Virus record (IMG/VR): IMGVR_UViG_3300032235_000776
Coordinates: 1-64,000 of that record
DNA: 64,000 nt
Source: a virus
Direction: 5' to 3' (one strand)
Part shown: positions 1-64,000 of the stretch, in pieces
How the letters are laid out: every line of letters starts with the position of its first letter
Numbering within the stretch: position 1 is the first letter of the stretch
Made by a program: the position numbers and the translations under genes
The notes under the pieces: model-generated
Databases searched by the model: none
What the model saw: the letters and a program-made list of their open reading frames with translations, nothing else
What the model was told of the DNA's origin: nothing

Positions 1-54
1 GCCATCATTTGAACATGAGGCTAATAAAATTGCTAAGATGATTATATATTTCAT
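1..54 (-). CDS. putative lipoprotein, 5' end only (runs off window)
   Basis: Reverse strand reads MKYIIILAILLASCSNDG: basic N-terminus, hydrophobic stretch, lipobox LASC. Confidence 0.6.
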   Translation of the reverse strand, partial: MKYIIILAILLASCSNDG

Positions 55-76
55 TTTTAAATTTGTTTAATTTTAA

Positions 77-226
77 AACAATAGCAGTAAGGTTCCGAAT
101 ATTATTCCCTTACTCTTATTCCAGTTTAATATGAACGTCACTGGAAACGTCCTGTCCTATACAAACAGATCAACCTCGGCCTATCAATCCATAGTCTTGC
201 GAACTACTTCATCGGTTACTATTGTT
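77..226 (-). ncRNA. candidate structured RNA A
   Basis: Closing helix 77-84/219-226, internal hairpins 87-92/108-113 and 119-125/140-146, GCAA-capped hairpin on minus strand (191-207); no ORF listed. Confidence 0.4.
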
Positions 227-231
227 ATTTT

Positions 232-340
232 ACCACTCTGCATTCAGTTGTAACCATTTAGCCCTGAGTAATGTGGTATAATCATACCCTCAGTCTGCTG
301 AATCCTGTAAGTGGTTCTTCACACCATTACAACTGCCTAC
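232..340 (-). ncRNA. candidate structured RNA B
   Basis: 9-bp helix CAGTTGTAA(245-253)/TTACAACTG(327-335) enclosing CTGAG/CTCAG and GGTAT/ATACC stems; non-coding; strand assumed from flanking genes. Confidence 0.4.
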
Positions 341-525
341 AAAGTAATAATTTATAAATACTCCCAGATAAACTGGTAGCATTCTGTCTTTAGCTCATCC
401 AATGAGCATTTTAACAGTTCATTTTATATGTGTTTTTAGCTATATGATCATCAATTATACATTTATTTTCAGTGGTTTAGAAAGGTTAAAAGAAAGTAAG
501 AGGACTTTATGCCCTCCTACTAGTC

Positions 526-690
526 TCATTTACAGCGTTTTAGCTTACCATCCATCTGCATGATTCCGACAGGAAGCTCATCTTTTGGAATGATAAATTT
601 GTCATTGGAAACCTTGTCAGGTATTCCTGCAACTCTGTAATCTTTCATGGCTTTCACCACGTTAACCTTTGTTTCTACTGATTTAAACAT
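526..690 (-). CDS. hypothetical protein (54 aa)
   Basis: Manual translation MFKSVETKVN...KLKRCK*, below ORF-track cutoff. Confidence 0.55.
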   Translation of the reverse strand: MFKSVETKVNVVKAMKDYRVAGIPDKVSNDKFIIPKDELPVGIMQMDGKLKRCK

Positions 691-844
691 ATTTTGTTGA
701 ACTTTTATTGTGATTCTTTAAACAAAATGAGATACTTTGTTTAACTTTTCTTAAATTAACGGCTTATAGGACGTACCCTATAGATATATAGAATAAAAAA
801 GTTAAACAAAATGTTTGTGCGTGTAATACTTTGTTTGATTTCAA

Positions 845-878
845 TAAAAAAAGAAAGAGGGTTGCCCCTCTTTTCTTG
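845..878 (-). terminator. intrinsic terminator of ORF 879-1193
   Basis: Hairpin AAAGAGG(G)...CCTCTTT with A-tract on + strand (U-tract on minus), directly after the stop. Confidence 0.75.
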
Positions 879-1193
879 TTAGTCCATATCAACATCTGAC
901 TCAAAGCCAAAGTTAATCATGTAACGGTCGGATTTTTCTGAATAAGAAACTGAAAATTCAGTCTCCAAGTCTAAAGGCTCACCATACATTAAAAACGCTG
1001 GGTAAATTCCAGTTTTTTTGCAGTGGGCATTTAACGAATTGTCTAAAGGCTTTGCACCTATGTAATAGGTTGCAACCTTATTGCCTTCGCTATCTTCATA
1101 GTCTTTAGCCCTTTTAATTTCCTTGCACTTAAACATTGAATTGTCAACGATTTTAAAAGTGCCTTTTTTTGCTGAGATAAATTGAATTGCCAT
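879..1193 (-). CDS. hypothetical protein with acidic tail (possibly SSB-like)
   Basis: 104 aa, beta-rich, ends FESDVDMD, followed by terminator; SSB call is a guess. Confidence 0.6.
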   Translation of the reverse strand: MAIQFISAKKGTFKIVDNSMFKCKEIKRAKDYEDSEGNKVATYYIGAKPLDNSLNAHCKKTGIYPAFLMYGEPLDLETEFSVSYSEKSDRYMINFGFESDVDMD

Positions 1194-1376
1194 AATTTAT
1201 ATATATTTATTTTTAGGTTAAATTTCAAAATAGGGGTATATACACACACTAATATTAAGGTGGGTTTCATAAAGGAGGGACCCCCAAACTCGCAACAAAC
1301 ACAAAACTTGCTTTTACCCGGGGGCCACTTTTCAAAAAAATTTTAGGCCGGGGTTGTTTATATGAGGACTAATACT

Positions 1377-1384
1377 TAACTTTG
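1377..1384 (+). promoter_or_regulatory. Bacteroidetes -7 promoter element TAACTTTG
   Basis: TAnnTTTG 4 nt before ATG 1389 (leaderless mRNA). Confidence 0.6.
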
Positions 1385-1388
1385 CCTT

Positions 1389-1586
1389 ATGGAACATCTT
1401 GTAATTAGATTACTCACTAAGGATTGGAATAAGTTTAGATCTCTTCAAGAAGAGAAGGATTCAGAGATCTATTCGGATAATATTAGTCCCTATCTTAATG
1501 TTCATTACATACATGGTAATGGAACAAATGATCTAATGGATGAGGATGCTTTCCAAAAACTTCAAAACAAGTTGTTTAACTTTTAA
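1389..1586 (+). CDS. hypothetical protein
   Basis: ORF directly after promoter. Confidence 0.65.
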   Translation: MEHLVIRLLTKDWNKFRSLQEEKDSEIYSDNISPYLNVHYIHGNGTNDLMDEDAFQKLQNKLFNF

Positions 1587-1589
1587 ATT

Positions 1590-1817
1590 ATGCCTATCTT
1601 TATAGAGACACATGGTAGTAGATATGAAGTAGTTGCTTGCCTGGATGATAATGAATATTTAGTTCGGGATGTTGATAAGCAAGGAAGACATATACTTACC
1701 AATACTGGGAGGATTATTCATTATACTTTCCATCCAGTAGATAGGATAAGAAATTGGTTATGGGATACAAATATTTGGAGACATGCTTTTAGAAGGAATC
1801 GACTACTACATAGATGA
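1590..1817 (+). CDS. hypothetical protein
   Basis: Tightly packed ORF. Confidence 0.6.
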   Translation: MPIFIETHGSRYEVVACLDDNEYLVRDVDKQGRHILTNTGRIIHYTFHPVDRIRNWLWDTNIWRHAFRRNRLLHR

Positions 1818-1908
1818 TAAAGGTAGATTTGTATTTACCGAAGAATACCATAGGAGAAGAGGATATTGCTGTAAAAATAAATGTAAACATTGCCCATATG
1901 AAAAGTAA
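1783..1908 (+). CDS. DUF5522-like small Cys-rich protein (41 aa)
   Basis: Manual translation MLLEGIDYYIDDKGRFVFTEEYHRRRGYCCKNKCKHCPYEK matches the DYY..G..VFT..YH..RG.CC...C.HCPY pattern. Confidence 0.75.
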   Translation: MLLEGIDYYIDDKGRFVFTEEYHRRRGYCCKNKCKHCPYEK

Positions 1909-1998
1909 AGTAACAAACAAATGTGGAGGAAAATCATCAGGCTGTTGCGCTGATATTATTCTACCCCACGGTACTACACCGATTAGAGTGTCTGACAA

Positions 1999-2217
1999 AT
2001 GAGAAAGGGGAGTAAATCCCCTTTTCCTTTTGGGCCCGGGGATAGAGTTGTAGACTATGATGGAAAGATATTTGTAGTACAATTAGTCTCCGTAAATAAA
2101 ATAGATTTTATGTTATTTGACCCCTATGAAGGTACCTTCAGGCATGTCCCAATGTCAGATTATAGACCCTATACAAAATCAATAATAAAATGCATAATAA
2201 ACTTCCTAAAGAATTAG
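1999..2217 (+). CDS. hypothetical protein (SH3/KOW-like F.PGDRV start)
   Basis: ORF track; ends in TAG. Confidence 0.6.
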   Translation: MRKGSKSPFPFGPGDRVVDYDGKIFVVQLVSVNKIDFMLFDPYEGTFRHVPMSDYRPYTKSIIKCIINFLKN

Positions 2218-2348
2218 AACAAGAAATAATTAAAGAGTTGCGTACCTACTTTAGTAGTGATTTATTCAATGCTACGTGGGAAATGTATTTTCCAAAAAAA
2301 TTAACAATTATTCAGAGAATAGTTGCATTTGTCAAAAATAGCGAGTAA
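2190..2348 (+). CDS. hypothetical protein (52 aa)
   Basis: Manual translation MHNKLPKELEQEII...RIVAFVKNSE*. Confidence 0.5.
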   Translation: MHNKLPKELEQEIIKELRTYFSSDLFNATWEMYFPKKLTIIQRIVAFVKNSE

Positions 2349-2361
2349 CTTTGCCTCAGCT

Positions 2362-2517
2362 ATGAATGACTGGTACGATATACACCAAGCCCATGAGTGG
2401 ATTAGAGTAAGGAAAGAAATAGAAGAGTTATTAATATGGGGTCCTAAAGCAATCATGGATAATAGAACTCCCACTAAAAAAATTAAAGACTTCCTTAAAA
2501 ATTCTTTAGAGAAATAA
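2362..2517 (+). CDS. hypothetical protein
   Basis: ATG 2362 follows TAACTTTG at 2346-2353; in frame with listed ORF 2323-2517. Confidence 0.55.
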   Translation: MNDWYDIHQAHEWIRVRKEIEELLIWGPKAIMDNRTPTKKIKDFLKNSLEK

Positions 2518-2556
2518 AAGTTTTTTATTTGGAAATAATACCCTATCATTATTTAT

Positions 2557-3240
2557 ATGGGTACCAAAAGAAAAACATATGAGGATTCTTTCACTCTCAA
2601 TATAAAGAAAGAACCTACCAAGATCCAGAAACAAGTTGGTAACTTTCTAAGATCCAATCAACTATCAATACTAACAGGAGACCCAGGAACAGCTAAGACA
2701 TTTCTCTCTATTTACTACGGGTTAAATCTACTTAAGGATGGAGCTATAACAGAGATCATTCTTTCCAAACCAATACAGGAAGTAGGTAAATCAATGGGAT
2801 TTCTTCCGGGTACAGAAGAAGAAAAGATTTCAGCTTACATGGACTCATATACTGCTACCTTTGATAAACTCCTTGGAGTGGGTGGATATCAGTATCTAGT
2901 AAAATCCAAGAGAGTTAGATTTGAACCGGTTAACTTTGTAAGAGGAACTACCTTTGAGAATGCATTGGTTATCCTGGATGAAGCACAGGGTTTAACACTC
3001 CATGAATTAATTACATTTGCTACAAGACTATCTGATTCTGCTAAGATGATCATCCTTGGAGATGTATATCAGGCTGATATAAAAAACTCCGGTTTACCCA
3101 CATTCAAGAAGATTACTCAGGATATCCAAGGAATAGGTCAAATGGAACTTGGTGATGAATTCCAAATGAGATCAGGATTAGTATTGGAGATGTACAGAAA
3201 CTATAAAAAACACTTACATGAAACAGGCATATTACTTTGA
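2557..3240 (+). CDS. phoH: PhoH-family ATPase
   Basis: Walker A GDPGTAKT, MGFLPG, RGTTF, ILDEAQ, GDVYQAD motifs. Confidence 0.95.
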   Translation: MGTKRKTYEDSFTLNIKKEPTKIQKQVGNFLRSNQLSILTGDPGTAKTFLSIYYGLNLLKDGAITEIILSKPIQEVGKSMGFLPGTEEEKISAYMDSYTATFDKLLGVGGYQYLVKSKRVRFEPVNFVRGTTFENALVILDEAQGLTLHELITFATRLSDSAKMIILGDVYQADIKNSGLPTFKKITQDIQGIGQMELGDEFQMRSGLVLEMYRNYKKHLHETGILL

Positions 3241-3730
3241 TGCAGAATTTATTGAGGAGGAAATACATAAGGTAATTGCCTTCTTCAATAGTTTACAAGA
3301 AGGGGATGAGGTAGATTTCTACCTTCATTCTCCAGGAGGATATAATCACGTAATGGAAACAATAAAAAGAATCCTTGAGACTTCTAAGTTTCCCATTACT
3401 CTAATTGCTGCAGGTGAAGTACAATCGGCTGCATTTCTATTGTTTTACTTTTCTAAGTTAAATAAGACTATGCTTCCAAATACTGTGGCCATGCTTCATA
3501 CAATGACTAAAGAGTATGAGGATAGGGACATTCGTCAAAATAGTGATTACTACAAGAAGTCAAAGAAACAATTGGATTCTATGAATGATAGCATAATTAC
3601 TATCCTTGAGACATATAGTGTTTTATCCACTAAGGAAATGCAGGACTACATCAATGGAGAGGATATCTTAGTACTCTCTGATGACCTAGATGCTATCATG
3701 CAAAACTGTCCCTATGGAAATTATTTTTAA
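3218..3730 (+). CDS. ClpP-like serine protease
   Basis: YLHSPGG, VQSAA (catalytic Ser), AMLH (catalytic His). Confidence 0.8.
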   Translation: MKQAYYFDAEFIEEEIHKVIAFFNSLQEGDEVDFYLHSPGGYNHVMETIKRILETSKFPITLIAAGEVQSAAFLLFYFSKLNKTMLPNTVAMLHTMTKEYEDRDIRQNSDYYKKSKKQLDSMNDSIITILETYSVLSTKEMQDYINGEDILVLSDDLDAIMQNCPYGNYF

Positions 3731-3736
3731 AAAAAT

Positions 3737-3767
3737 TTTGGAAATCTAAAATAAAGTGTTATCTTTG
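3737..3767 (+). promoter_or_regulatory. promoter of tRNA operon 1
   Basis: TTTG(3737-40)-N19-TATCTTTG(3760-67), Bacteroidetes primary-sigma consensus. Confidence 0.85.
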
Positions 3768-3775
3768 TATTGTAA

Positions 3776-3850
3776 ATGACAATGAATTTCAATATAGCAA
3801 TTAATAAGGTGTGGGGTGATAGACTCATATCTAGGGGCTATATTATGTAA
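3776..3850 (+). CDS. attenuator leader peptide 1 (MTMNFNIAINKVWGDRLISRGYIM)
   Basis: Near-leaderless ORF; codons 6-16 match array-1 tRNAs; overlaps antiterminator 3829-3839. Confidence 0.85.
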   Translation: MTMNFNIAINKVWGDRLISRGYIM

Positions 3851-3868
3851 TTTACAAGATATTACAAG

Positions 3869-3899
3869 AAGCCTCTAGATAAACTCTAGGGGCTTTTTT
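3869..3899 (+). terminator. attenuator terminator 1
   Basis: AAGCCTCTAGA/TCTAGGGGCTT hairpin plus T-tract; 5' arm can instead pair with ATCTAGGGGCT (3829-3839). Confidence 0.9.
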
Positions 3900-3905
3900 G
3901 TTTTG

Positions 3906-3976
3906 GGGGATAGACACAGGCGAAGTACTTTACATTTGCAATGTAATAGTTTAGGTTTCGATTACCTATATCTCCA
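3906..3976 (+). tRNA. tRNA-Ala(UGC), atypical D arm
   Basis: GGGGATA/TATCTCC-A with G3:U70; anticodon arm TTACA-TTTGCAA-TGTAA. Confidence 0.8.
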
Positions 3977-4030
3977 CAAATACTTTTAAATAATTATTGT
4001 ATTTAAAAGCAAATTTTGTATATTTGTAAT

Positions 4031-4480
4031 ATGAAAAAATGTACAATATGCAAAATTGAAAAGGATGAAGTTAATTTTAATAAGAATAAAACTAGGAAGG
4101 ATGGTATATCAAATGTATGTAAAATTTGCAGCAGAGAAAAATCTTCTACCTACTACAATTCTAATTTAGAAAAACATAGAGAAGAAGTAACTAAAAGAAA
4201 TAACGTACAAAGAGGTTTATTAAAAGATTTTATCAAATCAACGTTAATTACCTCAAAATGTAAAGATTGTGGAAATAAAGATTGGAGAGTTTTAGAATTC
4301 GATCATCTTCCAAATTTTAAAAAAAGAAATGATATTTCATATATGGTTAAAGGAGGGTATAGTTTAGAAAGTATAAAGGATGAAATATCTAAATGTGAAG
4401 TGGTGTGTAGAAATTGTCATTGTATAAGAACAATAGAAAGAAGTGAAAAAGATTATAGAAAAGACTCTTCCGTAGCTTAG
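4031..4480 (+). CDS. HNH-type (homing) endonuclease inserted in tRNA array
   Basis: CxxC pairs, LEFDH, KCEVVCRNCH; own TATATTTG at 4019-4026; stop lies within tRNA-Lys. Confidence 0.8.
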   Translation: MKKCTICKIEKDEVNFNKNKTRKDGISNVCKICSREKSSTYYNSNLEKHREEVTKRNNVQRGLLKDFIKSTLITSKCKDCGNKDWRVLEFDHLPNFKKRNDISYMVKGGYSLESIKDEISKCEVVCRNCHCIRTIERSEKDYRKDSSVA

Positions 4481-4539
4481 TTGGTTAGAGCATTGCACTT
4501 TTAATGCAGAGGTCGGTGGTTCAATTCCACCCGGGAGAA
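4466..4539 (+). tRNA. tRNA-Lys(UUU)
   Basis: TCTTCCG/CGGGAGA; loop CTTTTAA. Confidence 0.95.
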
Positions 4540-4545
4540 CAAAAA

Positions 4546-4617
4546 CCACCTATCGTCCAATGGATAGGACATGGGATTTCTAATCCTTGAATGAGGGTTC
4601 GAGTCCTTCTAGGTGGT
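4546..4617 (+). tRNA. tRNA-Arg(UCU)
   Basis: CCACCTA/TAGGTGG; loop TTTCTAA. Confidence 0.9.
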
Positions 4618-4623
4618 CAATAC

Positions 4624-4692
4624 ACATCCTAGGCTATGGTAGCCAAATGGTCTCCAAAACCATAGGAAATTGTTCGATTCAATTAGGGTGTG
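4624..4692 (+). tRNA. tRNA-Trp(CCA)
   Basis: ACATCCT/AGGGTGT-G; ATGGT-CTCCAAA-ACCAT. Confidence 0.9.
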
Positions 4693-4698
4693 CAAAAT

Positions 4699-4772
4699 TG
4701 TCAATTAGCTCATTTGGTTAGAGCATCACACTGATAATGTGAAGGTGCTAGGTTCGAGTCCTAGATTGACAA
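4699..4772 (+). tRNA. tRNA-Ile(GAU)
   Basis: TGTCAAT/ATTGACA; TCACA-CTGATAA-TGTGA. Confidence 0.95.
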
Positions 4773-4777
4773 CATAT

Positions 4778-4850
4778 TGTGGGGTAGTGCAGCGGCAGCA
4801 TACAGGGCTCATAACCCTAGTGGTCAGGGGTTCGAGTCCCCTCCCCGCAA
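4778..4850 (+). tRNA. tRNA-Met(CAU), initiator-like
   Basis: TGTGGGG/CCCCGCA; three G-C pairs GGG-CTCATAA-CCC in anticodon stem. Confidence 0.85.
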
Positions 4851-4856
4851 CAATAA

Positions 4857-4928
4857 GCAAGTGTAGTATAACGGTTAGTACTCTAGCCTTCCAAGCCTGA
4901 GATGCTGGTTCGATTCCAGTCACTTGCT
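4857..4928 (+). tRNA. tRNA-Gly(UCC)
   Basis: GCAAGTG/CACTTGC-T; loop CTTCCAA. Confidence 0.92.
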
Positions 4929-5045
4929 CAAATGCTCCAGACGTGGAGAACGTAGACAGAAAAGGCCTCTTAATAATGCACACTTTCATCCTAATCGTAG
5001 GTAGGCACAGTTAGTAGATCTGTGGTAATCTTAAAATCTACACTT

Positions 5046-5117
5046 ACTCAAGTAGCTCAGTGGGAGAGCATCTGTTTTACATGCAGAGGGTCGAAGGTTC
5101 AATCCCTTCCTTGAGTA
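5046..5117 (+). tRNA. tRNA-Val(UAC)
   Basis: ACTCAAG/CTTGAGT-A; loop TTTACAT. Confidence 0.93.
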
Positions 5118-5123
5118 CAAAAT

Positions 5124-5197
5124 GGACCTTTAGCTCAATTGGTTAGAGCAACTGACTCATAATCAGAAGGTAGGGAGATCATAACTCTCAAGGTCCA
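5124..5197 (+). tRNA. tRNA(CAU), probably Ile2 (lysidine); elongator Met not excluded
   Basis: GGACCTT/AAGGTCC-A; GA-CTCATAA-TC; Ile2-like body; atypical T loop ATCATAA. Confidence 0.8.
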
Positions 5198-5203
5198 CAA
5201 AAT

Positions 5204-5286
5204 TGTGAGTTCGCATAGAGGCCTAGTGCAGCAGACTGTTAATCTGCCGAAGTAATTCATCATTGGTTCGAATCCAATACTCACAG
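5204..5286 (+). tRNA. tRNA-Asn(GUU) with long variable region
   Basis: TGTGAGT/ACTCACA-G; GCAGA-CTGTTAA-TCTGC. Confidence 0.9.
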
Positions 5287-5291
5287 CAAAT

Positions 5292-5364
5292 GGTCCATAG
5301 GTCAAATGGTTAAGATTTCCCACTGTCTCTGGGTAAGGAACGGGTTCGAATCCCGTATGGACCG
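5292..5364 (+). tRNA. tRNA-Asp(GUC)
   Basis: GGTCCAT/ATGGACC-G; loop CTGTCTC. Confidence 0.9.
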
Positions 5365-5400
5365 CTTTTATTATTCAAATATATGTAGTACCTTTGTAGT

Positions 5401-5676
5401 ATGAAATTAGGATTGGATGATGTATATATAAAGTCAGAAGATTTAGGATTAACAAGTGATATTATTAATCAGTTACATGTACTTGATATAATATCAAATC
5501 CCGAAGGTGAGTTTCTTTATTATCAAGGAGATAATAAATTTTACTATATGTCTTTTAAAAAAAGTGGATACTTAAAAAATCCAGATGGTCCCTGGCATTC
5601 ATTATCCAGTTATAAAAAAATAGATACTAGAACTCCAATAGAAAAAATCAAGCAATGGTTATCTTCTATCTCCTAA
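5401..5676 (+). CDS. hypothetical protein
   Basis: Leaderless ORF after TACCTTTG (5389-5396). Confidence 0.7.
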   Translation: MKLGLDDVYIKSEDLGLTSDIINQLHVLDIISNPEGEFLYYQGDNKFYYMSFKKSGYLKNPDGPWHSLSSYKKIDTRTPIEKIKQWLSSIS

Positions 5677-5734
5677 ACGTAATCTGGATAGTACACCACT
5701 TCCCGAATGATTCAAAAGTAAATTTAATAGAACT

Positions 5735-5914
5735 ATGGAAAAAGTATTTACATATTTAATAAATATTATAAAGAGAAAGAAAATTAAATATAGCACAGGA
5801 CTATGGCATCAATTACACAAAGGAAATGTTATTATATATAATAGTCATCGTAATATTACTAAAAAAGAAGTAGATGAAGTTATTAGTAATTTATTAAATG
5901 GAAAAAATCTTTAG
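5735..5914 (+). CDS. small hypothetical protein (59 aa)
   Basis: MEKVFTYLINIIKRKK...GKNL*; N-terminus similar to next ORF. Confidence 0.5.
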   Translation: MEKVFTYLINIIKRKKIKYSTGLWHQLHKGNVIIYNSHRNITKKEVDEVISNLLNGKNL

Positions 5915-6056
5915 ATATTTAATTAACACAATAAGAAGAGATAGGCCTTCCGGAGTACTTTGGGATTCTTTTTCTAAATCTCAAAAAGAAAATTTTTCAA
6001 AAAAAATCCTGACCCATAAAGAATATATTGATATAAGAGACGGAATATTTGGATAA
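5898..6056 (+). CDS. small hypothetical protein (52 aa)
   Basis: MEKIFRYLINTIRRDR...DGIFG*. Confidence 0.5.
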   Translation: MEKIFRYLINTIRRDRPSGVLWDSFSKSQKENFSKKILTHKEYIDIRDGIFG

Positions 6057-6079
6057 TTAAAAATAAAGTATTATATTTG
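6048..6079 (+). promoter_or_regulatory. promoter of tRNA operon 2
   Basis: TTTG(6048-51)-N20-TATATTTG(6072-79). Confidence 0.85.
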
Positions 6080-6086
6080 TAGTATA

Positions 6087-6140
6087 ATGATGAAGCAATA
6101 TTCATATAGTTCACTCTATTTACCTGATTATTCGGGCTAG
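6087..6140 (+). CDS. attenuator leader peptide 2 (MMKQYSYSSLYLPDYSG)
   Basis: Codons 5-12 are only Tyr/Ser/Leu, matching array 2; TAG stop. Confidence 0.88.
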   Translation: MMKQYSYSSLYLPDYSG

Positions 6141-6165
6141 GAGAGAACTGTATGTAAAAATATAG

Positions 6166-6195
6166 AAACCCTGGCCTAATAAGTCAGGGTTTTTT
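6166..6195 (+). terminator. attenuator terminator 2
   Basis: ACCCTGGC/GTCAGGGT plus T-tract; can instead pair with leader 6123-6141. Confidence 0.9.
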
Positions 6196-6199
6196 ATTT

Positions 6200-6273
6200 A
6201 CCTCTGTGGGCAAACGGTAAAGTCACTGGTCTTAGAAACCAGAGTTTTGGGAGTTCGAATCTCCCCAGGGGTA
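6200..6273 (+). tRNA. tRNA-Leu(UAG), short variable arm
   Basis: ACCTCTG/CAGGGGT-A; CTGGT-CTTAGAA-ACCAG. Confidence 0.9.
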
Positions 6274-6277
6274 CAAT

Positions 6278-6359
6278 GCATCGGTGGTGAAACTGGTAGA
6301 CGCAAGGGACTTAAAATCCCTCGACATATGTCATGTGGGTTCGATTCCCACCCGGTGCA
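6278..6359 (+). tRNA. tRNA-Leu(UAA)
   Basis: GCATCGG/CCGGTGC-A; AGGGA-CTTAAAA-TCCCT; long variable arm. Confidence 0.95.
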
Positions 6360-6364
6360 CAAAT

Positions 6365-6450
6365 AGTAGGTATGCTAGTGGCCTAGCAGTCAGTCTTGAA
6401 AACTGATATACATGGTGAAAATCATGGGGGATCGATACCTCTACCTACTG
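6365..6450 (+). tRNA. tRNA-Ser(UGA)
   Basis: AGTAGGT/ACCTACT-G; TCAGT-CTTGAAA-ACTGA; long variable arm. Confidence 0.88.
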
Positions 6451-6455
6451 CATAT

Positions 6456-6538
6456 AGAAAGTAAACTGAACTGGGTTTAGGCTCCCCTGCTAAGGGATGC
6501 GTAGAGATATCTATTTGGTTCGATTCCAATTCTTTCTG
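6456..6538 (+). tRNA. tRNA-Ser(GCU)
   Basis: AGAAAG/CTTTCT-G; TCCC-CTGCTAA-GGGA; variable arm. Confidence 0.85.
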
Positions 6539-6544
6539 CTATAA

Positions 6545-6625
6545 CCCAACGATGGTAAGGTGGTGAAATCAGAGCACTGTAAATGCTTCGCTTCGGCTAT
6601 TTAGGTTCGATTCCTAACGGTGGGA
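6545..6625 (+). tRNA. tRNA-Tyr(GUA)
   Basis: CCCAACG/CGGTGGG-A; GAGCA-CTGTAAA-TGCTT. Confidence 0.88.
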
Positions 6626-6644
6626 CAAAAAAATTTAAAAAATA

Positions 6645-6675
6645 TTTGACAAATAAATAAAAAGTCATATATTTG
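6645..6675 (+). promoter_or_regulatory. promoter of suppressor-tRNA/Pth unit
   Basis: TTTG(6645-48)-N19-TATATTTG(6668-75). Confidence 0.85.
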
Positions 6676-6686
6676 TAGTGATATAA

Positions 6687-6759
6687 GGACTAATGCTAGT
6701 GGTTAGCAACTTCTCTCTAAAAGAAGCGTCTAAGGGTTCGATTCCCTTTTAGTCCTCCA
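6687..6759 (+). tRNA. amber suppressor tRNA(CUA)
   Basis: GGACTAA/TTAGTCC-T-CCA; CTTCT-CTCTAAA-AGAAG; T arm AAGGG-TTCGATT-CCCTT. Confidence 0.92.
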
Positions 6760-7079
6760 TGGCTTAGATTAAAAAACTCGTAACCGTAACCCGTAGAGAT
6801 TTAACTATCTCTCAACAAGCTGTACAATCTACACATGCAGCTTTAGATTTTGTATTTCAAAATCCCATAACAGCTTTGTTATGGCATCAATCAAATTACC
6901 TTATTCAATTAACCGTAGCTGACGAGGAGGAGTTACTGAATTTAAAAGTCAAACTCTCCGATGTCTCTGTAAAGCATACTGCTTTCAGAGAACCAGATAT
7001 GGACAATCAATTAACTGCTATATGTATAGCACCTGGTAAATTAACAAAGGAAATAACAAAAAAATTTAAATTATTATGA
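6759..7079 (+). CDS. Pth2-like peptidyl-tRNA hydrolase with in-frame TAG at codon 3
   Basis: ATG GCT TAG ATT AAA AAA CTC..., in frame with listed 6876-7079; KLVTVTRRDL..QQAVQSTHAA..FREPD..QLTAICIAP motifs. Confidence 0.82.
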
Positions 7080-7405
7080 TCGCAACTCGCATTATATCCG
7101 CAGAAAATGAAATTTATAATGGTAGACTCATTATAAAATTTGACAGACATAGAATAGTGTTACCTAATAACAACAGTAAAAGAATGTATTTAGGTAAAAG
7201 AAGATACAGAGAATTAATGAATTCAGCAGTAAGTAAAGATATACCTTTAAGATATACTGATGAATATCTATATCATTTACCAAAGAAACTAAAAGAAAGT
7301 ATAGTATTCGATGAACCTGTTAAAGTACAACCTGTTAAAACTCAAGTAGTTACAGAAGAACCTATAAAACAAAAAAGATTTTTTCGATCTTTATTTGGTT
7401 TGTAA
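7076..7405 (+). CDS. hypothetical protein
   Basis: ATGA overlap with Pth2-like gene. Confidence 0.7.
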   Translation: MIATRIISAENEIYNGRLIIKFDRHRIVLPNNNSKRMYLGKRRYRELMNSAVSKDIPLRYTDEYLYHLPKKLKESIVFDEPVKVQPVKTQVVTEEPIKQKRFFRSLFGL

Positions 7406-7425
7406 AAATAAAAGTTGTATATTTG
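7394..7425 (+). promoter_or_regulatory. promoter of tRNA operon 3
   Basis: TTTG(7394-97)-N20-TATATTTG(7418-25). Confidence 0.85.
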
Positions 7426-7429
7426 TAGT

Positions 7430-7504
7430 ATGAAAGTAACATTTACACAGCGTCCAGAGCAACATACCCCATGTTTTACATGGAGTGCTAGGGTCATTGT
7501 GTAA
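7430..7504 (+). CDS. attenuator leader peptide 3 (MKVTFTQRPEQHTPCFTWSARVIV)
   Basis: Codons 4-17 use only, and all of, the 8 amino acids of array 3. Confidence 0.9.
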   Translation: MKVTFTQRPEQHTPCFTWSARVIV

Positions 7505-7532
7505 ATGCATATTCAATATGTCAAAGACTTTG

Positions 7533-7559
7533 AACCCTGGCTAAACACCAGGGTTTTTT
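7533..7559 (+). terminator. attenuator terminator 3
   Basis: AACCCTGG/CCAGGGTT plus T-tract; 5' arm can instead pair with GCTAGGGT (7487-7494). Confidence 0.9.
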
Positions 7560-7566
7560 GTTTTAT

Positions 7567-7639
7567 GCTCGGTTAGTTCACATGGTTAAAACAGTGGGTT
7601 TTCACCCCACAGTAACGAGTTCGATTCTCGTACCGAGTA
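7567..7639 (+). tRNA. tRNA-Glu(UUC)
   Basis: GCTCGGT/ACCGAGT-A; GTGGG-TTTTCAC-CCCAC. Confidence 0.9.
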
Positions 7640-7646
7640 CAAAATT

Positions 7647-7734
7647 CGGGGAGTAGGTCTGTAGTCTGGTAGCAGTCCTGCCTTGGAAGCAGGTGGAGTA
7701 AAATCCCTCGTTGGTTCGAATCCAACCTTCCCGA
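7647..7734 (+). tRNA. tRNA-Pro(UGG) with long variable arm
   Basis: CGGGGAG/CTTCCCG-A; CCTGC-CTTGGAA-GCAGG. Confidence 0.88.
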
Positions 7735-7740
7735 CAATAA

Positions 7741-7812
7741 GTTAGGTTGACTGAATGGTAAGGTCACGGTCTGCAAAACCGCTGTTCGTAGGTTCGATTC
7801 CTACACCTAACT
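7741..7812 (+). tRNA. tRNA-Cys(GCA)
   Basis: GTTAGGT/ACCTAAC-T (U73); loop CTGCAAA. Confidence 0.92.
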
Positions 7813-7816
7813 CTAT

Positions 7817-7891
7817 GGTACATGAGCTAGTCTGGTGATTCAGCGCATGCCTGAAGAGCATGAGAATAAGGTTCGATTCCTTGATGTACCA
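7817..7891 (+). tRNA. tRNA-Phe(GAA)
   Basis: GGTACAT/ATGTACC-A; CATGC-CTGAAGA-GCATG. Confidence 0.9.
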
Positions 7892-7898
7892 CAAATAA

Positions 7899-7972
7899 GC
7901 CTCCAAAGCATAATTGGCTTGATGCACCCGGTTTGTACCCGGGATAACTGGGTTCGACTCCTAGTGGAGGCT
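7899..7972 (+). tRNA. tRNA-Thr(UGU)
   Basis: GCCTCCA/TGGAGGC; CCCGG-TTTGTAC-CCGGG. Confidence 0.92.
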
Positions 7973-7973
7973 C

Positions 7974-8045
7974 TAAGATATAGTTCAGTGAATAGAACAT
8001 CTCCCTACGAAGGAGAAGACATAGGTTTGAATCCTATTATCTTAT
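7974..8045 (+). tRNA. tRNA-Arg(ACG)
   Basis: TAAGATA/TATCTTA; TCTCC-CTACGAA-GGAGA; encoded CCA 8046-48. Confidence 0.9.
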
Positions 8046-8047
8046 CC

Positions 8048-8120
8048 ACTCCGGTCTTCTAATCGGCAGGAAATCTAACTTTGAATTAGATAATAGTAGG
8101 TTCGAATCCTCTCTGGAGTA
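8048..8120 (+). tRNA. tRNA-Gln(UUG)
   Basis: ACTCCGG/CTGGAGT-A; TCTAA-CTTTGAA-TTAGA. Confidence 0.88.
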
Positions 8121-8126
8121 CAATAT

Positions 8127-8198
8127 GGTGTTTGAAGCATTAAGGTGATGCGCTTTCTTGTGACGAAAGAGAATACGGCTCAATACCGTACTAACACC
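8127..8198 (+). tRNA. tRNA-His(GUG)
   Basis: G-1:C73; CTTTC-TTGTGAC-GAAAG. Confidence 0.88.
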
Positions 8199-8262
8199 CT
8201 AATCCATATTCCAATCTATCATAAGTAGGATTATTCCTACTATAATACCAACAATAAATCCT

Positions 8263-9990
8263 TTAATTATTAAGGCTTCCATTAATTAAATTATTAAGTA
8301 ATTCTCTATCTTCTGCTGCTTTATACCAACCTTTTTCATAGAGAGCATCCATTTGACCACCTCTTGAAAAGTGATTGTGAATTGTTTTAGTATTCTCTAC
8401 AATTGCAGCTAAACCCTTGCTTCTCATTTGATGCCATAACCAATTGTCACAACCTACGTGATGGAAGCGAGTATCAAAGATTTCTCCATTTGATAAATAA
8501 TCAATTGCACTTCTTTTGATCATGAAGTGTTCGCACTCTTGTACACCGGTGTTAAAGATAAGTAACTCATAACCAACCTTTTGTGATTTAATTACTGCTT
8601 TGATAAAGTCATCTGCATGGAATACTACATCACTTGCAGCAAAGCAAATAAAGTATCCATTACTTTCTTGTACTCCAATTTTTACTTTTTCCGGCACAGT
8701 TTCATCTCCTTCAATAGTATGAATAGAAATTAACTCCTGAGGATAGTTTTGTTTTGCAATGGAAGCCAGGCATTTATCCAATCCTTCATCTCTATAACCC
8801 ACTACATGAGGGATAATAACAGAGATAGTTGGTAATCCATTGTAAAATCTAAAGTCTCTTAGATAATCCGAGTTATTTGGTTGGTATTCTAAGCACTTAT
8901 TAAGGTGCTCCTTAGCTTCATTAATCATTCCCATAAAGCCATATGCAACATATAGTATTCTATGAGGCTCGTCAGTGTAATGACTCATGTTATTTGCATA
9001 ATAATTATTATATGGAATCTCTAAAGCAGCTTTAGCATATGCTACAGCCTGTAAAAGTCTATTATTAAGTAAGTAAAAATTAGCAAATTCAATGTAAGGT
9101 TCTCTTCTTGAGCCATCAGTGTAGATAGATTGGTTATAGTAATCAACCTGTTTATCCGGCATATTGAGAAATCCATAGCATCTACCTATAAAAATCATGC
9201 TTTGAGCATTTTCCATAGGCATTTTACCCATCGTAAGATGTCTTTTTAACTCTCTAATAGCACTTCTATATCTACCGGTAAACATTAATTCTCTACCAAA
9301 GTAGTGAGAGTTACGATCATTCTCAGGATTAAGGTAAGTATCAATTGCAAGACCTCTTAAGTAATGAGATCTGTTAGTTTCTGGGTTTTGAAAGTGCTCT
9401 AACTTGATTACATCCTCTCCAACATACTGTCTTTTTGCATCTCCCTGTAAAACTTCATGAATTACACCTACCCATTTTAAGCATCTTCTATCATATGCCT
9501 TAGAATGCAGGAATTGAATTGCTGGAGATCCATCAGGAAGGTGACTAAATACAAAATTATACTCCAATTGTTGGATATTATCATCAATTAATTTAGAAAT
9601 TAGATCAATATTAAAGGAAGTAAAGATTTCATCACAATCAGGAGTAAAAATAAAGTCTGTATTGGAGAATGTTGCAATGTAATTCCTTGCAGATGAGTAG
9701 TCAAACTGTCTATCTCCTTCTTTAATTACGTTTGCATCTCCATCTACTACATATTTTTCATTAATTTTGGAAGAAAGCTCTTCATCAACCTTAATAAGGA
9801 ACTTATCTCCTACTGTAATGACATTTGCTCCCCAATTTTTAGCTACTTCCACTGTATTATCAGTAGATCCAGTGTCAAGAATATGTACTTCTCCTCCTCT
9901 GGCTTTAAATTCATCCAGGGATTTTAATAATCTTGGTAGAGTCTTAGACTCATTCCTTGCAATTAGGCAAAATGAAAAATTCATGCACAA
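8263..9990 (-). CDS. GT2 glycosyltransferase-TPR-GT2 fusion
   Basis: LIARNE, DTGSTDNT, SARN, DCDE, IHE motifs; TPR-like middle; second ISVIIP GT2 domain. Confidence 0.9.
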   Translation of the reverse strand: MCMNFSFCLIARNESKTLPRLLKSLDEFKARGGEVHILDTGSTDNTVEVAKNWGANVITVGDKFLIKVDEELSSKINEKYVVDGDANVIKEGDRQFDYSSARNYIATFSNTDFIFTPDCDEIFTSFNIDLISKLIDDNIQQLEYNFVFSHLPDGSPAIQFLHSKAYDRRCLKWVGVIHEVLQGDAKRQYVGEDVIKLEHFQNPETNRSHYLRGLAIDTYLNPENDRNSHYFGRELMFTGRYRSAIRELKRHLTMGKMPMENAQSMIFIGRCYGFLNMPDKQVDYYNQSIYTDGSRREPYIEFANFYLLNNRLLQAVAYAKAALEIPYNNYYANNMSHYTDEPHRILYVAYGFMGMINEAKEHLNKCLEYQPNNSDYLRDFRFYNGLPTISVIIPHVVGYRDEGLDKCLASIAKQNYPQELISIHTIEGDETVPEKVKIGVQESNGYFICFAASDVVFHADDFIKAVIKSQKVGYELLIFNTGVQECEHFMIKRSAIDYLSNGEIFDTRFHHVGCDNWLWHQMRSKGLAAIVENTKTIHNHFSRGGQMDALYEKGWYKAAEDRELLNNLINGSLNN

Positions 9991-9995
9991 ATATA

Positions 9996-10499
9996 TTACT
10001 TTTCCAGTAATTCTATTGCATCAATGTTCTCAACTTCTAATTTTAAATTGTCATCTGCCCATTCTTTAAATGGATTCGGCAACATACTGTACCACTTAGA
10101 TAGTCCAAGTACCCAAGCAAGGTACTCATAGCAATAGAATTTCTCTGCTGCCTTTCTTTCATCGGTATAACCATAGTACTTTCCAGTAACTGTGTTTATT
10201 AATTGATAGAAAAGCAAACTTGCAAAGTCATACTTAGTATTACCTACTTTTGATAGGGCTTTTGCTCTATATGACTTAGGTACTTTGTATACTGTTACCT
10301 TTTGTTCTTTAATCCAATCTTTAAAAGGGATTAATATAACTCCATGCATGTCCGCTTCCACTATAAATTGATTTTTATCAATTGTAATAAGGAATGCTGC
10401 GTGGTTGTAATAAGTTTTTGCAAACTTACGAATTGCCCAAGAGATAAATGTCAAGGGTCTTTTCCAATTTAATGGTGTGTGTACTATTAGTGCTTTCAT
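9996..10499 (-). CDS. permuted papain-like NlpC/P60 (YiiX/YebB-like) enzyme
   Basis: N-terminal YNHAA His, KYDF, C-terminal FYCYEY Cys. Confidence 0.75.
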   Translation of the reverse strand: MKALIVHTPLNWKRPLTFISWAIRKFAKTYYNHAAFLITIDKNQFIVEADMHGVILIPFKDWIKEQKVTVYKVPKSYRAKALSKVGNTKYDFASLLFYQLINTVTGKYYGYTDERKAAEKFYCYEYLAWVLGLSKWYSMLPNPFKEWADDNLKLEVENIDAIELLEK

Positions 10500-13400
10500 T
10501 AGTAATCTGTTTCTATATATACTTTTGCTACTTCTAAATTATCTGCTGCAGCTATGGCTCCATTTCTTACTTCTGCTTTAAATGCCATACCTGTATTTGC
10601 AGCTGGTAAATCTGTAGTGTAACTTGTCTCAAGAACTGTAACTCCAGAATGTATGTTTAAAATTCTTACAAATAATTCTGAACCACCTGGGGCCATATAC
10701 ATTATAAGGTCATAACCATGTGTAGTATTGGACCTTAAAGCATTTGCTCCAAGGTCTACTTTTGTTGCAGTTCCTGTACCGTCATTTCTCATAAAGAACC
10801 AGTTGCCGGCACTGTTATCTGCAGCATCATAACCCATTCCACACATATTAGTTAGTGCTGAAGGTTCCCCAGCTAAGGCACCAGTAGATGCACATAGTCC
10901 TACAAACTTTTGACCACCATTTAAGTTTATGTTAGCACCAAGTTGAGCTCTGAAAAAGAATCCTCCAAATCCTGTAGCAGATCCTCTAAACCATTGAGTA
11001 TAAGCTGTTCTCATACCAGTAGCGTTACCAGCCGTAGTAGATGTTTGGAATCTTTTTCTCCACGTAGCTAACCAAGGACTTGAAGATGCAATTGTTTGTT
11101 GAACAGACATAGTTGCAGCTGTAGTAAGAGTTCCTCCTATTGCTGTTGGAGCACTAGTACCTGAAGCAGGAGCTACTAAGAATACTGCATTACCATGAAG
11201 ACCTACTTGAAGAATTGTATCTACACCACTTGGACCTATAATTTTAGGTAAGTGTCTTCCACCAACTATTTTAGAGTATAGTAGTAATCCACCTGTTGGA
11301 GCAGCCGGGTCAGTAGTAGAAACAAGTTTAAGATTATCTCCAAATATCTCAACATTTGCAGCTCCTGATAATCCTCCTACTCCATTATTATATTGAATTT
11401 CTCCTGTTGTTCCTCCTGGAGTTACTGAAGGACCTGTATATCCTGTATACCCAGTTGCTCCAATAGAACCACTTGGACCAGTGTAGCCTGTATATCCGGT
11501 ATATCCAGTAAAATTACCTGGTCCAGTATATCCAGTATACCCAGTAGGACCTATATTTCCTTGTGGACCTGTAAATCCAGTGAATCCAGTTGGCCCTTGT
11601 GGCCCAGTATAACCAGTAAAACCAGTTGCTCCAATTACACCTTGAGGTCCGGTATAACCGGTAAACCCAGTATACCCAGTTGGACCAGTAACATTTGAAT
11701 CTGCTCCGGTATATCCAGTGTAACCTGTGTAACCTGTTGCACCAATTGGACCATCAGGTCCTGTAAAACCTGTGAAACCGATAGGGCCTATTGGTCCGGT
11801 AAAGCCGGTATATCCTGTATATCCTGTGAAATTACCTGGTCCCGTATAACCTGTAGGTCCCGTATAACCTGTAAAATTTCCTGGACCAGTATATCCAGTG
11901 TAACCCGTTGCTCCTTGTGGACCATTAGGTCCAGTGTAACCCGTAGGACCAGTTGGACTAATAACACTAACAGAAGTTACAACAAACGAATAGAATTGAG
12001 TACCTTCAGTGTAGAAGGTAACTGGGTGAGATCCGCCTCCTATGTTTTTAACATAGATTTTAACAATCATTTTGTCTGTTGTTAGAATGGTTGTTGTAGG
12101 TAGTGTAATATCAGTTAGTACTAAAACTGGTGTAACAGCATCGATCCATGTGATTAATACTGAACTAGAAGTTAATATAGTTCCGTAGCCAACCCCTGCT
12201 GAGTTTGCTAACTCTATAGTAACATATGCTTCAAAATTATGACCTGGAGCACCCTTTAATAAATGTAAGTGGAATTGTTGAACACCACCAGGAATTACTG
12301 CAAAACCAAGTTCAGGTGTTAAAAATTCTTGCATTAACCTACTTGTACCCGAACCAATTCCAGTTTGTAACACTGTTTGTTGAACAGCTCCACTAGGTGT
12401 TATTGCTAATACTTTATATGGAGCTACATCAGAGTTTTGTGATTGATTAAAATAATATGTTGCCCCTAATGAAAGTCCATTAGGCCCAGTGTATCCAGTT
12501 GGACCTGTAACATTTGAGGCAGGTCCCGTATAACCCGTATAACCAGTAAAACCTGTTGCCCCATTACTTCCATTTACCCCTGTATATCCAGTATAGCCTG
12601 TTGCTCCTGTTGCTCCTGCACCAGTATAACCTGTATACCCCGTAGGACCAGTTACTGTTGATGCAGCTCCCTGTGGACCTGTATACCCAGTAAAACCTGT
12701 GGGACCTTGACTACCTTGAGGTCCAGTAAAACCAGTTGGACCAGTAAAACCTATAGGACCAGTAAATCCTGTAAATCCTGTTGCACCTCTTGGACCTGTA
12801 AATCCTGTTGGACCAGTTGGTCCAATACTACCATTTGGACCTGTATATCCGGTAGGACCTGTAACTGTTGATGGTAAACCTGTTGCTCCCGTATACCCAG
12901 TATAGCCAGTGTATCCAGTGTATCCAGTACTTCCTTGATTTCCTGTATAACCCGTAAATCCAGTTGGTCCTGTATAACCTGTAAAGTTACCAGGACCTGT
13001 ATACCCTGTATAACCTGTGTGACCAGTATAACCGGTGTAACCAGTAAAATTACCCGGTCCGGTATAACCAGTGGGACCAGTAGGACCATCAATTCCATCA
13101 TAACCAGTATATCCTGTTGGTCCTGTAGGTCCAATAGGTCCACCTGAAGGACCAGTGTATCCAGTAAAACCGGTGTATCCAGTTGATCCAGTATATCCAG
13201 TATGTCCTGTATATCCAGTCATACCAGTATAACCTGTAGGACCGGTAGCACCAATACCAGATATCTTATAATTACCTGAAGCATCGTGTACTCCCCATTC
13301 CTTACCATCAAACATAGCCATTTCACCAGGAACTAAAATAGTTTGAAAAATTACAAATGAAACTCCATTTACATTTTTTCTAAAAATAATAGTACATGGT

Positions 13401-13615
13401 AAAGCTGCATCAGTATTTGATACAACTAAATTATTTATATTTGCTCTTTTAAGACCATCAGGTGGATAGATGGGATTAATAGTAACAGTGCCAGGAACAT
13501 TTACTTTTCCATATGTATTAGTACTATTTAAATAGTCATATGTCAAAGAATATTCAATAACAGCAGCACTGTCAGTAGTTATAGTAAGTGTATCTTTAGG
13601 TGTTATATATAGCAT
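10499..13615 (-). CDS. collagen-like (G-X-T) fibre protein
   Basis: Two long G-[YFPA]-T triplet tracts separated by a globular domain; C-terminal beta domain. Confidence 0.88.
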
Positions 13616-13771
13616 TATATAAGAGGAAGCATAAGGCTCCTATTTAAATATACGAAAAATTAAACAAAATATGTAAATAATAAATTTTGTTTAGCTTTTT
13701 AATAATTTATATTACTATATTTGTAAAAGTAAATATTTTTAATTATATTTATTTAACCAATCCATATTAAG

Positions 13772-14113
13772 ATGGCTACTTTAATTCAAAAAACCCACGT
13801 TCTTCCTAGCTCGTATGATTCTGTAAGATTCCAGATCTACCTGCATGTTTTCTTAACTGACTTCCCCTTAAGTAAAGGTGAAATTAATGCTCTTTCAATA
13901 TTTTATATTAAAGGAATAAATGAAGAAGCAATTGATTCTATTATTTCAGAAAAAATATTTAAAAATAGACAAACAGTTGGAAACTTCATAAGTAAACTTA
14001 CCAAGTTAGGTGTAATCAAAAAGACAACAAAAAAGAAAAAAGAATTTACAAATTTAATTCCAATGGCTGTTGACAGTCAAATTTTAATGAATATTAAGAT
14101 CGGTAATAAATGA
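13772..14113 (+). CDS. hypothetical protein, possible winged-helix DNA binder
   Basis: NRQTVGNFISKLTKLGVI resembles a wHTH. Confidence 0.6.
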   Translation: MATLIQKTHVLPSSYDSVRFQIYLHVFLTDFPLSKGEINALSIFYIKGINEEAIDSIISEKIFKNRQTVGNFISKLTKLGVIKKTTKKKKEFTNLIPMAVDSQILMNIKIGNK

Positions 14114-14517
14114 ACCCTATAAATGCAAAAACCATCAGAGATATATCACAAGGTATAGCTGATAAAAATGGTGTTTCTAAAAAAGGAGTTGAAGAACTAT
14201 TTAGTTATTTCTATCAGAAAGTAGTTAAAAAGAATCTTCAGAGTTTTGAAAAATCTCAATTTTCAATTAGTCACTTTGGAACATTTGCATTAGTCATGAC
14301 TCCAAAGACTTTAAAATCTTTAGAAGACAGATGTAAAAAATCCTATGCTCATTATGAAGAGGAGTTAAAAGACCCAGAATCCCCGGCTTGGGTATTAAAA
14401 ACTTTTGAATCCTATAAGAATATCATAAAGAATATAGAAAGACTTAAGAAAGAAGATGAAGAGGCACTAATAAAAAAGAAACAAATTAAAGAACAAAGAA
14501 AAGTATATGTTGGATAA
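14110..14517 (+). CDS. HU/IHF-like protein
   Basis: IADKNGVSKKGVEE...ISHFGTF; typical of crAss-like late module. Confidence 0.7.
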   Translation: MNPINAKTIRDISQGIADKNGVSKKGVEELFSYFYQKVVKKNLQSFEKSQFSISHFGTFALVMTPKTLKSLEDRCKKSYAHYEEELKDPESPAWVLKTFESYKNIIKNIERLKKEDEEALIKKKQIKEQRKVYVG

Positions 14518-14815
14518 ACTTAAAAAAATCATAGAAAACAGAAGTCAAATTCTTGAGGGAATTAAAAATTCTGTATTCAAGACCGAGCATACTGAAGAAG
14601 TTGCAAAGGCTAGAATGGATATTTGTAAAACAAATGTATGTGGTTATTATGATCCTGAAGGCAAATCTGAAGCAGCAGTTATAAAAGGTCAACCAAGTTG
14701 TGGTGCCTGTGGTTGCTCTTTAGAATTAAAAACTCGATGCATGAGTTGTAAATGTGGTTTGGAGACATTAAACAAAATCCCGTTATGGGTAGAAATGACA
14801 GAAGAAGATGATTAA
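14507..14815 (+). CDS. Cys-rich (Zn-binding) protein
   Basis: RMDIC..C, CGACGCSL..KTRC..C.C..W. Confidence 0.7.
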   Translation: MLDKLKKIIENRSQILEGIKNSVFKTEHTEEVAKARMDICKTNVCGYYDPEGKSEAAVIKGQPSCGACGCSLELKTRCMSCKCGLETLNKIPLWVEMTEEDD

Positions 14816-15560
14816 ATTTTATGATGATACACACTTGTATCTAAATCCGGATAATGTTTCTTATCGAAGCGTGACATCCATACTTAAAAAATTAGAACCC
14901 AAAAAAGATTGGGATAAAATTACTAAAGCCTATGCTAAGAAAAACAACTTAACTGTTGAAGAAGTAAAAGCAATGTGGAAACTTGAAAAGGATAATTCTA
15001 TTATCCGTGGAAAGAAAGCACACACTATGTTAGAGGCTGAAAGTTTATCTCAAGCTGTAGTAATCATTGAGGATAAGGGGGAAATACCGGTGTTTGCTCC
15101 TCAATATGAAGATACAGTCAAAGTAAGTCCAACTATGAAGTTAACCGATGGAGTATATCCAGAGGTTATCTTATGGTTGGATAGTTATAAACTTGCCGGC
15201 CAGGCTGATAGAATTGAAATTATAGACAATACTATCAATGTATATGACTACAAAACCAATAAAAAAATAGATAAAGAAGGCTTTACTAACTACATGGGTG
15301 AGACTGAGAAATTAGTTTTTCCATGTGGTCACTTGGATAATTGTAATTTTAACATATATTCTTTACAACTTAATATGTATGCTTATATGATTAAAAGACA
15401 TAATCCAAAAATGAAAATTGGTAAAATGGAAATTATCCATCTCCTATTTGAAAATCCAGAAGATCCTGAGGAGATTACTAATAGAGTAATTTACGAGGTT
15501 CCTGATCTTCAAAAAGAAATTGGAAATATTTTAAAAGCAATTGAACAAGGAAAAATCTAA
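14808..15560 (+). CDS. PD-(D/E)XK nuclease
   Basis: SVTSIL, AGQADRI...VYDYKT, YSLQLNMY. Confidence 0.88.
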   Translation: MIKFYDDTHLYLNPDNVSYRSVTSILKKLEPKKDWDKITKAYAKKNNLTVEEVKAMWKLEKDNSIIRGKKAHTMLEAESLSQAVVIIEDKGEIPVFAPQYEDTVKVSPTMKLTDGVYPEVILWLDSYKLAGQADRIEIIDNTINVYDYKTNKKIDKEGFTNYMGETEKLVFPCGHLDNCNFNIYSLQLNMYAYMIKRHNPKMKIGKMEIIHLLFENPEDPEEITNRVIYEVPDLQKEIGNILKAIEQGKI

Positions 15561-16057
15561 TGGAAATATTTGAAATTGAAGATGGAAAAGTAAGGATCAA
15601 TACTAATTGTTTAGTAATACCTGAATTAAAAGCTGTAGTAGATAAATATGATGAACCTTTAATGGCATTAAATTTTATTTATAACATGACAAGTCCTAAA
15701 AGTCCATTTTCAAATCTACCTGAAAATGAAAAAGAGGAAGTAATTCTAATGGATTTTCCAGGGGATTACTCTCCTGAAGATCCAGAAATAAGATTGGCTA
15801 TTCTTAAAATGCAAAAGTTATTTCTCACTCCTACACGTAGATTCTTTTTAAATGCAAAAAAAGGATTGGAAACACTTGGTGAATATCTTGCAACTGCCTC
15901 AATTACAGAGGGTAAGGATAGTAACTTCTCTTCTTTTAACATGGCTCTTTCTAGAGTTGGTAAAACAATTGAGGAATTTAAAAAGCTTGAAAAGATTTAC
16001 GAGGAAGAAACGGAGTCTGCAATTCGTGGAGGCCATAGTCAAGGATATGACGAATGA
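15560..16057 (+). CDS. conserved crAss-like protein upstream of TerL (possible small terminase)
   Basis: Position; helical C-terminus ending IRGG. Confidence 0.55.
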   Translation: MEIFEIEDGKVRINTNCLVIPELKAVVDKYDEPLMALNFIYNMTSPKSPFSNLPENEKEEVILMDFPGDYSPEDPEIRLAILKMQKLFLTPTRRFFLNAKKGLETLGEYLATASITEGKDSNFSSFNMALSRVGKTIEEFKKLEKIYEEETESAIRGGHSQGYDE

Positions 16058-16095
16058 GTTCTAGATTATTTGAAATAATTATTGTATATTAATAT

Positions 16096-16860
16096 ATGAA
16101 AGATAAAATAATTTGTATTTACAAAATAGTAAATTTAACAAACAATAAAGTGTATGTAGGACAAACTAAAAATTATAAAAATAGAATTTATGATCATAAA
16201 TATACTTTAAATAAAAATACTTGTAAATGCAGAAAACTTCAAAATACATGGAATAAATATGGTGAAAATAATTTTAAATTTGAAATAATAGAAACATGCA
16301 CCAAAGATATATTAAGTGAAAGAGAAATATATTGGATTAATTTTTATGATTCTATGAAGAATGGTTATAACCTTGAAAATGGAGGTAGATTAAATAAAGA
16401 ATTATCCAAAGAAACTAAAAAACTTATGTCTACAAATAACCCAAGAGCTTGGAAAGGTAAATTTGGAAAAGAACATAATACTAGTAAAACAATACATCAA
16501 TATAGTTTAAAGGGAGACTACATAGCTAGTTATGGCAGTTGCTATGAGGCAGCCAGGATTTTAGGTAAAAATTATAAATCTATTAATTCATGTGTAAATA
16601 ACTCTTGTAAAAGTGCACATGGTTTTCAATGGACCTATGAATTTTATAAAGCAATAGATGTATATTATATTCCAAAAAAACAAAACTATTATCAAGAAAG
16701 AGCAGTTAATATGCTAGATAATAATGGGAATATTATAAAAACTTTTAACAGTGCAGCAGATGCTCAAAGAGAATTACAAAAAAATAAAAATAAAATATTT
16801 GAAGTGTGTAAAGGAAAAAGAAAACATTGGGCAGGATATAAATGGGAATATAAAATATGA
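16096..16860 (+). CDS. GIY-YIG homing endonuclease with NUMOD1-like repeats
   Basis: CIYKIVN..VYVGQT, ERE.YWI, GYN; two S..(E/D)A.R.L...C......G..W.Y repeats. Confidence 0.9.
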   Translation: MKDKIICIYKIVNLTNNKVYVGQTKNYKNRIYDHKYTLNKNTCKCRKLQNTWNKYGENNFKFEIIETCTKDILSEREIYWINFYDSMKNGYNLENGGRLNKELSKETKKLMSTNNPRAWKGKFGKEHNTSKTIHQYSLKGDYIASYGSCYEAARILGKNYKSINSCVNNSCKSAHGFQWTYEFYKAIDVYYIPKKQNYYQERAVNMLDNNGNIIKTFNSAADAQRELQKNKNKIFEVCKGKRKHWAGYKWEYKI

Positions 16861-19037
16861 GTTATTATAGTGCACCTTTATTTGATATAGAAACCGATAC
16901 TTGGTCCAAAAGAGATTTTGAGACTAAGATGGGAACAATTGACTTTGTTAAATCTCACTTTAAATATCCAAGTGAATATAATATTCAACATGCTGCAGGA
17001 GTATGGAATAGTGAAGCAAAAATCTTTTTAAGTAAGGGTTATTATAATGACTACATTACTAATAGTATTGACTTCCGTAGACACTGGGATTTTGAAAAAG
17101 AAAAATGTAGATTGGACGGATTTATCATTTATAAATATGGGGACTATGAGCAAGTAGTCCCTTCTTTGTATTACTGGTATTTAAACTATACTCCTATTTA
17201 TGATAAGGTAAAGAAGCAAATTACCTTTGCCGGCATATGGGACGGAGACCTACATACTTTTATGGCTCTCCTACTTTGTTTATTGACAGGTAGACACTTT
17301 GCTTGTCTAAAGAAAAGACAGTTTGGTATGTCCTTGAAAATCACTGCAGTACTTCTAAATGGAGTATGGTTTGGTGAAGCAGCAAGGGTAAAAATGTTTT
17401 CTTACTCAGGTGTACACACTGAAAACTCATGGGCATTCTTAGAACAATACAGAGACCACATTAATAAACATTGTGGTTGGAAAAGAGGTTTTGATCCTAA
17501 TAAATTCCTTGACTGGCAAGTTAGAAGAAGGAGAACAGATGGGTCCTATGTAGGTAATATGTCAATTCTAAAAGGACTCTCAACTGAAAAGGATGCTTCC
17601 AAACCAGTAGGGGGTGGTATTACATTAGCATTTGGGGAAGAGGCCGGTATTAATCCTAATCTTGATAAAACCCATGAATACGCATTACCTGCCGTAGGTA
17701 TTGGTGGTTTGACTACTGGTTTACTTATGTATTCAGGTTCTGTGGGTGAATTGGATAAATGTGAACCTCTAAAGAAATTCATGTTTAAACCAGAAGATTA
17801 TGGATTCTATTCATTTGATAATGTTTGTGAAGGAGATGAAGACCTTGGTAGAGTTGTAGGATTCTTTGCACCAGAGTGGTGGAACTACATGGATACTGAT
17901 CCTGATACAGGTGGTATTGTACTTTGTTTTGATGAAAATGGAAACACAGATAAAGAAAAGGCCCTAGCTTTAATTGAAAAGAATAGATTAATTGCAGCTC
18001 AAAAAGAACCTGAGATGTATAGATACTATTGTTCTCAAAGACCTTTATCTATTAAAGAGGCATTCTCCTATAGAAAAGAAAGTATATTCCCGGCTAATCT
18101 ATTAACCAGACAGGACTATAGAATTGAAAAAGGAATGTATGAACACAAACATTATGACATTGAAAGAGATGCAAATGGTAAACCAATATTTGTAAAAGCA
18201 AAGCATCTACCTATTGAAGCATTTCCATATCATCCAAAGAAAGATGAAATACCCTATGGTTGTATTAAAGTATGGGAAGATCCTATACCGGATGCTAAGT
18301 TTGGAACTTATTTTGCAGCAGTCGATCCAATTTCTGTAGATATCTCATCAACATCTGAGTCTTTATTCTCAGTTGTAATATACAAGAATTTAGTAGAAGT
18401 ACAGACTCAAGAAGATGATAAGGTAGTTACATCTCTTGAAGGAGATAAAATAGTAGCCGCTTATGTAGGAAGAAAAGAATCCCTACTGAAAACCAATGAG
18501 TTAGGTGAGATGCTAATTGAGAAGTACAATGCTTTCTCTGTAATTGAAAACAACGTAGATAACTTTGTTAAACACATGATTACAAAACATAAACAAAAGT
18601 ACATGGCAACAAAAGCAGATCTACCTTTCTTAAAAGAGCTAGGAACTAACTCAGAATCCTACCAAGAATATGGAGTAAGAACCAATGCTACAATGTGGAC
18701 TCACTACATTAATAAAATTCTTGAGTATCTCAAGGAAGAATTGGGTGTAGAAAACAAAAGTAATGGAGATAAAATAAGAACAATCTATGGAGTAGAAAGA
18801 ATTCCGGATAGACGATTGATAAAAGAATTACTAAACTTTACAGATACAAAGGGTAACTATGACCAAGTTGTAACTTTAGGATTAGTAATTGCCTTAGCAA
18901 AATCCAGACAGGCAAATGGATTAATTACAAAAGTTAAAAAGGACATGCCTGAACTTAAAAAAGTCAGTTATCAAATTGACAGAAACCCATTTAAAAACAT
19001 TAAAAGTACACGAAGTGCTTTTAAAAATCTAAAATAA
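16857..19037 (+). CDS. terL: terminase large subunit
   Basis: KKRQFGMS Walker A, FGEEAG Walker B, AAVDP nuclease, IENN; precedes portal. Confidence 0.9.
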   Translation: MSYYSAPLFDIETDTWSKRDFETKMGTIDFVKSHFKYPSEYNIQHAAGVWNSEAKIFLSKGYYNDYITNSIDFRRHWDFEKEKCRLDGFIIYKYGDYEQVVPSLYYWYLNYTPIYDKVKKQITFAGIWDGDLHTFMALLLCLLTGRHFACLKKRQFGMSLKITAVLLNGVWFGEAARVKMFSYSGVHTENSWAFLEQYRDHINKHCGWKRGFDPNKFLDWQVRRRRTDGSYVGNMSILKGLSTEKDASKPVGGGITLAFGEEAGINPNLDKTHEYALPAVGIGGLTTGLLMYSGSVGELDKCEPLKKFMFKPEDYGFYSFDNVCEGDEDLGRVVGFFAPEWWNYMDTDPDTGGIVLCFDENGNTDKEKALALIEKNRLIAAQKEPEMYRYYCSQRPLSIKEAFSYRKESIFPANLLTRQDYRIEKGMYEHKHYDIERDANGKPIFVKAKHLPIEAFPYHPKKDEIPYGCIKVWEDPIPDAKFGTYFAAVDPISVDISSTSESLFSVVIYKNLVEVQTQEDDKVVTSLEGDKIVAAYVGRKESLLKTNELGEMLIEKYNAFSVIENNVDNFVKHMITKHKQKYMATKADLPFLKELGTNSESYQEYGVRTNATMWTHYINKILEYLKEELGVENKSNGDKIRTIYGVERIPDRRLIKELLNFTDTKGNYDQVVTLGLVIALAKSRQANGLITKVKKDMPELKKVSYQIDRNPFKNIKSTRSAFKNLK

Positions 19038-19055
19038 TTCGTATATTAAATTAAA

Positions 19056-21800
19056 ATGAAAATACTAACCGCTTGGGACTTACAACATGGGCAGAAAGCA
19101 GAACCAAAAAAACTTGGATCTGTTTGGCAACCTATACAAATGGTACCTAAGGCCGAGAAAGACGAAGAGTGGAAAAAAACTAACGTAGACTGGTTTGAAA
19201 GTCTTGGTATTAGACAACTCCGTAAAAAGTATAAGAGAACAATTAAGAACTATAGACTTGCAAAAGGTATTATAGAAACAGAAGATTATGTTACTTCTGA
19301 AGACAATGAATATACCGGCATGCTTGAAAAAGTAAAAGGGGATGACTATGATCCACACGTATTGTCTCTTTCATTTTTCCCAATTATTCCAAATGCTATC
19401 AATGTACTTGTAGGTGAATTCTCAAAAAGAAACACTAAGATTACTGTACAGGCTGTAGATGAGTTTTCAAAGAATGAAAAACTTGATGCTAAGATTGATA
19501 ACATTAGAGAATACATGGAGGCTAAAGCTCAATCTAAATTAGTTCAAAAACTTTTAGCTTCTGGATATCAACCACAATCAGAGGAAGAAGTTGCTCAAAT
19601 GAAGCAACAACTTAATCAACAAGTTAAATCTTTACCTGAAATTCAAGACATTTACAGAAAAAAATACAGATCAATAGTAGAACAATGGGGTCAACATCAA
19701 ATCAATATTGATGATGAAAGATTCAAAATGTTTGAACTTGAGAATACTGCATTCAGGGATTATCTAATTACTGACTCGGAATTCTGGCATATTGACTTAA
19801 GAGAAGATGATTATAAAGTAGAGGTTTGGTCTCCACTTCATACTTTCTATCACAAGTCACCAGATGTTAAATATGTAGCTGATGGTAACTACGTAGGTAG
19901 AATTCTAATGATGTCTATTCCGGATGTAATTGACAGATATGGTTATTCTTTAAAAGATGAGGAAGTAAAATCCCTTGAGTATATTTATAATACAACTTTA
20001 CTTCCGATGCCGGCCGGTACAGAAAATACTTTGTACTATGATCCAGCAAGAGGAGTAAATGATCAATCTCCTAACTCTAAAGCAATGCATGACTTACTTG
20101 CTGCAAGAGATATGGTAAGTGATACTAATCTGACTTCTGAAACTTCATTCCTTGGTTGGCTAAACCAAGCATCTGATACTGACCCTTTTAACAAAGGTAT
20201 GGTAAGGGTAACTGAGGTATATTGGAAGTCACAAAAAAGAGTAGGTTACTTAACTAAAATTAATGATCAAGGTGAGGTTGAAACAGATATAGTTACTGAA
20301 GACTATGTAATTATAAATGAACCTTTATTTGATGAGTCTTTCAAAAAGAAAAGAGATGCTGAAACATTAATATTTGGAGAATACATTGAGTGGTTCTGGA
20401 TTAATGAAGTGTGGAGAGGTAAGAAAATTAATACCTTACTTGCACCGGCATTCACAAAGAACTATTCATTTGAACCAATTTATATAGATGTAGCTCCACT
20501 TCCTTTCCAATTTAAAGCTGAAAATGATTTATGGAATGCTAAACTACCGGTAGAAGGTATTACATGTACAGATACTCGTTTGAATATTCCTACTTCTATG
20601 GTAGACTTAATGAAGCCATATCAAGTAATCTATAATCTAGTAAATAACCAGGTTAAAGATATCCTTATTGATGAAGTAGGTAGTGTTGTACTTTTAGATC
20701 AAAACTACTTACCAAAAAATTCAATGGGTGAAGATTGGGGTCAAAACAACTTAGCAAAAGCTTATGTTGCAATGAAAGACTTCCAGATCCTTCCTTTGGA
20801 TACATCGATGGAAAACCTTGAGGGTAGAGCAGGATTTAATCACTACCAAGTATTAAACCTTGAACAAACACAAAGATTATTCTCTCGTTTAAAAGTTGGT
20901 GAATGGGCTAAAATGGAAGCATTTGCTACAATTGGTATTACCCCACAGAGATTAGGATCAGTAGCTGCTTCAGAAACAGCAACCGGTACACAGGCTGCAG
21001 TTAATAACTCATACTCACAAACAGAAACCTACTTTACAAATCACATTAACTTCATCATGCCAAGAGTAAAAGAGATGATGATTAATGCTGCTCAATATTA
21101 CCAATCAAGTAATCCAAGTCTTAACTTACAATATACTACTTCTGATGAAGAAAATATAATGTTCTCATTGGATGGAGCTAAATTACTTGCAAGAGATATC
21201 CAAGTTTATACTCACTTTAAGCCAGATGCTAGAGCTGTATTGGATCAAATGAAACAATTGATTTTACAAAACAATACTTCCGGGGCAAATATTTATGACC
21301 TATTAAAGATTGTATCTTCAAATACTCCATCTGAGGTTGTTGAAGCTGCTAAGAAATCTGTTGATGACTTTAATGCACAGACTCAACAAAAACAACAGCA
21401 TGAACAAGAAATGATGCAGCAACAAATTCAAGCTAAACAACAAGAGCTTGCTGATCAAAGAAGTTACGAGTCTCAAGAGAATGATAAAGATAGACAAACT
21501 AAACTTGCAGAAGCTACAATTAAAGCAATGGGCTTTGCAAATGAGTCTGATGTTGATCTTAATGCTGTACCGGATGTATTGGAAATTGAAAGATTCAATG
21601 CTCAACTTGGTCAGTTTCAAGAAAAACTATTGATGGACAAAGAAAAGATGAGTAGTCAAAGGGATATTGAAAACAAAAAGATCTCTTTAAAAGAGCAAGA
21701 ATTAATGACTAAGAGAGAAATTGCAGAGAAACAATTAGAGATTGCAAGGGAAAATAAGACCAATGCTGAACTAAAAAGAGATAAAAGCAATAAGAAATAA
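19056..21800 (+). CDS. portal protein
   Basis: 914 aa after TerL; SMVDLMKPYQ..YN, GITPQRLG; coiled-coil C-terminus. Confidence 0.88.
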   Translation: MKILTAWDLQHGQKAEPKKLGSVWQPIQMVPKAEKDEEWKKTNVDWFESLGIRQLRKKYKRTIKNYRLAKGIIETEDYVTSEDNEYTGMLEKVKGDDYDPHVLSLSFFPIIPNAINVLVGEFSKRNTKITVQAVDEFSKNEKLDAKIDNIREYMEAKAQSKLVQKLLASGYQPQSEEEVAQMKQQLNQQVKSLPEIQDIYRKKYRSIVEQWGQHQINIDDERFKMFELENTAFRDYLITDSEFWHIDLREDDYKVEVWSPLHTFYHKSPDVKYVADGNYVGRILMMSIPDVIDRYGYSLKDEEVKSLEYIYNTTLLPMPAGTENTLYYDPARGVNDQSPNSKAMHDLLAARDMVSDTNLTSETSFLGWLNQASDTDPFNKGMVRVTEVYWKSQKRVGYLTKINDQGEVETDIVTEDYVIINEPLFDESFKKKRDAETLIFGEYIEWFWINEVWRGKKINTLLAPAFTKNYSFEPIYIDVAPLPFQFKAENDLWNAKLPVEGITCTDTRLNIPTSMVDLMKPYQVIYNLVNNQVKDILIDEVGSVVLLDQNYLPKNSMGEDWGQNNLAKAYVAMKDFQILPLDTSMENLEGRAGFNHYQVLNLEQTQRLFSRLKVGEWAKMEAFATIGITPQRLGSVAASETATGTQAAVNNSYSQTETYFTNHINFIMPRVKEMMINAAQYYQSSNPSLNLQYTTSDEENIMFSLDGAKLLARDIQVYTHFKPDARAVLDQMKQLILQNNTSGANIYDLLKIVSSNTPSEVVEAAKKSVDDFNAQTQQKQQHEQEMMQQQIQAKQQELADQRSYESQENDKDRQTKLAEATIKAMGFANESDVDLNAVPDVLEIERFNAQLGQFQEKLLMDKEKMSSQRDIENKKISLKEQELMTKREIAEKQLEIARENKTNAELKRDKSNKK

Positions 21801-21900
21801 CAAGAGTTAGCTATAGTTAAAAATTCAAATACAGATAATAATAAAATAAATTATTTTTATTATTTTTTATTGACAGTAAATCATAAAAAACCAAATATAT

Positions 21901-23094
21901 ATGACAGAGAAAGACAACATAGTAAATGAATCCTACGTAGAAAGTTTCTTCGGAGGAGTTGGTGAAACCCAAGTTGCGGCACCCATTACTAAAACAGATG
22001 AAGAAGAGGATACTGATAAAGATAAAAAATCAGAATCTAATTTTTCATTTAAAACAGATGAGACGGAAGTTCCAATCAATAAATTAATTGATGTGGAAAA
22101 AGAAGAACTTGCAATTGAAGAGGATGAAGATATTATCATTCCTTCAGCAAAAGAGACTAAACCAAAATCAGTTTCTACAGATAGCAATTTAAATTCTGCA
22201 GTATCTGAATTAATTAAAGAAGGCTTGATCTTTGGATTTGATGGAGAAGAAGAAATTAAATCTATAGAAGATTTAAAAGAACTTATTCAGGCTAATAAAG
22301 AAGAATGGAAAAAAGAAGCCTTAGAAAATGAACTGGATGAAGTCTTTAGTGCATTACCGGAAGATCTCCAATATGCAGTAGACTATGTAAAGAATGGTGG
22401 TAGAGATTTAAAATCACTATTCAAAGTTCTTGCACAGACTCAAGACATTAAAGGGTTTGATGTAGGTACTGACCAAAAAGAAATTACAAGAACTTATTTG
22501 GAGTATACTAAATTTGGTACTCCAGAAGAAATTGAAGAACAACTATCAGAGTGGGAAGACATGGATTTACTTGATAAGAAAGCAGAACAGTTTAAACCAA
22601 AGTTAGAAAAGCTTCAAGAAAAAGTAGTACAGGAAAAGTTAGCAGAGCAAGAAGAAGTTAAAAAGTATCAGAAGCAATTAATTAAAAATTATTTTGATGG
22701 TGTTACTGAAGCTCTTCAAGACAAAAACTTAAATGGTATTACAATTAATAAAGATGAGCAGGCTTCTATATATGAAGATTTAACTGCTAATAATTATGTG
22801 TCGAGTAGAACCGGCCAACCAATTAACTACCTAGGAAAATTCCTAGAACATATTACTTGGGATGAGCCAAACTACAAAATGCTAGCTGAGTTAACTCTAT
22901 TTGCTAAGAACCCAGAAAAGTACAGAGAAAAAATTAGAGCCTCTGTAAAAGCAAGTGAAGCTGAAAACACAGTTAGAAAATTAAAAACTGCACAGGGTGG
23001 ATTAAAACCATCTACAACTCCAGTTGAAGAAGAACCTAACAAATTTACAATTCCAAAGAAATCTATAACAAGAAACTCAATTTTAAGAAAATAA
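21901..23094 (+). CDS. acidic scaffold-like protein between portal and MCP
   Basis: crAss-like synteny; acidic, coiled-coil. Confidence 0.65.
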   Translation: MTEKDNIVNESYVESFFGGVGETQVAAPITKTDEEEDTDKDKKSESNFSFKTDETEVPINKLIDVEKEELAIEEDEDIIIPSAKETKPKSVSTDSNLNSAVSELIKEGLIFGFDGEEEIKSIEDLKELIQANKEEWKKEALENELDEVFSALPEDLQYAVDYVKNGGRDLKSLFKVLAQTQDIKGFDVGTDQKEITRTYLEYTKFGTPEEIEEQLSEWEDMDLLDKKAEQFKPKLEKLQEKVVQEKLAEQEEVKKYQKQLIKNYFDGVTEALQDKNLNGITINKDEQASIYEDLTANNYVSSRTGQPINYLGKFLEHITWDEPNYKMLAELTLFAKNPEKYREKIRASVKASEAENTVRKLKTAQGGLKPSTTPVEEEPNKFTIPKKSITRNSILRK

Positions 23095-23105
23095 AATAAA
23101 TAACA

Positions 23106-24719
23106 ATGGCAACACCAGTATTAAACAATGGTATATTCCTTAGAGATACCAAGTACGACCCGATGGGTACCCACTTTGACCGTGCCCACTTATCAACTTT
23201 ATCACCTACATCTTCTGATGACATGGGTATTATCGACTTATGGGCTCAAACCCAAAAGAAAGAGATGCCTCTTTACACAATGTCTTCATTTGGTGGTAAA
23301 AACACTATTTACACAGAGAACCAGAAATACAAATGGAAAGTTCCTGTACAATCTGTAATGCCTTACATCGTTGAGGACATTATTCCTGTAGACGTTGAAA
23401 AGCCAGGTGTCGATGGACAAACTTTCCAAATTAAGTTGAACAACAACTATTTTGGTCATAGCTCTATCATCACTTATGACAAATACAACGGTTTAGAAAT
23501 GTATGTAACTGAAGATCCAATTCTTCGTCATGGTGATGGTTATGTATACACTGTTAAGTTGATGAACAACAAAAACAGTCAGTACATTGACAGATCATTC
23601 TTGAAGCCAGGTACACACGTATTCAGAAAAGGTTCTGTAAGAGATGAGCACTCAACAATGTTTGATGACTTCAAATTTGCTGATGGCGGTTACAGAGAAT
23701 TCTTCAACTGGGTAGGTACCGGTAGAGCTAACTCTCATTACTCAGTATCTGATACTGCAGCTCAAATGGGTATGGCTAATGAAGTAGTTGAGTTGATTAA
23801 AATCGACGATTCTATGGATCCTAACGTACAAAAAATTGAAGATCTAGTAGCTTTACGTGGTAAAGACTACATGAAAGGTCTTGCTAAAGATGGTAAATTA
23901 AACTACACTTGGTTACGTAAAGTAGACGCTGCACACATGAAGAAAGTCATGATGGACGTAGAAAACTACTTAATGTGGGGTCAAGGTGGTTGGGTTCGTG
24001 GTAACATGGGTCCAGATGACACCTACTTACCAGTTGGTTTGTGGAAACAGTTAGACAACGGTTACAAAGTTGTTTACACTCGTGACTCTTTCAACTTCAG
24101 TATGTTTGAAAATGAAATTTTCAACTTCTTCAATGGTAAAGTAAACTTTGAAGGTCCAGATTCTGGTCGTAAATTGATCGTTCAAACCGGTAAAGCTGGT
24201 ATGAAGATGATCCACAATGCGATTCAAAGAGAGGTTGCTGCATCAGGTATGTTGTTAAATGCTACTGATGTAGGATCATTGAGCGGTGAAAGAATGAACC
24301 TTGAGTGGGGAATTTCTTACACTAAGATCAAGATTCCTTTCTTGGCTAACCTTGAGTTCGTTTATAACGCTGCATTTGACAACGTTAACCAGAACTCAAT
24401 TGAAAACCCATTGATCGAAGGTTACAACTTGAGTTCTTACTCATTCATTATCTATGACTTCAACTATGCTCAAGGTTCTGACAACATTAAATTGTTAAAA
24501 TGGGCTCCAGGTAAAGATGTAGCTACTTCTGATATGAGATGGTTCTTCCAAAACGGTACCTTTGATTACTTCGGTAAAAAATCAGGTTTCGCTTCAACCG
24601 GTAACTTCTCTGGTTATAAGGTATTCTTCGAAATGAACTACCCTGCTATCTGGGTACAAGACCCCACCAAGGTTCTGAAGTTCGTTATGAAAAACCCTAT
24701 CACTGGCGGTTCACTTTAA
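23106..24719 (+). CDS. major capsid protein
   Basis: Synteny, 537 aa, strong high-expression codon bias (AAC/TTC/CGT), strong terminator after. Confidence 0.85.
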   Translation: MATPVLNNGIFLRDTKYDPMGTHFDRAHLSTLSPTSSDDMGIIDLWAQTQKKEMPLYTMSSFGGKNTIYTENQKYKWKVPVQSVMPYIVEDIIPVDVEKPGVDGQTFQIKLNNNYFGHSSIITYDKYNGLEMYVTEDPILRHGDGYVYTVKLMNNKNSQYIDRSFLKPGTHVFRKGSVRDEHSTMFDDFKFADGGYREFFNWVGTGRANSHYSVSDTAAQMGMANEVVELIKIDDSMDPNVQKIEDLVALRGKDYMKGLAKDGKLNYTWLRKVDAAHMKKVMMDVENYLMWGQGGWVRGNMGPDDTYLPVGLWKQLDNGYKVVYTRDSFNFSMFENEIFNFFNGKVNFEGPDSGRKLIVQTGKAGMKMIHNAIQREVAASGMLLNATDVGSLSGERMNLEWGISYTKIKIPFLANLEFVYNAAFDNVNQNSIENPLIEGYNLSSYSFIIYDFNYAQGSDNIKLLKWAPGKDVATSDMRWFFQNGTFDYFGKKSGFASTGNFSGYKVFFEMNYPAIWVQDPTKVLKFVMKNPITGGSL

Positions 24720-24732
24720 TATTATTCTATAT

Positions 24733-24764
24733 ACTCCCTGCAGAACAAAACTGCAGGGAGTTTT
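24733..24764 (+). terminator. intrinsic terminator after MCP
   Basis: ACTCCCTGCAG/CTGCAGGGAGT plus T-tract. Confidence 0.85.
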
Positions 24765-24765
24765 A

Positions 24766-24813
24766 GTCAAACCTTTAGTAGGAGAGTTCAATGGTTCGAA
24801 TCCATGTTTGACA
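24766..24813 (+). ncRNA. mini tRNA-like element (acceptor + T arm only)
   Basis: GTCAAAC/GTTTGAC-A and ATGG-TTCGAAT-CCAT; no anticodon arm. Confidence 0.6.
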
Positions 24814-24835
24814 CAAATCAAAAACCAAAAAAGTA

Positions 24836-25813
24836 ATGGCAACAGCAACTAAAAAAGCAAAAGTAGATCTAACCCGTAGAGTATCGGTTAGACAATTTGT
24901 AGACTCAGAGATCTTTAACATGGGTCTAGAACAGTATGGACTATCAGTATTCTCAGGTGAGAACGGTAATGGTGGTCACAAAGAATGGTTAGGTTACAAA
25001 GAAATGGGTGATGTATCTGTATATTTAACAGGTCTTGATCCAACTGCAAGTTACATAACCAAAATTGAAAACGAAGAAAAAAGAGAAGCCATGATTGCTC
25101 AAATTAAAGAAATCAAAGGCATCCTTGAAGAACGTTATGGAAAAGATAATCTTGACCCTAAGAATAAAGCATTCTGGTCAAAGATTTTCATCGATGTAAG
25201 AGTTCCTATTCTTGAGTTAGACTTGAAAGAACCAAAGGATTTAATTCTGTATTGTGCAATTAAAGCTATGGGATTTTCAGAAATTGCTCCTTCATATGAG
25301 CATGCTAAGAATTCAAATAAGAATTACAAGTTCTATCTTCATGAAGAAGCTGAGGTAATGAATATTAAAGTAGAAGTTACAAGACTTAGAAATAAAGCTA
25401 AAGTACTTCTGGAAAATATTTATGAGTCAGATGCTGAACATTTATTCTTATTAGCAAAAACATATCTTGCAGTTGAAAGAGGATATAACAGAAAAACTCC
25501 AATTGATACCTTATATGAAGATATCAATAGCATGATTGATGGTGATGCAACAAGAACTAACATCAAAGAAATGCCTAAGTTATTTATTGAATTAGCAAAT
25601 ATGACTAAGGTAGATTTAAGATATAAAGCAATTGTTAAAGAGTGTAGTTACCAAAAAGCTCTTGACAAAGACAAAGATAATAGAATCGTAAACAAACTTA
25701 CTGGTAATACGCTAGGTAAAACTGAAGACGATGCAATTGAATACTTAAAGAATCCATTGCACCAAGAAGATTTACTTGCTCTTACTGAGAAGGCAGACAA
25801 AATTTGGAAGTAA
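24836..25813 (+). CDS. conserved crAss-like protein downstream of MCP
   Basis: Synteny. Confidence 0.65.
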   Translation: MATATKKAKVDLTRRVSVRQFVDSEIFNMGLEQYGLSVFSGENGNGGHKEWLGYKEMGDVSVYLTGLDPTASYITKIENEEKREAMIAQIKEIKGILEERYGKDNLDPKNKAFWSKIFIDVRVPILELDLKEPKDLILYCAIKAMGFSEIAPSYEHAKNSNKNYKFYLHEEAEVMNIKVEVTRLRNKAKVLLENIYESDAEHLFLLAKTYLAVERGYNRKTPIDTLYEDINSMIDGDATRTNIKEMPKLFIELANMTKVDLRYKAIVKECSYQKALDKDKDNRIVNKLTGNTLGKTEDDAIEYLKNPLHQEDLLALTEKADKIWK

Positions 25814-26508
25814 TGAATGTACAGTTAGTATGGATAAAAATTAAAGAAAGACTAAACAAGTTGGATAGCAATGACTATGATAATATTCAATGCTGGCAAA
25901 TTGTAGAGGCTTTCAATAAAGCTCAAAAAGAATGGAGCAGAAGACAACTTCATGGTTATAATACTATGAAAGAGGGTATGGAACAAACTACCCGTAGAGT
26001 CACTGACTTACAAGTCCTACTAGCTGATGTTAACCTTACAGGTTCAAATCAATATAACTATTTTGAAAGCGATAACTTTCCAGTTGACTTTTTAGAGTTT
26101 AACAGAGTATCTGCAGATGCTACTACAAAAGAGTGTCCAGCAAAGAAACTAATAGTAAGATTTTTAGAGAATGGGAACCTTGACGAATGGTTAAGGGACC
26201 CAGCTCTAGATCCTAATTTTGAATGGGGAGAAACTTTTAATACTATCTCTGGTAATAAAGTAAGAATCTACCATGAAAATAAGTTTAACATAATTAACCC
26301 GGTATTAAGTTATTACAGACAACCAAGAAATATTTCTTTAGCAGGTTGTCCTGATATTAACGGTAATGATTTAGGAGATATTGATCCTGAATTTAAAGAT
26401 GATATTGTTGAGTTAATTATCGATGATGCTGCAGCTATATTAGCTGGAGATATTGAGTCTTGGAACCAATCAATGAATAGTAAGAAAAGAGCAGAAGAAA
26501 ATAACTAA
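25813..26508 (+). CDS. putative head-tail ring/adaptor protein
   Basis: Synteny; AFNKAQ, YYRQP motifs; TAATG overlap. Confidence 0.6.
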   Translation: MNVQLVWIKIKERLNKLDSNDYDNIQCWQIVEAFNKAQKEWSRRQLHGYNTMKEGMEQTTRRVTDLQVLLADVNLTGSNQYNYFESDNFPVDFLEFNRVSADATTKECPAKKLIVRFLENGNLDEWLRDPALDPNFEWGETFNTISGNKVRIYHENKFNIINPVLSYYRQPRNISLAGCPDINGNDLGDIDPEFKDDIVELIIDDAAAILAGDIESWNQSMNSKKRAEENN

Positions 26509-26627
26509 TTGGAAATGTATATAGAAATAAATATAGATTTGTTAGAAATTCCCAAAATAGTGAAAAAAATAATTAAAATTTAAAAAATTTACCGTATATT
26601 TAATTATAAAACTTTATTTTAAACACA

Positions 26628-27101
26628 ATGATCAAAAAATATTTATCCCAAGGAGTTGTTCTTGACACCAAAGGAAAAGATGGCGTTCACAATTTTGATT
26701 TAGAAAACTACGTTGTTAGTGTTCTAAACAAAACCGAAACATGCTGCGTAAGAAATATTGTAGCCACCTCAGTTACTGCAACTTCTGGTTTACTTGCTGT
26801 ATTTATTCCAAGTGCTGCACAAAACAATATTACTGCAGGCACTGGTGGTGCAATTGCAATTACTAATTACTTAACTACAATTAATACTGATGCAGGTGGC
26901 GACGCTTTTACATTAGCAAATGGTAGTACTCCAGGTCAACTTAAGAAAATTCTTTTAGTTGCTGATGGTGGTGGTAACGCAACAATTACACTTACTGGTT
27001 ACACCTCAATTGTAATGAATGATGCAGCTGACTACGTAATTTTACAATGGACTGGTACCGCATGGATTGCAATTGAAAATTCAGGCGCTACATTATCTTA
27101 A
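26628..27101 (+). CDS. putative virion decoration protein
   Basis: Gly/Ala/Thr-rich beta domain (LANGSTPGQLKKI...LQWTGTAW). Confidence 0.55.
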   Translation: MIKKYLSQGVVLDTKGKDGVHNFDLENYVVSVLNKTETCCVRNIVATSVTATSGLLAVFIPSAAQNNITAGTGGAIAITNYLTTINTDAGGDAFTLANGSTPGQLKKILLVADGGGNATITLTGYTSIVMNDAADYVILQWTGTAWIAIENSGATLS

Positions 27102-27135
27102 TAAACACTTTAATTTTTAAAAACAAATATAAACA

Positions 27136-28746
27136 ATGAGTTATTTTTCACACGCCTTCCATAAAGTATTTATCGGAAATGGCACAGTTAAAACAACCGG
27201 TACCACTGCAGACTTAACTGCTGGTGACTTAGGTTTTTATGACTACAGTACTTTCAAAGCCTTGACTACAGCTCCGGCTTCAACCTTCAAAAAGATGTTC
27301 ATCATCGCACAAGGTTCTTATCACACAGTTGATTCATTATCTCCATTCTTTGGTGGTTTAAAAGAATCAGTTAAATCAAGAGGCATTAACCCTGCTTTCA
27401 TTGAAAAACTGTATTCTTCTGAAGCTGCTGATCCAATTGCAGATGTATGGACAGTAGGTTACAATGGTGTTACTACCGCTTGTGACTGTTTAGCTGGTAA
27501 ATGTGGTAATGTTTACACCTTGAGAATTGATGTTAAAGGTGATCCTACCTTAAGAACATTTGATAGAAATCTTTACCGTTATATCACTGTAGAAACTCCA
27601 TGCTGTGGAGAAGGTTGTGATGTATGCGTAGACGAAACAGTTGATCCACTTTGGATTGCAACTAAATTCGTTGAAAAGATCAACACTGACATGCAGTTGA
27701 AAAACTTCGTTCAAGCTGAATTGATCTACAGCGTACTTCCTACTTTTGTTGCTGCTGATGTATTAACTTACACTATCACCTTATCTACTTCAGAAGTAAT
27801 TGGTGATGTTGAAGATGAATACCCAACTGCTACAGTTACAGGAAGCGGTACTTCATATACTTTAGTATTTGCAGGTAACAACTACGCAGATCGTCCACAA
27901 AATGGTGACAACGTAACCGGTGCTACAGTTACTGTAACTTCTTCTACTGTACAAATTGCTAGAACCATGTGTGCTACAATTGAAGGTTTAGATGATGTAA
28001 GTGCAGATATTGCTACTTTCTACGAAAACGATACTACTATTAGTGGTGTTGCAGTACAAACAACTGGTACTTCAGCTATCACTTATGAGTTAGTTCAATT
28101 ATCAGCTCCAGTAACCATTACTAATGGTAACTCAATGGGTATTCCAGTATATGCTCCAATCCCTGCCTATGTAGGTGGTGTAACTTGGGGTGTATGTCCA
28201 TGTGCTGCAGCACCTGCTGCTTACACTGGTTGTATTGGTATCAAATTGACTGCTGCTTATATCGACACTAGATTTGGTAACTGTTCTTTCCGTCCAACTG
28301 ACTACTACAATGTTCAACCTTTGAAGATCTATGTATCTAAAGTTGACGATGCACAATACTGCACAGATAACCATACTTCTTGGAGTGTTACTCACAACGT
28401 TGAGTCAAAACAAGCCAATGGTTTAGGTGAAACTGTATTGAGAGATTACTTAGTAGCTCTTAACTACAAACAAGAATACTTCGAATGGGATCCACGTTTC
28501 CGTGAGGTTATGGACCAACAAGTATTCACTGCTGTTGACAGAACTGCACAATATGACGGTTTATACCTGATTCACTCTATTCCAAACTGGGTTAAAGGAC
28601 AGAACGTTAAAGCATATGATGAAAAATATGTATTAGCATTCTACTTTAAAGTTGACCCTGCAACTGGTATTTCTCCAAAAGCTACTTTCCAAACTGCTCT
28701 TGAGAACTACGCAGCATTGAACGGAGTAGATTTAGAAGTACTTTAA
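27136..28746 (+). CDS. abundant structural protein (auxiliary capsid-like)
   Basis: MCP-like codon bias, followed by terminator. Confidence 0.6.
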   Translation: MSYFSHAFHKVFIGNGTVKTTGTTADLTAGDLGFYDYSTFKALTTAPASTFKKMFIIAQGSYHTVDSLSPFFGGLKESVKSRGINPAFIEKLYSSEAADPIADVWTVGYNGVTTACDCLAGKCGNVYTLRIDVKGDPTLRTFDRNLYRYITVETPCCGEGCDVCVDETVDPLWIATKFVEKINTDMQLKNFVQAELIYSVLPTFVAADVLTYTITLSTSEVIGDVEDEYPTATVTGSGTSYTLVFAGNNYADRPQNGDNVTGATVTVTSSTVQIARTMCATIEGLDDVSADIATFYENDTTISGVAVQTTGTSAITYELVQLSAPVTITNGNSMGIPVYAPIPAYVGGVTWGVCPCAAAPAAYTGCIGIKLTAAYIDTRFGNCSFRPTDYYNVQPLKIYVSKVDDAQYCTDNHTSWSVTHNVESKQANGLGETVLRDYLVALNYKQEYFEWDPRFREVMDQQVFTAVDRTAQYDGLYLIHSIPNWVKGQNVKAYDEKYVLAFYFKVDPATGISPKATFQTALENYAALNGVDLEVL

Positions 28747-28772
28747 TCGATAACTATTTAAACACTGCAACG

Positions 28773-28803
28773 AAGGAGAGGGGGCTAACCTCTCTCCTTT
28801 TTT
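28773..28803 (+). terminator. intrinsic terminator
   Basis: AAGGAGAGGGGG/CCTCTCTCCTT plus T-tract. Confidence 0.85.
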
Positions 28804-28818
28804 GCTAAATATAAACCC

Positions 28819-29382
28819 ATGGTATTAAGCAAATTAGGACTACAAGTATATGATGACTTCAACTGTAAAGTTATGAGAGTCATGGACATTTCTACATATA
28901 ACCAATCTTTAGATAAGATTGAATGTGGAAGATTATTAATTACGGTACCAGGTTTTGGTTACCCAATCATGCATGAAGTAGAACCTGGATTTAACAGGTC
29001 TTTCAATGCAATTGATCTAACTTTACAAAGTGGGTTTAATTATGCAGATACAGCGGTACTTCCGGATGGTATCTACAAACTAAATTACTCTATAGCACCC
29101 AATGATCAAGTGTTTGTAGAGTATAATTATTTAAGACAATGCCAAGCTTACTCTTTATATTATGGTAAAGTTTGTGCCCTTGATTTAAATCCTTGCAATA
29201 TGTGTGGGGATAGAAAAGAAAAAATTGATCAACTTCAAGAAATTAAATTCATTCTGGAAGCTGCTAAGGCTTATGCAGAAGAATGTAATGCACCAATTAA
29301 AGGTTTGGAATTACAAAATTATGCTGTATCTTTACTTAAGAAGATGGACATAGGATGTGATTCTTGTAATACATGTAAATAA
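28819..29382 (+). CDS. structural protein (tail hub-like)
   Basis: LPDGIYKLNYS Ig-like strand; synteny. Confidence 0.55.
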   Translation: MVLSKLGLQVYDDFNCKVMRVMDISTYNQSLDKIECGRLLITVPGFGYPIMHEVEPGFNRSFNAIDLTLQSGFNYADTAVLPDGIYKLNYSIAPNDQVFVEYNYLRQCQAYSLYYGKVCALDLNPCNMCGDRKEKIDQLQEIKFILEAAKAYAEECNAPIKGLELQNYAVSLLKKMDIGCDSCNTCK

Positions 29383-29651
29383 TGAGTGCTAAATCAGAAT
29401 TATATAGCAAAGTAAGTTGTTGTTTTGCAAAGCAAGTTTACTACATGTATCAACAAAAAAGATACGGAATAAACTATTGTAATAAAGTAGATAAGGATAA
29501 AATTCATTCAACAAATCGTTTAATGAATTTATTTAAATTTAAAACTGCTTTTCAACCAGAATGCTTCTTGGATAACTTTAACACCTATGATTACAAACCA
29601 GACGATGTTTGTAACATGGCCACAATAATTGAGAAAATAAATACACTATGA
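29382..29651 (+). CDS. small structural protein
   Basis: TAATG coupling; KRYGI.YC motif. Confidence 0.6.
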   Translation: MSAKSELYSKVSCCFAKQVYYMYQQKRYGINYCNKVDKDKIHSTNRLMNLFKFKTAFQPECFLDNFNTYDYKPDDVCNMATIIEKINTL

Positions 29652-31612
29652 ACCCAGTAACAAGTTCTGACCCTAATAAATATACATGCTCTAGTATTAT
29701 AAGTGCTAGCTGCGTACTTTGGAATTATACTTCACCTACAACTGACTGTATCACTACTTGTGCTGGAGATAGCGTAGTTGATGTATTAAATAAAACAATT
29801 ACAAAAGTTTGTGAATTAAATACAACTTTAGATCTAACTAACTTAAACTTAGCTAGTTGTATTTCAGTTCCACAGATTAAAAATTTACCAAATATATTAA
29901 CTTCATTAAGTAATAAGATTTGTGCAATTCAAACTCAAGTAAATAACCTACCTACAGATGGAAGTGGTTCAACTATTTGTGATCCTATTAATGCATTTAC
30001 CTTACCTACTTGTTACGCAGACTTTGGTAAAACCGGTTATAGTATTCCAAGTGACACAACACTTATTAATGGTTACAATGTTCAGTATGTAGCAGATGCA
30101 GTTTGCAGTTTGTATACTTACATGAACGGTAGAATGGATGAACTTTTTGATCAGATTGCTACATGTTGTGGTTCTAGTTCAGGAAGTGGTACTATTCCAA
30201 CTGTAACCTCAGATTGTTTATTTAGTGGTGCAATTGCAGTAAATTTAGCATATGAATACTTGGATACTGCATTCTGTGCTCAGAAAGCTATCTTAGGTAC
30301 TAATATAGATCTTACTGCAGCTTTAAATCCTACAGCTCCATGTGTAACATCAATTAACTCTTATTTAGGAACTACCTTAGGTACTGCCACTACTCTTGAT
30401 GAGTCATTGGTTAATATCTATGATGCACTTTGTAAGATGACAGCTAAAGTATCTGCAATTTCTACTTTACAATCACAATGTTGTGTATTCACTTGTGATA
30501 GTATTGATATTGCTATACTTGGAGAAGTTGTAGATCCAGTTGCAAAAACAGTAGATTTAGTATTTACATTTAATGGTGCTACAAGCTTACCTGCTTCCTA
30601 TGATCCAAAATCAGATACAGGTTCTAAAGTAACGTTCACTGATAAAAATGGTTCTTACATTACTGTAAATATTGATTTATTTGATGATGCTTCATATACA
30701 GGAATTGACTTAACCGGATTAGATTTTAGTGGAAACATTACAATGTCTGCTAATCTTAACTATCAAATTAGTTATGGAGTAGATGGTAGTGGAGATCCAA
30801 TTCCATATAACTGTAACAAATGTCTTTCTGGTACTCTTATTATAGATTCTAATTGTGCAGTATGTTCTATTTCTATATTTGGTGGAACAAATATTAATGT
30901 TAAAATCACTTACACTTTTGAAGGAAGTACTCATATCATTACAACTACAACTAATGGATTGCTTTATATTCCTACTGGTTCTGTAATTACTTCTGTAATT
31001 GATGAATCAGATGTAGCACCTACTATTACAACTGAGTGCCCAGGTACTTCAATACCAACTCCATCTACACTAACATGTTGGAGATTTGCTATTCCAGGTC
31101 ACTTATTTTTAAATTCTACAAGTGGAGGTTCAGGAGTTGCTGAGAATGAAACAACTGATTTTAACCTAACTGGGATTATTTCAAATGGGGTAAGATATAA
31201 TTTAGGTTCTACAATACCTTCTCATTTTGGTGTTAAATCAACAGATAATCCAAATGGATGTGTAAGCTGTGGAGGGGTAGGCTTAAGTAATGCTAATGAA
31301 GCACTTACAACTGTAATAGGAGGTTATCTATCAGGAGGGGTAAATTATAATTACAGCACTGTTATGGCATCATACTTAAATACTTTAAATAGTTACATTA
31401 CAAGTAGTAACCCATATATTAAACAATTTAGTTCTATTTGTACTAATGAGTGTCAGTATTGTTGGAATTATAGATTTGTTCATGTAAAAACATATGGCTC
31501 TACAGCCCCATTACTAGAAATAACTAATGTAGAGGGTGGTATTACAACTGTAGCTCAAATTGTTGCAGAACAAATTACTACTAGTGTGGATTGCAGATGC
31601 GAAGGAGAATAA
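29648..31612 (+). CDS. Cys/Thr-rich fibre-like protein
   Basis: Repeated (I/L)..KIC motifs, many Cys. Confidence 0.6.
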   Translation: MNPVTSSDPNKYTCSSIISASCVLWNYTSPTTDCITTCAGDSVVDVLNKTITKVCELNTTLDLTNLNLASCISVPQIKNLPNILTSLSNKICAIQTQVNNLPTDGSGSTICDPINAFTLPTCYADFGKTGYSIPSDTTLINGYNVQYVADAVCSLYTYMNGRMDELFDQIATCCGSSSGSGTIPTVTSDCLFSGAIAVNLAYEYLDTAFCAQKAILGTNIDLTAALNPTAPCVTSINSYLGTTLGTATTLDESLVNIYDALCKMTAKVSAISTLQSQCCVFTCDSIDIAILGEVVDPVAKTVDLVFTFNGATSLPASYDPKSDTGSKVTFTDKNGSYITVNIDLFDDASYTGIDLTGLDFSGNITMSANLNYQISYGVDGSGDPIPYNCNKCLSGTLIIDSNCAVCSISIFGGTNINVKITYTFEGSTHIITTTTNGLLYIPTGSVITSVIDESDVAPTITTECPGTSIPTPSTLTCWRFAIPGHLFLNSTSGGSGVAENETTDFNLTGIISNGVRYNLGSTIPSHFGVKSTDNPNGCVSCGGVGLSNANEALTTVIGGYLSGGVNYNYSTVMASYLNTLNSYITSSNPYIKQFSSICTNECQYCWNYRFVHVKTYGSTAPLLEITNVEGGITTVAQIVAEQITTSVDCRCEGE

Positions 31613-31635
31613 TAATTAAAATAAAATAAAATAAA

Positions 31636-32814
31636 ATGAGCTCATATATAAACACAAATTGCACCCCATGTACTACTAGTCAAACAGTAATTACTCCATG
31701 CGATGGTTGCGCAATGATTTTATCTGATACTTGTGTAGTTCGCAAGACAGATGCAATTGCATGCTTAGGTATTGCAGTTGATGATACTTTACATACTATG
31801 ATTGACAAGATTGCTACAAAAATCTGTTCAATTGATGGCAATAACTTTGATACTACTTGTTTAAGTGTAACTGGTGTTGTTAACGATACAGCAGCAAATG
31901 CAATCAATCTATTAATTACCGCAGTATGTGATGCAGTAGTAACATTTCCAACCTTTAACACTTCTTGTTTATCAGGTGGTGGAGTAGGTGATTCATTAGC
32001 AGATACTATCAATAGATTAATTTCTGCAGCATGTGCTACACCTGAGGAACTTACTTTTAGTTTAAATTGGACTTGTCTGACTTCTCCGGCTACAACTGGT
32101 CTAGAAGATATCCTTCAGAATCTAGTAAATAACATTAAGGCAAATCAATTAAGCTTTGGTTCTGGATTTACAGTAACTCCGTTATCAAGTGGTTGTGGTT
32201 CTATTGTTACTTATGCCGGCCCAGGTTCTCCAGGAATTACTTTAACTTCTACTAATGGTACTATTACAACTGGTTTACCAGCATCAAGTATTATTGTAAG
32301 TGGTAGTGGTACTTCTTATAATGTCCAACCATCTTTTGCTAATGCAACAAGAGTAGTATTAACACCTTCAACAGCAGGAATTACTAATCCAGGAACATCT
32401 ACTACTGTAGGTTCTTATAGAGTTAGGTGGGATAACCACGTAGACTTTGATGGGTATTTAGCTTTTGGTTCTACAATTGTAAATGCTGCTGCATGGACTA
32501 TTTCAACAGGAACATTTGATTTATTTAATTTGGGATCAGGAACTACTCCGGATAGAGTAAAAATATTCCCTGCTCAATTTGAAATTGATGTACCTACTTT
32601 ACCAAATCCAGGTGATACACTTCCAGAAGATTTTTGCACTTTATTTAATGCAAAAATTATAGTATGGAATTTGGCCGGAGGTAATAAAGTAGAATTAGTA
32701 GTAAATGATTGTAAAGATATGGTAGTAATGCTTGAAGGTTTTGAAGCTGCATATCCTACTGTAGATTTAACAGCTAAAGTTTGGCTTTCACAAGTTCAGT
32801 ATTACACTGTATAA
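31636..32814 (+). CDS. Cys/Thr-rich fibre-like protein
   Basis: Tandem (F/L)NT.CL repeats; N-terminus resembles preceding gene. Confidence 0.6.
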   Translation: MSSYINTNCTPCTTSQTVITPCDGCAMILSDTCVVRKTDAIACLGIAVDDTLHTMIDKIATKICSIDGNNFDTTCLSVTGVVNDTAANAINLLITAVCDAVVTFPTFNTSCLSGGGVGDSLADTINRLISAACATPEELTFSLNWTCLTSPATTGLEDILQNLVNNIKANQLSFGSGFTVTPLSSGCGSIVTYAGPGSPGITLTSTNGTITTGLPASSIIVSGSGTSYNVQPSFANATRVVLTPSTAGITNPGTSTTVGSYRVRWDNHVDFDGYLAFGSTIVNAAAWTISTGTFDLFNLGSGTTPDRVKIFPAQFEIDVPTLPNPGDTLPEDFCTLFNAKIIVWNLAGGNKVELVVNDCKDMVVMLEGFEAAYPTVDLTAKVWLSQVQYYTV

Positions 32815-32852
32815 AATATACTGCATAAGTTTTTTGGTTTCTTATGTAGAAC

Positions 32853-32883
32853 GGGATGCCCTCTTCGGAGGGTATCTTTTTTT
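32853..32883 (+). terminator. intrinsic terminator
   Basis: GATGCCCTC-TTCG-GAGGGTATC plus T-tract. Confidence 0.9.
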
Positions 32884-32920
32884 GGAAAAACCATAAAAAT
32901 GTATAACTTTGTATAACTTT

Positions 32921-34027
32921 ATGAGTAATAACGTAAATAAATTACTGGATCTTTTCAAAAGAAAAGAATCAGTATTCAAACTATCTAACAAAAGAATTGC
33001 CGAAAGGAATCATGTTTCGTTAGAAGATGTATTTGAAGCTAAAGCAATGTTTAAGCTACAAAGACATAAGGCACTAATTGACCACTGTGAAGAAAAGGGT
33101 TTAGATGTAAATTCAGTAAGTTCTTACTGGCATAAGTCTCAACACTTCAGTATTAATCTAAAAATGCAAAAAGATTCTCTTGAGGATCTTCAAGCTAAAT
33201 TTTTAGAGGAAATGAGTAAGTATTCTCCTGTGTATCCTACTTTAAAAAGAAACAAATCAAAAGATGCGCATCTATTAGTAATTGATCCTGCAGATATACA
33301 TGTAGGTAAATTATGTAAAGCATTTGAATCCGGAGAGGATTATAATTCTCAAGTAGCAGTTCAAAGGGTTAAAGAAGGCATTCAGGGATTACTTGATAAA
33401 TCAGCTGGCTATAACATTGATAAGATATTATTAATTATTGGTAATGATATCCTACACATTGATAACCCAAACAGAACAACTACTTCTGGCACTCCTCAGG
33501 ATACTGATGGCATGTGGTATGAGAATTTCCTAATTGCTCAAAAACTATATGTAGATGTAATTGAAATGCTATTACCCCTAGCAGATGTACATGTCCAATA
33601 TGATCCTTCTAATCATGACTATACAAACGGATTCTTCCTGGCCAATACTTTAAAAACTTGGTTTAGAGAGAATAAGAATGTGACCTTCAATACTGATATA
33701 GCACATAGAAAGTATTTTGTATATCATGAAAACATAATTGGAACTACCCATGGGGATGGAGCTAAAGAACAAGATCTTCCATTACTAATGGCTCAAGAAG
33801 CTGCAAAGGATTGGGGAAATTGTAAACATAGATACTTCTATACTCATCACATCCACCATAAGAAATCAAAAGACTATGGTTCTGTATGCGTAGAGTCTTT
33901 AAGAAGTCCATCTGGTACAGATAGCTGGCACCATAGAAAAGGTTTTACCCACGCCCCTAAAGCAGTAGAAGCATTTATTCATCATCCTAATCATGGTCAA
34001 ATTGCTAGGTTTACCCATGTATTTTAA
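32921..34027 (+). CDS. calcineurin-like metallophosphoesterase
   Basis: DIHVG, GNDILH, SNHD, THGD, HHIH; promoter TTTG(32881)-N19-TAACTTTG(32904). Confidence 0.88.
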   Translation: MSNNVNKLLDLFKRKESVFKLSNKRIAERNHVSLEDVFEAKAMFKLQRHKALIDHCEEKGLDVNSVSSYWHKSQHFSINLKMQKDSLEDLQAKFLEEMSKYSPVYPTLKRNKSKDAHLLVIDPADIHVGKLCKAFESGEDYNSQVAVQRVKEGIQGLLDKSAGYNIDKILLIIGNDILHIDNPNRTTTSGTPQDTDGMWYENFLIAQKLYVDVIEMLLPLADVHVQYDPSNHDYTNGFFLANTLKTWFRENKNVTFNTDIAHRKYFVYHENIIGTTHGDGAKEQDLPLLMAQEAAKDWGNCKHRYFYTHHIHHKKSKDYGSVCVESLRSPSGTDSWHHRKGFTHAPKAVEAFIHHPNHGQIARFTHVF

Positions 34028-34076
34028 GAATAATAATAATAAATATGTTAAATTTTTTGAGTATATTTAATTAAGT

Positions 34077-34580
34077 ATGTGGGAGAATAATTTAAAGGCC
34101 CCTAGATTCAGATCTGATGAAGGAAGAGTTTACTTAGACAACAAAGAAATGGCTAAGGAATTCTTAAAAGAAAATCCAGAATTAGGATTTACATCAGAGA
34201 GACAAGTGCTTGATACTCTGAAGGATATACACATGACTATCCGGAATATTGCACAAGAGGAAAGAGATGGATTTGAAATCCCTCACTTTGGAGTTCTCAG
34301 ACATTCTGCAGTTAGTAATCCTAAAATGAAAAAGGATACAGCTAGAGGTATTTCAAAAGAACAATACATTGATTACCAAACTAGTTTTAAACTTAAGAAA
34401 ATGGTTAGGTTTACTAATTTTGATACTGATGGTAAAATATTAAAAATTAGGTTAGAATACGGACTTATAAAATATGCAATGAACTTTAGAAGCAATTGGT
34501 GCTTCAATCCTTGCAGAGATTATAAAAGAGCTGCATCCAAAGCCTTTAAAAAGAACTATAACAAACTAACACAAAAGTAA
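34077..34580 (+). CDS. IHF-like conserved protein
   Basis: GFEIPHFGVL motif; synteny before ring proteins. Confidence 0.55.
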   Translation: MWENNLKAPRFRSDEGRVYLDNKEMAKEFLKENPELGFTSERQVLDTLKDIHMTIRNIAQEERDGFEIPHFGVLRHSAVSNPKMKKDTARGISKEQYIDYQTSFKLKKMVRFTNFDTDGKILKIRLEYGLIKYAMNFRSNWCFNPCRDYKRAASKAFKKNYNKLTQK

Positions 34581-35248
34581 TGGCTCATATATCTATTAGA
34601 GAACATATTTCAAGAATAAAAGCAACTCTAAAGTTAAATAACGCTGATGCAAGATTAACTGATAGACATATCTACGCTTTAATGAAGAAGCACTCTAGCT
34701 TCCTATTAAAGAGAGATTCTAGTTGGTTAAAAGTATCTAGCTCTATTTACCAAACAATGGCTAAGATGGATCTAATAGAAGTGGATACAGTAGAGGCATG
34801 TAATATCGATACTGATTGTAACATTAAAAGATCCAGGTATAAATTACAAAATATAATTGAAAACCAAGATGGCCCTATCATTAGAAGGGTAGCATCTTTA
34901 GATGGTTCTACAATTGTTACTCCTACAGAATCTTCAGCTTACTTCAGGAAAATTAAAAAGGCAACAGCTAAGTATGATAAATCAGTTTACTACTGGTACA
35001 TGAATGGCTATCTTTACTTTCCAAATTTAGAATGGGATGCTGTAAGAATTGAAGCATACTTTGAAAACAAAGTAGAAAACGATTGCTGTGAAGAAAAACC
35101 ATATTGTGGTTATAAGCAAGATGAAATGTTTATTTTACCAGACTTCTTAATATCAGGAATGGATCAATTAATTGTCCAAGACTTATCAGTATACTTAAAG
35201 ATTCCTCAGGATCAATTGATTAACAAATCAGAAAACGATAAAAAATAA
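34580..35248 (+). CDS. tail tubular/ring protein
   Basis: crAss-like synteny; YWYMNGYLYF. Confidence 0.65.
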   Translation: MAHISIREHISRIKATLKLNNADARLTDRHIYALMKKHSSFLLKRDSSWLKVSSSIYQTMAKMDLIEVDTVEACNIDTDCNIKRSRYKLQNIIENQDGPIIRRVASLDGSTIVTPTESSAYFRKIKKATAKYDKSVYYWYMNGYLYFPNLEWDAVRIEAYFENKVENDCCEEKPYCGYKQDEMFILPDFLISGMDQLIVQDLSVYLKIPQDQLINKSENDKK

Positions 35249-36186
35249 TGGCAGAACAACGTTACAATATAAATTATAAAACCTTTGAGACATTCATGTA
35301 TGATGTTGCAGATGATCTATCTGCATATGATGATCAAGGTTACCTTAATAATGACAAGTATATCAAACTTGTTCAGAAAGTAAATGCTGACTTGTCTGTA
35401 AGAATTAATCCTACAAAAGAAACTGCTATTCACGTATCAAATTACAAGGCTCAGTTACCGGATGATTTTAAATTACTTAATGATGCTTACATTTGTTATG
35501 ACTACAAAATTAATAGAGATAATGTAGGTATTCAAATTGAGTATGAAAATGTACCGGTTACTAACATGAATGGTTGCTCTAACTCAATTGGTTGTACATG
35601 TAGTAATTGTGTAGATACTTTAAACACTTGTACACCTTCAATAAATACTTGTTTAAATGCCGTATGCCAAGATAAAGACAATTACCAGTGTACACCATAC
35701 CAAGTATGGAGAAAGTCAACTAAGGATGTTGTAAATATCTATGGAGTATTAAGATTAAGTCTTTCTACAAGAAATTATGCAGCTGAAGGTTGTTACCAAA
35801 AAAATCCATGGGATAAAGCAGTTGATGAAATGTCAATTACCAAAGAAGGCGGTTGTTACTTTATGAATACTTCTTTTAAAGAAGGAGTAGTTTATATTAA
35901 CTACGTATCCCACATGGTAGATGACGATAATAATATTTTACTATTGGATCACCCATTGACAAACGAGTACTACGAATATGAAGTTAAGGCTCGTATTTAT
36001 GAAGATCTTTGGTTAAATGGAATTGAAGAAGTAGCTACAAAACTTAAATATGTAAAAGAAGAACTTCGTAAAGCTAAAATTATTGCAAAGAATTTTGTTA
36101 ATACCTTTGACTTTGCTGAACTTAAACAAGTACACTTTGCTAATAGACACAGAATGGCTCGTAAGTACTTTGATAGAATAATGTAA
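35248..36186 (+). CDS. tail ring protein
   Basis: YKAQLPDDF, GVVYINY; synteny. Confidence 0.65.
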   Translation: MAEQRYNINYKTFETFMYDVADDLSAYDDQGYLNNDKYIKLVQKVNADLSVRINPTKETAIHVSNYKAQLPDDFKLLNDAYICYDYKINRDNVGIQIEYENVPVTNMNGCSNSIGCTCSNCVDTLNTCTPSINTCLNAVCQDKDNYQCTPYQVWRKSTKDVVNIYGVLRLSLSTRNYAAEGCYQKNPWDKAVDEMSITKEGGCYFMNTSFKEGVVYINYVSHMVDDDNNILLLDHPLTNEYYEYEVKARIYEDLWLNGIEEVATKLKYVKEELRKAKIIAKNFVNTFDFAELKQVHFANRHRMARKYFDRIM

Positions 36187-39100
36187 TGGATAGTTTAGAT
36201 AACAGTGTAATAACGACCCTTAATGCCGGCATGATAAAAGATGTCGACCCTCAATTATTAAAAGAGGGCCAATATACTCATGCAATTAATTCTCAATTAA
36301 ACTCACACCTTGGTAACTTTTCTTTTATTCAAAATGAACCAGGTAATAGATTATGTCTTACTTTACCAAATAACCTACAGTTCTTAAATGCTATTGCACT
36401 TCAAAACTCAAGGTTTGCTATTCTGTCAACCAACTCAACTACTTCAGAAATAGGTATTTATGATAGTAGAACATGTACATATACTACAGTAGTTAATGAT
36501 CCATGTTTAAACTTTCAAAAGACAAATATTCCAAAGGGTATATCAAAAGAAAATTATGATTGCTCAGAGACTATTTATTTTGCCGACGATTTAAATCCAA
36601 ATAGATTTTTAAATTTAGGCAACGTACCTTACAAGTATACTTTTGCAGATGATGCATGTAAAACAAAGATTTATACTACAGAGTTAGATTGTGATCAAAT
36701 GTTAATTGATCAATTAATTAATGTCCCATGCGTTACAATATCTAAATCACAAGCCGGTGGTACATTAGTAAATGGTTCATACCAAGTATGTATGGCTTAT
36801 TCTATTAATGGTCAAATTGTTACAAACTATTATAGTACTACAAATCCACAGCCTATATTTACTCATGAGAATCTTGGACAAGCAATTGATGTAGAATTAA
36901 CCAATCTTGATCCTGACTTTTCTGAGTATCAATTATTCTTAATTGCAACTGTAGCTCAACAAACAACTGTTTACAAAGTTGGAACATATAATATTAACAC
37001 TACTGCTGTTACTATATCAAGTATAACAGAGAATACAAACGTTCCCCTATCTGATTTATTTTTACAAAAAGTAGTTTATACTACCTCAAGAGACATTATT
37101 TCTGTAGACAACAGAGCAATGTGGATTGGTGCTAAGACAAAAGTAGAATTAGATTATCAATTACTTGCAAATCAAGTAACTGCTAAATGGGTTGCATATG
37201 CTGTACCGGTAGACTATTATAAGAACGGAGGTTCTATAGTTGGTTACATGAGAGATGAAACCTATGCTTTTGGTCTTCAGTGGTTATATAACACAGGTGA
37301 TTATTCACAAGTATATCCTTTGATAGGTAGAGCTGCTGTTCCAAGTGATAGAACTAAAATAACAAATAAAGATGCATATGAATTTTTTGCAAAAAACTGT
37401 GAACCTGTTAAAGCCGTTGAAAGATGGCAAGCTTACAATACTGCTACAGGAGCCATTCCAGCCATACCTGCTTCAGATTGTAAGGAGTTTGTTGTTGCTA
37501 CCGGCAACATGGCCTATGTAGAATCTACAGAAACCTATCCAAATAATACAGCACTCTATGGTGATTTAGCATGTACACCAATTAGACACTTTAAATTTCC
37601 AGATGAATGTATCGTACCAAGAAAAGTAAATGGTAATGATACTCAGATGATTATACTGGGTATTCAGTTTGAAAATATCAAACACCCGGTAGATAGTAAT
37701 GGAAATCCCCTTACCAATATAGTTGGTTATAGAATTGTAAGAAGTGACAGATCAAATAACAAAACAATCCTTGGAAAAGGATTAATGTTCAATGCTGGAA
37801 AATACGATTTACCTGTATCAGATAAAACTACTATACCAGCTATTTATCCTAACTATCCATTCAATGATTTAAGAACAGATAGTTTTCTTTCTAAGACTCC
37901 GGTAAAAGGAGGAACAAAAGAAAAAGGATACACTCCAATGGGAGAGTATCTTAATGACTACTTCACTTTCCATTCTCCTTCATTCTCATTTGCTAAACCA
38001 TCTTTTGGAACTGAGTTAGTAATTGAAGCAGAAAACTATGGCCAAACTCATAGTCAATTTACAGATGTATATGGTCATCCTAAACATCAAATGCTTACTG
38101 ATGTAGCTTTTATAGTTGCAGCATTACTTGGTATTGCAGAGGGACTATATGCTACAAAAGATAAAGAATGTGAAAGTATTGTACTTAAAATGATTAATAA
38201 CGGTGTAACAGGTACACCCGGAACTAGTGCTGGTAGTCCTGCAATGGGGGCAATTATCACTGGTTTAAATAATACTAAAACAACTTTAGATGCTACAAGA
38301 ACTGCTGGTAATTCAGAGGTAGTTAATAATGCAATTAAATCAGCAGAAAAATCTGCAATTGCAAGTGCTGTAGGTGCATTAATTACTCCAGGTTTAGGAG
38401 GAGAGGTAACATACACAAGTGAAAAATGTGATTCATTACTTTCATCACTTCCGGAAATTTTAAAAATTGCAAATAGTGTTTATCTATTTTCATTTTATTT
38501 TCAACAAGGATTTCAAACTGCACTTAATGCAATTAGAAATTTTGGACAATTTCAACAATATGCTCTACAAGTAAACTCACATTGTTACTACAACAATCAT
38601 GCATGTGCAGTAGAAGGTAATAAAAGAAGATATATTGACAATGCAAATTACTTATATCCGGCAATGCAAGACTTTGAAGGATATAGAGTAAATAACTTTA
38701 GAAGAGAAAGTAGTGTATTATTTAAATTGAATGACACTATTAATCCTCCAAGTAATAAAGATACTTCTAGACAAACTTTAAAAGAATCACAGGCTTGTGA
38801 TACATTTGAATTTAATGCACAAGCAAGTTCTTACTATGGTTCTATAAGACAAAAATTACCTGCACAATATGGTCAAGTAAACTCTATAACTTGGTTAGAC
38901 ACAGGAGCTTGTCATGTAATTGGGACTATTCAAAAATCATATTCAAGTGGACCTGTCTTTGGTGGAGATACATATCTTAATAGATTTTCTGTTAAGAGAC
39001 ATATGCATTACTTTAACCAAAGTGAGTTTATGGAAAATGATGGTCATGAATTTAATTATACAAATTATTATAATTTACCATATGCAAGGTATTGGATGAA

Positions 39101-40925
39101 TACAGAAGCATTTGATATTTCATCATTAATATCTTTGGATCCTAAACTTCCAAATGATTTACATAATTTTAGTAGATGTCATAAGAAGGGTAGAACATCT
39201 CAATTAAACTCTCCATTTATTATAAACAATGAGTATTTTTACTTATCAAATAATTCAGTAATTGATTTCTTTGTAGAGAGTGAAATAAATATTGACTATA
39301 GAGATTGGGAAGAACAACCATACTTAAGACACTATGACAGAGATATTTACAATGATTTAAATACATTATTCAGATCTGATTATCTTGAATATGACAATAG
39401 ATATCTCTATGATAAATCTTTATCAAAGCAATTAACAGAAAACTATTGCATGACTCAGGATATTTATTTTGATAAATCTTTATCACAAACTTGTTTCTCA
39501 AATTATCCTAATAGAGTATATTGGTCATTACCATATTATAAAGAGCAAATTAAAGATAGTTGGGGATTTTATTTACCTGGAAACTATTTTGATTTTCCAG
39601 GTGTAGCCGGTAAATTAACAGGTGCCAAAGCACTTAACAGAACTAATATATTCTTCTTATTTGAAGAGTCTGCTCCTTATTTACATCTTGCTCAGGATAC
39701 GTTAGAATTAGACTCTGGCCTTAAAGTAACAATTGGAGATGGTGGGTTATTTGCAAATCCTCCGGCTCCTATAATGAATACAGATGTTAAATATGGTAAC
39801 TGTGAATCCAGATTTGCATTAACCAATACCCAACATGGATTATTCTATGCATCTATTAGACAAGGTAGAATATTTAATGTACAAGCCGGTGGAGGATTAA
39901 AAGAAATTTCTCTTGGAGGTATGTCATTCTGGTTTAAGAAAAACATGCCTTATAAATTACTTAAGGACTTCCCTAACTACCCATATACCGATAATACTAT
40001 TATTGGTGTAGGATATCAATCGGCATATGACAATACTGATGAAATCTATTATCTAACAAAGAAAGATTATAAATTAAGATCTGACTTAGAAGGAACAGCT
40101 ATCTATGATGTAGCTACCAATAGATTTAGATATACAGTAAGAGGAGTAACTTATACAATTAAACTTAGCGATCCAGATTATTTTGATGATGCATCATGGA
40201 CAATATCTTACTCACCTAAAACAGAGACTTGGATTTCATTTCATGACTGGCACCCAAATTCTTTACTCCAGGAAGAAACTAAATTCTGCAGTATCATAAC
40301 TCCTACAACCGGATCATCAAGTTTATGGAGACATAATGATAGATGCGATGCATACTCTAATTTTTACAATACTCAATATCCATGGGAAGTAGAATACGTA
40401 GTAAATAACGGAATGAAAACTTCTTCTTTACAAAGTATAGAGTACTCATTGGAGTGTTACAAATATTACAATGACTGTGATGATAACCATCACCTACTTG
40501 ATTATAACTTTAATGAAGCTATTATTTCTAATACCGAACAAGTATCTGGTTTATTAAAATTAAACCTCCAGGCAAAAAATCAAATGTCTGCAGTGCTTGC
40601 TTTTCCAAAAATAAATACTAACTTTATAGATATAGAATATAGTAAAGTAGAACAGAAGTATAGATTCAATCAATTCTGGGATATTACCAGAGACAGAGGA
40701 GAATTCACCGGCAATACAATACAGACATTTATTACAGATGCTGATGGATATCACTCAGTAATTAATCCTACTTATGTAGATTACAACAAGGCTCCTTTCC
40801 AAAGAAAGAAATTCAGACATAACTGGCAAAAAGTTATGCTAAGAAGAACTCACACTGCGGATGAAGTACAGCCTAAAATGATTCTTAAATTTAATAATAA
40901 TAAACAAATAATATCACCACGATGA
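36186..40925 (+). CDS. tail stabilization/muzzle protein
   Basis: 1579 aa; GMIKD, YMRDETYAFG, FGGDTY, WTISY..WISFHDWHP motifs. Confidence 0.8.
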   Translation: MDSLDNSVITTLNAGMIKDVDPQLLKEGQYTHAINSQLNSHLGNFSFIQNEPGNRLCLTLPNNLQFLNAIALQNSRFAILSTNSTTSEIGIYDSRTCTYTTVVNDPCLNFQKTNIPKGISKENYDCSETIYFADDLNPNRFLNLGNVPYKYTFADDACKTKIYTTELDCDQMLIDQLINVPCVTISKSQAGGTLVNGSYQVCMAYSINGQIVTNYYSTTNPQPIFTHENLGQAIDVELTNLDPDFSEYQLFLIATVAQQTTVYKVGTYNINTTAVTISSITENTNVPLSDLFLQKVVYTTSRDIISVDNRAMWIGAKTKVELDYQLLANQVTAKWVAYAVPVDYYKNGGSIVGYMRDETYAFGLQWLYNTGDYSQVYPLIGRAAVPSDRTKITNKDAYEFFAKNCEPVKAVERWQAYNTATGAIPAIPASDCKEFVVATGNMAYVESTETYPNNTALYGDLACTPIRHFKFPDECIVPRKVNGNDTQMIILGIQFENIKHPVDSNGNPLTNIVGYRIVRSDRSNNKTILGKGLMFNAGKYDLPVSDKTTIPAIYPNYPFNDLRTDSFLSKTPVKGGTKEKGYTPMGEYLNDYFTFHSPSFSFAKPSFGTELVIEAENYGQTHSQFTDVYGHPKHQMLTDVAFIVAALLGIAEGLYATKDKECESIVLKMINNGVTGTPGTSAGSPAMGAIITGLNNTKTTLDATRTAGNSEVVNNAIKSAEKSAIASAVGALITPGLGGEVTYTSEKCDSLLSSLPEILKIANSVYLFSFYFQQGFQTALNAIRNFGQFQQYALQVNSHCYYNNHACAVEGNKRRYIDNANYLYPAMQDFEGYRVNNFRRESSVLFKLNDTINPPSNKDTSRQTLKESQACDTFEFNAQASSYYGSIRQKLPAQYGQVNSITWLDTGACHVIGTIQKSYSSGPVFGGDTYLNRFSVKRHMHYFNQSEFMENDGHEFNYTNYYNLPYARYWMNTEAFDISSLISLDPKLPNDLHNFSRCHKKGRTSQLNSPFIINNEYFYLSNNSVIDFFVESEINIDYRDWEEQPYLRHYDRDIYNDLNTLFRSDYLEYDNRYLYDKSLSKQLTENYCMTQDIYFDKSLSQTCFSNYPNRVYWSLPYYKEQIKDSWGFYLPGNYFDFPGVAGKLTGAKALNRTNIFFLFEESAPYLHLAQDTLELDSGLKVTIGDGGLFANPPAPIMNTDVKYGNCESRFALTNTQHGLFYASIRQGRIFNVQAGGGLKEISLGGMSFWFKKNMPYKLLKDFPNYPYTDNTIIGVGYQSAYDNTDEIYYLTKKDYKLRSDLEGTAIYDVATNRFRYTVRGVTYTIKLSDPDYFDDASWTISYSPKTETWISFHDWHPNSLLQEETKFCSIITPTTGSSSLWRHNDRCDAYSNFYNTQYPWEVEYVVNNGMKTSSLQSIEYSLECYKYYNDCDDNHHLLDYNFNEAIISNTEQVSGLLKLNLQAKNQMSAVLAFPKINTNFIDIEYSKVEQKYRFNQFWDITRDRGEFTGNTIQTFITDADGYHSVINPTYVDYNKAPFQRKKFRHNWQKVMLRRTHTADEVQPKMILKFNNNKQIISPR

Positions 40926-41446
40926 AAACTTTAAAAAGGATTCTAAAAAATTCATCTACAGTAATCACACCTAAGATTGTAGATTTACTGAATTACAGAA
41001 TTGAACAAGAGGAATATTCTTCTCGTATGTACTTAGCAATGTCTATGTATCTTAATGATAAAGGTTACATGGGTGCTGCAAAACTTTGGAAAAAATACTC
41101 CGATGAAGAAATGACTCATGCACATTTAGCATATGAGTTTCTTTTAGATATGGGTATTCAACCTAAGGTACCGGCACTTAAAGCACCACCACAAGATTTT
41201 GAAGGACTTGTAGATATTGTATACCAATCTTATGATCATGAGATTGAAGTATACAACCAATGTTCTGAATTAGCAAAAGTAGCTATGTCAGAAGGAAACA
41301 TGATGCTATATCCTTTAGCTCTGAGATTAACCGGAGAGCAACAAGAAGAACTTGGTAAATTACAAAACTGGATTGACAAAATTGAAACCTTCGGACAAGA
41401 GCCTATGCTATTAAGAGAACTTGACGAAGAAATGGGTGAAGCATAA
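40922..41446 (+). CDS. ferritin
   Basis: Ferroxidase pattern EEYSSRMYLAM, EEMTHA, HEIEV, EQQEE. Confidence 0.9.
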   Translation: MKTLKRILKNSSTVITPKIVDLLNYRIEQEEYSSRMYLAMSMYLNDKGYMGAAKLWKKYSDEEMTHAHLAYEFLLDMGIQPKVPALKAPPQDFEGLVDIVYQSYDHEIEVYNQCSELAKVAMSEGNMMLYPLALRLTGEQQEELGKLQNWIDKIETFGQEPMLLRELDEEMGEA

Positions 41447-44400
41447 TGAAAAAATTAAAAAGAGAGATCCCAAAAAACTACTCTTTTTTGGATCTAGTAG
41501 CTCCTAGCTATAATCGTGTAAAAATAACTCCTAAATTTGTAGAGGGAGGAGGTACGCCTATTAAAATGACAGAGCCTACTATGTTTATGCCTCCTCAATC
41601 TTTAAACTCAGGTCAGCCAGCATTATTAAATAGTACCAATGAATTTGATTGGAATAAACAACGTTTAATAGATCCAGGCAATGCTTTATGGAATGAACAT
41701 AAAAAGTTATATCCAAATCATAAAGATGGATCAAAATATCATGAGTATTTTTTATGTAATTTAAATCCAGATATGTGTGGAGGACCAAATCCACAATTTA
41801 GAAATATTAGAAATTCACAAAACCCTGAAATCCAACAACTTGTAAATGAGTTAGATCCTTTATTTGATAAACCTGATAAAAATTATAGCTATACTTTAGA
41901 ACAAGCTTTAAGTAGTAGAGCTAGACAATACTATAACAAAGAAGTAGGTTTAGATGCTGATGAAGTTTTAAATAAATTAAATAAAACAAATTTAACAAGT
42001 GATCAACAACAAAAACTACAAAGACTGTATGATTTGTCCCTTAAAGATTCAGGAAATGAAATTGTATATAATCCAAAAGAAACCAATCCTTATGCTCAAT
42101 ATACTGTAAACTGGAAATCACCATCTCAATGGAATTACCAAAACAAAGCTGCTAAATTCTATAATGACCAAGAAGCATTTGCAACAGGAATGGACGCTTG
42201 GAATAATAGGAATTTAAATACTGATACTGTGCCAAATATTCAAGCACCAGTTGTCAATACACCAACTCCGATTACACCAAAGGTAAATCCAATTAATTTA
42301 CCTCAAATGCAGTTTCCAAATATGCAATCTAGTAACTTAGAACCTATAGACGATACTAGAAATACATCTTTAAGAGATTTCAATCCATTTGGAACTCCAC
42401 AAATTACACCACAAGTACCAAATACTATTGCTACTAATAAAACTACATATCCTATATCTTTACCTAATTCTCCATTAAATCCAAATTATAAACCACCTGT
42501 AAACTCCGGATTTAGTATGACAAATCCATATGATTCTAGTAAAACATATGCAGGAGATTGGTTAAATAGATTTAAAGAAACAGAGCGTAATAATAATCCA
42601 GAACTATCTCAGGATGAAATAGATAGAATTACTGCGGAAGATAATGCTTTAAATAATATTATAGATAGTAACTATGGATTTAATTCTTCTAGTATGCCAA
42701 GGGTTAATGAAAATATATCTAATAACCAACTTGCAAATCTTCCTAATCAAAATCAATGGTCAAATTTACAAGAACCATTACCAGTTCAAAGACCTTCTGA
42801 ATATGCAGATCCACAGCAAGCAATTATAGGAAGTATTAAAACTGATTTTAAACCAGCAGATCCTGCAAGTGCAACTTTAGAAAAAACTAAAGACAAAACA
42901 GATTCTACAAAAGGATTCAATTATAAAAGGGCTGCTAGAGTTGGAGCATTTAATGCAGGGTTAAATCTTGCAGGAAACATGTATAACATGTCTAGAATGA
43001 GAAATCAAGAAAACTTTAATAGTTTTATTACTCAACAACCAGAAGCTATTTATCCAAATAAGAGAATGCTCTATGGGGATAAATCTATGTTTGCAGAATA
43101 TGGTGGAGAATTTATAAAATATGAAGGGGGAGGAAGTTGGACTGATTATCTAAATCCAATGAATTGGGGAGTAGAGGATTATAGTGAATATTCTAAATTT
43201 GCTAATGCATATAGAACAGCAAAATCAAATGGTAAGGAAGAATTTCTCTGGAATGGAAAACGTTATAATACTAAATATGCAGGTACTCCAAGACAAGAAA
43301 TAGGAATGTATGGGGCAAATGGAAAAAAAGTAAGTCCTAAACAAATGAATAATCCATATTTAGTTAACTATTACACTCCAAAATTAGGATATTATTTACC
43401 AGGACATATAGAGGCAGCAAATAGAGAAGGGTATGCGGTTAATAATTCATCTAATGGAAATTCTTCATTTGGAATAGATCCTGCATATGAACCACATAAA
43501 GGTAAAAGTTCTTATTTTGTGTATGGGGCTGACTCTGCAAAATTTAGAAACACAGTTAGTAACTTACCAATGGGAGATTATCAATATCTTTTTGATGAAG
43601 AGGAATTAAAAGCTAATAAATTTAATACAGGAAAATCAACATGGAATTTATTAACAAATAACTGCGCTGATGGTGTATGTGATGCTTTTGGAATACCTAA
43701 ATCAGGTAAAGTAACACATCCAGTTTCTACTCTAAGTAAAATATCTAATAAGTATCCTACTTTAAATATAACAGGAAGAGATATGGAAACATATGAAAAT
43801 AAAATAAAAGAATATATAAAAGCAGATAAAAATAATATTTTAAAACAAAGTGAATACTTTTTAGGTATTGTTAACTCTCCAGAATTTGTAAATGGTAACT
43901 CTTCTTATAGAAAGAAAGTTATAAGCGCTATTCAAGATTCTTTACATAAGTCAGGTTATAGTTTACCTAATTCACAAAAATCAAATGGTACATTTGATGG
44001 AATTATGGGACCAGAAACACAGACTGCGTTACAGAAATATAATCAACAAAGTTCAAAGAAAAAAGAAAATGGAGGAGAATACCAGGATGAAGATCTTATA
44101 GATATATCACATTTAATTCAATTCAAAAAAGGTGGTATTTATATTAAGCCGGAAAACAAAGGTAAGTTTACCGCATGGGCCCAATCTCACGGAATGTCCG
44201 TACAAGAAGCAGCTTCTCATGTAATGGCAAATAAAGAAAAGTATTCTTCTACCACGGTTAAACGTGCAAACTTTGCAAAAAATGCATCTAAATGGAAACA
44301 TGAAGATGGTGGACAATATTCTTATGGTGGTCATTATATTCCAATGGATGTTCCATATCTTGCAGGTAAGTTTGTTCCTAACCCAATTGATTTACAAGAA

Positions 44401-44643
44401 TTTAAAAAGGGTGGAATGATTAAGCGTGCAGATGGTTCATATTCTAAAAGAGGATTATGGGATAATATCAGAGCTAACAAAGGTTCCGGTAAAAAGCCAA
44501 CCAAAGAAATGCTTAAGCAAGAAAGAAAAATTAAAAAAGGTTACAAAGCAGGAGGTGAATACATGGAAGGTAATGAGTATGAAATCTCTGGAGTAGAATT
44601 AGAAAGATTAAGATCTTTAGGATACGATGTAGAAATAATATGA
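41446..44643 (+). CDS. mosaic internal virion (cargo) protein with peptidoglycan-binding domain
   Basis: IQDSL...GY...DGIMGPETQTAL PG-binding motif; GHIEA..NNCAD papain-like pair; repeated xxGG motifs. Confidence 0.6.
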   Translation: MKKLKREIPKNYSFLDLVAPSYNRVKITPKFVEGGGTPIKMTEPTMFMPPQSLNSGQPALLNSTNEFDWNKQRLIDPGNALWNEHKKLYPNHKDGSKYHEYFLCNLNPDMCGGPNPQFRNIRNSQNPEIQQLVNELDPLFDKPDKNYSYTLEQALSSRARQYYNKEVGLDADEVLNKLNKTNLTSDQQQKLQRLYDLSLKDSGNEIVYNPKETNPYAQYTVNWKSPSQWNYQNKAAKFYNDQEAFATGMDAWNNRNLNTDTVPNIQAPVVNTPTPITPKVNPINLPQMQFPNMQSSNLEPIDDTRNTSLRDFNPFGTPQITPQVPNTIATNKTTYPISLPNSPLNPNYKPPVNSGFSMTNPYDSSKTYAGDWLNRFKETERNNNPELSQDEIDRITAEDNALNNIIDSNYGFNSSSMPRVNENISNNQLANLPNQNQWSNLQEPLPVQRPSEYADPQQAIIGSIKTDFKPADPASATLEKTKDKTDSTKGFNYKRAARVGAFNAGLNLAGNMYNMSRMRNQENFNSFITQQPEAIYPNKRMLYGDKSMFAEYGGEFIKYEGGGSWTDYLNPMNWGVEDYSEYSKFANAYRTAKSNGKEEFLWNGKRYNTKYAGTPRQEIGMYGANGKKVSPKQMNNPYLVNYYTPKLGYYLPGHIEAANREGYAVNNSSNGNSSFGIDPAYEPHKGKSSYFVYGADSAKFRNTVSNLPMGDYQYLFDEEELKANKFNTGKSTWNLLTNNCADGVCDAFGIPKSGKVTHPVSTLSKISNKYPTLNITGRDMETYENKIKEYIKADKNNILKQSEYFLGIVNSPEFVNGNSSYRKKVISAIQDSLHKSGYSLPNSQKSNGTFDGIMGPETQTALQKYNQQSSKKKENGGEYQDEDLIDISHLIQFKKGGIYIKPENKGKFTAWAQSHGMSVQEAASHVMANKEKYSSTTVKRANFAKNASKWKHEDGGQYSYGGHYIPMDVPYLAGKFVPNPIDLQEFKKGGMIKRADGSYSKRGLWDNIRANKGSGKKPTKEMLKQERKIKKGYKAGGEYMEGNEYEISGVELERLRSLGYDVEII

Positions 44644-46868
44644 AAAAACTTAAGAAACCCAATATTAGAATAGTAGATCACAAGGATGGTGGAATGTCAT
44701 TCTTTGCAGAAGGTGGAGAAACAGAAAATCCTCCTAAATTATATCCTAACCCTAGTTTAACATGGGCAAAAGATGTACAAGAATTTGTAAAATCCCAGGA
44801 TGCTAGAAAAAAAGCTGAAGAAATTGCAAAAGCAGAAGCTGCTAAAACTGCTAATTCTACAGAAAGATTTAAACAAAAACCAATTCTAAAAACAGGTAAA
44901 ACAACAGCATCGGATAATGCAAGAGTAGTGGATCAACAAATAGTAAATCCATATACCCCAGAAGAATTTGATTATTTTAAAGAAAATAATATCCCAAAAG
45001 AATTATATCCATATTATAAAAAACAACTTGATACTTGGAAACAAGGAGATATACAAGAAGCAGCTAATATAGTCCAAAGAAGAAAAGATGTTGCCGAACA
45101 AGCAAAAAAAGATATTGCTAAAGGGCTATATACACAAGCAGTAGCAGAAGATTTATCCAATGCATACAGAGCATTTCCAGATGATGCAAATAGTTTTTTT
45201 GATAATTATATAAATCCTTTTCAACGTGTTTTTAATCCACTTGGAAATATATCTGGACATTTTGCAAGTAATGCAGGACCAATTAATCCATTAGGTTTAG
45301 CAATGGATGTTATACCTGCAGCATTGGATATAGCAGGATTAAAAGGAACACAAAGTTTATTTAAACCACTTGCAAAAGGTATAAAAAATACTACAACAGG
45401 ATTTGGAAAAAATGCAGTTAGGTTTAGAAACAACTTACTATCTAATATGGATAGAAGACTTACAAATTTTGATAGTGATATTAGTGATGCTGTTTCAAGA
45501 TATAATAGAAATAGAGTTACTACTATAAATCAACCTAATTTAGAACAAATAAGAAGTGCATTTCACAATAGAGAAAGAATTTTAAGACCAGAGGAAATAG
45601 AACTTATAAACCGTAATGGAGTTGGAATAAGGAGTAATTATGTTTCTACGGATAATATTCAATATAATCCGGAAGTTTTTAGAACTAGAGAAAACATTCA
45701 TACAAATAATCTAAATCAATTAAATTTAGATTCTATTAGTAGACCATTTAATATTTCAGATGTTATAGATAATGTAAAACCAAAAGTTAGAAATAGATCA
45801 GGATTAACAAAAGATGAAGTATTGGAAAAAGCAAATCCTACCAATAAAGATAATATATCCAAAATGTCTGAATCACAGTTTGAAAAAACTGTATTAAAAC
45901 CAAATGGAGAATTAGAAGAATATCAAAATATTATTGAAAATCCATTTGTTGGGAAAAATAGTATTTATCCTTTAAACAATGATGATTACGTAGAATTATT
46001 TAATTCTAAATTAGATACACTTAATGATATTATAGCTCGTAATAATACATCTGGAATTGAATATAGAGTTTCAAAATTACAACCTCATGGTGTATTACAA
46101 TTTGAAACTCCTGCACAAACAATAAAACAAAACATTCCTAATATTAAATATCAAGAATTACAAAATTTAAATAAAACAAATAAAAACTTATTAGAAGATT
46201 TAAATTACTTAAAAAATAATCCAGATCCTAATGATCCTTGGTATTCAAAAGCACTTGATTCTCTAAATAAAAGAATAGAAAAAAATAATAAACTTGTAGA
46301 AGAACTTAAAAATGAGCCGGAATATTTATTACAAGATGTAAATATTCCTGCTGGAAAAAAAGCATGGGGAGTAAATATAAATCCAGGAGAATGGGAAGGA
46401 AATGTAGAAGATATTACAAACAAAAGCTACTTAAGAAGAATTCCTGGATTAGAAATGAATAATGCTTCTGCTGGGATATTTCCAGATGGTGTAGTAAGAA
46501 GAGGAACAAAAGCATATGATTCTATAAATGAATACCTTAAATTATTTAATTTGGGTAGAGTTAAACCAGGTTTTAATTCTCAGACAGAATATTCTAAAGG
46601 ATTATGGGAAAATGCTATAAAATCAGGAAAAGCAGTAGGATACTTTAATGATCCTAGCACAGTATATGGTTCAATGAAAACAATAGCACCAATTATTGGA
46701 GGAGGTCTAATGTACAATTATTTAAATCCAAGTAATACTCCACAAGAAGAATTAGGAGGAGGAATACAACTTTCAAATAGAATGTATGAGGAAGGCGGAG
46801 AGTATGAACTATCCCAAGAAGAAATAGATAGACTTAAGTCACAAGGGTATGACTTAGAGTTATTATAA
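44640..46868 (+). CDS. putative cargo protein
   Basis: Shares C-terminal GGEY..RL.S.GYD.E motif with preceding gene. Confidence 0.55.
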   Translation: MKKLKKPNIRIVDHKDGGMSFFAEGGETENPPKLYPNPSLTWAKDVQEFVKSQDARKKAEEIAKAEAAKTANSTERFKQKPILKTGKTTASDNARVVDQQIVNPYTPEEFDYFKENNIPKELYPYYKKQLDTWKQGDIQEAANIVQRRKDVAEQAKKDIAKGLYTQAVAEDLSNAYRAFPDDANSFFDNYINPFQRVFNPLGNISGHFASNAGPINPLGLAMDVIPAALDIAGLKGTQSLFKPLAKGIKNTTTGFGKNAVRFRNNLLSNMDRRLTNFDSDISDAVSRYNRNRVTTINQPNLEQIRSAFHNRERILRPEEIELINRNGVGIRSNYVSTDNIQYNPEVFRTRENIHTNNLNQLNLDSISRPFNISDVIDNVKPKVRNRSGLTKDEVLEKANPTNKDNISKMSESQFEKTVLKPNGELEEYQNIIENPFVGKNSIYPLNNDDYVELFNSKLDTLNDIIARNNTSGIEYRVSKLQPHGVLQFETPAQTIKQNIPNIKYQELQNLNKTNKNLLEDLNYLKNNPDPNDPWYSKALDSLNKRIEKNNKLVEELKNEPEYLLQDVNIPAGKKAWGVNINPGEWEGNVEDITNKSYLRRIPGLEMNNASAGIFPDGVVRRGTKAYDSINEYLKLFNLGRVKPGFNSQTEYSKGLWENAIKSGKAVGYFNDPSTVYGSMKTIAPIIGGGLMYNYLNPSNTPQEELGGGIQLSNRMYEEGGEYELSQEEIDRLKSQGYDLELL

Positions 46869-46951
46869 AGAATGCTTGGAATACTGAGGTATTTTCCGTA
46901 TCTTTAATTATAATTATTTACCCATAAAAATAAATAATAAAAATTATTAAA

Positions 46952-48940
46952 ATGAATAAAGTAAAGGTGAAAATAAAGAAACTCCCTATTAGTAATCAGG
47001 GTTCACCAAATTTCAATGAAATGGCTTACCAATATACTAGTAGTAATCCTCTGTCTTTCAAAGACTTAAAGGATTCTACAAGAATGATTGGAGAGGATCA
47101 ATATGAAATAGGAACTAATTATCCTACAGAAAAAGATCCAAAGAAAGCAAATATAGAAGCAGAAAAAGGAGAATTAATTCTCACCAAAGACTTTGAACTA
47201 TATAAAATCAATGGTAAGTCCCATGCAAAAGGAGGTGCTCCATTGTCTGTAAACGAAGGAGACTTTATCTTTTCTAAAAAATTAGAAGGATCCGGTAAGG
47301 ATTTTAATAAAATATTTGGTAATTTTGACGAGAAAAAAAAGTACTCATATGCAGATGTGGCATCACGATTCCTAAAAATGAATGACCACAAAGTTCTTTC
47401 TACAGATTCCAATCCTATTGATAGAAAAACTGGAGTTAGAATGTATGAGGATTACAAAGATAAATTAGGCATGTTAGCATTCTTACAAGAAGTATCAAAA
47501 GGTTTACCAAATGGAATTCCGGCAATTGCTGCTCCTATGATTGAGAGATTAACTCAAGCTCCTATGGGCATGCAACCACAAATGCCACAAGGACCAGTAG
47601 AAGGAATGCAACTTCCAATGATGGAAGGACAAGAACCTCCTATACAAGAAATGCCTACTGCAGGTCAACAAATGATGAAAAGAGGCGGGCCAATTCTTAA
47701 AAAGTATGTAGATGGTGGTGGAGAACAAAAATTAACATCTCAAGAATGGGATAGTAAATATTACAAACCTCTTATTCAGTATTTACAAAAAACTTATCCT
47801 AATCAACAATTTAATATTGGTAACCACGGTGACTATCAAAGATTAGTAACTAATACTCCTGAGACATATAATGTATTAAAGGACTATTACACAACTGATA
47901 AAATGAAAATTACCAATAAGGGTAGAAAAGCTTTAAAGGCGGCCGGTGTAAAAGATGCAGATAAAATTGAGTACTATTCTCAATTACCAGATACTTATAA
48001 AACAGATGATTTTATTAAAGATCAATTTGTAGACGAGTTAGCTGGTTATAGAGGTGCAAACTTTATTCCAGAAGAAATTGTAAAGGCCGAGGAACCAATG
48101 GTCTATAAACAACCAGAACAAGGTCCAGAATATAACGAATTAGAAAATCCTGACACAGGAGGAAAACCCGTAGTATCTAATTACAGAAACTTAGGATACA
48201 ACACAAATGAAAATCTTGCAATGATGAATGCATTACAAGCTATGACTTCTATTCCTTATTATGCCCCTACAAGAATGCAAAACTATGGTTTACAAGAAGG
48301 CATGGGCCTTGCATCTAACATTATGCCTTATAACTATCAATCATTAATTAATGAAGCCAATAGATCCGGTATGAGAGGATTTCAAGCAAACAATGCATTT
48401 GCTGGTAACCCAAATATTGCAGCAGCTCGTAATGCTATGATAGCAGGTCAACTAGGAGAACAAACCTCTAAGATTAAAGGAGAAGAATACAATCAAAATG
48501 CTAACTTGTATAATACTAACCAAATGCAACTTGCACAAATGGCTGGACTAATTGGTCAAGATAAAGAACAACAAGGTGACTTGTATAACACAAGAGTAGT
48601 TCAAGGTAGAGAAAATAAATGGGCAAATCAACAACTTGCTAATAAACAATTTATTCAAGAACTTGTAAATGCAAATAATAATAGAACACTTAGAAATACA
48701 GTAGACTATTTAATGCAATCTCGTGATCCAAATTATAGATTTGCAAATGCAGATTTAATGTCTGGATTTAATCAATTTGCAGATCCATTCTCTTATGTAG
48801 GGTCTTCAACTCCCGACGCAACAGGTAGAACTTCTCAGTACATAAAAGATTTTAAAGCACTTTCTGGAGCAGGCTTAGGATTGACTCCTGCTGATATAGC
48901 AAAAATATTAGGTAATAATTACAAAGACCAAACTCAATAA
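46952..48940 (+). CDS. putative cargo/ejection protein
   Basis: NIEAEKGE..G.SH..GG..FIFS motif; Q/N-rich helices. Confidence 0.6.
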   Translation: MNKVKVKIKKLPISNQGSPNFNEMAYQYTSSNPLSFKDLKDSTRMIGEDQYEIGTNYPTEKDPKKANIEAEKGELILTKDFELYKINGKSHAKGGAPLSVNEGDFIFSKKLEGSGKDFNKIFGNFDEKKKYSYADVASRFLKMNDHKVLSTDSNPIDRKTGVRMYEDYKDKLGMLAFLQEVSKGLPNGIPAIAAPMIERLTQAPMGMQPQMPQGPVEGMQLPMMEGQEPPIQEMPTAGQQMMKRGGPILKKYVDGGGEQKLTSQEWDSKYYKPLIQYLQKTYPNQQFNIGNHGDYQRLVTNTPETYNVLKDYYTTDKMKITNKGRKALKAAGVKDADKIEYYSQLPDTYKTDDFIKDQFVDELAGYRGANFIPEEIVKAEEPMVYKQPEQGPEYNELENPDTGGKPVVSNYRNLGYNTNENLAMMNALQAMTSIPYYAPTRMQNYGLQEGMGLASNIMPYNYQSLINEANRSGMRGFQANNAFAGNPNIAAARNAMIAGQLGEQTSKIKGEEYNQNANLYNTNQMQLAQMAGLIGQDKEQQGDLYNTRVVQGRENKWANQQLANKQFIQELVNANNNRTLRNTVDYLMQSRDPNYRFANADLMSGFNQFADPFSYVGSSTPDATGRTSQYIKDFKALSGAGLGLTPADIAKILGNNYKDQTQ

Positions 48941-48942
48941 AA

Positions 48943-51930
48943 ATGGCATCATTCGTACCACCTCAAGTAGATCATAATTTATATACACCAATTCTGCCAC
49001 AGGATAATGTGATGCAGATATTTAGTTTGTTGGATCAAAAGCAACAATTTTATAATCAAGGTGTTAAAGCAGCTCAGACTAAAATATCTTCAATGCTATC
49101 TCTGGAAAAAGATGTTACATCTGAACCAGTAAAAAACATGGTAACTGATTTTAATACTAAAGCAAATGATCTAATTAAACAATATTCAAATCTTGATTTT
49201 TCATTACAGGGTAATGTACAGTTAATTGATAATATCTACGATCCATTATTAGATAATGAAGTATTTTTAAATGATTACACTGCTACTAAAAATTATAATA
49301 CACAAGCTCAGAGAGCACTTAGTTACAAAGATTCAACAGATGAAAAAACCAGAAATCTTTTTAATCAAAAAAATCTTGACATACTAGATATTAAAAGACA
49401 AGATTTGGCAGGGGCAAAAACTGAAAAAGATATTAAAGTATATTCTGCTAGACTTGCAAATACTTCATATACACCATATTACGATTACAATGCTGAGTTA
49501 ATGGGATATATGAAAGATAACAAGGATATGTTTGAAATGGTAAGAGATGAAAGATCCGGGGGAGTTATAATAAGTCATAAAAATGGACCACAAAGATATG
49601 AGTCCCTTAAATCTTTTGTGGATACTTATCTATCTGATAAAGCCAGAAATCAAATTGAAATTGAAGAAAGTGTGAATTTTGCAAATTCATTAAGATCTTC
49701 AGGATTAACTAAAGAACAATTTTTAAATCAAACTATAACAAATTCCAAAGAGTCTTTAGAACAAGAAACTCTTCAAAAACAAAAAGAAGTTGATCAAGTT
49801 TCTGATTTATTAAAGTCTTATCCTAAAACTAATTTAAATACTAAACAACAAGCTGAAGTAAATCAGTTAAATGAAATGCTTCAAAAGAGAACTAGCCTAC
49901 TTGAAAAAAGTCAATCAGTACTTTCTAACTTTAATAACTTCATGCAAAAAGCTACAAATGGTGAAGTAGAATTATCTAGATATTATGATGTAGCAGAAAA
50001 TCTGGTAGTGACTGATAGTATAGAAAAGAAAATAAATAATCTGGCTTATGGTTTAGTTGGTCCGGAAAGTATTACTATAGCAAGTGATGTAGCATATTGG
50101 GAAGGTGTAAAAGAAAGTAGATTAATGAAAGATCTATTACATACAATTGATAATGATGCTATAAAAAATACTTTAGACGCTAAAAGATTACTTTTAGATG
50201 CAGCTAAAGAAGGATTAGTATGGGATCCTAAAACAGAAAGTTATTTACCATCTACATATGGAATTACTCAAAGTTTTTATGGAGCATCAACAGCTGAACA
50301 AGGTGTAATAACTCCAACAACAACAGACTCTTATAACTCTTCTTTAGAAGAGATAAATAATACTCAAAGAGATAATACTATAGAATCTACTATGAAAATA
50401 GTAGAGGCACAAGCTTTAGCAAAAAACACTCCTTTAAATAATAGTGAGTTATTATTATTAAGAAAAGTAATTACTGAAAATCCTTTAAATACTTCTATTG
50501 TAGAGTTGTATAAAAAATATGCTAATGATCAGAGTATAAGATCAGTGTTAACTAAATCAGGAATAGGCCAAACTAAATTCTTAAAAAATAATTTAGGTGG
50601 AGTTTTATCGGGATTAGTTACAGATGCTGAAAATTATGTAAAAAATACTAGTAGAGATCAATCTGGTAGTAACGCTGGTAATTATGATTTATTAAACAAA
50701 ACTTTATCAGATCATTCTATTAAATCTAAAATGATTGATATTGAAAAAACAATTTTAGTAGATGCATTAAAAAAAGATGTCGAAGAATTTGAAAAACAAT
50801 TTCCGGAATATAAAGGTAATTTAAAAGTTGATGAAAATGGAAAAATAGTTGTACTTGATGAAGATAAAGAAAACGATATAAATCCTATTTTATACTCTCC
50901 AACTCCAGCTTATGAATTAGCTAATACAGCTTTAAATTTTTTATTTCCAAAAATACCAAAAAATACAACTCAAAAATTTAACGAATTCTTAAAAACTCAA
51001 AAAGGAGCACTCGGTAATGTTGGAAAATATATGCAAAATACAATTGCTTCTGAACAAGGTACATTTGATTGGTTAGCTCAAAATAAACAACTATATCTTA
51101 ATAATCCGGAAAACTATCAATTAACTGAAGAAGAGTATAATATAAGTAACTATAAAAAAGATGCAGCAGCCTACTGGGACACTGAGTCTACAGAAAGAAA
51201 TGTATTAAATAGTATTCAAGATCAGTTTTTACAAAGTATTGGCGATGAAAGATTTAAACTTGGAAATAAAAACTTAATGTCTGTAGGTTCAAAAGTTATA
51301 GAAAGATCAGGATCTACAACTGTATACCCTACAATATCTTATTTAAGATATATTTTTGGATTAACAGATGCAGAAGGAAAAGCATTAGACATCGAAAGAA
51401 CTGGAATAGTAGATGATGATAGTTTTGATAAAATGCTGACTGCAGTTTCAAAATATGGTGTTACTATAAAAACCCCGGGAACTAAAAACAAAAATTCTTT
51501 AAATATGCAAACGTATTTAAATGCTGGAAATATAATAGATTTGTCAAAATCTAATGCAGGTTCAACTGTAGATTTTAAATTAGCACAATCTTCAAATAAA
51601 AATAGTTACGCAGTTGAAGGAAAATTTAAATCAGAAGATGACTTTTTCTTTGATAGATCATATTTTTATACTGCGGATCCAAATACTAACACTATAAAAC
51701 CTTATTCTTCACAAGCTAATTATTATAAATTTGATTTAGCTCCTGGACAGTTGGATGAAAGTATTATTCCACCACTTAACGAAGGAATTGATACTCAGTT
51801 ATTTTATAATCAAAAAAAGAATAATACAAATACAGTAAGTAATTTTATTAATTACTTAAAACAAAAAAATATATCTACTGATAAAATTAGTGGAGCAATA
51901 ATTATGGATTATTTAATTTCACTAAAATAA
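48943..51930 (+). CDS. putative cargo/ejection protein
   Basis: 995 aa helical protein before giant genes. Confidence 0.6.
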   Translation: MASFVPPQVDHNLYTPILPQDNVMQIFSLLDQKQQFYNQGVKAAQTKISSMLSLEKDVTSEPVKNMVTDFNTKANDLIKQYSNLDFSLQGNVQLIDNIYDPLLDNEVFLNDYTATKNYNTQAQRALSYKDSTDEKTRNLFNQKNLDILDIKRQDLAGAKTEKDIKVYSARLANTSYTPYYDYNAELMGYMKDNKDMFEMVRDERSGGVIISHKNGPQRYESLKSFVDTYLSDKARNQIEIEESVNFANSLRSSGLTKEQFLNQTITNSKESLEQETLQKQKEVDQVSDLLKSYPKTNLNTKQQAEVNQLNEMLQKRTSLLEKSQSVLSNFNNFMQKATNGEVELSRYYDVAENLVVTDSIEKKINNLAYGLVGPESITIASDVAYWEGVKESRLMKDLLHTIDNDAIKNTLDAKRLLLDAAKEGLVWDPKTESYLPSTYGITQSFYGASTAEQGVITPTTTDSYNSSLEEINNTQRDNTIESTMKIVEAQALAKNTPLNNSELLLLRKVITENPLNTSIVELYKKYANDQSIRSVLTKSGIGQTKFLKNNLGGVLSGLVTDAENYVKNTSRDQSGSNAGNYDLLNKTLSDHSIKSKMIDIEKTILVDALKKDVEEFEKQFPEYKGNLKVDENGKIVVLDEDKENDINPILYSPTPAYELANTALNFLFPKIPKNTTQKFNEFLKTQKGALGNVGKYMQNTIASEQGTFDWLAQNKQLYLNNPENYQLTEEEYNISNYKKDAAAYWDTESTERNVLNSIQDQFLQSIGDERFKLGNKNLMSVGSKVIERSGSTTVYPTISYLRYIFGLTDAEGKALDIERTGIVDDDSFDKMLTAVSKYGVTIKTPGTKNKNSLNMQTYLNAGNIIDLSKSNAGSTVDFKLAQSSNKNSYAVEGKFKSEDDFFFDRSYFYTADPNTNTIKPYSSQANYYKFDLAPGQLDESIIPPLNEGIDTQLFYNQKKNNTNTVSNFINYLKQKNISTDKISGAIIMDYLISLK

Positions 51931-51931
51931 A

Positions 51932-54900
51932 ATGGATTTTTTAGAATTACCAAAAAACAATTCAGGAATTGTAGAGTCAGCTGACAAAAAAGGTTTAGGG
52001 CTAAATGATATACTATCAAAACCTTTAACTAAAGAACAAATACTAAATAACCCTTATGCGGTTATACCTCTAAATAAAATAGAAGGGGTTGGTAGATATT
52101 TAAATTCAAGTACTTATAATAAATTAGGATTTTCATTTGATCCTGATTTAGATACTAAATATTACAAAGAAACTCCTTGGTATAAGCAAGTAGGTAATGC
52201 TACTGGCCAATTTTTTGGACAAGCTGGTGCTGCTTTTGATGCTCAATTCTCAAAATTAGAACAAATAAAGGAAACATTTGGAACTACTGATGGTGACTAC
52301 TTAAAAGATGCATTTCAAGCTTCTGAGGATTTAAGAGAGAAGTATCCCGTATTTAAATCTTCAAATGAAACTTATGGTATACTAGGTTATATTCCTTTTG
52401 TAGGAGATTCATTTTCAAAATGGACAAATTTTATTCCTAATTTAGGTTTTACTGCCGGTACATTAGGAGGTGTATTTTTAGAAAATGCAGTTGCAACTGC
52501 AATTATTGAAGCTACAACTGGTGGATTGGGTACACCATTAGCTACAAGTAAATGGGTAAAAGACTTATATAGTGGAATTAAATCTATTAAAAGTTTTAAT
52601 GACATTAAAAAAATGGCGACTTTCGCTAAGGTTGGAGAAGGAATATATGAAGCTGAAAAAGTATTAGGAAGTGCAGGTAATATTGTTAGGGGAGTAGAAG
52701 CAATTAAAGCAGGTAAATCTCTTAAAGGATCCTTACACTCTATATATGGAAGTTATCAATTATATTCATCTGCAGCTGCAGAAGCATTAATTGAAAATGC
52801 TAACTCAGTAGGTGAAGTTATGAAAGATTTTAAAACTGACTTCATTGATAAAAACGGAAGAGAACCAAATGGAGAAGAACTTGCAAGAATGCAAGAATCT
52901 GCAGAAGGTTTAATATTACCATCTTCACTTGGTAATATAGGTATTTTAATGGCCTCTAACGCATTACAAGAAATGAATGCGTTTAAAGCCGGTAAATCAT
53001 TATCATCATTTGCAATATCAGGTAGTGGTAAAGTTGGAGAAGCAGTTGGTAAAAAAGTAATATTTGATAAAACTACTGGGTTATATAGAGATAGATTAGC
53101 AAGTGAAATTACAAAGGGTAAATGGCTATCAGCTGGTAGATTTTTATTAGGAGTTGGTTCAGAAGGTTTAGAAGAATCTGCACAAGGAGTAGTAGCAGAG
53201 GCTACAAAGAATTATTTTAAAGCAAAGTATTATAATAAACCAATTGGTTGGACCGATGCTCTTGGACAAGGTTTTGCATATGCAGCATCTGATCAAGGTA
53301 TGGAAGAATTTTGGGCCGGTGTAGTAACAGGTGGATTATTTTCTGGAGGAGGTAAAGCAATTAATCAGTATCAATTTAGAAAAGATGAAAAAGCTTTATT
53401 TAAAAAAACTGGAAAAACAATTGATCAGTTAGCTCAAGATGAAAGAAAAGATCTTAATGAAGAAGTAATACCACTTTTAAAATATAGTTTAGCTACATCT
53501 CAATCTTCTGAAAATGTAAAAGTACAAACTGTTGTACAACAAAAAATGAATGAAGCCTATTCTCAAGGAAAACAACTTCAAGGAGATATATACAGAGGAC
53601 AAGGTTTAAATAAAGCAATGTTTACTGCTAAGTATTATGGAAAAGATCAAGAGTTATTAAATCACTACAAAGAGTTAAATAAACTTGAAAGAAGTGATTT
53701 AGCAAAGTATTTAAATGTAGAAGAAAATCAACTAGCTTCACCAGAAGAGTTTGAAGAAACTATAAAAGACCTAGAATTTTTATCAGCCAGTATAGATAGA
53801 GCAGCAAAAAAAGTACCTAACCCTGGAAAGAAAGTCAATATTTCAGATCCTAAATATGCAAATATGGATCCTAAAGAAATGCAAGAAGCTTACATAAAAG
53901 ACAGTGTAATGTTTGAAGCATGGCAAGGTGCTCAAGAATTATTGGTGGCTCAAGAGTTTCTTCTTTATAAAACAAAAAACAAATATAAAAATCTAAAATT
54001 AGATTTAGAATCTACTAATGTATCTTTAGATCTGTTAGCAGCTGTAATGTCTAGAGATGATGAGACTTCTGCTTTACAGAAAAAGTTATTTTTCTTACAA
54101 ACAAGGTTAGAAGAAACAGATGAAAAACTTAAGACGCAAAAAAACAAAAAAGAACTTAAAAATTTAAAAACTGATAAAGAAGAACTTACAAAAGAAATAG
54201 ATGAAATAAAGGAAAAAGTAAAAGGTGATCTTCCAAGTAATCCAACAATAAATTACATTACTGAATTAACAAAAAGAATACAAGAAAAAACTCAATCTTT
54301 ACAATCTCTTAAAGAAGCTGAAAAAACAAAAGATCCTTTATATACACAGTATTTAGAAGAAATAAGAAATCTACAAGAAGAATTTTTAATTGTAGCAGAT
54401 GAACGTTTAAGTCAAGAAGAAAAACTTACTAGAATTAATGAATTAAGACCAGACGATAAAAAGTTTAAATTTAACAGAGAGGACTTACTTAGAGAAAGTA
54501 ATGTAAATAATCTTAATGATGTAATTAATGCATTTGATCTTCTAGGTGAATTAAAAGAAACTATAGATTATTCTGAAGATGTAATTGGAAACCTTAGTTC
54601 TCCAGAAAAAATGCAAAAATATGGTGCATTAATGTTTGATAGAATCTATAGAGCTAGAAAAGAATTATTCAGTAATATATTAGCAGGAAAAACATCTGAA
54701 GATATAGAGGAAGAAGATGAAATTATATCTGAAACAGAAGTAAAAGAAAAAACTAAAGAAAAAAAGAAAGCCCCTTTTAAACCAGGTAATAAAGTTATTT
54801 ATCAGGAAAAAGAATATACTCTTGATAAAATAGAATTTAAAGATGGTGAAAGCACTTATATCTTAAAGGATGAAAAAGATAATGTAGTAAGAGTAACTGA

Positions 54901-57900
54901 TGCTAGTGAACTTAGTACGGTAGAGGATAAAGAAAAACTTTCAGATATAGAAAGTTTAGTTATTACAGAAGAAAATTATAATAATTGGAGTAATGTTAGA
55001 GATAGATCTGATTATGATGCTTTTGTAGAGCAAGTCAAATATACTCTAGGTCAATTTGATAAGGTACAAGATAAGTCTAAGATAACTCCAGAGACTGTAG
55101 AAGAAATGCTTTCATCAGTAAAAGCATTCTCTAATAAAGCAATTAGAGACAAAGTTATTCCTTTAATTGTTGCAAAGTATGGTGCAAAAGAAACTTCTGT
55201 AGAAGAAGAATTAGTCACTTTAGAAAAACAACCTATTGAGACTAAAGAAGAACTTTCTCAAGAAGAGAAAATGCATAATGAGATTTTGTCCGCTCTTGCA
55301 AATGCTTTAGATGAAGCAGCTTTTACTGGAGCAAGAAAGTTGACAGAAGAAGAAAAAGCACTTGAACAAGAAATTATAAAAACTATTCAAGCTAAATATG
55401 GAATAAAAGAAAAAACCCCAGAACAAAAACTTAACTTCTTAAATAATAACGAGGGAAGGGTAGTTAAAATAAATGGCATCCAAGGTGTACTTACAAAAGT
55501 AAATGAAAATCTTTTTGAATTAGAGACTCCTAATAGAATTTATGAATTAAGTCCGGAAGATATAAAAACTTTTGAGCAAGGTTCAAAACCAAAATCATTG
55601 GCTAAGTATAAAGTTAAGAATGTAACTGAAACTGAAGTAGTTGTAAATGATGTTAAGTACAAAATTAATACAGATACTAAAGGAAACATTATATCATTAT
55701 CTCCTGAAAACAAACCAACTCAGGAAATTAAAAATGAAAAATTATTAATTGCAGTAGAGATTGAAAGAAACAAAAAGAAAGTAGCAGATACTACTAAAAC
55801 AAATCAAAGAGTAGATAAATTAGAGAGTTTATATCCTACTTTAAATAAAATGCTGGATAAGATGTGGGATGTAAATATGACTGATACTATTGCAGTTGCT
55901 CTAGATAAGTTATATGACAATAAACCTATAACTGAATCTGAAGCATTACAAACTGCTATTTGGTTAAAAGATGTATTTGAAAGAATTGCAGAATTTATTA
56001 AACCAAGTAATACTAAAGAAGAAAATGATGTAATTCTAGAGGCCTATAACATAGCTGAGGGTATAAACTCTTTGCTTTATGATAATAATAATATTACAAC
56101 CAATTATGAAGAAAACAGTAAAACAGCAACAGATGTTGAAGAAGTTAAAAGTAATGTCTCTACCAAAAGAGATCCTTCAAGAAATCGACGCAAAAATAAA
56201 GTAGAAGAAACTACTGAAAAAGAAAAAGGACAGAAAGAAAAACTAATTGAATCCTTAAAACAAGCTAAGGAGTTAGTAAGTAAAATAAAAGACCTCAAGG
56301 TAGATCTTAAAGAAATATTTACACTTATTAAAAAGAGAAGCTATAATAGTTGGAAAAATAGTTTGGACTCTGATAAATTAACTTTGGATTTAGAAGACGT
56401 AGCTTTACCTTGGAATGACCAAGCTGCTAATGACATAGAAATAACTAAGTATTTAATAAACAGATACATAGAAACTGAGTTAAATATGTTAGGAGAATCT
56501 GGCTTAGGAGAAAAGAAAGAAGAAGAAGTTATTAAAACCGAACCTGGAAATTCTGGAAACTTAAATGTTTCAGATGCTTTAGAAACTTTAGATCCGGTAT
56601 CTAAAGAAGATGAAAAAGAACCTATAAAAACAAAGGAAGATTTTATCCTAGAGCTCGCTCAAAAAATTGCAGATAAAATAGGCCAAGGTAAAAAGTATAG
56701 ATTTACTAAAGTAGAAAAAGAATTCTATGAAAATAACAAGAATGAAATTAACTATTTAGTAGAGCAACTTACAAATCCGGTAATTGAATCAAAAGAAGAA
56801 GAAATAACTAAAGAATCATTTATAGATTTATTTAACAAGTTACTTTTAATCTCTGGAAAAAGCATAGATAAAGATAGTAACCCTATTTATAGTATTCTAA
56901 GAAGAATAAAATTTTCTATTGCAGACTCCTGGTTTAAATTTAAAACTAAAGAAGTATCTTATAACCTTAAGAAAGTATTAGAAAAATTATCAAAGACTTA
57001 TACTAATGTAACCTTTAATAACATTCCTAAGAAATACTTTTCAAAAGGAGAAGAAACACAAGGAGCAGAAACTTATGTAAATAGAATAGTAAATAAAAAT
57101 GTACAAAAAGAATATGATGAATTTAAATTATTTGAACATCAGCATTCTTTACATTTAGATATTACTAAAGAAAATACAGAAGCCATTATGAATATATTAA
57201 TGGACTTTGCAAATAACAATGATGTGTACATACTTATTGGTAGTGCTTACAATATTGCTCGTCCAGATAATATAAGAATTTATTCTAAAGGAGAAAAAAT
57301 CTCAACAGAAAAATTGGATGAGTTATTAAGTAGATTTACTACCCTAACAAGTAGCACAATAGATAATCCAGTTATTAATGATATTCAATATGAAAGACTA
57401 CCAAGTACTCAAGAATTAATTGATTTTTTAAAGACTGTAGATGAGGATATTAAAGAACAAATACTTAATTACTTAGGTCTTTATGAAAAAGACAGAGACT
57501 TTTTAAAGAAGGGATCCCGTAAAGACTATAAAAACGGACTATCATTAAACTCATTAGCATCTGCTAAAATACTAGTAAAAGCCTATAACAAGTTTAAACA
57601 AACCGGTAAACTTAATAATAGAGATATTATAGAACCAGTTATTAAACAACAACTTAAAAAAGCAGCTTTCTATGGTGAGGTATCTGATCTTTATAATGAG
57701 TTATTAAGTAATGACATATTTAAACAAATCAGTAATACTGACTACTTTAAATCTTTAGTAGAAGAAGCAAAAGCTAAAATGGATAAATTATCCGTGTTTA
57801 ATTTTGCAAATCGCACACTATCTATAGGCACTGTTCTTTATGATAAAGACAATGAATATACTATCATAGATAATACAATCCTTGGTAAAAATTTAACTGA

Positions 57901-59857
57901 CTTAAAAAATAAAGACCTTAAGTTTATTAAAGTATTAAAGCTAAGAAACAATCTAACAAAAGAAGAATCTTTTATAAATCAATTTGAATTTAAAAATAAT
58001 TATTCTACAGAACCAATTGTAGCTATTGCAAGTCCGGAAGATTTAAAGAAAGAAAAAGAAAATCAGTCACAAGAAGACGAATTCAATAGATTACCATTTG
58101 ATTTATTTACTACAATAAGTAATGATGATGATATCTTCTTTATACAAGCTGGAGCAAGAAGAGAAAGAAAAGAAGTAGTTGATGAGAATGCTGCAGTAGG
58201 AAGATTAGTAGTTCAAAGATTAGCAGAACAATATAGTACTGAATCAGATAATGATGCTAAAATAAAATTTGAAACTCCTTCTTATGATGACCCTGAATCT
58301 CCATTCTATTTACAGCCAGGTGTTTCAAATCCTAATGTACCGGAAAGAATACAAGAGTTTATACTAGAAAAACTTAATGGTAAGAAATTCAGTGAGTTAA
58401 GTCCCGAGGAATTAAAAGAAATAAAAACATTCTTTGGTAAAACAGGTGCCATGGTAGATAATGTAGGAAACTATATAACCTATGATAAAAATGGTTTCCC
58501 AAATAAAAATGGAATAATTCCAATGTTCTTTGTTCCTAAAGGAGAATTAAAAATATCAGGAGACAGTATTTCTTATGGTGGAAGAGAGTTAGTACCTATT
58601 TCTAAAATGAGTAAGAAATTAGATATGACAGAAGAAGAGGTTAAACAAAGAGCCAAAACACAAGCTGCTTTCTTAGATAAATTGCATTCAAATGAAAAGC
58701 CTGATTATATTACTATATCAAATATATCACAGGGAGTAAAGAACCCTGAAGATACTTTAACATATGAAGATGTAAAAAGATTTGATGAAGAATCAAAACT
58801 AAAATTTGAAATGTCCAGAACTAAAAAGGAAAAAGGACAAATCTATATGAATTTAAATGGAAGTACTACTAAATTAGAACAAAAAGCTATTGGAGAAGAT
58901 GTAGCTCTTGCTATACTTGCATATCTTGGAGTTGAAGATGGTTATTTCTTAAGTAGAGGATTTAAAGTTGGTAAAGGAATAAAATCTCGTTACTCTGAGT
59001 TATTGAAGAAGGTAAATAATGCAAGTAATAACTTAGAGAAATTTAAAGCCAAAAAAGAATATGTAGATTTCTTAAATAGAACCTTATTTACCGGTCTAAA
59101 AAACTTTAACGTATTATTTGATGTATATTTCATGATGGATAGTAATCCAGAAATCTTTGATGCTATTTCTTTAATGGATTATAACACAGATAAAACATCT
59201 AAAGAAGGTATTCCAAATTTATTTGAAATAGGTAATACTTGGAAAAGAGTAAATAATAATAAAAATAATGACGATTATTATTCGTATCTTGATACTGTGA
59301 CAAGTATGCTCTCAAAATTAGTTTTTGATACTAGCCCTGATTTTGTAGAATCAACTTATAATGATAACTTTGTAACTAAGAACGAGACATTAAACATTGA
59401 AAAAGTTTACGTAAAAGAATACCTAATGGAAAAATATTCAGTAAACGGAATCATTGTAAATGACTCTTTATTAAACTCAATGAATAGATATTTATATTTA
59501 AAACCACGTATAGACGAAGAGGTATTACCTACAGAACCAGTTAATTTTGAAGAACTAGATCTTGAATCAATGATCAATAGTCTAATAGATGCAGAAATGA
59601 AATCTGAGTTACCATCAAGAAAAGCTATTTCAAAAGAAGTAAAAACTTCTGCAAGAAATGAAGAATTACCTGCTACAGATGATTTTAAAAATAAAGCAAT
59701 GTCTGAAATTAGAAATGCATTAAAAGCAGTAAATGCTATATTACCAGAAGCAGAATCTAAAAAGATGAAGTCAGAAATTAAGAAGGCTAAGACTATGTCA
59801 GATGTAAACAAAATTAAAATGGAGATTTTTGAAAGATATAATTGTAAAATAAAATGA
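51932..59857 (+). CDS. giant virion-associated protein (2641 aa)
   Basis: Gly/Ala-rich membrane-like N-terminal region (SEGLEESAQG), long coiled coils. Confidence 0.65.
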   Translation: MDFLELPKNNSGIVESADKKGLGLNDILSKPLTKEQILNNPYAVIPLNKIEGVGRYLNSSTYNKLGFSFDPDLDTKYYKETPWYKQVGNATGQFFGQAGAAFDAQFSKLEQIKETFGTTDGDYLKDAFQASEDLREKYPVFKSSNETYGILGYIPFVGDSFSKWTNFIPNLGFTAGTLGGVFLENAVATAIIEATTGGLGTPLATSKWVKDLYSGIKSIKSFNDIKKMATFAKVGEGIYEAEKVLGSAGNIVRGVEAIKAGKSLKGSLHSIYGSYQLYSSAAAEALIENANSVGEVMKDFKTDFIDKNGREPNGEELARMQESAEGLILPSSLGNIGILMASNALQEMNAFKAGKSLSSFAISGSGKVGEAVGKKVIFDKTTGLYRDRLASEITKGKWLSAGRFLLGVGSEGLEESAQGVVAEATKNYFKAKYYNKPIGWTDALGQGFAYAASDQGMEEFWAGVVTGGLFSGGGKAINQYQFRKDEKALFKKTGKTIDQLAQDERKDLNEEVIPLLKYSLATSQSSENVKVQTVVQQKMNEAYSQGKQLQGDIYRGQGLNKAMFTAKYYGKDQELLNHYKELNKLERSDLAKYLNVEENQLASPEEFEETIKDLEFLSASIDRAAKKVPNPGKKVNISDPKYANMDPKEMQEAYIKDSVMFEAWQGAQELLVAQEFLLYKTKNKYKNLKLDLESTNVSLDLLAAVMSRDDETSALQKKLFFLQTRLEETDEKLKTQKNKKELKNLKTDKEELTKEIDEIKEKVKGDLPSNPTINYITELTKRIQEKTQSLQSLKEAEKTKDPLYTQYLEEIRNLQEEFLIVADERLSQEEKLTRINELRPDDKKFKFNREDLLRESNVNNLNDVINAFDLLGELKETIDYSEDVIGNLSSPEKMQKYGALMFDRIYRARKELFSNILAGKTSEDIEEEDEIISETEVKEKTKEKKKAPFKPGNKVIYQEKEYTLDKIEFKDGESTYILKDEKDNVVRVTDASELSTVEDKEKLSDIESLVITEENYNNWSNVRDRSDYDAFVEQVKYTLGQFDKVQDKSKITPETVEEMLSSVKAFSNKAIRDKVIPLIVAKYGAKETSVEEELVTLEKQPIETKEELSQEEKMHNEILSALANALDEAAFTGARKLTEEEKALEQEIIKTIQAKYGIKEKTPEQKLNFLNNNEGRVVKINGIQGVLTKVNENLFELETPNRIYELSPEDIKTFEQGSKPKSLAKYKVKNVTETEVVVNDVKYKINTDTKGNIISLSPENKPTQEIKNEKLLIAVEIERNKKKVADTTKTNQRVDKLESLYPTLNKMLDKMWDVNMTDTIAVALDKLYDNKPITESEALQTAIWLKDVFERIAEFIKPSNTKEENDVILEAYNIAEGINSLLYDNNNITTNYEENSKTATDVEEVKSNVSTKRDPSRNRRKNKVEETTEKEKGQKEKLIESLKQAKELVSKIKDLKVDLKEIFTLIKKRSYNSWKNSLDSDKLTLDLEDVALPWNDQAANDIEITKYLINRYIETELNMLGESGLGEKKEEEVIKTEPGNSGNLNVSDALETLDPVSKEDEKEPIKTKEDFILELAQKIADKIGQGKKYRFTKVEKEFYENNKNEINYLVEQLTNPVIESKEEEITKESFIDLFNKLLLISGKSIDKDSNPIYSILRRIKFSIADSWFKFKTKEVSYNLKKVLEKLSKTYTNVTFNNIPKKYFSKGEETQGAETYVNRIVNKNVQKEYDEFKLFEHQHSLHLDITKENTEAIMNILMDFANNNDVYILIGSAYNIARPDNIRIYSKGEKISTEKLDELLSRFTTLTSSTIDNPVINDIQYERLPSTQELIDFLKTVDEDIKEQILNYLGLYEKDRDFLKKGSRKDYKNGLSLNSLASAKILVKAYNKFKQTGKLNNRDIIEPVIKQQLKKAAFYGEVSDLYNELLSNDIFKQISNTDYFKSLVEEAKAKMDKLSVFNFANRTLSIGTVLYDKDNEYTIIDNTILGKNLTDLKNKDLKFIKVLKLRNNLTKEESFINQFEFKNNYSTEPIVAIASPEDLKKEKENQSQEDEFNRLPFDLFTTISNDDDIFFIQAGARRERKEVVDENAAVGRLVVQRLAEQYSTESDNDAKIKFETPSYDDPESPFYLQPGVSNPNVPERIQEFILEKLNGKKFSELSPEELKEIKTFFGKTGAMVDNVGNYITYDKNGFPNKNGIIPMFFVPKGELKISGDSISYGGRELVPISKMSKKLDMTEEEVKQRAKTQAAFLDKLHSNEKPDYITISNISQGVKNPEDTLTYEDVKRFDEESKLKFEMSRTKKEKGQIYMNLNGSTTKLEQKAIGEDVALAILAYLGVEDGYFLSRGFKVGKGIKSRYSELLKKVNNASNNLEKFKAKKEYVDFLNRTLFTGLKNFNVLFDVYFMMDSNPEIFDAISLMDYNTDKTSKEGIPNLFEIGNTWKRVNNNKNNDDYYSYLDTVTSMLSKLVFDTSPDFVESTYNDNFVTKNETLNIEKVYVKEYLMEKYSVNGIIVNDSLLNSMNRYLYLKPRIDEEVLPTEPVNFEELDLESMINSLIDAEMKSELPSRKAISKEVKTSARNEELPATDDFKNKAMSEIRNALKAVNAILPEAESKKMKSEIKKAKTMSDVNKIKMEIFERYNCKIK

Positions 59858-62800
59858 GTTTAAATTGTATAAGCGCAGATCAGATTAAAGATCTTGAAAT
59901 AAAATATGGAATAACAAATTTAAGTATATTTTCTACTTTAACTCAAATAGAATTACTTGATGATTATTTAGGTAAGGTATCTTTAAAAGATATAAAAGAA
60001 AAAGAAAAAGAAGCAGTAAGAAAAAATCTAAGAGAAGATATACTTGATTTACTTAATGCATTAAATTCTAATGTTGAAGGAGAATCTACATCTATTAATA
60101 AAAATAGTTTTTATGTTCAATTAAAAACAGGAACTGAGGATAAAGATGTAGAAAAAGGATTTAGTAGATTTGATCTAGGTGATTTCTCTGAGATGTTTAA
60201 CTCTGCTTTTATATCTCTATATAATTCAGCATCTTTATTTCAATTGTTAAATGATGAAAAGAAAGCTGCAGGAGTAAAAAGATCAGAGTTTAAAAATGAA
60301 AACTTAACTAAAGTATTTTATAAGTTTTTAAAGCAAATAGATGAAATTACTAAGAAAGAGAATATATTTAGATTAAATGCTATTAAAGAAGTATTTAAGA
60401 ACGAGGATGCTCCCTTTAAAAATTATGAAAAAGATGTTGAGACTAAGATGTTCTATGTAGAACAGGTCTTTCCATTTATGATTGATTTTCTTAGAATGTA
60501 TTATCAAGAATACTTTAAACCAAATATTTGGGCCCCAAAATTTGCAGAAGCAAAAGTGGGTAATGCAGCAAATAGTACTATTGATGAACTTGTAAGAATA
60601 AACCCAGAGTTTGGTGCTTTATCTAGAAGTAAAGATATTCTTGTAGGAACAAATAGAGCCTTTATTGAGTTAGAAGAAGAACTATCTAAAAAGGGTCTAA
60701 CAGTAGAAAAGAAGATAGAAATCATAAACAACTCTCCTTTTAATAAAGTTGCAGATGTATTAATGGAGGCTTTCAGGTATAATGACAAGTCTTTTGGAGG
60801 AATGCAAGATGTTAATAGTGAGGAAATTGCAGAGACAGATGAGGAAAATAATATTCAATCTTCTGATGATACTAAAATTACTAGAGAAGGATTCTCTTCT
60901 TCTGGTAATGAAAAATCAGGTTTTGATTCTGCAAGCAGTGAAACAAAATTAGTATTATCTTCTTTATTTGATATTGGTCCGGAAGGAATGGTTACTGATA
61001 TCTATGGACTTCCAACATTATTAAATGAAGTAGATACTTTTAAACAATTAAGCAAGCTACTGAGAGGTAAAATAGATTACTCAGTTTTCTATAAAACTCT
61101 TCAAGAAAATAGAGAAAAGTATCCATTTATTAAACAATTACTTAGTGATTATTTACCAATTGATCCATCTAAAGATATTGAAGAATTCTTTGATGATCCA
61201 AAATATAATGACAGTAAAAGAAAGTATTTATATAGAGTTAAACAGGCTTTCTTACAGGACCTATCTAAGGATAGATTAGAGGCTAAGGAGATCAATTTAT
61301 TCTTAAAAAAGAAATGGAAGAAAAACGGAACTTCTTATAATGCAATTAGAGCAGAAGTAAATAACGCTAAACAGAAAACACAAGTTTCCATAAAAAGAGA
61401 TGCAACTACTCGTTTCCACCAAAAATATTTTAAAGAGAAACAAAAAGTATTTGGGGAAGCACTAGTAGGTAGTAATCAAAAAATAAGATTAGAGACTTTA
61501 GTAAAAGCGGCTTTAAAGTTTAAAAAAGTAAGTACTCAGTCCCTGGATGACATAAACTTAAAAGATGTGCTAGATATACTAGCTGTTTTTGGTATTGTAC
61601 CTTCTAGAAGTGTAAAATCATTAAGAGGTATAAAGAGATTAATAACCGAAGAGAAAAAGGGTAAAAAAAGCATAGAAAGATTTTTTAGTTTACTACCACT
61701 TGAAGATAACTCCTTGTTTAAAGCAATAGTCACGGATACAAGTAAAAAAAGAATACCAGAAGAAGTAAAGTATTTACAAAAAATAATTTTATCAAAAATA
61801 AAAGAATTTGAGAATAAACCTCAAAGTCTAGAAAATACTCAAGATCTTATTGCTGCCTTAAAGAATCCAGAGTTTATAAATGCAACTCTTAAATCATTAA
61901 AGGTAATAGAAGAAACAAATAATTATACTCTTCAAAATGCAATTAATACAAATAACAAAGTTAAATCATTAGTTGAAGGGTATATAACCTTAATAACAGA
62001 TAGATTTATAGATAGTAAAAAAATATCTTCATCCAAAGAAAAAGGTAAGATATCTTTAACTGCAAAAGAATTAGAAAATAACTTACTTGATGAATTTGAA
62101 GCACTAAATAGAAGAGAGTTAAATGATGAGCTTACAAATAAAATTTCTTCAGCTGAAGAAGCAGACAAACTATTTGATAAACTTACAAACTTAACAGACC
62201 CTATGAATCAATTACAAGACATCATGGATGGATTGTATAAAAGTTATTATGCTTTGGAAGGTGATTACGTATTAGAAGATGATGGTATTACAGATTTTTC
62301 CGGTAAACCAAGGCACTTAATTCAATCTCTTAATAACTTAAAAATTAAAGAAAACGATTTAAATGAAAGAAGTAATAAATTATTAGTTCGTTTCCCTGAG
62401 TTGGACCCTAAAAGAAATCCTTTAATTAAGAGTTCTTTTATATTTAATTTACTTTATGATATTGATGCTGATGGAAATATAAAACCAAAATCCCAAAGCA
62501 ATCTTAAAATAAGTATTAACAGTATCTTAGGGGTTAAATTAGAAAGTAAAGATGTAAACTCTGGAGGATTATCCATTAATAGTCAGTATGAACAGGACCA
62601 AATATTATCTTCAATGATATTATTGTTATTTAATGGTCACGAAGAAAGTATGAACGTAGATAAAGAAGCTGCGTATAACATATTATTTAAAGGATTGAAT
62701 CCTACTGAATATCTTGGTACTACTGAAAAAGTCACAATGACAAAAGACTTTTTACCAATACCTTCTTCTATTATTTCCAATTTTTTTACCGGAGTATCCG

Positions 62801-64000
62801 TGGAAGAATTACAAAGTGATAAAACTATAAAGGTTAAAAAGTATTTAAATTATGCTAAGGGTAACAAAGGGTTAAAAGCAATTGAACCAATTGCAGGATT
62901 GTATAAAAACTACTTAACTCACTATCTATTAATGTATTATAAAATTGAAAAAGGAGATTTACAATATGTTAAAGATGAATATGAAAATTTAGGTAAAAAC
63001 TATAAAGGCTTAGGATTATTCGAAAAAGATAGTTCTAAAGATCCTAAAAACTATATAATTGATGCTAAATTAAAAGAACAACTGAAACAATCAGTACTAG
63101 AATTAAATTTAGAAGGTAAATCTTTAGGTGAGATGACTCAAGAAATTGAGAATGTAATTCTTAATTCAAAAGGTAAAACCAAAACAAAAAGTGGCTACAT
63201 GGATTTCCAACAAGGATTATTTAACCACTTTGTAAATCAAGTAGAAGATTTAGTTGATTCTTTAAGAACATACTCTAAAAATTATAGTGAACTTGACAAT
63301 CTAATAAAACTATTTGAAGGAAATGGAAGTGAAGATGCCAAAAATCCTCTACCATATATAAGCGATCTTATAGATACTGCAGATGGTTTTAGACCGGATA
63401 ATACATCTTTATTAAAAGGATTATTACTAAACTATATAGTTAACTATGAAATATTAGCTCAGGAAAAACTGTTATTATTTTATGGTGACCCAATGTTTTT
63501 AAAAGAGTCATCCTATGTTAAAAGAGCAAGTTCTCCTGGCTCTACAGGTACGTTTGCTAATTTAGATCAATGGGATCTAGATTATTTTAACAATCCTAAA
63601 AATAAATCAGCATTTGCATTTGCTAAAGCATTAAATGAAAAATTAATAAAGGAAAAGAAAACTCCTTTAAATATGGACCTTCATAAACTAGATTATAAGT
63701 TTAGATATGGCCAAGTGGAAGATAATATTATAAAGTCTGCAGTTTATAATCAATTATTAGATGGGTTTAAACAATCCATTAAACAAAGATTTGGTGATAA
63801 ATTTAGTGAAAAAGAAATTGATGAAAAAGCCAAAGTAGCTTTAGCAGCATATAATAAACTAAATGAAGCGGATGGTTATGGAGTTATAACTTTAGATTGG
63901 TATAAGATACTTTCTGAATTAACAAAAACTTGGGGACCAGAACAAGATTATGTTTATGACTTACTAGCAGCCGGAAAAGAAGTTCCTTACTCTTTATTAT
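59854..64000 (+). CDS. virion RNA polymerase-like giant protein (truncated by window end)
   Basis: ATGA overlap at 59854; same frame gives FYGDP...YVKRA and NEADGYGVITLDWYK, resembling crAss-like virion RNAP motifs; catalytic DxDxD not within window. Confidence 0.7.
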   Translation, partial: MSLNCISADQIKDLEIKYGITNLSIFSTLTQIELLDDYLGKVSLKDIKEKEKEAVRKNLREDILDLLNALNSNVEGESTSINKNSFYVQLKTGTEDKDVEKGFSRFDLGDFSEMFNSAFISLYNSASLFQLLNDEKKAAGVKRSEFKNENLTKVFYKFLKQIDEITKKENIFRLNAIKEVFKNEDAPFKNYEKDVETKMFYVEQVFPFMIDFLRMYYQEYFKPNIWAPKFAEAKVGNAANSTIDELVRINPEFGALSRSKDILVGTNRAFIELEEELSKKGLTVEKKIEIINNSPFNKVADVLMEAFRYNDKSFGGMQDVNSEEIAETDEENNIQSSDDTKITREGFSSSGNEKSGFDSASSETKLVLSSLFDIGPEGMVTDIYGLPTLLNEVDTFKQLSKLLRGKIDYSVFYKTLQENREKYPFIKQLLSDYLPIDPSKDIEEFFDDPKYNDSKRKYLYRVKQAFLQDLSKDRLEAKEINLFLKKKWKKNGTSYNAIRAEVNNAKQKTQVSIKRDATTRFHQKYFKEKQKVFGEALVGSNQKIRLETLVKAALKFKKVSTQSLDDINLKDVLDILAVFGIVPSRSVKSLRGIKRLITEEKKGKKSIERFFSLLPLEDNSLFKAIVTDTSKKRIPEEVKYLQKIILSKIKEFENKPQSLENTQDLIAALKNPEFINATLKSLKVIEETNNYTLQNAINTNNKVKSLVEGYITLITDRFIDSKKISSSKEKGKISLTAKELENNLLDEFEALNRRELNDELTNKISSAEEADKLFDKLTNLTDPMNQLQDIMDGLYKSYYALEGDYVLEDDGITDFSGKPRHLIQSLNNLKIKENDLNERSNKLLVRFPELDPKRNPLIKSSFIFNLLYDIDADGNIKPKSQSNLKISINSILGVKLESKDVNSGGLSINSQYEQDQILSSMILLLFNGHEESMNVDKEAAYNILFKGLNPTEYLGTTEKVTMTKDFLPIPSSIISNFFTGVSVEELQSDKTIKVKKYLNYAKGNKGLKAIEPIAGLYKNYLTHYLLMYYKIEKGDLQYVKDEYENLGKNYKGLGLFEKDSSKDPKNYIIDAKLKEQLKQSVLELNLEGKSLGEMTQEIENVILNSKGKTKTKSGYMDFQQGLFNHFVNQVEDLVDSLRTYSKNYSELDNLIKLFEGNGSEDAKNPLPYISDLIDTADGFRPDNTSLLKGLLLNYIVNYEILAQEKLLLFYGDPMFLKESSYVKRASSPGSTGTFANLDQWDLDYFNNPKNKSAFAFAKALNEKLIKEKKTPLNMDLHKLDYKFRYGQVEDNIIKSAVYNQLLDGFKQSIKQRFGDKFSEKEIDEKAKVALAAYNKLNEADGYGVITLDWYKILSELTKTWGPEQDYVYDLLAAGKEVPYSLL

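Follow-up and report, generated by a model that had tools for sequence, protein, structure and literature searches.

Leader-peptide attenuators of enterobacterial amino-acid operons are either dedicated to a single amino acid (trpL, hisL, leuL, pheL) or multivalent, as in thr (Thr/Ile) and ilvGMEDA (Ile/Leu/Val). A component of the translation apparatus is controlled in the same manner in Escherichia coli, where the pheM leader attenuates pheST, the phenylalanyl-tRNA synthetase operon. In Anabaena sp. PCC 7120, the trn operon of 26 tRNA genes stays silent until translational stress, its control being exerted at the promoter, where direct repeats are bound by the RHH repressor TrcR (PMC8421152, PMC10272220). 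The words attenuator, leader and terminator are all absent from the 2021 paper on this operon, and we found no published account of leader-peptide (trp-operon-style) control of tRNA genes.

The window analyzed here, 64,000 nucleotides of crAss-like phage DNA (IMGVR_UViG_3300032235_000776, positions 1-64,000), encompasses 25 tRNA genes in three blocks that jointly cover all 20 amino acids. Each of these tRNA operons is probably preceded by a ribosome-mediated (leader-peptide) transcription attenuator. The same four-part layout, namely, a Bacteroidetes-type promoter (recognized by pattern), a short leaderless ORF, a G+C-rich hairpin with a U-tail and the first tRNA gene, is observed before all three blocks, as the original prediction had it. 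The features of the locus are as follows.

3737-3767, plus strand: promoter 1 (-33 TTTG and -7 TAnnTTTG boxes), pattern match; 8 nt from the end of the -7 box to the ATG
3776-3850, plus strand: leader ORF 1, 24 codons, from the ORF list and codon match
3791-3798, plus strand: region 1 of attenuator 1, pairs with 3837-3844 (perfect 8-bp inverted repeat)
3828-3844, plus strand: 5' strand of the antiterminator in attenuator 1 (region 2); direct repeat of the terminator 3' arm
3866-3904, plus strand: terminator 1 (regions 3 and 4) with U-tail, from the terminator scan; stem 3866-3898, 14 pairs, -18.1 kcal/mol
3905-5365, plus strand: operon 1, from ARAGORN, Rfam and the ORF list
6048-6079, plus strand: promoter 2, pattern match
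6087-6140, plus strand: leader ORF 2, 17 codons, TAG stop, from the ORF list and codon match
6098-6163, plus strand: 1:2 helix of attenuator 2 (6098-6112 with 6145-6163), from ViennaRNA folds with and without ribosome masks
6166-6199, plus strand: terminator 2 with U-tail, from repeat search and ViennaRNA; stem 6166-6192, 13-nt arms, -14.6 kcal/mol
6200-6626, plus strand: operon 2 (Leu-UAG, Leu-UAA, Ser-UGA, Ser-GCU, Tyr-GUA), from ARAGORN
6687-6759: suppressor tRNA (CUA) with its own promoter, outside the gate
7394-7425, plus strand: promoter 3, pattern match; ATG 4 nt after the -7 box
7430-7504, plus strand: leader ORF 3, 24 codons, from the ORF list and codon match
7440-7507, plus strand: 1:2 helix of attenuator 3 (7440-7461 with 7486-7507), from an inverted repeat and ViennaRNA fold
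7532-7566, plus strand: terminator 3 with U-tail, from the terminator scan; stem 7532-7556, inverted repeat
7567-8199, plus strand: operon 3 (Glu, Pro, Cys, Phe, Thr, Arg-ACG, Gln, His), from ARAGORN

The promoter pattern TTTGG-N(15-24)-TAnnTTTG occurs 6 times in the 64 kb against 1.6 occurrences expected, and three of the six directly precede the leaders. The distance of 4-8 nt between the -7 box and the leader ATG is the same as that before the real protein genes of the phage at 4031 and 5401.

The tRNA arrays on which the original prediction rested are recovered by ARAGORN, which reports 22 genes in the window with default settings and, with a relaxed threshold, adds Ala-UGC (3905-3977), His-GUG (8128-8199) and Ser-GCU (6460-6539). 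These three genes, below the default threshold, were indicated by codons for Ala, His and Ser-GCU within the leaders; the Ala tRNA gene also exceeds the gathering score in Rfam, independently of ARAGORN. A gene for a PTH2 peptidyl-tRNA hydrolase is located between the tRNA operons. Operon 1 starts with Ala-UGC, followed by an internal promoter and an HNH-like ORF (4031-4480, 149 codons), and continues with Lys, Arg-UCU, Trp, Ile, Met(CAU), Gly, an unassigned spacer of 116 nt, Val, Met(CAU), Asn and Asp. Contrary to the original description, a single tRNA, Ala, lies directly behind terminator 1, and the other ten may escape the gate because of the internal promoter and the HNH-like ORF behind the first tRNA. 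The suppressor tRNA has a promoter of its own and does not belong to the gated set.

All three leaders are promoter-proximal short ORFs with codons for the regulated function, as expected of an attenuator. In leader 1, codons 6-16 form a run of 11 (Asn Ile Ala Ile Asn Lys Val Trp Gly Asp Arg-AGA) and, with the ATG codons included, all 10 amino acids of operon 1 are represented. Leader 2 contains a run of eight at codons 5-12 (Tyr Ser Tyr Ser Ser Leu Tyr Leu), which names all three amino acids of its operon, and the 14 codons of the leader 3 run, codons 4-17 (Thr Phe Thr Gln Arg-CGU Pro Glu Gln His Thr Pro Cys Phe Thr), represent 8 of 8. The claim that the central codons name the tRNAs of their own array is upheld: the amino acids in each run are exclusively those of the tRNA block behind it, with 18/23, 10/16 and 15/23 residues of the leaders belonging to the own set, compared with 1-9 for the other sets, and the match was not equaled in any of 200,000 permutations of the amino-acid labels (p<=5e-6). 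Under strict wobble, 29 of the 33 run codons are read by an anticodon of the own block, and the remaining four are read under U34 four-way wobble or by a second CAU tRNA. The codon-to-tRNA match is far beyond chance. It extends to the Arg isoacceptors, as originally proposed: in the window, AGA goes with Arg-UCU and CGU with Arg-ACG, and the same assignment, with CGY for the latter, is found in four related contigs (L005, L029, L037 and L082).

An intrinsic terminator is present between the leader ORF and the regulated tRNA genes in 3 of 3 cases, its stem ending 7-10 nt before the first tRNA. A promoter between the terminator and the first tRNA is lacking in all three blocks, so the tRNAs would be reachable only by read-through. 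The 3' part of each ORF pairs with the terminator 5' arm, in agreement with the prediction, forming an antiterminator (2:3) that cannot coexist with the terminator. In leader 1, this duplex (3828-39/3870-81) has an energy of -16.5 kcal/mol, the best among 21 terminators; region 2 of attenuators 2 and 3 maps to 6134-6143 and 7487-7496, respectively. The 1:2 helices proposed for the leaders are all found, that of attenuator 2 in the minimum-free-energy fold, and in unoccupied leaders 2 and 3 they dominate the fold, but the helix of leader 1, although a perfect 8-bp repeat, is weak and loses to 2:3 at equilibrium. An Rfam scan of positions 3400-8600 (E<=1) yielded 38 matches, none of which reached the gathering threshold for a curated leader family (Thr_leader, His_leader, Trp_leader, Leu_leader, etc.); only sub-threshold matches were obtained in this respect, Thr_leader at 22-24 bits (gathering 55) and the trpB motif at 32 bits (gathering 59).

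Folding with ribosome masks gives a classic 1:2 / 2:3 / 3:4 attenuator for all three leaders. In the mask folds, the antiterminator stays free with a ribosome stalled anywhere in the codon run but is blocked, through coverage of region 2, once the ribosome has passed the run or stands at the stop codon, which is the placement required of regulatory codons. The antiterminator probability is 0.7-0.9 with the A site inside the run and drops within 1-2 codons of the run end (11 leaders from 6 phages). The stall-sensitive windows comprise codons 2-15, 3-12 and 2-15, so that the codon runs fall where stalling matters, as the prediction demanded. Equilibrium folds that include the full terminator are always won by the terminator; the switch must therefore be kinetic, like that of trp. 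The antiterminator of leader 1 and of several relatives forms even with no ribosome present, so that absence of translation would result in read-through there.

The sequence-level predictions of a ribosome-mediated attenuator as to promoter, leaderless ORF, terminator, antiterminator and placement of the codon run are all supported, and the following course of events can be envisaged, with leader translation, actual termination and read-through, and the physiological trigger being inferred in the absence of RNA or ribosome data. Transcription from the Bacteroidetes-type promoter would yield a leaderless mRNA, the short ORF of which would be translated immediately, its middle part being a string of codons that the downstream tRNAs decode. 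If all codons are decoded quickly, the ribosome would reach the 3' part of the ORF and cover region 2, the terminator hairpin would form, and transcription would stop 7-10 nt before the first tRNA. Stalling on any codon of the run, its tRNA being scarce, cleaved or uncharged, would leave region 2 free to pair with the terminator 5' arm, and RNA polymerase would continue into the tRNA genes. The outcome would be a closed-loop, panel-wise control of the phage tRNA supply. Panel-wise sensing of the code, as originally proposed, holds at the level of sequence predictions, and a tRNA set is probably produced only under slow decoding of its codons, but the "only when" part of the claim is too absolute for operon 1 because of the internal promoter there. 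Candidate triggers, likewise inferred, are host tRNA depletion, anticodon nucleases and simple homeostasis; countering host tRNases as the purpose is an inference only.

The same cassette is present in at least nine other IMG/VR phage contigs, in which the tRNAs are partitioned differently and the leaders are altered to match. Homologous leaders with codons that do not track the array content had been specified beforehand as refuting the prediction; instead, the leaders are observed to follow the content of the arrays. In L005, L029 and L160, Trp and Glu are exchanged between operons and the leaders are exchanged likewise; in L050/L083, a Pro-His-Ser-Tyr-Leu-Gln operon is preceded by a leader with a run of precisely those residues; L070/L082 have two operons, with 12 and 8 amino acids called, and leaders that match them; and L053, L092, L175 and L201 provide additional cases of leader/array covariation. 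When 711 short ORFs located just upstream of tRNAs were ranked, these leaders dominated the top of the list. The cognate terminator is the best complement among 21 in 9 of 21 leaders (permutation p<=5e-5), and in about one quarter of the related leaders, the tested segment contains no clear antiterminator. The correspondence has exceptions: the second leader of L037 (ORF 5776-5841) retains Val, Gly, Ile, Trp and Arg codons for which the tRNAs are absent from the L037 record, and misplaced Arg-AGA codons were found twice, in leader 1 of L082 and in the 5' part of leader A of L029. We favor, with more confidence than doubt, the broader view that phages belonging to several unrelated lineages possess a closed-loop, codon-resolved sensor of the decoding capacity of the cell, in which each tRNA operon is autoregulated by a leader that tests precisely those codons that its tRNAs read, and a tRNA species is replaced only when it fails, for example, through host anticodon nucleases or host tRNA decay.

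Among the alternatives, the one that survives best, even if we consider it unlikely, retains the same machinery but takes the signal to be amino-acid starvation (tRNA charging), general translation stress or a late-infection timer running as host translation decays. Leader-peptide attenuators such as trp, his and pheST inherently respond to charged tRNA, sequence cannot separate tRNA charging from tRNA abundance, and the PTH2 gene fits a translation-stress theme. Extra tRNA, however, does not relieve amino-acid starvation, and the strict one-to-one match of sensed codons and produced tRNAs makes sense mainly as feedback on tRNA supply.

It is considerably less plausible that the mini-ORFs are micro-genes or small RNAs in their own right, each with a terminator of its own, that constitutive leak-through or internal promoters account for tRNA expression, and that the codon match is a by-product. 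Internal promoters associated with HNH genes do exist within some operons, one at 4031 of the window and others like it in L005 and L037, and in L083, Arg-only and Gln-only ORFs precede tRNAs without a recognizable terminator. Nevertheless, the peptides are conserved solely in the choice of amino acids, which follows the tRNA set, the run ends about where the ribosome begins to mask region 2, the antiterminator co-varies with its terminator, and the interval from the terminator to the first tRNA lacks a promoter.

Sensing without translation, whereby the row of codons would pair directly with tRNA anticodons and stabilize the antiterminator in the manner of a T-box with many specifiers, can be given hardly any credence. 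T-box elements do sense tRNAs via codon-anticodon pairing, and the codon row is single-stranded in several folds, but Stem I and the T-box bulge are absent, no T-box family is among the 38 Rfam matches in 3400-8600 (E<=1), the codons form an uninterrupted frame from an ATG at the leaderless-start position through the stop, and the geometry fits the ribosome footprint. Just as hard to credit is the reverse logic, in which read-through requires the ribosome to advance and stalling causes termination: leader 2 ends in TAG, with the suppressor tRNA gene (CUA) downstream, and read-through of this codon would take the ribosome over the terminator 5' arm to the TAA at 6177-6179. However, TAG is not conserved (TAA or TGA in L005, L029 and L037), a ribosome terminating at the stop codons, 15-53 nt short of the terminator stem, could not melt the stem from that distance, and late-codon masks free the terminator.

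If the stall-dependent attenuation that we favor is confirmed, it would be without precedent as leader-peptide attenuation of tRNA genes, and no known multivalent attenuator would be broader, a single leader listing up to 12 amino acids and the three leaders together all 20. A textbook mechanism would gain the tRNA genes as a new type of target, and the regulation of large phage tRNA sets, an open question, would be explained. The idea that phage tRNAs answer depletion or cleavage of host tRNAs becomes directly testable because each leader predicts which tRNA loss opens which operon. The cassette would also be a natural compact sensor of decoding speed, codon by codon, and in annotation, such cassettes mark the boundaries of tRNA operons and help find tRNA genes missed by standard tools.

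With the enterobacterial attenuators, the phage elements share a short leader with regulatory codons (its translation here being inferred), an intrinsic terminator, mutually exclusive 1:2, 2:3 and 3:4 helices and, by the proposed mechanism, read-through upon stalling at hungry codons. They differ in regulating tRNA genes rather than biosynthetic enzymes, in naming 3 to 12 different amino acids per leader, most of them once or twice, where the enterobacterial leaders have runs of one to three, and in being phage-borne, with a leaderless mRNA and a Bacteroidetes-type promoter. As with T-box riboswitches, the choice between terminator and antiterminator would depend on the state of a particular tRNA, but the T-box binds the tRNA directly, without translation, whereas the phage codons form an ORF. 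The likeness to the Anabaena trn operon would lie in an accessory tRNA array turned on by impaired translation, with the difference that Anabaena acts at the promoter via TrcR and the phage is proposed to act at the terminator. In pheM, leader-peptide attenuation also controls a component of the translation apparatus and senses the tRNA that its product serves; that leader is chromosomal, responds to one amino acid and controls a synthetase, whereas the output of the phage operons would be the sensed tRNA itself, resulting in direct feedback.

All three tRNA blocks of this phage are preceded by the same parts in the same order, namely, a promoter, a short leader ORF, a G+C-rich hairpin with a U-tail located after that ORF, and then the tRNA genes. 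The central codons of each leader form a run that names tRNAs of its own block (hereafter, the checklist run). The features of the three cassettes are as follows.

3776-3850 (+), leader 1, 24 codons; run at codons 6-16, Asn Ile Ala Ile Asn Lys Val Trp Gly Asp Arg
Block 1, tRNAs after leader 1: Ala, Lys, Arg-UCU, Trp, Ile, Met(CAU), Gly, Val, Met(CAU), Asn, Asp
6087-6140 (+), leader 2, 17 codons; run at codons 5-12, Tyr Ser Tyr Ser Ser Leu Tyr Leu
Block 2, tRNAs after leader 2: Leu-UAG, Leu-UAA, Ser-UGA, Ser-GCU, Tyr
7430-7504 (+), leader 3, 24 codons; run at codons 4-17, Thr Phe Thr Gln Arg Pro Glu Gln His Thr Pro Cys Phe Thr
Block 3, tRNAs after leader 3: Glu, Pro, Cys, Phe, Thr, Arg-ACG, Gln, His
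3905-3977, tRNA Ala-UGC, ARAGORN at relaxed threshold; its Rfam score is also above the gathering score
6460-6539, tRNA Ser-GCU, ARAGORN at relaxed threshold
8128-8199, tRNA His-GUG, ARAGORN at relaxed threshold

The three tRNAs with coordinates in this list add to the 22 that ARAGORN predicts in the window at the default setting, and the three blocks jointly serve all 20 amino acids. Each run consists exclusively of amino acids of its own block, and the whole leader includes every one of them; the Met of block 1 is represented in leader 1 only by the ATG codons 1 and 3, outside the run. Across the whole peptides, the own set accounts for 18 of 23, 10 of 16 and 15 of 23 residues, respectively, and the other sets for 1-9. 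When the amino acids were relabelled at random, none of 200,000 trials reached the observed total or the run lengths (p ≤ 5e-6). Under strict wobble rules, an anticodon of the own block reads 29 of the 33 run codons; the remaining four depend on four-way wobble at U34 or on the second CAU tRNA. The original prediction, that the central leader codons name the tRNAs of their own array down to the Arg isoacceptor, is borne out: AGA in leader 1 goes with Arg-UCU downstream, and CGU in leader 3 with Arg-ACG.

The promoter pattern, TTTGG followed 15-24 nt on by TAnnTTTG, occurs six times in the window compared to 1.6 expected, and three of the six occurrences precede the leaders. The leader ATG is located 4-8 nt past the -7 box, and because the spacing is equal at the bona fide genes starting at 4031 and 5401, we infer that the leader mRNAs are leaderless. 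The first tRNA starts 7-10 nt past the hairpin stem, leaving no room for a promoter, so that read-through of the hairpin is the only route to transcription for the first tRNA of block 1 and for the whole of blocks 2 and 3. In operon 1, a promoter and an HNH-like ORF (4031-4480) interpose after the first tRNA, with similar insertions in relatives, and part of this operon may therefore be transcribed independently; given that leader 1 lists the tRNAs beyond the insertion, we argue that these belong to the regulated unit. The inserted ORF is Cys-rich and 149 codons long, with a promoter of its own; its end runs into the beginning of tRNA-Lys, and it has no significant match in Pfam. Comparable ORFs lie between tRNAs in relatives, and one of those in contig L037 is bordered by a duplication of the tRNA-Cys 5' half (approximately 4066-4106), an arrangement resembling a homing-endonuclease footprint.

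The leaders and hairpins were analysed as attenuators with four RNA segments, where 1:2 is the anti-antiterminator, 2:3 the antiterminator, and 3:4 the terminator hairpin. A repeat search recovered the pairings previously proposed for leader 1, with 3791-98 perfectly complementary to 3837-44 (1:2) and 92% complementarity between 3828-39 and 3870-81 (2:3), as well as the 1:2 helix of leader 3, which is contained in the pairing of 7440-61 with 7486-7507. In leader 1, region 2 duplicates the terminator 3' arm in direct orientation. In equilibrium folds of the full leader with the complete terminator, the terminator hairpin always wins, as it likewise does in the trp attenuator; the decision thus has to be kinetic, and the switch was accordingly judged on transcripts ending before the terminator 3' arm. 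On these transcripts, about 30 nt were masked to mimic ribosome occupancy, with the A site moved codon by codon along the ORF. When no ribosome is present, the 1:2 helix forms in leaders 2 and 3 and the terminator 5' arm is free; the 1:2 helix of leader 1 is weak, so that in this leader the antiterminator forms even without a ribosome. A ribosome positioned at codons 3-12 of leader 2, or at codons 2-15 of leaders 1 and 3, allows antiterminator formation with a probability of 0.7-0.95; one further along the ORF or on the stop codon covers region 2, and the terminator 5' arm is free. Because the antiterminator forms when the ribosome is at the early to middle codons, the checklist runs fall within the stall-sensitive part of the ORF; they stop where stalling loses its effect, and the residues that follow are those constrained by RNA pairing.

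Relatives were collected from IMG/VR with an alignment of the gene for the peptidyl-tRNA hydrolase PTH2, located between the blocks (80 loci), and with the promoter motif (120 additional loci). The same cassette was identified in at least nine other contigs, where, as the original prediction would have it, leader codons follow the content of the array. One case is an exchange of Trp and Glu between operons in L005, L029 and L160, which have three operons as in the window: their Pro-Thr-Cys-Phe-Gln-His-Arg leaders contain Trp, with no Glu in the run, and their Lys-Val-Arg-Asn-Met-Gly-Asp-Ile-Ala leaders contain Glu and lack Trp, opposite to the placement in the window and L037. L005 also has an Ile-UAU tRNA, and ATA in its leader. 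In L050/L083, an operon for Pro, His, Ser, Tyr, Leu and Gln is preceded by a leader with a run of 14 codons for exactly those residues. L070/L082 has only two tRNA operons, with 12 and 8 amino acids called and no Ile tRNA identified, and both leaders track this split, down to the use of AGA where Arg-UCU follows and of CGC where Arg-ACG follows. Further cassette variants are present in L053, L092, L175 and L201. Among 711 short ORFs located just upstream of tRNAs at the same loci, cassette leaders dominate the top ranks by run probability.

When the mask folding was repeated for 11 leaders belonging to 6 phages, the probability of antiterminator formation fell within 1-2 codons of the end of the run. 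In 9 of 21 cases, the 3' part of the leader pairs better with its own terminator arm than with any of the other 20, and in 20,000 trials with shuffled leader-terminator assignment the observed total was never reached (p ≤ 5e-5); as judged from predicted pairing, antiterminator complementarity is specific to the cognate pair. For 5 of the 21 leaders, no convincing antiterminator was found within the segment tested.

The second leader of L037 lists Val, Gly, Ile, Trp and Arg, whose tRNAs are absent from its 88%-complete record, so that leader-tRNA tracking is not perfect; this leader may have outlived lost tRNA genes. Two AGA codons occur in the wrong leader. A simple scan detected no such leader at most of the remaining PTH2 loci that carry large tRNA arrays, many of which come from phage records longer than 200 kb. 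Candidate leaders in L043, L047, L055 and L056, where the ORF overlaps tRNA-like sequence, and in L013, with a run of four residues and no terminator, were dismissed as chance or artefact.

Phage G004 (L083) has two further ORFs ahead of tRNAs, one Arg-only and one Gln-only.

L083, 13174-13248, ORF ending CGT, CGC, AGG, CGC, AGA, CGG, ahead of four Arg tRNAs (UCU, CCU, ACG, UCG)
L083, 19053-19085, ORF with four Gln codons, ahead of two Gln tRNAs

The six Arg codons jointly call on all four Arg isoacceptors. Neither ORF has a recognisable terminator, and the two may represent a different form of the same control.

A suppressor tRNA (CUA anticodon, 6687-6759) is separate from the blocks and has its own promoter; similarity to other tRNAs was uninformative as to its identity. 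Its 3' end abuts the ATG of the PTH2 gene (6759-7079), in which codon 3 is an in-frame TAG. Because two homologues (P0001 and P0007) have Gln at the aligned position, the alignment suggests that this TAG is read as Gln, in which case PTH2 expression would depend on the suppressor. L005 shows the same arrangement, with TAG at codon 4 followed by ATG. Leader 2 also ends in TAG (from 6138); if suppressed, translation would continue for 12 codons across the terminator 5' arm to TAA at 6177-6179 and would open operon 2. This stop codon is not conserved among relatives.

Of the two CAU tRNAs, the one at 4778-4851 has three anticodon-stem G-C pairs, a feature of initiator tRNAs, and the one at 5124-5198 resembles Ile tRNAs and may be a lysidine-modified Ile2 reading ATA, a codon present in leader 1. 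tRNA-Asn (5204-5287, 84 nt) and tRNA-Pro (7647-7735, 89 nt) are unusually long for their class; the latter scores higher with the tRNA-Sec model than with the general tRNA model and may contain a long variable arm or an insertion. In the 116-nt spacer at 4930-5045 inside array 1, no tRNA was detected even by very relaxed ARAGORN, and Rfam gave only a weak, chance-level match.

The window is the initial 64 kb of a 91,958-base record with an estimated completeness of 75%, and given that ORF 23106-24719 matches the Crassvirus major capsid family, the phage is crAss-like. A PhoH/ClpP-like gene pair flanks the tRNA region on one side and a convergent glycosyltransferase gene on the other. On the strand opposite to the tRNA region, a glycosyltransferase/TPR protein (8263-9990) adjoins a 1038-residue protein with nine stretches of collagen triple-helix repeats (10499-13615, -). 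Among GenBank phages, the window has no close DNA relative, only scattered tRNA matches, and a tblastn search with PTH2 retrieved only huge uncultured phages and Mycobacterium phages, with no cultured relative. The ClpP-like neighbour, used as an anchor, yielded no relatives in IMG/VR.

Taken together, the anatomy, the codon match, the alternative pairings and the covariation confirm the observation behind the original prediction and support its attenuator reading. In the absence of expression data, we consider it quite likely that a ribosome-mediated attenuator makes transcription of each tRNA operon dependent on how fast that operon's own codons are decoded. Its purpose can only be inferred: it could keep tRNA supply homeostatic, make up for the decay of host tRNAs, or counter anticodon nucleases.

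Leader-peptide attenuation is known from the trp, his, leu and phe operons, with multivalent leaders in thr and ilvGMEDA and a synthetase case in pheM-pheST, and the working principle proposed for the phage tRNA cassettes is that of these systems. Rfam returned no leader family at threshold for the cassettes and did not list any T-box family for the region. In the literature, we have not found such attenuation described for tRNA genes, for leaders covering 3-12 amino acids, or in phages. The closest published case comes from Anabaena, where translational stress induces an accessory tRNA operon; control is exerted there at the promoter, whose repeats are bound by the repressor TrcR (PMC8421152, PMC10272220).

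Follow-up and report, generated by a model that had tools for sequence, protein, structure and literature searches.

Leader-peptide attenuators such as those of the enterobacterial ilvGMEDA (Ile/Leu/Val) and thr (Thr/Ile) genes and the four-region trp attenuator carry regulatory codons in a short translated ORF, and their sensitivity rises with runs of such codons. In a modelling study of classical attenuators, their sensitivity is tied to the regulatory codons (PMC1183508). An accessory tRNA array with a described mode of expression is the trn operon of Anabaena sp. PCC 7120, which is silent by default and induced by impaired translation elongation (PMC8421152, PMC10272220). Attenuation is mentioned in neither of these two papers, and no leader or terminator is mentioned in the 2021 one. 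A published account of tRNA genes controlled by a leader peptide was not found in the literature. Why phages carry tRNA genes and how such genes are controlled are open questions, and the leader 1 unit described here suggests a testable answer, namely a demand-driven tRNA supply that is read out by the ribosome. The unit is part of a 64,000-nt stretch of viral DNA (the window; positions 1 to 64,000 of IMG/VR record IMGVR_UViG_3300032235_000776).

Results

Leader 1 lists the tRNAs of array 1

Codons 6-16 of leader ORF 1 (Table 1) are AAT, ATA, GCA, ATT, AAT, AAG, GTG, TGG, GGT, GAT and AGA in the sequence and in the ORF list alike, exactly as quoted in the original prediction. The claim that this leader names array 1 was borne out as well: 10 of the 11 downstream tRNAs are named by codons 6-16, the eleventh by the start codon. 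In a Monte Carlo simulation based on the genome's own codon usage, in which the event was a run of at least 11 own-array codons naming at least 10 tRNAs, the 11 consecutive own-array codons of leader 1 naming 10 tRNAs had a P of 4.4e-5. The naming of so many tRNAs was included in the event; the amino acids covered by array 1 make up 52% of codon usage, and for array 1 by itself long own-array runs are therefore not very rare. Among the 711 short ORFs found in the six frames of the genome, leader ORF 1 ranked first for array 1. The match extended to the codon level, with AGA preceding Arg(TCT) and CGT preceding Arg(ACG) in a genome in which all CGN codons together make up 0.3% of codon usage. 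Where both tRNAs are present, the leaders contain codons of both Ser boxes, of both Leu boxes, and ATA as well as ATT.

Table 1. Positions of the leader 1 locus, the tRNA genes of array 1 and the two sister units in the window.
Feature	Position	Strand	Details
Bacteroidota-type promoter	3737-3767	+	-33 TTTG (3737-3740), 19-nt spacer, -7 box TATCTTTG (3760-3767)
Leader ORF 1	3776-3850	+	24 codons and TAA (3848-3850), opened by ATG at 3776
Codon list, codons 6-16	3791-3823	+	Asn, Ile(ATA), Ala, Ile(ATT), Asn, Lys, Val, Trp, Gly, Asp, Arg(AGA)
Region 1	3791-3815	+	5' half of 1:2 hairpin; partner 3824-3844 without ribosome (minimum-free-energy folds)
Region 2, antiterminator arm	3828-3840	+	Core 3829-3839; within codons 18-22; terminator 3' arm copy at 3830-3839
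Region 3, terminator 5' arm	3866-3880	+	Core 3870-3879
Region 4	3885-3904	+	Terminator 3' arm 3885-3894 and T tract 3895-3904
tRNA-Ala(TGC)	3906-3976	+	G3:U70, A73, reduced D arm; starts 1 nt after T tract
Inserted HNH homing-endonuclease gene	4019-4480	+	ATG 4031; own -7 box TATATTTG (4019-4026); phrog_2255
tRNAs Lys(TTT), Arg(TCT), Trp(CCA), Ile(GAT), initiator-like Met(CAT, 4778-4851), Gly(TCC)	4466-4929	+	ARAGORN, Rfam
tRNAs Val(TAC), Ile2-type CAT (5124-5198), Asn(GTT), Asp(GTC)	5046-5365	+	ARAGORN, Rfam
Sister unit 2	6087-6193	+	Leader ORF 6087-6140, terminator 6165-6193; before Leu, Leu, Ser, Ser, Tyr
Sister unit 3	7430-7556	+	Leader ORF 7430-7504, terminator 7532-7556; before Glu, Pro, Cys, Phe, Thr, Arg(ACG), Gln, His

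Regarding the composition of the list, its Met entry is merely the ATG start codon and is trivial. GGT and the anticodon UCC do not form a standard wobble pair, and reading of this codon requires U:U superwobble. Each array 1 tRNA is represented in the leader by only one or two codons.

The proposed content of array 1 was recovered in full, the ten tRNAs from Lys to Asp by default runs of ARAGORN and Rfam, plus tRNA-Ala. The latter was missed by the default ARAGORN and Rfam runs over the whole window; ARAGORN matched it at 3905-3977 with an 85% threshold, and a focused Infernal search gave 33.6 bits (E = 1.3e-5, gathering score 29). The criteria set for tRNA-Ala, a score of at least 29 bits, the anticodon TGC and the G3:U70 pair, were met, G3:U70 and A73 being read from the sequence, and a tRNA-Ala occupies the corresponding place in the relative L002. 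The 116-nt spacer at 4930-5045 contained no tRNA that ARAGORN could find, even with its threshold set very low.

Two array 1 tRNAs carry the anticodon CAU. Initiator tRNAs are distinguished by G29-G31/C39-C41, a mismatch or weak 1:72 pair and A11-U24 (PMC1635315). The tRNA at 4778-4851 has the GGG/CCC pairs and a weak U1-A72 pair; its position 11-24 is T-A, not A-T. For the second one (5124-5198), an assignment as Ile2 had been proposed with reference to the presence of both ATA and ATT in the leader, and these codons fit it. Its acceptor stem, GGACCTT/AAGGTCC, contains A3-T70, C4-G69 and C5-G68. According to published discriminators, A3/G3 with T70/C70 excludes Met and fMet, and C4-G69 and C5-G68 are typical of tRNA-Ile(CAT) (PMC1635315). 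The acceptor stem thus supports Ile2 directly and independently of the ATA codon of the leader; neither lysidine nor charging with Ile has been shown. Overall similarity of this tRNA to Ile(GAT) was rejected as uninformative, as it was 65% and equal to that to Lys.

Promoter

The promoter is located between the stop codon of a ClpP-like gene and the ATG of leader 1, the upstream genes being PhoH/ClpP-like. The pattern TTTG-N17-21-TAnnTTTG occurred 13 times compared to 4.1 times expected, and its four matches on the + strand of the leader region correspond to the three leaders and a suppressor tRNA. Since the ATG of leader 1 follows only 8 nt beyond the -7 box, the mRNA is inferred to be leaderless or nearly so. 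An ORF with start and stop codons (3776-3850) between the promoter (3737-3767) and the regulated genes is a criterion for a leader attenuator, as is an excess in this ORF of regulatory codons that relate to the regulated function, and leader 1 satisfied both.

Terminator, antiterminator and ribosome-masked folding

A strong terminator (3870-3904), in which 3870-3879 pair with 3885-3894 ahead of the T tract, abuts tRNA-Ala. Its stem comprises 10 bp, or 14 pairs if extended (3866-3904), and with tRNA-Ala beginning at 3906 the attenuator criterion of an intrinsic terminator directly before the regulated genes is fulfilled. The original prediction had postulated an antiterminator that repeats the terminator 3' arm and can form 11 bp with the 5' arm. 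Both parts were confirmed by an exact 10-nt copy at 3830-3839 and by the pairing of 3829-3839 with 3870-3880, which includes one G:U pair. The calculated duplex energies were -17.5 kcal/mol for the antiterminator vs. -19.6 kcal/mol for the terminator. Region 2 was the best partner of the terminator 5' arm (z = -4.8 vs. shuffles), and in seven of eight leaders the strongest partner of this arm was located just after the list.

The full-length leader 1 folded into the 1:2 hairpin and the terminator (z = -5.4), and without the terminator 3' arm it folded into the 2:3 antiterminator. In ribosome-masked folding, the terminator probability was 0.97 when no ribosome was present or the A site had reached codon 16 or a later one, and 0.03-0.3 with A-site codons 8-14 or 8-15. 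The antiterminator appeared only for stalls at codons 8-15; for stalls at codons 6-7 and 16, termination and no antitermination was predicted. Terminator and antiterminator are mutually exclusive, and the read-through on stalling that had been predicted occurred in silico only for stalls inside the list. The criterion of an antiterminator that excludes the terminator, is freed by a stall and is masked at the end of the ORF was met in silico only. Leaders 2 and 3 behaved like leader 1 in this analysis. Own-array codons occupied 26 of 28 stall-sensitive positions vs. 16 of 34 elsewhere (Fisher P = 1.1e-4).

Sister units and other phages

Leaders 2 and 3 also list their own arrays (P = 3.5e-6 and P < 5e-7, respectively, Monte Carlo), and consequently the three leaders together cover all 20 amino acids. 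Relaxed ARAGORN runs recovered exactly the three leader-predicted tRNAs that default runs had missed (Ala, Ser-GCT and His), a practical use of the leaders where standard detectors fail.

The same design was present in four other phages, L002, L026, L036 and the cultured Cellulophaga phage phi17:2, whose arrays are differently grouped and whose leaders track them. The two phi17:2 leaders are located at 87518-87586 and 88478-88561 of NC_021798.1. In a cross-phage test, the own array scored best for 9 of 10 leaders, and the observed sum was reached by 1 of 5040 permutations. The array of the Ala-first unit of phi17:2 contains Thr and Tyr and lacks Trp and Asn, and its leader differs from leader 1 likewise. 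In the homologous leader 1 of L002, region 2 carries a G-to-A change; region 4 shows the matching change, and region 3 compensates for it. This leader lists Val, Gly, Ile, Trp and Arg, and the array retains only Ala, Asp, Lys and Asn. An equilibrium switching model gave no switch for the L026 leader or for leaders A and B of phi17:2. The gene for gp078 of phi17:2 was rejected as a third leader, as it overlies a tRNA-Ser. In the related jumbo-phage contig behind L027, no codon-matched leaders were found; its 40 tRNAs are grouped by isoacceptor, and it has many endonuclease genes.

A megablast search of 3700-8200 against phage records yielded no match, and distant blastn of the same region yielded tRNA-sized matches only. 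No relatives were found via the PhoH-like neighbour, and none that were useful via the glycosyltransferase neighbour. A degenerate pattern of the leader 2 core retrieved only the L002 contig from IMG/VR, plus chance matches, and the 13 matches of the conserved leader 1 tail motif in metagenome contigs were all due to chance.

Discussion

What could be documented here comprises the architecture of the sequence, the statistics, the alternative folds and the way leaders track arrays across phages. On this basis, we consider leader 1 to be a trp/ilv-type ribosome-mediated (leader-peptide) transcription attenuator that gates tRNA genes by demand, with a probability of about 75%; expression, 3'-end or ribosome data are lacking. 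As the leader is written in the codons that its tRNAs read, the phage probably makes the array 1 tRNAs only when their supply to the ribosomes falls short, for which there is nothing experimental.

The proposed mechanism rests on inference as regards translation of the ORF, stalling with the ensuing read-through, the physiological trigger and the coupling between ribosome and polymerase. Host RNA polymerase would start at the Bacteroidota-type promoter, and a ribosome would translate the near-leaderless 24-codon ORF. When the listed codons are decoded promptly, the ribosome would arrive over codons 17-24 and the stop codon and cover the antiterminator arm (3828-3840), so that the terminator (3870-3904) would form and transcription would stop 1 nt before tRNA-Ala. 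A ribosome waiting within the list for any array-encoded aminoacyl-tRNA would hold region 1 (3791-3815) and leave region 2 free to pair with the terminator 5' arm, and the polymerase would read into tRNA-Ala and the genes behind it. Without translation, the 1:2 hairpin and the terminator would both form and the switch would be off. The outcome would be a negative feedback in which phage tRNAs are made when the codons that they themselves read are decoded slowly, and slow decoding could stem from shortage, cleavage or degradation of host tRNAs during infection.

The reach of this control is affected by the homing-endonuclease gene (4031-4480), firmly identified as HNH (phrog_2255, E = 1.3e-28), which is located between tRNA-Ala and the other ten tRNAs and overlaps the start of tRNA-Lys. 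Since it has its own promoter-like -7 box, recognized from its letters alone, the ten tRNAs from Lys to Asp may also be transcribed bypassing the attenuator. It is conceivable, if rather doubtful, that the attenuator is real but now governs essentially tRNA-Ala alone, with an HNH-borne promoter transcribing Lys to Asp constitutively and the list being in part left over from an ancestral array that had no interruption. In favour of this, besides the firm HNH identity, the box (TATATTTG, 4019-4026) has ATTG 19 nt upstream and ATG 4 nt downstream, a spacing as at leader 3. L002, moreover, lacks an HNH gene at this place, carries inside the array a LAGLIDADG-like gene that has its own box, and shows an eroded array under a full-length list. 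However, the list of leader 1 is still pure and complete and lies inside the stall-sensitive window, which argues for ongoing selection, and the ten tRNAs would still gain some expression from read-through.

Another explanation, which we regard as unlikely, is that the unit senses general translation capacity, i.e., ribosome availability or coupling, and not particular tRNAs, the codon match being secondary. It gains some plausibility from the folding model, in which any slow ribosome in codons 8-15 leads to read-through, and from the weakness of single codons as specific sensors. Yet it leaves unexplained that the division of the 20 amino acids among the three leaders matches that among the arrays exactly, that the rare CGT occurs only before Arg(ACG), that the sensitive window is kept free of foreign codons, and that in other phages the leaders follow different groupings.

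Direct RNA sensing without translation, in which the listed codons pair with free tRNA anticodons like a T-box specifier, would suit a regulated function that is tRNA supply, as T-box elements read tRNAs. This is very improbable, however: the triplets are always in frame between ATG and stop codon, across phages the frame is kept but the sequence is not, and no Rfam T-box match was obtained in 3700-8300 even at E <= 10, for which reason leader 1 was also rejected as a T-box riboswitch. To our knowledge, there is no precedent for eleven adjacent specifiers either. Chance would mean that the upstream PhoH/ClpP-like genes simply end in an ordinary terminator and that a short ORF happens to lie close by. 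This reading had its only footing in the 52% of codon usage that array 1 covers and can be taken as refuted by the statistics in hand: P is 4.4e-5 when the number of tRNAs named is counted in, the ORF is first of 711, the two sister units and four other phages gave like results, and the ClpP-like stop codon is separated from the ATG by a promoter.

If leader 1 and its sisters are indeed demand-gated attenuators, it is a tentative and still speculative idea that the three attenuators, the 24 tRNAs and the suppressor form a self-contained circuit for tRNA homeostasis and counter-defence. Every codon class would be monitored via three test ORFs, and host tRNAs depleted, e.g., by anticodon nucleases or infection-induced tRNA decay, would be replaced from the phage's own complete minimal decoding set. 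A leader unit could also find use as a natural sensor of decoding speed with multiple inputs, and the same design in the cultured phage phi17:2, together with its host Cellulophaga baltica, offers a laboratory system.

Comparison with known systems

The best non-tRNA Rfam matches of leader 1 were the trpB motif RF04312 (32.3 bits, gathering 59) and Thr_leader RF00506 (23.8 bits, gathering 55). Membership in either family was rejected, as the scores are below gathering; the alignments cover the long 1:2 hairpin plus the terminator, and the resemblance is architectural only. T-box riboswitches resemble leader 1 in coupling tRNA status to terminator read-through via an antiterminator. Unlike leader 1, they bind uncharged tRNA directly without a ribosome, have a single specifier codon and control synthetase or amino-acid genes. 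The Anabaena trn operon resembles the array 1 system in its default silence and its induction on impaired elongation, as proposed here for leader 1, and has homing endonucleases beside its tRNA arrays, as array 1 does, but its control differs from that of leader 1 in that the ribbon-helix-helix repressor TrcR acts at the promoter (PMC8421152, PMC10272220).

With the ilvGMEDA, thr and trp attenuators, leader 1 shares the short ORF with regulatory codons and, with the trp type in particular, the mutually exclusive helices 1:2, 2:3 and 3:4 and an intrinsic terminator before the regulated genes. As in these, a ribosome at the stop codon would mask region 2, and absence of translation would lead to termination. 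In contrast to these attenuators, the regulated genes are tRNAs, not biosynthetic enzymes, and the criterion that they encode amino-acid biosynthesis or related enzymes was not met, as tRNAs and a homing endonuclease follow. Leader-peptide attenuation would hereby be extended from amino-acid metabolism to the tRNA pool. The enterobacterial leaders contain runs for one to three amino acids, whereas here up to 11 tRNAs are named once or twice each, which would widen the attenuator input to about ten amino acids in a single leader. Finally, unlike ilvGMEDA, thr and trp, the system is phage-borne, uses Bacteroidota-type promoters and comprises three parallel units covering the whole code.

Organization of the tRNA region

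The full virus record comprises 91,958 bp, and the window, its first 64 kb, codes for terminase, portal, and major head protein. The nearest named relatives of the portal are found in Leptolyngbya phage Lbo-JY46 (30%), a crAss-like epsilon phage (28%), and the Cellulophaga phages phi17:2 and phi4:1 (25%), which places the phage as a distant crAss-like relative. Each of the three tRNA blocks is preceded by a cassette of the same type on the + strand. It consists of a Bacteroidota-type promoter (TTTG, about 19 nt, TAnnTTTG), an ATG located 4-8 nt 3′ of the -7 box and opening a short ORF, the leader, and a strong intrinsic terminator directly behind which the first tRNA begins.

According to the original prediction, leader 1 lists the amino acids of the eleven tRNAs of array 1. 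The codons quoted for it, 6-16, are exact in the sequence, and all eleven tRNAs were found, ten by ARAGORN and Rfam. The eleventh, tRNA-Ala(TGC), was missed by default ARAGORN and Rfam runs and recovered by ARAGORN at an 85% threshold and by a focused Infernal search (33.6 bits, above the gathering score). Its D arm is reduced, and it has the G3:U70 and A73 expected of tRNA-Ala. An HNH endonuclease gene between tRNA-Ala and tRNA-Lys has its own -7 box, and therefore transcription of ten of the eleven tRNAs (Lys to Asp) may also bypass the switch. In the 116-nt spacer between the Gly and Val tRNAs, no tRNA was detectable even at very low ARAGORN thresholds; the spacer could represent a degenerate tRNA or encode a small RNA. 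tRNA-Asn of array 1 and tRNA-Pro of array 3 are unusually long, with apparent long variable arms that are abnormal for these isoacceptors.

Features of the tRNA region and of the compared loci
Feature	Position	Details
tRNA blocks	3737-8199	three, + strand
24 tRNAs and CTA suppressor	3906-8199
Leader 1 ORF	3776-3850	24 codons
1:2 hairpin	3791-3815 x 3824-3844	leader 1
Copy of terminator 3′ arm	3830-3839	exact, within ORF
Antiterminator	3829-3839 x 3870-3880	11 bp possible, one G:U
Terminator	3870-3879 / 3885-3894	T tract to 3904
tRNA-Ala(TGC)	3906-3976
-7 box of HNH gene	4019-4026
HNH gene	4031-4480	phrog_2255, E = 1.3e-28
Remaining ten tRNAs of array 1	4466-5365
First CAU tRNA	4778-4851
Gly-Val spacer	4930-5045
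Second CAU tRNA (Ile2-type)	5124-5198	T loop ATCATAA
tRNA-Asn	5204-5287	84 nt
Leader 2 stop region	6138-6179	in-frame TAA at 6177-6179
Suppressor tRNA(CTA)	6687-6759
tRNA(CTA)/Pth2-like region	6645-7079	PF01981, E = 2.8e-7
tRNA-Pro	7647-7735	89 nt
LAGLIDADG-like gene	L002:3080-3560	own -7 box
phi17:2 gp077	88442-88561 (NC_021798.1)	GTG start at 88478 probable
phi17:2 gp078	90383-90484 (NC_021798.1)	overlies tRNA-Ser(TGA)

Match between leaders and arrays

The match was compared with a Monte Carlo null based on the genome's own codon usage. For leader 1, a run of at least 11 own-array codons naming at least 10 tRNAs had P = 4.4e-5, the weakest of the three values because the amino acids of array 1 account for 52% of codon usage; P was 3.5e-6 for leader 2 and < 5e-7 for leader 3. 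The genome has 711 ATG-initiated ORFs of 12-45 codons in its six frames; scored against its own array, each leader came top of these, well ahead of the rest. The partition of the code among the three lists is exactly that among the three arrays. AGA precedes Arg(TCT) and CGT precedes Arg(ACG), all CGN codons together making up 0.3% of genome usage; both Ser and both Leu boxes are present in the leader of the two Ser and two Leu tRNAs; and ATA and ATT stand before the CAU and GAU tRNAs. A leader probes each tRNA with only one or two codons, and GGT in list 1 is a nonstandard match to anticodon UCC. Missing tRNAs could also be predicted from the leaders: slightly relaxed ARAGORN added only Ala, Ser(GCT), and His on the + strand, exactly those demanded by the lists and absent from the default run.

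CAU tRNAs and composition of the tRNA set

The assignment of the second CAU tRNA of array 1 to Ile2 is supported by published acceptor discriminators. It carries A3-T70, C4-G69, and C5-G68; according to Silva et al. (PMC1635315), Met and fMet are excluded by either A3 or T70, and tRNA-Ile(CAT) typically has the two C-G pairs. Lysidine and Ile charging are inferred. In its T loop, A54 and T58 replace the usual T54 and A58. The first CAU tRNA has three G-C pairs beside the anticodon loop and lacks A11-U24; its U1-A72 pair is weak, a feature found in a minority of initiators.

When Ile2 is counted, the 24 tRNAs and the CTA suppressor make up a complete minimal decoding set, in which each four-codon box has one U34 tRNA and Arg, Leu, Ser, and Ile are covered in both of their boxes. 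A set of the same size, 25 tRNA isotypes, is quoted for the apicoplast (PMC12069591).

The amber suppressor tRNA(CTA) has its own promoter, without leader or terminator, and runs directly into a Pth2-like gene with TAG at codon 3; the two adjoin in many of the 71 IMG/VR loci retrieved with the Pth2-like protein. Leader 2 itself stops with TAG, and an in-frame TAA follows in the terminator loop. If this TAG were suppressed, a ribosome reading to the TAA would occupy the 5′ arm of the terminator. The leader-3-like ORF of L002, a locus of a related phage, also stops with TAG.

Predicted RNA switch

Full-length leader 1 folds into a long 1:2 hairpin and the terminator (z = -5.4), and after removal of the terminator 3′ arm into the 2:3 antiterminator, the pairing of which is possible as originally proposed. 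The terminator helix probability was computed with a ribosome footprint masked at each A-site codon. It was 0.97 without ribosome, 0.03-0.3 with the A site at codons 8-14 or 8-15, depending on the assumed 3′ edge, and 0.97 from codon 16 onward, the stop codon included. List codons 6-7 and 16 lie outside this modelled sensitive window. Leaders 2 and 3 behaved likewise, with sensitive windows at codons 3/5-12/13 and 5/6-15/16 and lists at codons 5-12 and 4-17, respectively. Across the three leaders, own-array codons occupied 26 of 28 stall-sensitive positions and only 16 of the remaining 34 (Fisher P = 1.1e-4), indicating that foreign codons are excluded exactly from the sites at which stalling would open the switch. 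In seven of eight leaders examined, the best partner of the terminator 5′ arm was located in the ORF tail just after the list.

Leader 1, for which there are no experimental data, is best read as a trp-type attenuator whose list is multivalent. Upon prompt decoding, the ribosome would cover region 2, the antiterminator arm, and the terminator would form, whereas waiting for any listed aminoacyl-tRNA would leave region 2 free and allow the polymerase to enter the tRNA genes. Accumulating phage tRNAs would then shut the switch again. The likely trigger, which is inferred, would be a shortage of host tRNAs in infection.

Leaders and arrays in other phages

Close relatives were rare. The one found, an IMG/VR contig of 107.9 kb (loci L002, L005, and L025), has all three units. 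Its leader 3 names the same eight amino acids as that of the window, in another order and without sequence similarity. Its leader 1 can be aligned with that of the window; region 2 differs by a single G-to-A change, which is matched by the same change in the terminator 3′ arm and by a compensating one in the 5′ arm. Its equivalent of array 1 contains a LAGLIDADG-like endonuclease gene immediately followed by a tRNA 3′ half; this arrangement suggests a tRNA gene with an insertion or an intron.

In more distant phages the arrays are grouped differently, and the leaders follow the grouping. L026 has an array for Ser, His, Trp, Ile, Met, Asn, Arg, Arg, and Ser and a leader with a 17-codon run of only these, including both Arg and both Ser boxes. 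Leaders also match the arrays of L036, a 328-kb phage (Cys, Ile, Ser, Phe, Gly, Ile(TAT), Asn), and of unit A of phi17:2 (Pro, Glu, Gln, His, Leu, Leu, Arg(ACG)). Unit B of phi17:2 starts with Ala, followed by Lys, Ile, Gly, Met, Asp, Thr, Val, Arg(TCT), Met, and Tyr; its codon-matched leader, annotated as gp077, has Thr and Tyr and lacks Trp and Asn, so that its differences from leader 1 of the window exactly parallel those of the arrays. The tRNA-Ser(TGA) under gp078 was found by ARAGORN at a relaxed threshold. The equilibrium model gave no switching for the L026 or phi17:2 leaders, and a related contig with 40 tRNAs had no such leaders.

A 10 x 10 matrix of leaders against arrays gave the highest score to the own array for nine leaders, and only the identity permutation reached the observed sum (1/5040). 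The one discordant row was leader 1 of L002: Val, Gly, Ile, Trp, and Arg persist in its list, while its array retains only Ala, Asp, Lys, and Asn.

Comparison with known systems

A T-box element was ruled out for leader 1 by Rfam search; the best non-tRNA matches, the trpB motif and Thr_leader, were both far below threshold. Full-text searching of open-access papers and preprints revealed no account of leader-peptide control of tRNA genes. Leader 1 shares its architecture with classical leader-peptide attenuators, the multivalent ilv and thr leaders being closest. Unlike the phage units, the trn tRNA operon of Anabaena is controlled by a repressor, TrcR, and attenuation is not mentioned in its descriptions (PMC8421152, PMC10272220); with its induction by translational stress, this operon is the nearest published functional parallel.

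Follow-up and report, generated by a model that had tools for sequence, protein, structure and literature searches.

Introduction

In the amino-acid operons of enterobacteria, the classical his, leu and thr leaders report amino-acid starvation, and multivalent leaders combine the codons of several amino acids, as in ilvGMEDA (Ile/Leu/Val codons) and the thr leader (Thr/Ile codons). Phage tRNA genes are usually seen either as a constitutive means of compensating for codon usage or as substitutes for tRNAs that host defences cleave.

The DNA analysed here (64,000 nt, hereafter the window) comprises positions 1-64,000 of IMG/VR record IMGVR_UViG_3300032235_000776, a virus sequence of 92 kb that is approximately 75% complete. 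We propose, with a probability of about 75%, that a ribosome-mediated (leader-peptide) transcription attenuator gates a Leu/Ser/Tyr tRNA operon of this phage. The locus resembles the trpL, hisL, leuL, pheL, ilvGMEDA and thr leaders in possessing a short leader ORF with a block of putative regulatory codons, followed, as in the amino-acid operons, by a predicted 1:2 hairpin, 2:3 antiterminator and 3:4 intrinsic terminator between which the position of the ribosome would decide; as in the ilvGMEDA and thr leaders, several amino acids would be tested by one leader. Unlike the leaders of amino-acid operons, the phage leader would regulate tRNAs rather than biosynthetic enzymes, and its codon block samples each box once or a few times whereas theirs repeat one amino acid. 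It differs from the enterobacterial leaders also in being phage-encoded, on a near-leaderless mRNA, behind a Bacteroidota promoter and without a Shine-Dalgarno sequence.

Among systems that act on the translation apparatus, the pheST attenuator (pheM leader) and the T-boxes likewise couple the state of a cognate tRNA to a choice between terminator and antiterminator; however, the pheST attenuator and the synthetase T-boxes control synthetases, and T-boxes bind tRNA directly without a ribosome. The closest published parallel is the trn L-array of Anabaena PCC 7120, described as a stress-induced tRNA operon (PMC8421152, PMC10272220). Like the phage array as we interpret it, this set of accessory tRNAs is off by default, and impaired translation turns it on. 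Unlike the phage array, it is cellular, and it is controlled by the transcriptional repressor TrcR according to PMC10272220; the terms ‘attenuat-’, ‘leader’ and ‘terminator’ are all absent from PMC8421152. No published leader-peptide attenuator of tRNA genes was found in the literature searched. The proposed mechanism is a known one, leader-peptide attenuation, and its target, the tRNA genes, would be new.

Results and discussion

Phage, host and promoters

The window is AT-rich, and PHROG families are matched by its large terminase, portal and major head proteins. The best portal matches in a database search (≤30% identity) were with crAss-like phages and with Cellulophaga, Flavobacterium and Bacteroides phages, and the phage is crAss-like. 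Genes of the tRNA region are preceded by a TTTG ... TAnnTTTG arrangement, in which TAnnTTTG is the Bacteroides -7 promoter consensus (PMC4747536). On the basis of the portal relatives and these promoters, the host is probably a member of the Bacteroidota. The same arrangement was found before all three leaders of the window (Table 1), before an amber-suppressor tRNA and before real genes at 4032 and 5401. A nucleotide search of GenBank phages returned matches at the tRNA level only, and the sole match in a scan with the large terminase alone was a near-identical 4-kb fragment.

Table 1. Features of the tRNA region (positions in the window) and leaders of related contigs.
Feature	Positions	Strand	Description	Basis
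Leader 1 with terminator	3776-3898		MTMNF-NIAINKVWGDR-...; terminator 3866-3898; before Ala, (HNH gene), Lys Arg Trp Ile Met Gly Val CAU Asn Asp	
Bacteroidota-type promoter of leader 2	6048-6079	+	-33 TTTG 6048-6051; -7 TATATTTG 6072-6079	read in sequence
Leader 2 ORF	6087-6140	+	17 codons and TAG stop (6138-6140); peptide MMKQ-YSYSSLYL-PDYSG	read in sequence
Putative regulatory codon block	6099-6122	+	YSYSSLYL, codons 5-12, 8 consecutive	six-frame scan
Leader hairpin (regions 1:2)	6103-6154	+	5' strand is the codon block	RNA fold
Predicted antiterminator, 5' strand	6123-6141	+	pairs with 6169-6189; core GGGCUAGG (6134-6141) overlaps the TAG stop	minimum-energy fold
Intrinsic terminator	6164-6199	+	G+C core stem 6169-6175/6183-6189, loop 6176-6182, U-run (U6) 6190-6195	fold
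tRNA-Leu(UAG)	6200-6274	+	75 nt, no long variable arm	ARAGORN; Rfam tRNA 58.5 bits
tRNA-Leu(UAA)	6278-6360	+		ARAGORN; Rfam 53.1 bits
tRNA-Ser(UGA)	6365-6451	+		ARAGORN; Rfam tRNA-clan match 42 bits
tRNA-Ser(GCU)	6460-6539	+	atypical stems	ARAGORN, relaxed threshold only; Rfam tRNA-clan 29.3 bits, E = 0.0076, 6457-6536
tRNA-Tyr(GUA)	6545-6626	+		ARAGORN; Rfam 26 bits
Leader 3 with terminator	7430-7556		MKV-TFTQRPEQHTPCFT-...; terminator 7532-7556; before Glu Pro Cys Phe Thr Arg Gln His	
Leader of contig G002 (108 kb, IMG/VR)			MRFTAT-LYSSLYL-PTRDRLR; tRNAs Leu, Leu, Ser, Ser, (HNH), Tyr	
Leader of metagenome contig L043			MKRI-LSYSSYLSLSL-QDRLGLLWT; HNH-interrupted stretch, then Leu, Leu, Ser, Ser, Tyr	
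Leader of metagenome contig L069			MKIQ-SLYSYLSLSL-QKERDFYMK; Leu, Leu, Leu, Ser, then contig end	

The leader ORF and its codon block

The second leader is nearly leaderless, its ATG lying 7 nt past the -7 box and approximately 3 nt past the expected transcript start. This promoter-to-ATG geometry (TAnnTTTG-N4-ATG) is common to two protein genes of the phage (a 149-aa HNH gene and a 91-aa ORF), and because real phage genes share it, the leader ORF is in a translatable context and its translation is predicted. The codons are ATG ATG AAG CAA / TAT TCA TAT AGT TCA CTC TAT TTA / CCT GAT TAT TCG GGC TAG. An earlier note on this DNA had proposed that codons 5-12 cover both Ser boxes, both Leu boxes and Tyr, and this was confirmed in the sequence: all eight codons are cognate to the array, and all five of its boxes (Tyr, Ser-UCN, Ser-AGY, Leu-CUN, Leu-UUR) are represented.

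The significance of such blocks was assessed by a six-frame scan of the 92-kb genome for pure runs of the codons of one array, scored by the number of boxes covered. Leu, Ser and Tyr together account for 19.9% of codons in the long genes of the phage, and four runs genome-wide cover 5/5 boxes of array 2; the leader run is the joint longest of the four and shares the strand of the cognate array, which begins approximately 100 nt further downstream. The expected number of full-coverage Leu/Ser/Tyr runs is ~0.003 per 150-nt one-strand window (150/183,916 positions). For array 3, a single run (14 codons, 8/8 boxes) was found genome-wide and is leader 3, the next best run covering 6 boxes, while 10/11 boxes of array 1 are reached by two runs, one of which is leader 1. 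In every case the top codon run precedes its own array by approximately 100 nt, with the same orientation and between promoter and terminator, for which the joint chance expectation across the three leaders of the window is ~4 x 10^-9.

By standard wobble, the anticodon UAG does not read CTC. This codon is the rarest Leu codon of the phage (2% of Leu codons), yet it is present in all four Leu/Ser/Tyr leaders, and is either kept by the hairpin, in which CUC pairs with GAG, or a deliberately slow codon.

Two other interpretations of the leader were tried and rejected. An origin as a tRNA-derived fragment was discarded, the longest word shared with the array being 9 nt and within the range of shuffles. 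Genome-wide recoding of TAG, as a background to the TAG stop of leader 2, was unsupported: coding is dense under the standard code and the longest frames of the genome are not lengthened by TAG read-through. The TAG stop is not conserved, the three related leaders ending in TAA, and with no sign of TAG recoding a connection with the suppressor tRNA need not be assumed.

The Leu/Ser/Tyr tRNA array

The five tRNAs expected from the codon block were all located behind the terminator, four by ARAGORN at default settings. Ser(GCU) was missed at these settings and recovered by a relaxed threshold together with a weak Rfam match; ARAGORN called it at the corresponding place in the arrays of G002 and L043. 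Inspection of the sequence between the terminator and the tRNA at 6200 showed that no promoter fits there, and since there is no room for one before the first tRNA, array 2 is transcribable only through the terminator.

The earlier note had remarked that the array groups the three amino acids whose bacterial tRNAs normally have long variable arms. The grouping is real in the clade of the window but does not extend to the cultured Cellulophaga phage phi17:2, in which the Leu, Tyr and Ser tRNAs are in three blocks. Long variable arms are present in four of the five tRNAs, the exception being the 75-nt Leu(UAG). A long variable arm is an expected feature of bacterial tRNA-Leu. A tRNA-Leu(UAG) without it was also observed in G002 (L007 5674-5748, 75 nt), and the L043 copy and that of a jumbo phage contig, G003, have the long arm.

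Alternative folds of the leader RNA

The leader RNA (6087-6199) folds at -38.3 kcal/mol (z = -5.5 against 200 shuffles) into the leader hairpin and the terminator, which ends 4 nt short of tRNA-Leu(UAG). In this fold, when the ribosome is absent, the antiterminator segment is sequestered by the leader hairpin. Removal of the 5' end to 6117-6126 gave a minimum-energy fold in which 18 of the 19 nt of the antiterminator strand pair with both terminator arms, which bears out the earlier description of this segment as near-antisense to the whole terminator hairpin; when the 5' end was removed beyond 6129, the terminator returned. The duplex between the antiterminator and the terminator 5' arm was calculated at -12.6 kcal/mol, a value equalled by 1 of 500 shuffles.

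In a ribosome-masking model (30-nt mask, with the ensemble probability of the 5' arm sitting in the terminator as the readout), P(terminator) for leader 2 was 0.87 both in the free RNA and with the ribosome at the stop codon. It fell to 0.00 when the A site was placed on codons 6-8, was 0.29 for codon 9 and amounted to at least 0.8 for codons 10-12. Antiterminator formation in silico therefore depends on the position of the ribosome and is exclusive of the terminator, and stalls at codons 10-12 did not favour the antiterminator in this equilibrium model. The overlap of the antiterminator core with the TAG stop means that a terminating ribosome would cover it. The modelled folds of leader 2 thus contain the three states of a trp-type attenuator.

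Folds of the nascent RNA, without the 3' arm, showed for the window, G002 and L043 that the 5' arm pairs upstream only with the codon block occluded. At equilibrium the terminator is always more stable in G002 and L069, and therefore a switch there would be kinetic; in the E. coli trp attenuator the terminator is likewise the more stable fold and the switch is kinetic. Duplexes between leader and terminator 5' arm beat dinucleotide shuffles in all nine leaders tested (0-16 of 500 shuffles equally good). For the Leu/Ser/Tyr leaders of the window, G002, L043 and L069, the number of shuffles as good per 500 was 1, 15, 3 and 2, respectively, and complementarity above that of shuffles was also found in five of five further leaders. 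When the four Leu/Ser/Tyr leaders were aligned with MAFFT and folded jointly with RNAalifold, the terminator and the hairpin were both missed; since this alignment is not structural, single-sequence folds and shuffle controls were used.

When the curated Rfam leader families were searched, the only match was with Thr_leader (6098-6195, 22.1 bits against a cut-off of 55, E = 0.72), which is an architectural resemblance and not membership. The leader codons are complementary to the anticodons of the array, as would also be the case if the leader RNA presented its codons to tRNA anticodons without translation, in the manner of a T-box. Such direct sensing is very improbable, given that the T-box riboswitch (RF00230) was absent among the Rfam matches with E ≤ 1 over positions 4000-8600, that the AUG is positioned as in real genes and the codons follow it as one in-frame block, that this block makes up the 5' side of a hairpin and not a specifier loop, and that 8-17 different specifiers per RNA would be without precedent.

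Related Leu/Ser/Tyr leaders

Relatives were retrieved with a Pth2-like gene, located between the arrays, as bait. The cores of the G002, L043 and L069 leaders (Table 1) have a permuted order of residues, and each covers 5/5 boxes. Each Leu/Ser/Tyr leader contains, near its stop codon, a 7-9 nt segment complementary to its own terminator 5' arm, and the pairing covaries, being kept despite differing sequence: GGCUAGG:CCUGGCC in the window, GGCUGAG:CUCGGUC in G002, AGGCUGGGG:CCCUCGGCCU in L043 and GAGAGGG:CCCUCUC in L069. Judged from these comparisons, the predicted attenuator architecture is conserved in the relatives, with changes that would preserve its logic. Most of the 80 other metagenome phage loci obtained with the Pth2-like bait showed no such leader; many are on short contigs and ARAGORN misses atypical tRNAs, and the small number of leaders among the 80 is not evidence of absence. 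Scans of viral contigs with the leader motif, with a tRNA-Leu motif and with ATG plus the leader motif returned only G002 or matches without tRNAs.

Leaders of other tRNA blocks

The layout of leader 2 recurs in leaders 1 and 3 of the window, whose terminators were also found by a consensus scan. In G002, leader 3 (TQHTQRFTPFFCEEP) precedes Glu Pro Cys Phe Thr Arg Gln His and leader 1 (VAGIKNIWNGRDA) precedes its array 1; both contain the residue set of the corresponding window leader in permuted order. The G002 leader 1 lists more amino acids than the tRNAs detected behind it (Ala, Asp, Lys and Asn only); this contig is 88% complete and its array 1 is disrupted by homing-endonuclease insertions.

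The jumbo phage contig G003 (366 kb) has a promoter, the leader MKTLVNIAL-QHPQHQPQ-... and a terminator, followed by Pro His Pro ? Gln Gln (L010 minus strand, G003:C1, near 89-90 kb of the contig). G003 also has a short ORF, MKKMKRKQ, before three Lys tRNAs, without a clear U-tailed terminator.

In phi17:2, MKI-QRLHLQELEQP-... and a terminator precede Pro Glu Gln His Leu Leu Arg, and in a second block 17 cognate codons (TKTGITVIDKTKGARAY) precede Ala Lys Ile Gly Met Asp Thr Val Arg Met Tyr; the two leader-terminator cassettes are at ~519-645 and 1450-1620 of L132 (NC_021798.1 87000-91400). The blocks that contain the Leu, Tyr and Thr tRNAs differ between phi17:2 and the window, and the leaders differ accordingly. 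As read from these sequences, leader composition follows the composition of the tRNA block across phages. Regarding the annotation of phi17:2, the CDS gp077 covers the second leader ORF, and its start is probably wrong; the CDS gp078 overlaps a class-II-tRNA-like sequence.

The amber-suppressor tRNA(CUA) at 6687 of the window has a promoter and neither leader nor terminator, and serves as an internal control because no sense codon could test it.

Intrinsic terminators beside tRNA genes are common, and the arrangement could in principle be unregulated: a constitutive, partly leaky terminator insulating the array or ending upstream transcripts, with an ORF that is incidental or encodes a small functional peptide. 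One argument against this is the leader-2 promoter, which is placed after the upstream gene (stop at 6056) and ahead of the terminator. Another is the presence of full-coverage cognate blocks, which are not due to chance, before three of three arrays in the window, three of three in G002 (array 1 partly detected), and in L043, L069, G003 and phi17:2. A conserved peptide would not explain a residue order that is permuted while the set is kept, nor would an unregulated terminator explain antiterminator complementarity above shuffled controls in 9/9 leaders. We therefore judge the absence of regulation to be improbable, and prefer attenuation by a translated leader.

Proposed mechanism

In the proposed attenuator, host RNA polymerase would start at the Bacteroidota-type promoter, and a ribosome would load on the nearly leaderless AUG and read the eight Tyr/Ser/Leu codons. 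With fast decoding, the ribosome would reach the TAG stop and cover the core at 6134-6141, so that the terminator would form and transcription would stop 4 nt before tRNA-Leu; with no ribosome, the leader hairpin would hide the antiterminator segment, again leading to termination. If usable Leu, Ser or Tyr tRNA were short, a ribosome predicted to stall in the block would open the hairpin and free 6123-6141, which would pair with the terminator 5' arm while the 3' arm has yet to be transcribed, and the polymerase would read into the five tRNA genes. Probably, then, the phage makes the array-2 tRNAs only when Leu, Ser and Tyr codons are read slowly. The modelled read-through would amount to negative feedback with demand-driven induction of exactly the tRNAs that the leader tests.

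The same attenuator hardware might instead report amino-acid starvation, that is, the uncharged fraction of a tRNA rather than its abundance or integrity, as part of a general translation-stress response. Uncharged and missing tRNA would both stall the ribosome, so that the mechanism itself cannot discriminate between them, and the expected anatomy is identical. More tRNA gives no relief from amino-acid starvation, however, which would leave such a response with little selective logic, and the one-to-one match of leader boxes with array tRNAs in several lineages points to the tRNAs as the regulated quantity. Starvation sensing is in our estimation unlikely.

If tRNA supply is what the proposed attenuator senses, a broader role may be suggested tentatively, in which these leaders are sensors of the tRNA pool through which Bacteroidota phages switch on replacement tRNAs block by block upon depletion of specific host tRNAs, caused either by tRNA-cleaving defence nucleases or by a mismatch between phage codon demand and host supply. 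The arrays would then be at once an inducible counter-defence and a self-limiting supply circuit, and possibly the first attenuation system that senses and regulates tRNA itself. Were the attenuator to work as proposed, the phage would gauge decoding capacity box by box and top up only the shortages, and a textbook mechanism would be extended to a new class of target genes. The correspondence of leader and block composition would also provide a predictive rule for annotating atypical phage tRNAs and the boundaries of tRNA operons. The idea is directly testable, because the cultured phage phi17:2 has the same design.

Other features of the tRNA region

Further observations were made in and around the arrays. 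Just upstream of the leader-2 promoter (5735-6056) are two overlapping paralogous small ORFs (59 and 52 aa) that start with MEK.F.YLIN. The 116-nt gap at 4930-5045 in array 1 gave no tRNA call, and its sole Rfam match was the sRNA SpF41 at chance level (26 bits, E = 0.45). The gap may contain a degenerate tRNA or some other small RNA. Homing-endonuclease ORFs (HNH or LAGLIDADG) with their own promoters are located inside the tRNA arrays (window 4032-4480, L007 4884-5315, L043 ~290-915). An Rfam search of the interrupted L043 region returned no group I intron, and a tRNA-like 5' half is present there between the terminator and the HNH ORF; in G002, an apparent orphan tRNA 3' half was observed right after the LAGLIDADG ORF. 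The Pth2-like gene (6645-7079 region of the window) follows immediately behind the amber-suppressor tRNA(CUA) and has an in-frame TAG at codon 3. Among the 80 metagenomic phage loci retrieved with the Pth2-like protein (L013-L092), over half gave an ARAGORN call for a tRNA(CUA), often just upstream of the gene.

Follow-up and report, generated by a model that had tools for sequence, protein, structure and literature searches.

In a crAss-like phage, we find it moderately likely from the sequence that a Pth2-like gene is under a translational gate to which a tRNA holds the key. One promoter would drive a UAG-reading tRNA and then a Pth2-fold gene with UAG as its third codon, a 'lock and key' cassette in which ribosomes starting at AUG 6759 would yield Met-Ala only, unless tRNA(CUA) inserts a residue at the UAG. 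Full-length protein would require that this tRNA is transcribed, processed and charged, and that it outcompetes RF1; our inference is that the phage does produce a charged tRNA(CUA) and reads the gate with it. The initial annotation, made from the sequence alone, had treated tRNA and gene as one unit, and that description holds. Approximately 100 other phage loci combine a UAG-gated Pth2-like gene with a UAG-reading tRNA.

The window, by which we mean the whole 64 kb stretch of DNA analysed here, comprises positions 1 to 64,000 of a viral record of 91,958 bp, whose completeness is put at approximately 75%. Its terminase, portal and major head proteins match crAss-type PHROGs, and the terminase is 26–28% identical to Crassvirales terminases from Bacteroides, Flavobacterium and gut phages. 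The G+C content is 27–39%. Because the genes lack Shine-Dalgarno (SD) sequences and a TAnnTTTG-type motif recurs, the host is likely to belong to the Bacteroidota. Read in the standard code, the 91,958-bp record contains 60 non-overlapping ORFs of at least 90 aa at a coding density of 90%, some of them spanning 2,241–2,900 aa, and TAG is needed as a sense codon in none of the 60. There is no genome-wide recoding of TAG (code 15), in agreement with the initial annotation. The 60 ORFs stop at TAA (44), TGA (15) or TAG (1), and such near-avoidance of TAG terminators is expected if an amber suppressor is active. Neither a release-factor gene (RF-1 domain, PF00472) nor a gene for a CCA-adding enzyme was found in the 92 kb of this approximately 75% complete record. 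The sole long ORF with a TAG stop encodes an HNH endonuclease (4016–4480); its TAG lies inside tRNA-Lys, and a TAA follows seven codons on.

We scanned for gates, defined as ATG, no more than seven codons, TAG and then at least 60 open codons. Outside other genes only two places emerged, the Pth2-like gene and a site at 5383. The latter was rejected as a second gate, because its position falls within a promoter-like motif and because the following ORF (5401–5676) starts at its own ATG. Back-up stops behind five small TAG-ending ORFs, all no more than 10 codons away, were also set aside as not significant in an AT-rich genome.

ARAGORN places 22 tRNA genes at 4466–8121. The tRNA(CUA) reported previously is among them, at 6687–6759 on the plus strand, and is also recovered by the Rfam tRNA model (47.9 bits at 6687–6756). 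Its fold is a standard cloverleaf whose anticodon loop has 7 nt, and it ends with a discriminator U (6756) and an encoded CCA (6757–6759). It is at most 71% identical to any of the 21 other array tRNAs, none of which is a close paralogue; its sequence, which also lacks a clear identity set, does not point to a particular amino acid. The promoter proposed ahead of it is recognizable as TTGACA-16 nt-TATATT (6646–6673), agreeing with the consensus at 11 of 12 positions. This promoter-like region (6646–6679, plus strand) overlaps a recurring motif, TATATTTGTAGT (6668–6679), and ends 8 nt before the tRNA. Three exact copies and one close variant of TATATTTGTAGT are present, all in the tRNA region. 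The looser pattern TANNTTTGTAGT is found five times in the window, where 0.5 occurrences would be expected, and four of the five fall in the tRNA region. We take the motif to be of the Bacteroidota TAnnTTTG type.

Several other features of the array were observed. In the form TA(TA/CC)TTTGTAGT the motif stands at 5389–5400, 6072–6083, 6668–6679 and 7418–7429, splitting the array into separately driven blocks. Two short units, at 6060–6200 and 7406–7566, have in common the promoter motif and a near-identical GC-rich hairpin with a T-run (AACCCTGGC...CAGGGTTTTTT); the sequences in between are unrelated. Such units could be small RNAs or could act as leaders for the tRNA blocks that come next. 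At 6455–6540, a tRNA-like sequence with a long variable arm received no ARAGORN call and matches the Rfam tRNA-Sec model with 29 bits (E 0.007). It folds with acceptor and T arms and has GCU in the loop, and may be a tRNA-Ser. The last A of the CCA of tRNA-Arg(ACG) (7974–8048) is also the first base of tRNA-Gln (8048–8121), the same zero-spacer economy as at the junction of tRNA(CUA) and ATG.

At that junction, the start codon of the Pth2-like gene (6759–6761, plus strand) shares A6759 with the tRNA, so that the final A of the encoded CCA is indeed the A of the ATG. Reading proceeds ATG-GCT-TAG-ATT, with the in-frame TAG that we call the gate as codon 3 (6765–6767, plus strand; relatives carry a homologous early TAG) and ATT at 6768, followed by 102 sense codons and TGA at 7077–7079. 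In the window no spacer separates tRNA and gene; most relatives have 16–210 nt between the two, or the tRNA downstream of the gene. The closest viral relative, on a 108-kb contig (L118), has a tRNA(CUA) quite different from that of the window and the same gap of 2 nt between discriminator and ATG. Its codons before the TAG are AGT-TTA as against GCT in the window, while the bases after the TAG are near-identical. A megablast search of 6000–8200 against GenBank phages gave no match.

The arrangement has consequences for how the mRNA might arise. Because the AUG begins 2 nt after the discriminator, a cut directly after the latter (RNase Z type) could leave an almost leaderless mRNA with a CC-AUG 5′ end, whereas trimming to the encoded CCA would cost the AUG its A. 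Since CCA is encoded in only two of the 22 array tRNAs, tRNA(CUA) and tRNA-Arg(ACG), the array tRNAs are probably matured as a rule by a cut after the discriminator, with CCA added afterwards. Initiation on the unprocessed precursor looks hard, since the tRNA helix ends just 3 nt ahead of the AUG, and translation of the gene in the window's phage would seem to depend on this candidate processing route. The earlier suggestion that tRNA 3′ processing decides whether the AUG survives is supported by the 2-nt gap retained in the L118 locus. A search at 4000–8400 with Rfam, which may not include the family, found no HDV-like or theta ribozyme downstream of tRNA(CUA).

The gene itself (6759–7079, plus strand) has 106 codons including the TAG and was assigned as Pth2-like by PF01981, phrog_1866 and fold. 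The HMM search that the initial annotation had proposed bears out its identity: residues 6–106 match positions 2–115 of the 115 in Pfam PTH2 (PF01981) with 31 bits against a cut-off of 23, and a PF01981 search of the phage's own genome was likewise above the cut-off. A profile of the family matches solved Pth2 with E 7e-9. The AlphaFold2 model is confident (pLDDT 91.2, pTM 0.84), and the top Foldseek matches are all Pth2 structures (2zv3, 1q7s, 3erj and 1xty; TM 0.77–0.81). The closest protein (P0002) is 68% identical. In the model the first strand begins at residue 7, which would place the gated residue in a free N-terminal tail. After the TAG there is no canonical start (ATG, GTG or TTG) before TTG 6876, at residue 40, and a start there would remove the first strand and helix. 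The public gene call (P0003) uses this TTG and yields a 67-aa stump as against 106 codons. With the domain beginning at residue 6, the earlier claim that it lies behind the TAG without an alternative ATG stands, and the claim that a full Pth2-like protein needs read-through at codon 3 is well supported by comparison with relatives.

The phage protein has the same full-length fold as archaeal and eukaryotic Pth2 (PF01981; 2zv3, 1xty, 1q7s) and keeps the RxDL and Q..HA motifs. The family invariants are T11, R12, D14, Q23, H26, E78, P79, D80 and T86, and the window's ORF, intact after the TAG, retains every one. In Sulfolobus Pth2, the residues reported as catalytic are Lys18, Asp86 and Thr90. 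On profile alignment, the Lys of GKGK falls in a 2-residue gap of the phage family, the Asp of DAG aligns with the invariant Glu78 (or, after a shift, Asp80) and the Thr of DAGxT aligns with a variable Asp/Gly, so the catalytic residues reported for archaeal Pth2 appear to be only partly kept. Relative to canonical Pth2, then, the loop in the GKGK region is 2 residues shorter and without Lys, and the DAGxT loop is replaced in the phage clade by EPD..N with a 4-residue deletion. This clade (phrog_1866) is separate and is found almost only on phage-like contigs, with 10 loci in 185,579 genomes. With the GKGK Lys missing and the DAGxT loop remodelled, the protein is a putative hydrolase on the strength of its predicted fold. 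The next ORF (7076–7405, plus strand; 109 aa) begins with an ATG that overlaps the Pth2 stop (ATGA), lacks a Pfam or PHROG match and is probably co-transcribed with the Pth2-like gene. It was considered as a conserved partner and dropped, having no homologue in related loci.

An early TAG is characteristic of the family. A homologue profile retrieved 223 relatives from IMG/VR, of which the best 80 and four others were examined. In 80 of 85 loci (these 84 of the 223 and the window's own), the order is ATG, 0–6 codons, TAG and then the conserved domain. Within this set, the early TAG is present in 65 of 67 distinct viral homologues and in 41 of 43 clusters at 80% identity, counts that overstate independence since the loci are phylogenetically related. 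Conservation on this scale speaks against the sequencing error that the initial annotation had allowed for. The TAG is codon 3 in 40 and codon 4 in 17 distinct homologues, with a range from codon 2 to codon 8. Elsewhere TAG is rare in the family genes (5 in 7,526 codons; gene-body counts CAA 364, CAG 97, TAG 5). The gate is no drifted Gln codon, because the two conserved Gln sites are CAA or CAG in 118 of 118 cases and never TAG. Replacement of a conserved Gln by TAG was rejected on a further ground: the Q in database homologues arises where gene callers applied code 15 to the TAG, as in P0006, which is the translation of locus L011 with TAG as Q. The neighbourhood of the relatives is not visibly recoded either, because their flanking long ORFs hold only approximately 24 internal TAGs in approximately 66,000 codons.

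Related loci from other sources show the same features. On GTDB contigs (one genome per species) the gate is present in eight of ten loci and tRNA(CUA) in nine, all ten lying on MAG contigs, several of them phage-sized; most JGI metagenome loci have both the early TAG and tRNA(CUA). In eight loci (L010, L011, L012, L013, L017, L020, L038 and L046) the interval from the Pth2-like stop to tRNA-Cys also contains a conserved small ORF of approximately 80 aa (...RTEII.HFNK...PMWVIKAKGE.HYV...), which the window lacks. Its conserved peptide starts upstream of the first ATG, and it may be another unconventionally started gene.

The gate is linked to its putative decoder. A same-strand tRNA(CUA) lies within 3 kb in 67 of 79 early-TAG loci, as against none of the five loci without TAG (Fisher p = 2e-4), which extends to homologues the initial expectation that the TAG would be conserved beside suppressor tRNAs. 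CUA accounts for 77 of the 232 tRNAs in family loci and is the sole tRNA kind in 22 loci. Counting against the gate, several homologues from the GTDB and metagenome contigs (L134, L135, L151 and L153) have a tRNA(CUA) nearby though they lack any gate. Where the gate is not TAG, the tRNA changes with it. Two homologues with 59% identical proteins, in L002 (2979–3399) and L053 (2961–3342), have no start in the frame of the gene; an ATG lies one base out of frame, and a ribosome starting there reaches the gene only by decoding TGAA as a single codon. Each of the two stands beside a tRNA with an 8-nt loop and the four-base anticodon UUCA. In L006 (2976–3327), also without an in-frame start, CGGA at codon 3 must be read as one codon, and UCCG occurs in the loop of a tRNA located 51 nt upstream. 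A metagenome contig (L163, Ga0180433_10018729) combines a TAA gate with a same-strand tRNA(UUA). TAA gates are found in L110, L139 and L140 too, with no tRNA within the short stretches examined. This co-variation of gate and anticodon is the strongest argument, at the level of sequence, that the neighbouring tRNA decodes the gate.

These variants also bear on what the gate might sense. The initial annotation had proposed a switch between RF1 and suppressor, with Pth made when termination fails. That idea is not sustained by the homologues with a four-base gate and a matching expanded-loop tRNA, in which RF1 has no part. Because four-base gates are paired with expanded-loop tRNAs, the principle is not RF1-specific; the common denominator appears to be the activity of the cassette's own non-standard tRNA, rather than RF1 failure.

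The main alternative is that translation starts after the gate without any suppressor: ATG-GCT-TAG would be a start-stop mini-ORF or leader, with (re-)initiation at ATT 6768 and the tRNA a mere neighbour. We regard this as unlikely. ATT is a weak but legal bacterial start codon (table 11), so some suppressor-independent protein is possible, and the codon after the gate is ATT, ATA or ATG in 44 of 66 homologues (ATT in 41, GTA or GTT in 14, the rest being ATA, CTT, AAC, AAA, AGA, ACT and ATG). The remaining 22 (GTA, GTT, AAC, CTT, AAA, AGA and ACT) are not near-cognate starts, however, and an interchange of Ile, Val and Leu is the pattern of an amino acid and not of a start codon. The base 3′ of the UAG is a purine in 65 of 66 homologues and A in 51, a context classically favourable to amber suppression. 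SD sequences point in both directions. In L003, AAGGAG lies 6 nt ahead of the ATG that precedes the TAG and is thus placed for it, while the cultured mycobacteriophages Bxz1 (gp154) and Myrna (gp84) read SD, 1 nt, ATG or GTG, TAG, GTG, where the only start codon at a good distance from the SD (7 nt) is the GTG behind the TAG, the one annotated as start. In this lineage, where gp154 of Bxz1 is annotated as peptidyl tRNA hydrolase in relatives and a tRNA(CUA) annotated as tRNA-OTHER (Bxz1, L086 3157–3229) or tRNA-Ser (Myrna, L126 3466–3537) lies 100–300 nt downstream of the gene, gating may be bypassed. A start after the gate is harder to reconcile with the quadruplet-gated homologues, which have no in-frame start and match the four-base anticodon of the neighbouring tRNA, and it leaves both the choice of TAG and the linkage to tRNA(CUA) unexplained. 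A cultured phage of Bacteroidota, Tenacibaculum phage pT24 (L127, approximately 2950–3915), was also seen to have a Pth2-like frame that opens ATG-AAA-TAG-ATA; its deposited CDS starts approximately 100 nt later, and an annotated tRNA-Sup lies 2.6 kb upstream.

Two further readings would remove the gate altogether. If the phage used code 15, the TAG would be one Gln codon among others; a phage-encoded tRNA(CUA), the rarity of TAG as terminator and the Q shown at the gate by database proteins of the family (apparently from code-15 gene callers) would all fit. We consider this improbable, given that none of the 60 long ORFs contains another in-frame TAG at 90% standard-code density, that ATG...TAG...long-ORF arrangements occur outside other genes only twice, the second (5383) in a promoter motif before a normal ATG, that the family's conserved Gln sites are never TAG and that the 92 kb contain no release-factor gene. 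Less probable still, to the point of being hardly credible, is a broken gene or assembly error, in which a CAG-to-TAG change or a tRNA insertion disabled the 5′ end of an ORF now in decay. In the public annotation the gene is indeed a 67-aa fragment, and the zero-length spacer between tRNA and ATG resembles a deletion junction. Decay is contradicted by the recurrence of the early TAG in 41 of 43 clusters, by the L118 locus, which keeps the tRNA, the 2-nt gap, the ATG and the TAG while the codons before the TAG differ, and by the remaining ORF, intact with all family-invariant residues and a confident fold.

Returning to the tRNA-keyed gate, any inserted amino acid would probably be tolerated, because the gated residue is predicted to fall ahead of the first strand, in the free tail at the N terminus. 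As to what the gate might be for, the enzyme may provide feedback that limits the charged suppressor, or recycle peptidyl-tRNA dropped during inefficient non-standard decoding; a timer, or a mutual dependence that holds a mobile cassette together, are further options. We regard it as doubtful at best that feedback or recycling comes about through action of the Pth2-like protein on the cassette's tRNA, or on other tRNAs, in their acylated or peptidyl form. The broader proposal, which we consider evenly balanced, is that of a natural and portable tRNA-keyed gate in phages: an amber, ochre or four-base decoder tRNA would be coupled to a Pth2-fold gene with the matching codon at around position 3, the enzyme reporting, and perhaps feeding back on, the activity of the tRNA. 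In the window's crAss-like phage no other gene would need the suppressor, and tRNA 3′ processing may yield a nearly leaderless mRNA.

Known systems share parts of this logic. The gene for release factor 2, prfB, is autoregulated through an early in-frame UGA and a +1 frameshift, and senses its own product. There, as here, an early in-frame stop in a translation-factor gene ties the yield of full-length protein to stop decoding; the key in the phage is predicted to be a separate tRNA encoded in cis. The bar minigenes of phage lambda (AUG-AUA-UAA) cause peptidyl-tRNA drop-off and starve Pth-limited hosts of tRNA. The initial annotation had remarked on the resemblance, and the zero frame of the cassette is similarly a phage transcript with two sense codons (AUG-GCU-UAG) beside a Pth-type function. 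The codons differ, the stop here runs on into a long conserved ORF, and what the cassette has of the bar type is the AUG-NNN-stop form. Closer in lineage, crAss-like and Lak phages use code 15 (TAG = Gln) with phage-encoded suppressor tRNAs (PMC9523058, PMC6784885, PMC10879173). The window's phage, of the crAss-like lineage, resembles them in that a phage tRNA(CUA) would override the host's UAG stop and complete a TAG-bearing ORF. It differs in having one gene with a TAG, at a fixed position (codon 2–8 in the family), in an otherwise standard-code genome; the TAG would act as a gate and not as Gln, no RF2 gene was found in 92 kb, and the window has no Rfam ribozyme downstream of the tRNA.

Phages with a standard code and a suppressor tRNA have been described before. 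The Xanthomonas jumbo phage XacN1 has two CUA suppressors and a Pth gene, with no identifiable target, and its authors considered read-through of terminal ambers only (PMC5852040). A study of Zeta crAss-like phages identified no suppressor target and asks why phages retain 'non-functioning' suppressors (PMC12386605). Going by the published descriptions, these phages are like ours in following the standard code while carrying a tRNA(CUA), in using few TAG stops and in encoding a peptidyl- or aminoacyl-tRNA hydrolase; neither paper (PMC5852040, PMC12386605) describes a TAG early in the gene for that hydrolase. We found no paper that describes the gated Pth2 cassette, and a hydrolase is not mentioned in the papers on theta ribozymes, Lak phages and metaproteomics. 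As far as we have found, the gated cassette is an unpublished variant of phage suppressor-tRNA recoding.

The cassette has practical implications. Gene callers truncate or mis-start the Pth2-like gene (67 aa as against 106 in the window), and the tRNA(CUA) of Bxz1 and Myrna go under the labels tRNA-OTHER and tRNA-Ser. If the gate works, it would be a natural counterpart of the amber-gated circuits of synthetic biology and, with its four-base variants, a source of naturally matched tRNA/codon pairs. For the phages themselves, a conserved target gene beside the tRNA offers a concrete and testable answer to the suppressor question posed by XacN1 (PMC5852040) and the Zeta phages (PMC12386605); if true, it would account for the suppressor tRNAs that look like orphans in phages with the standard code.
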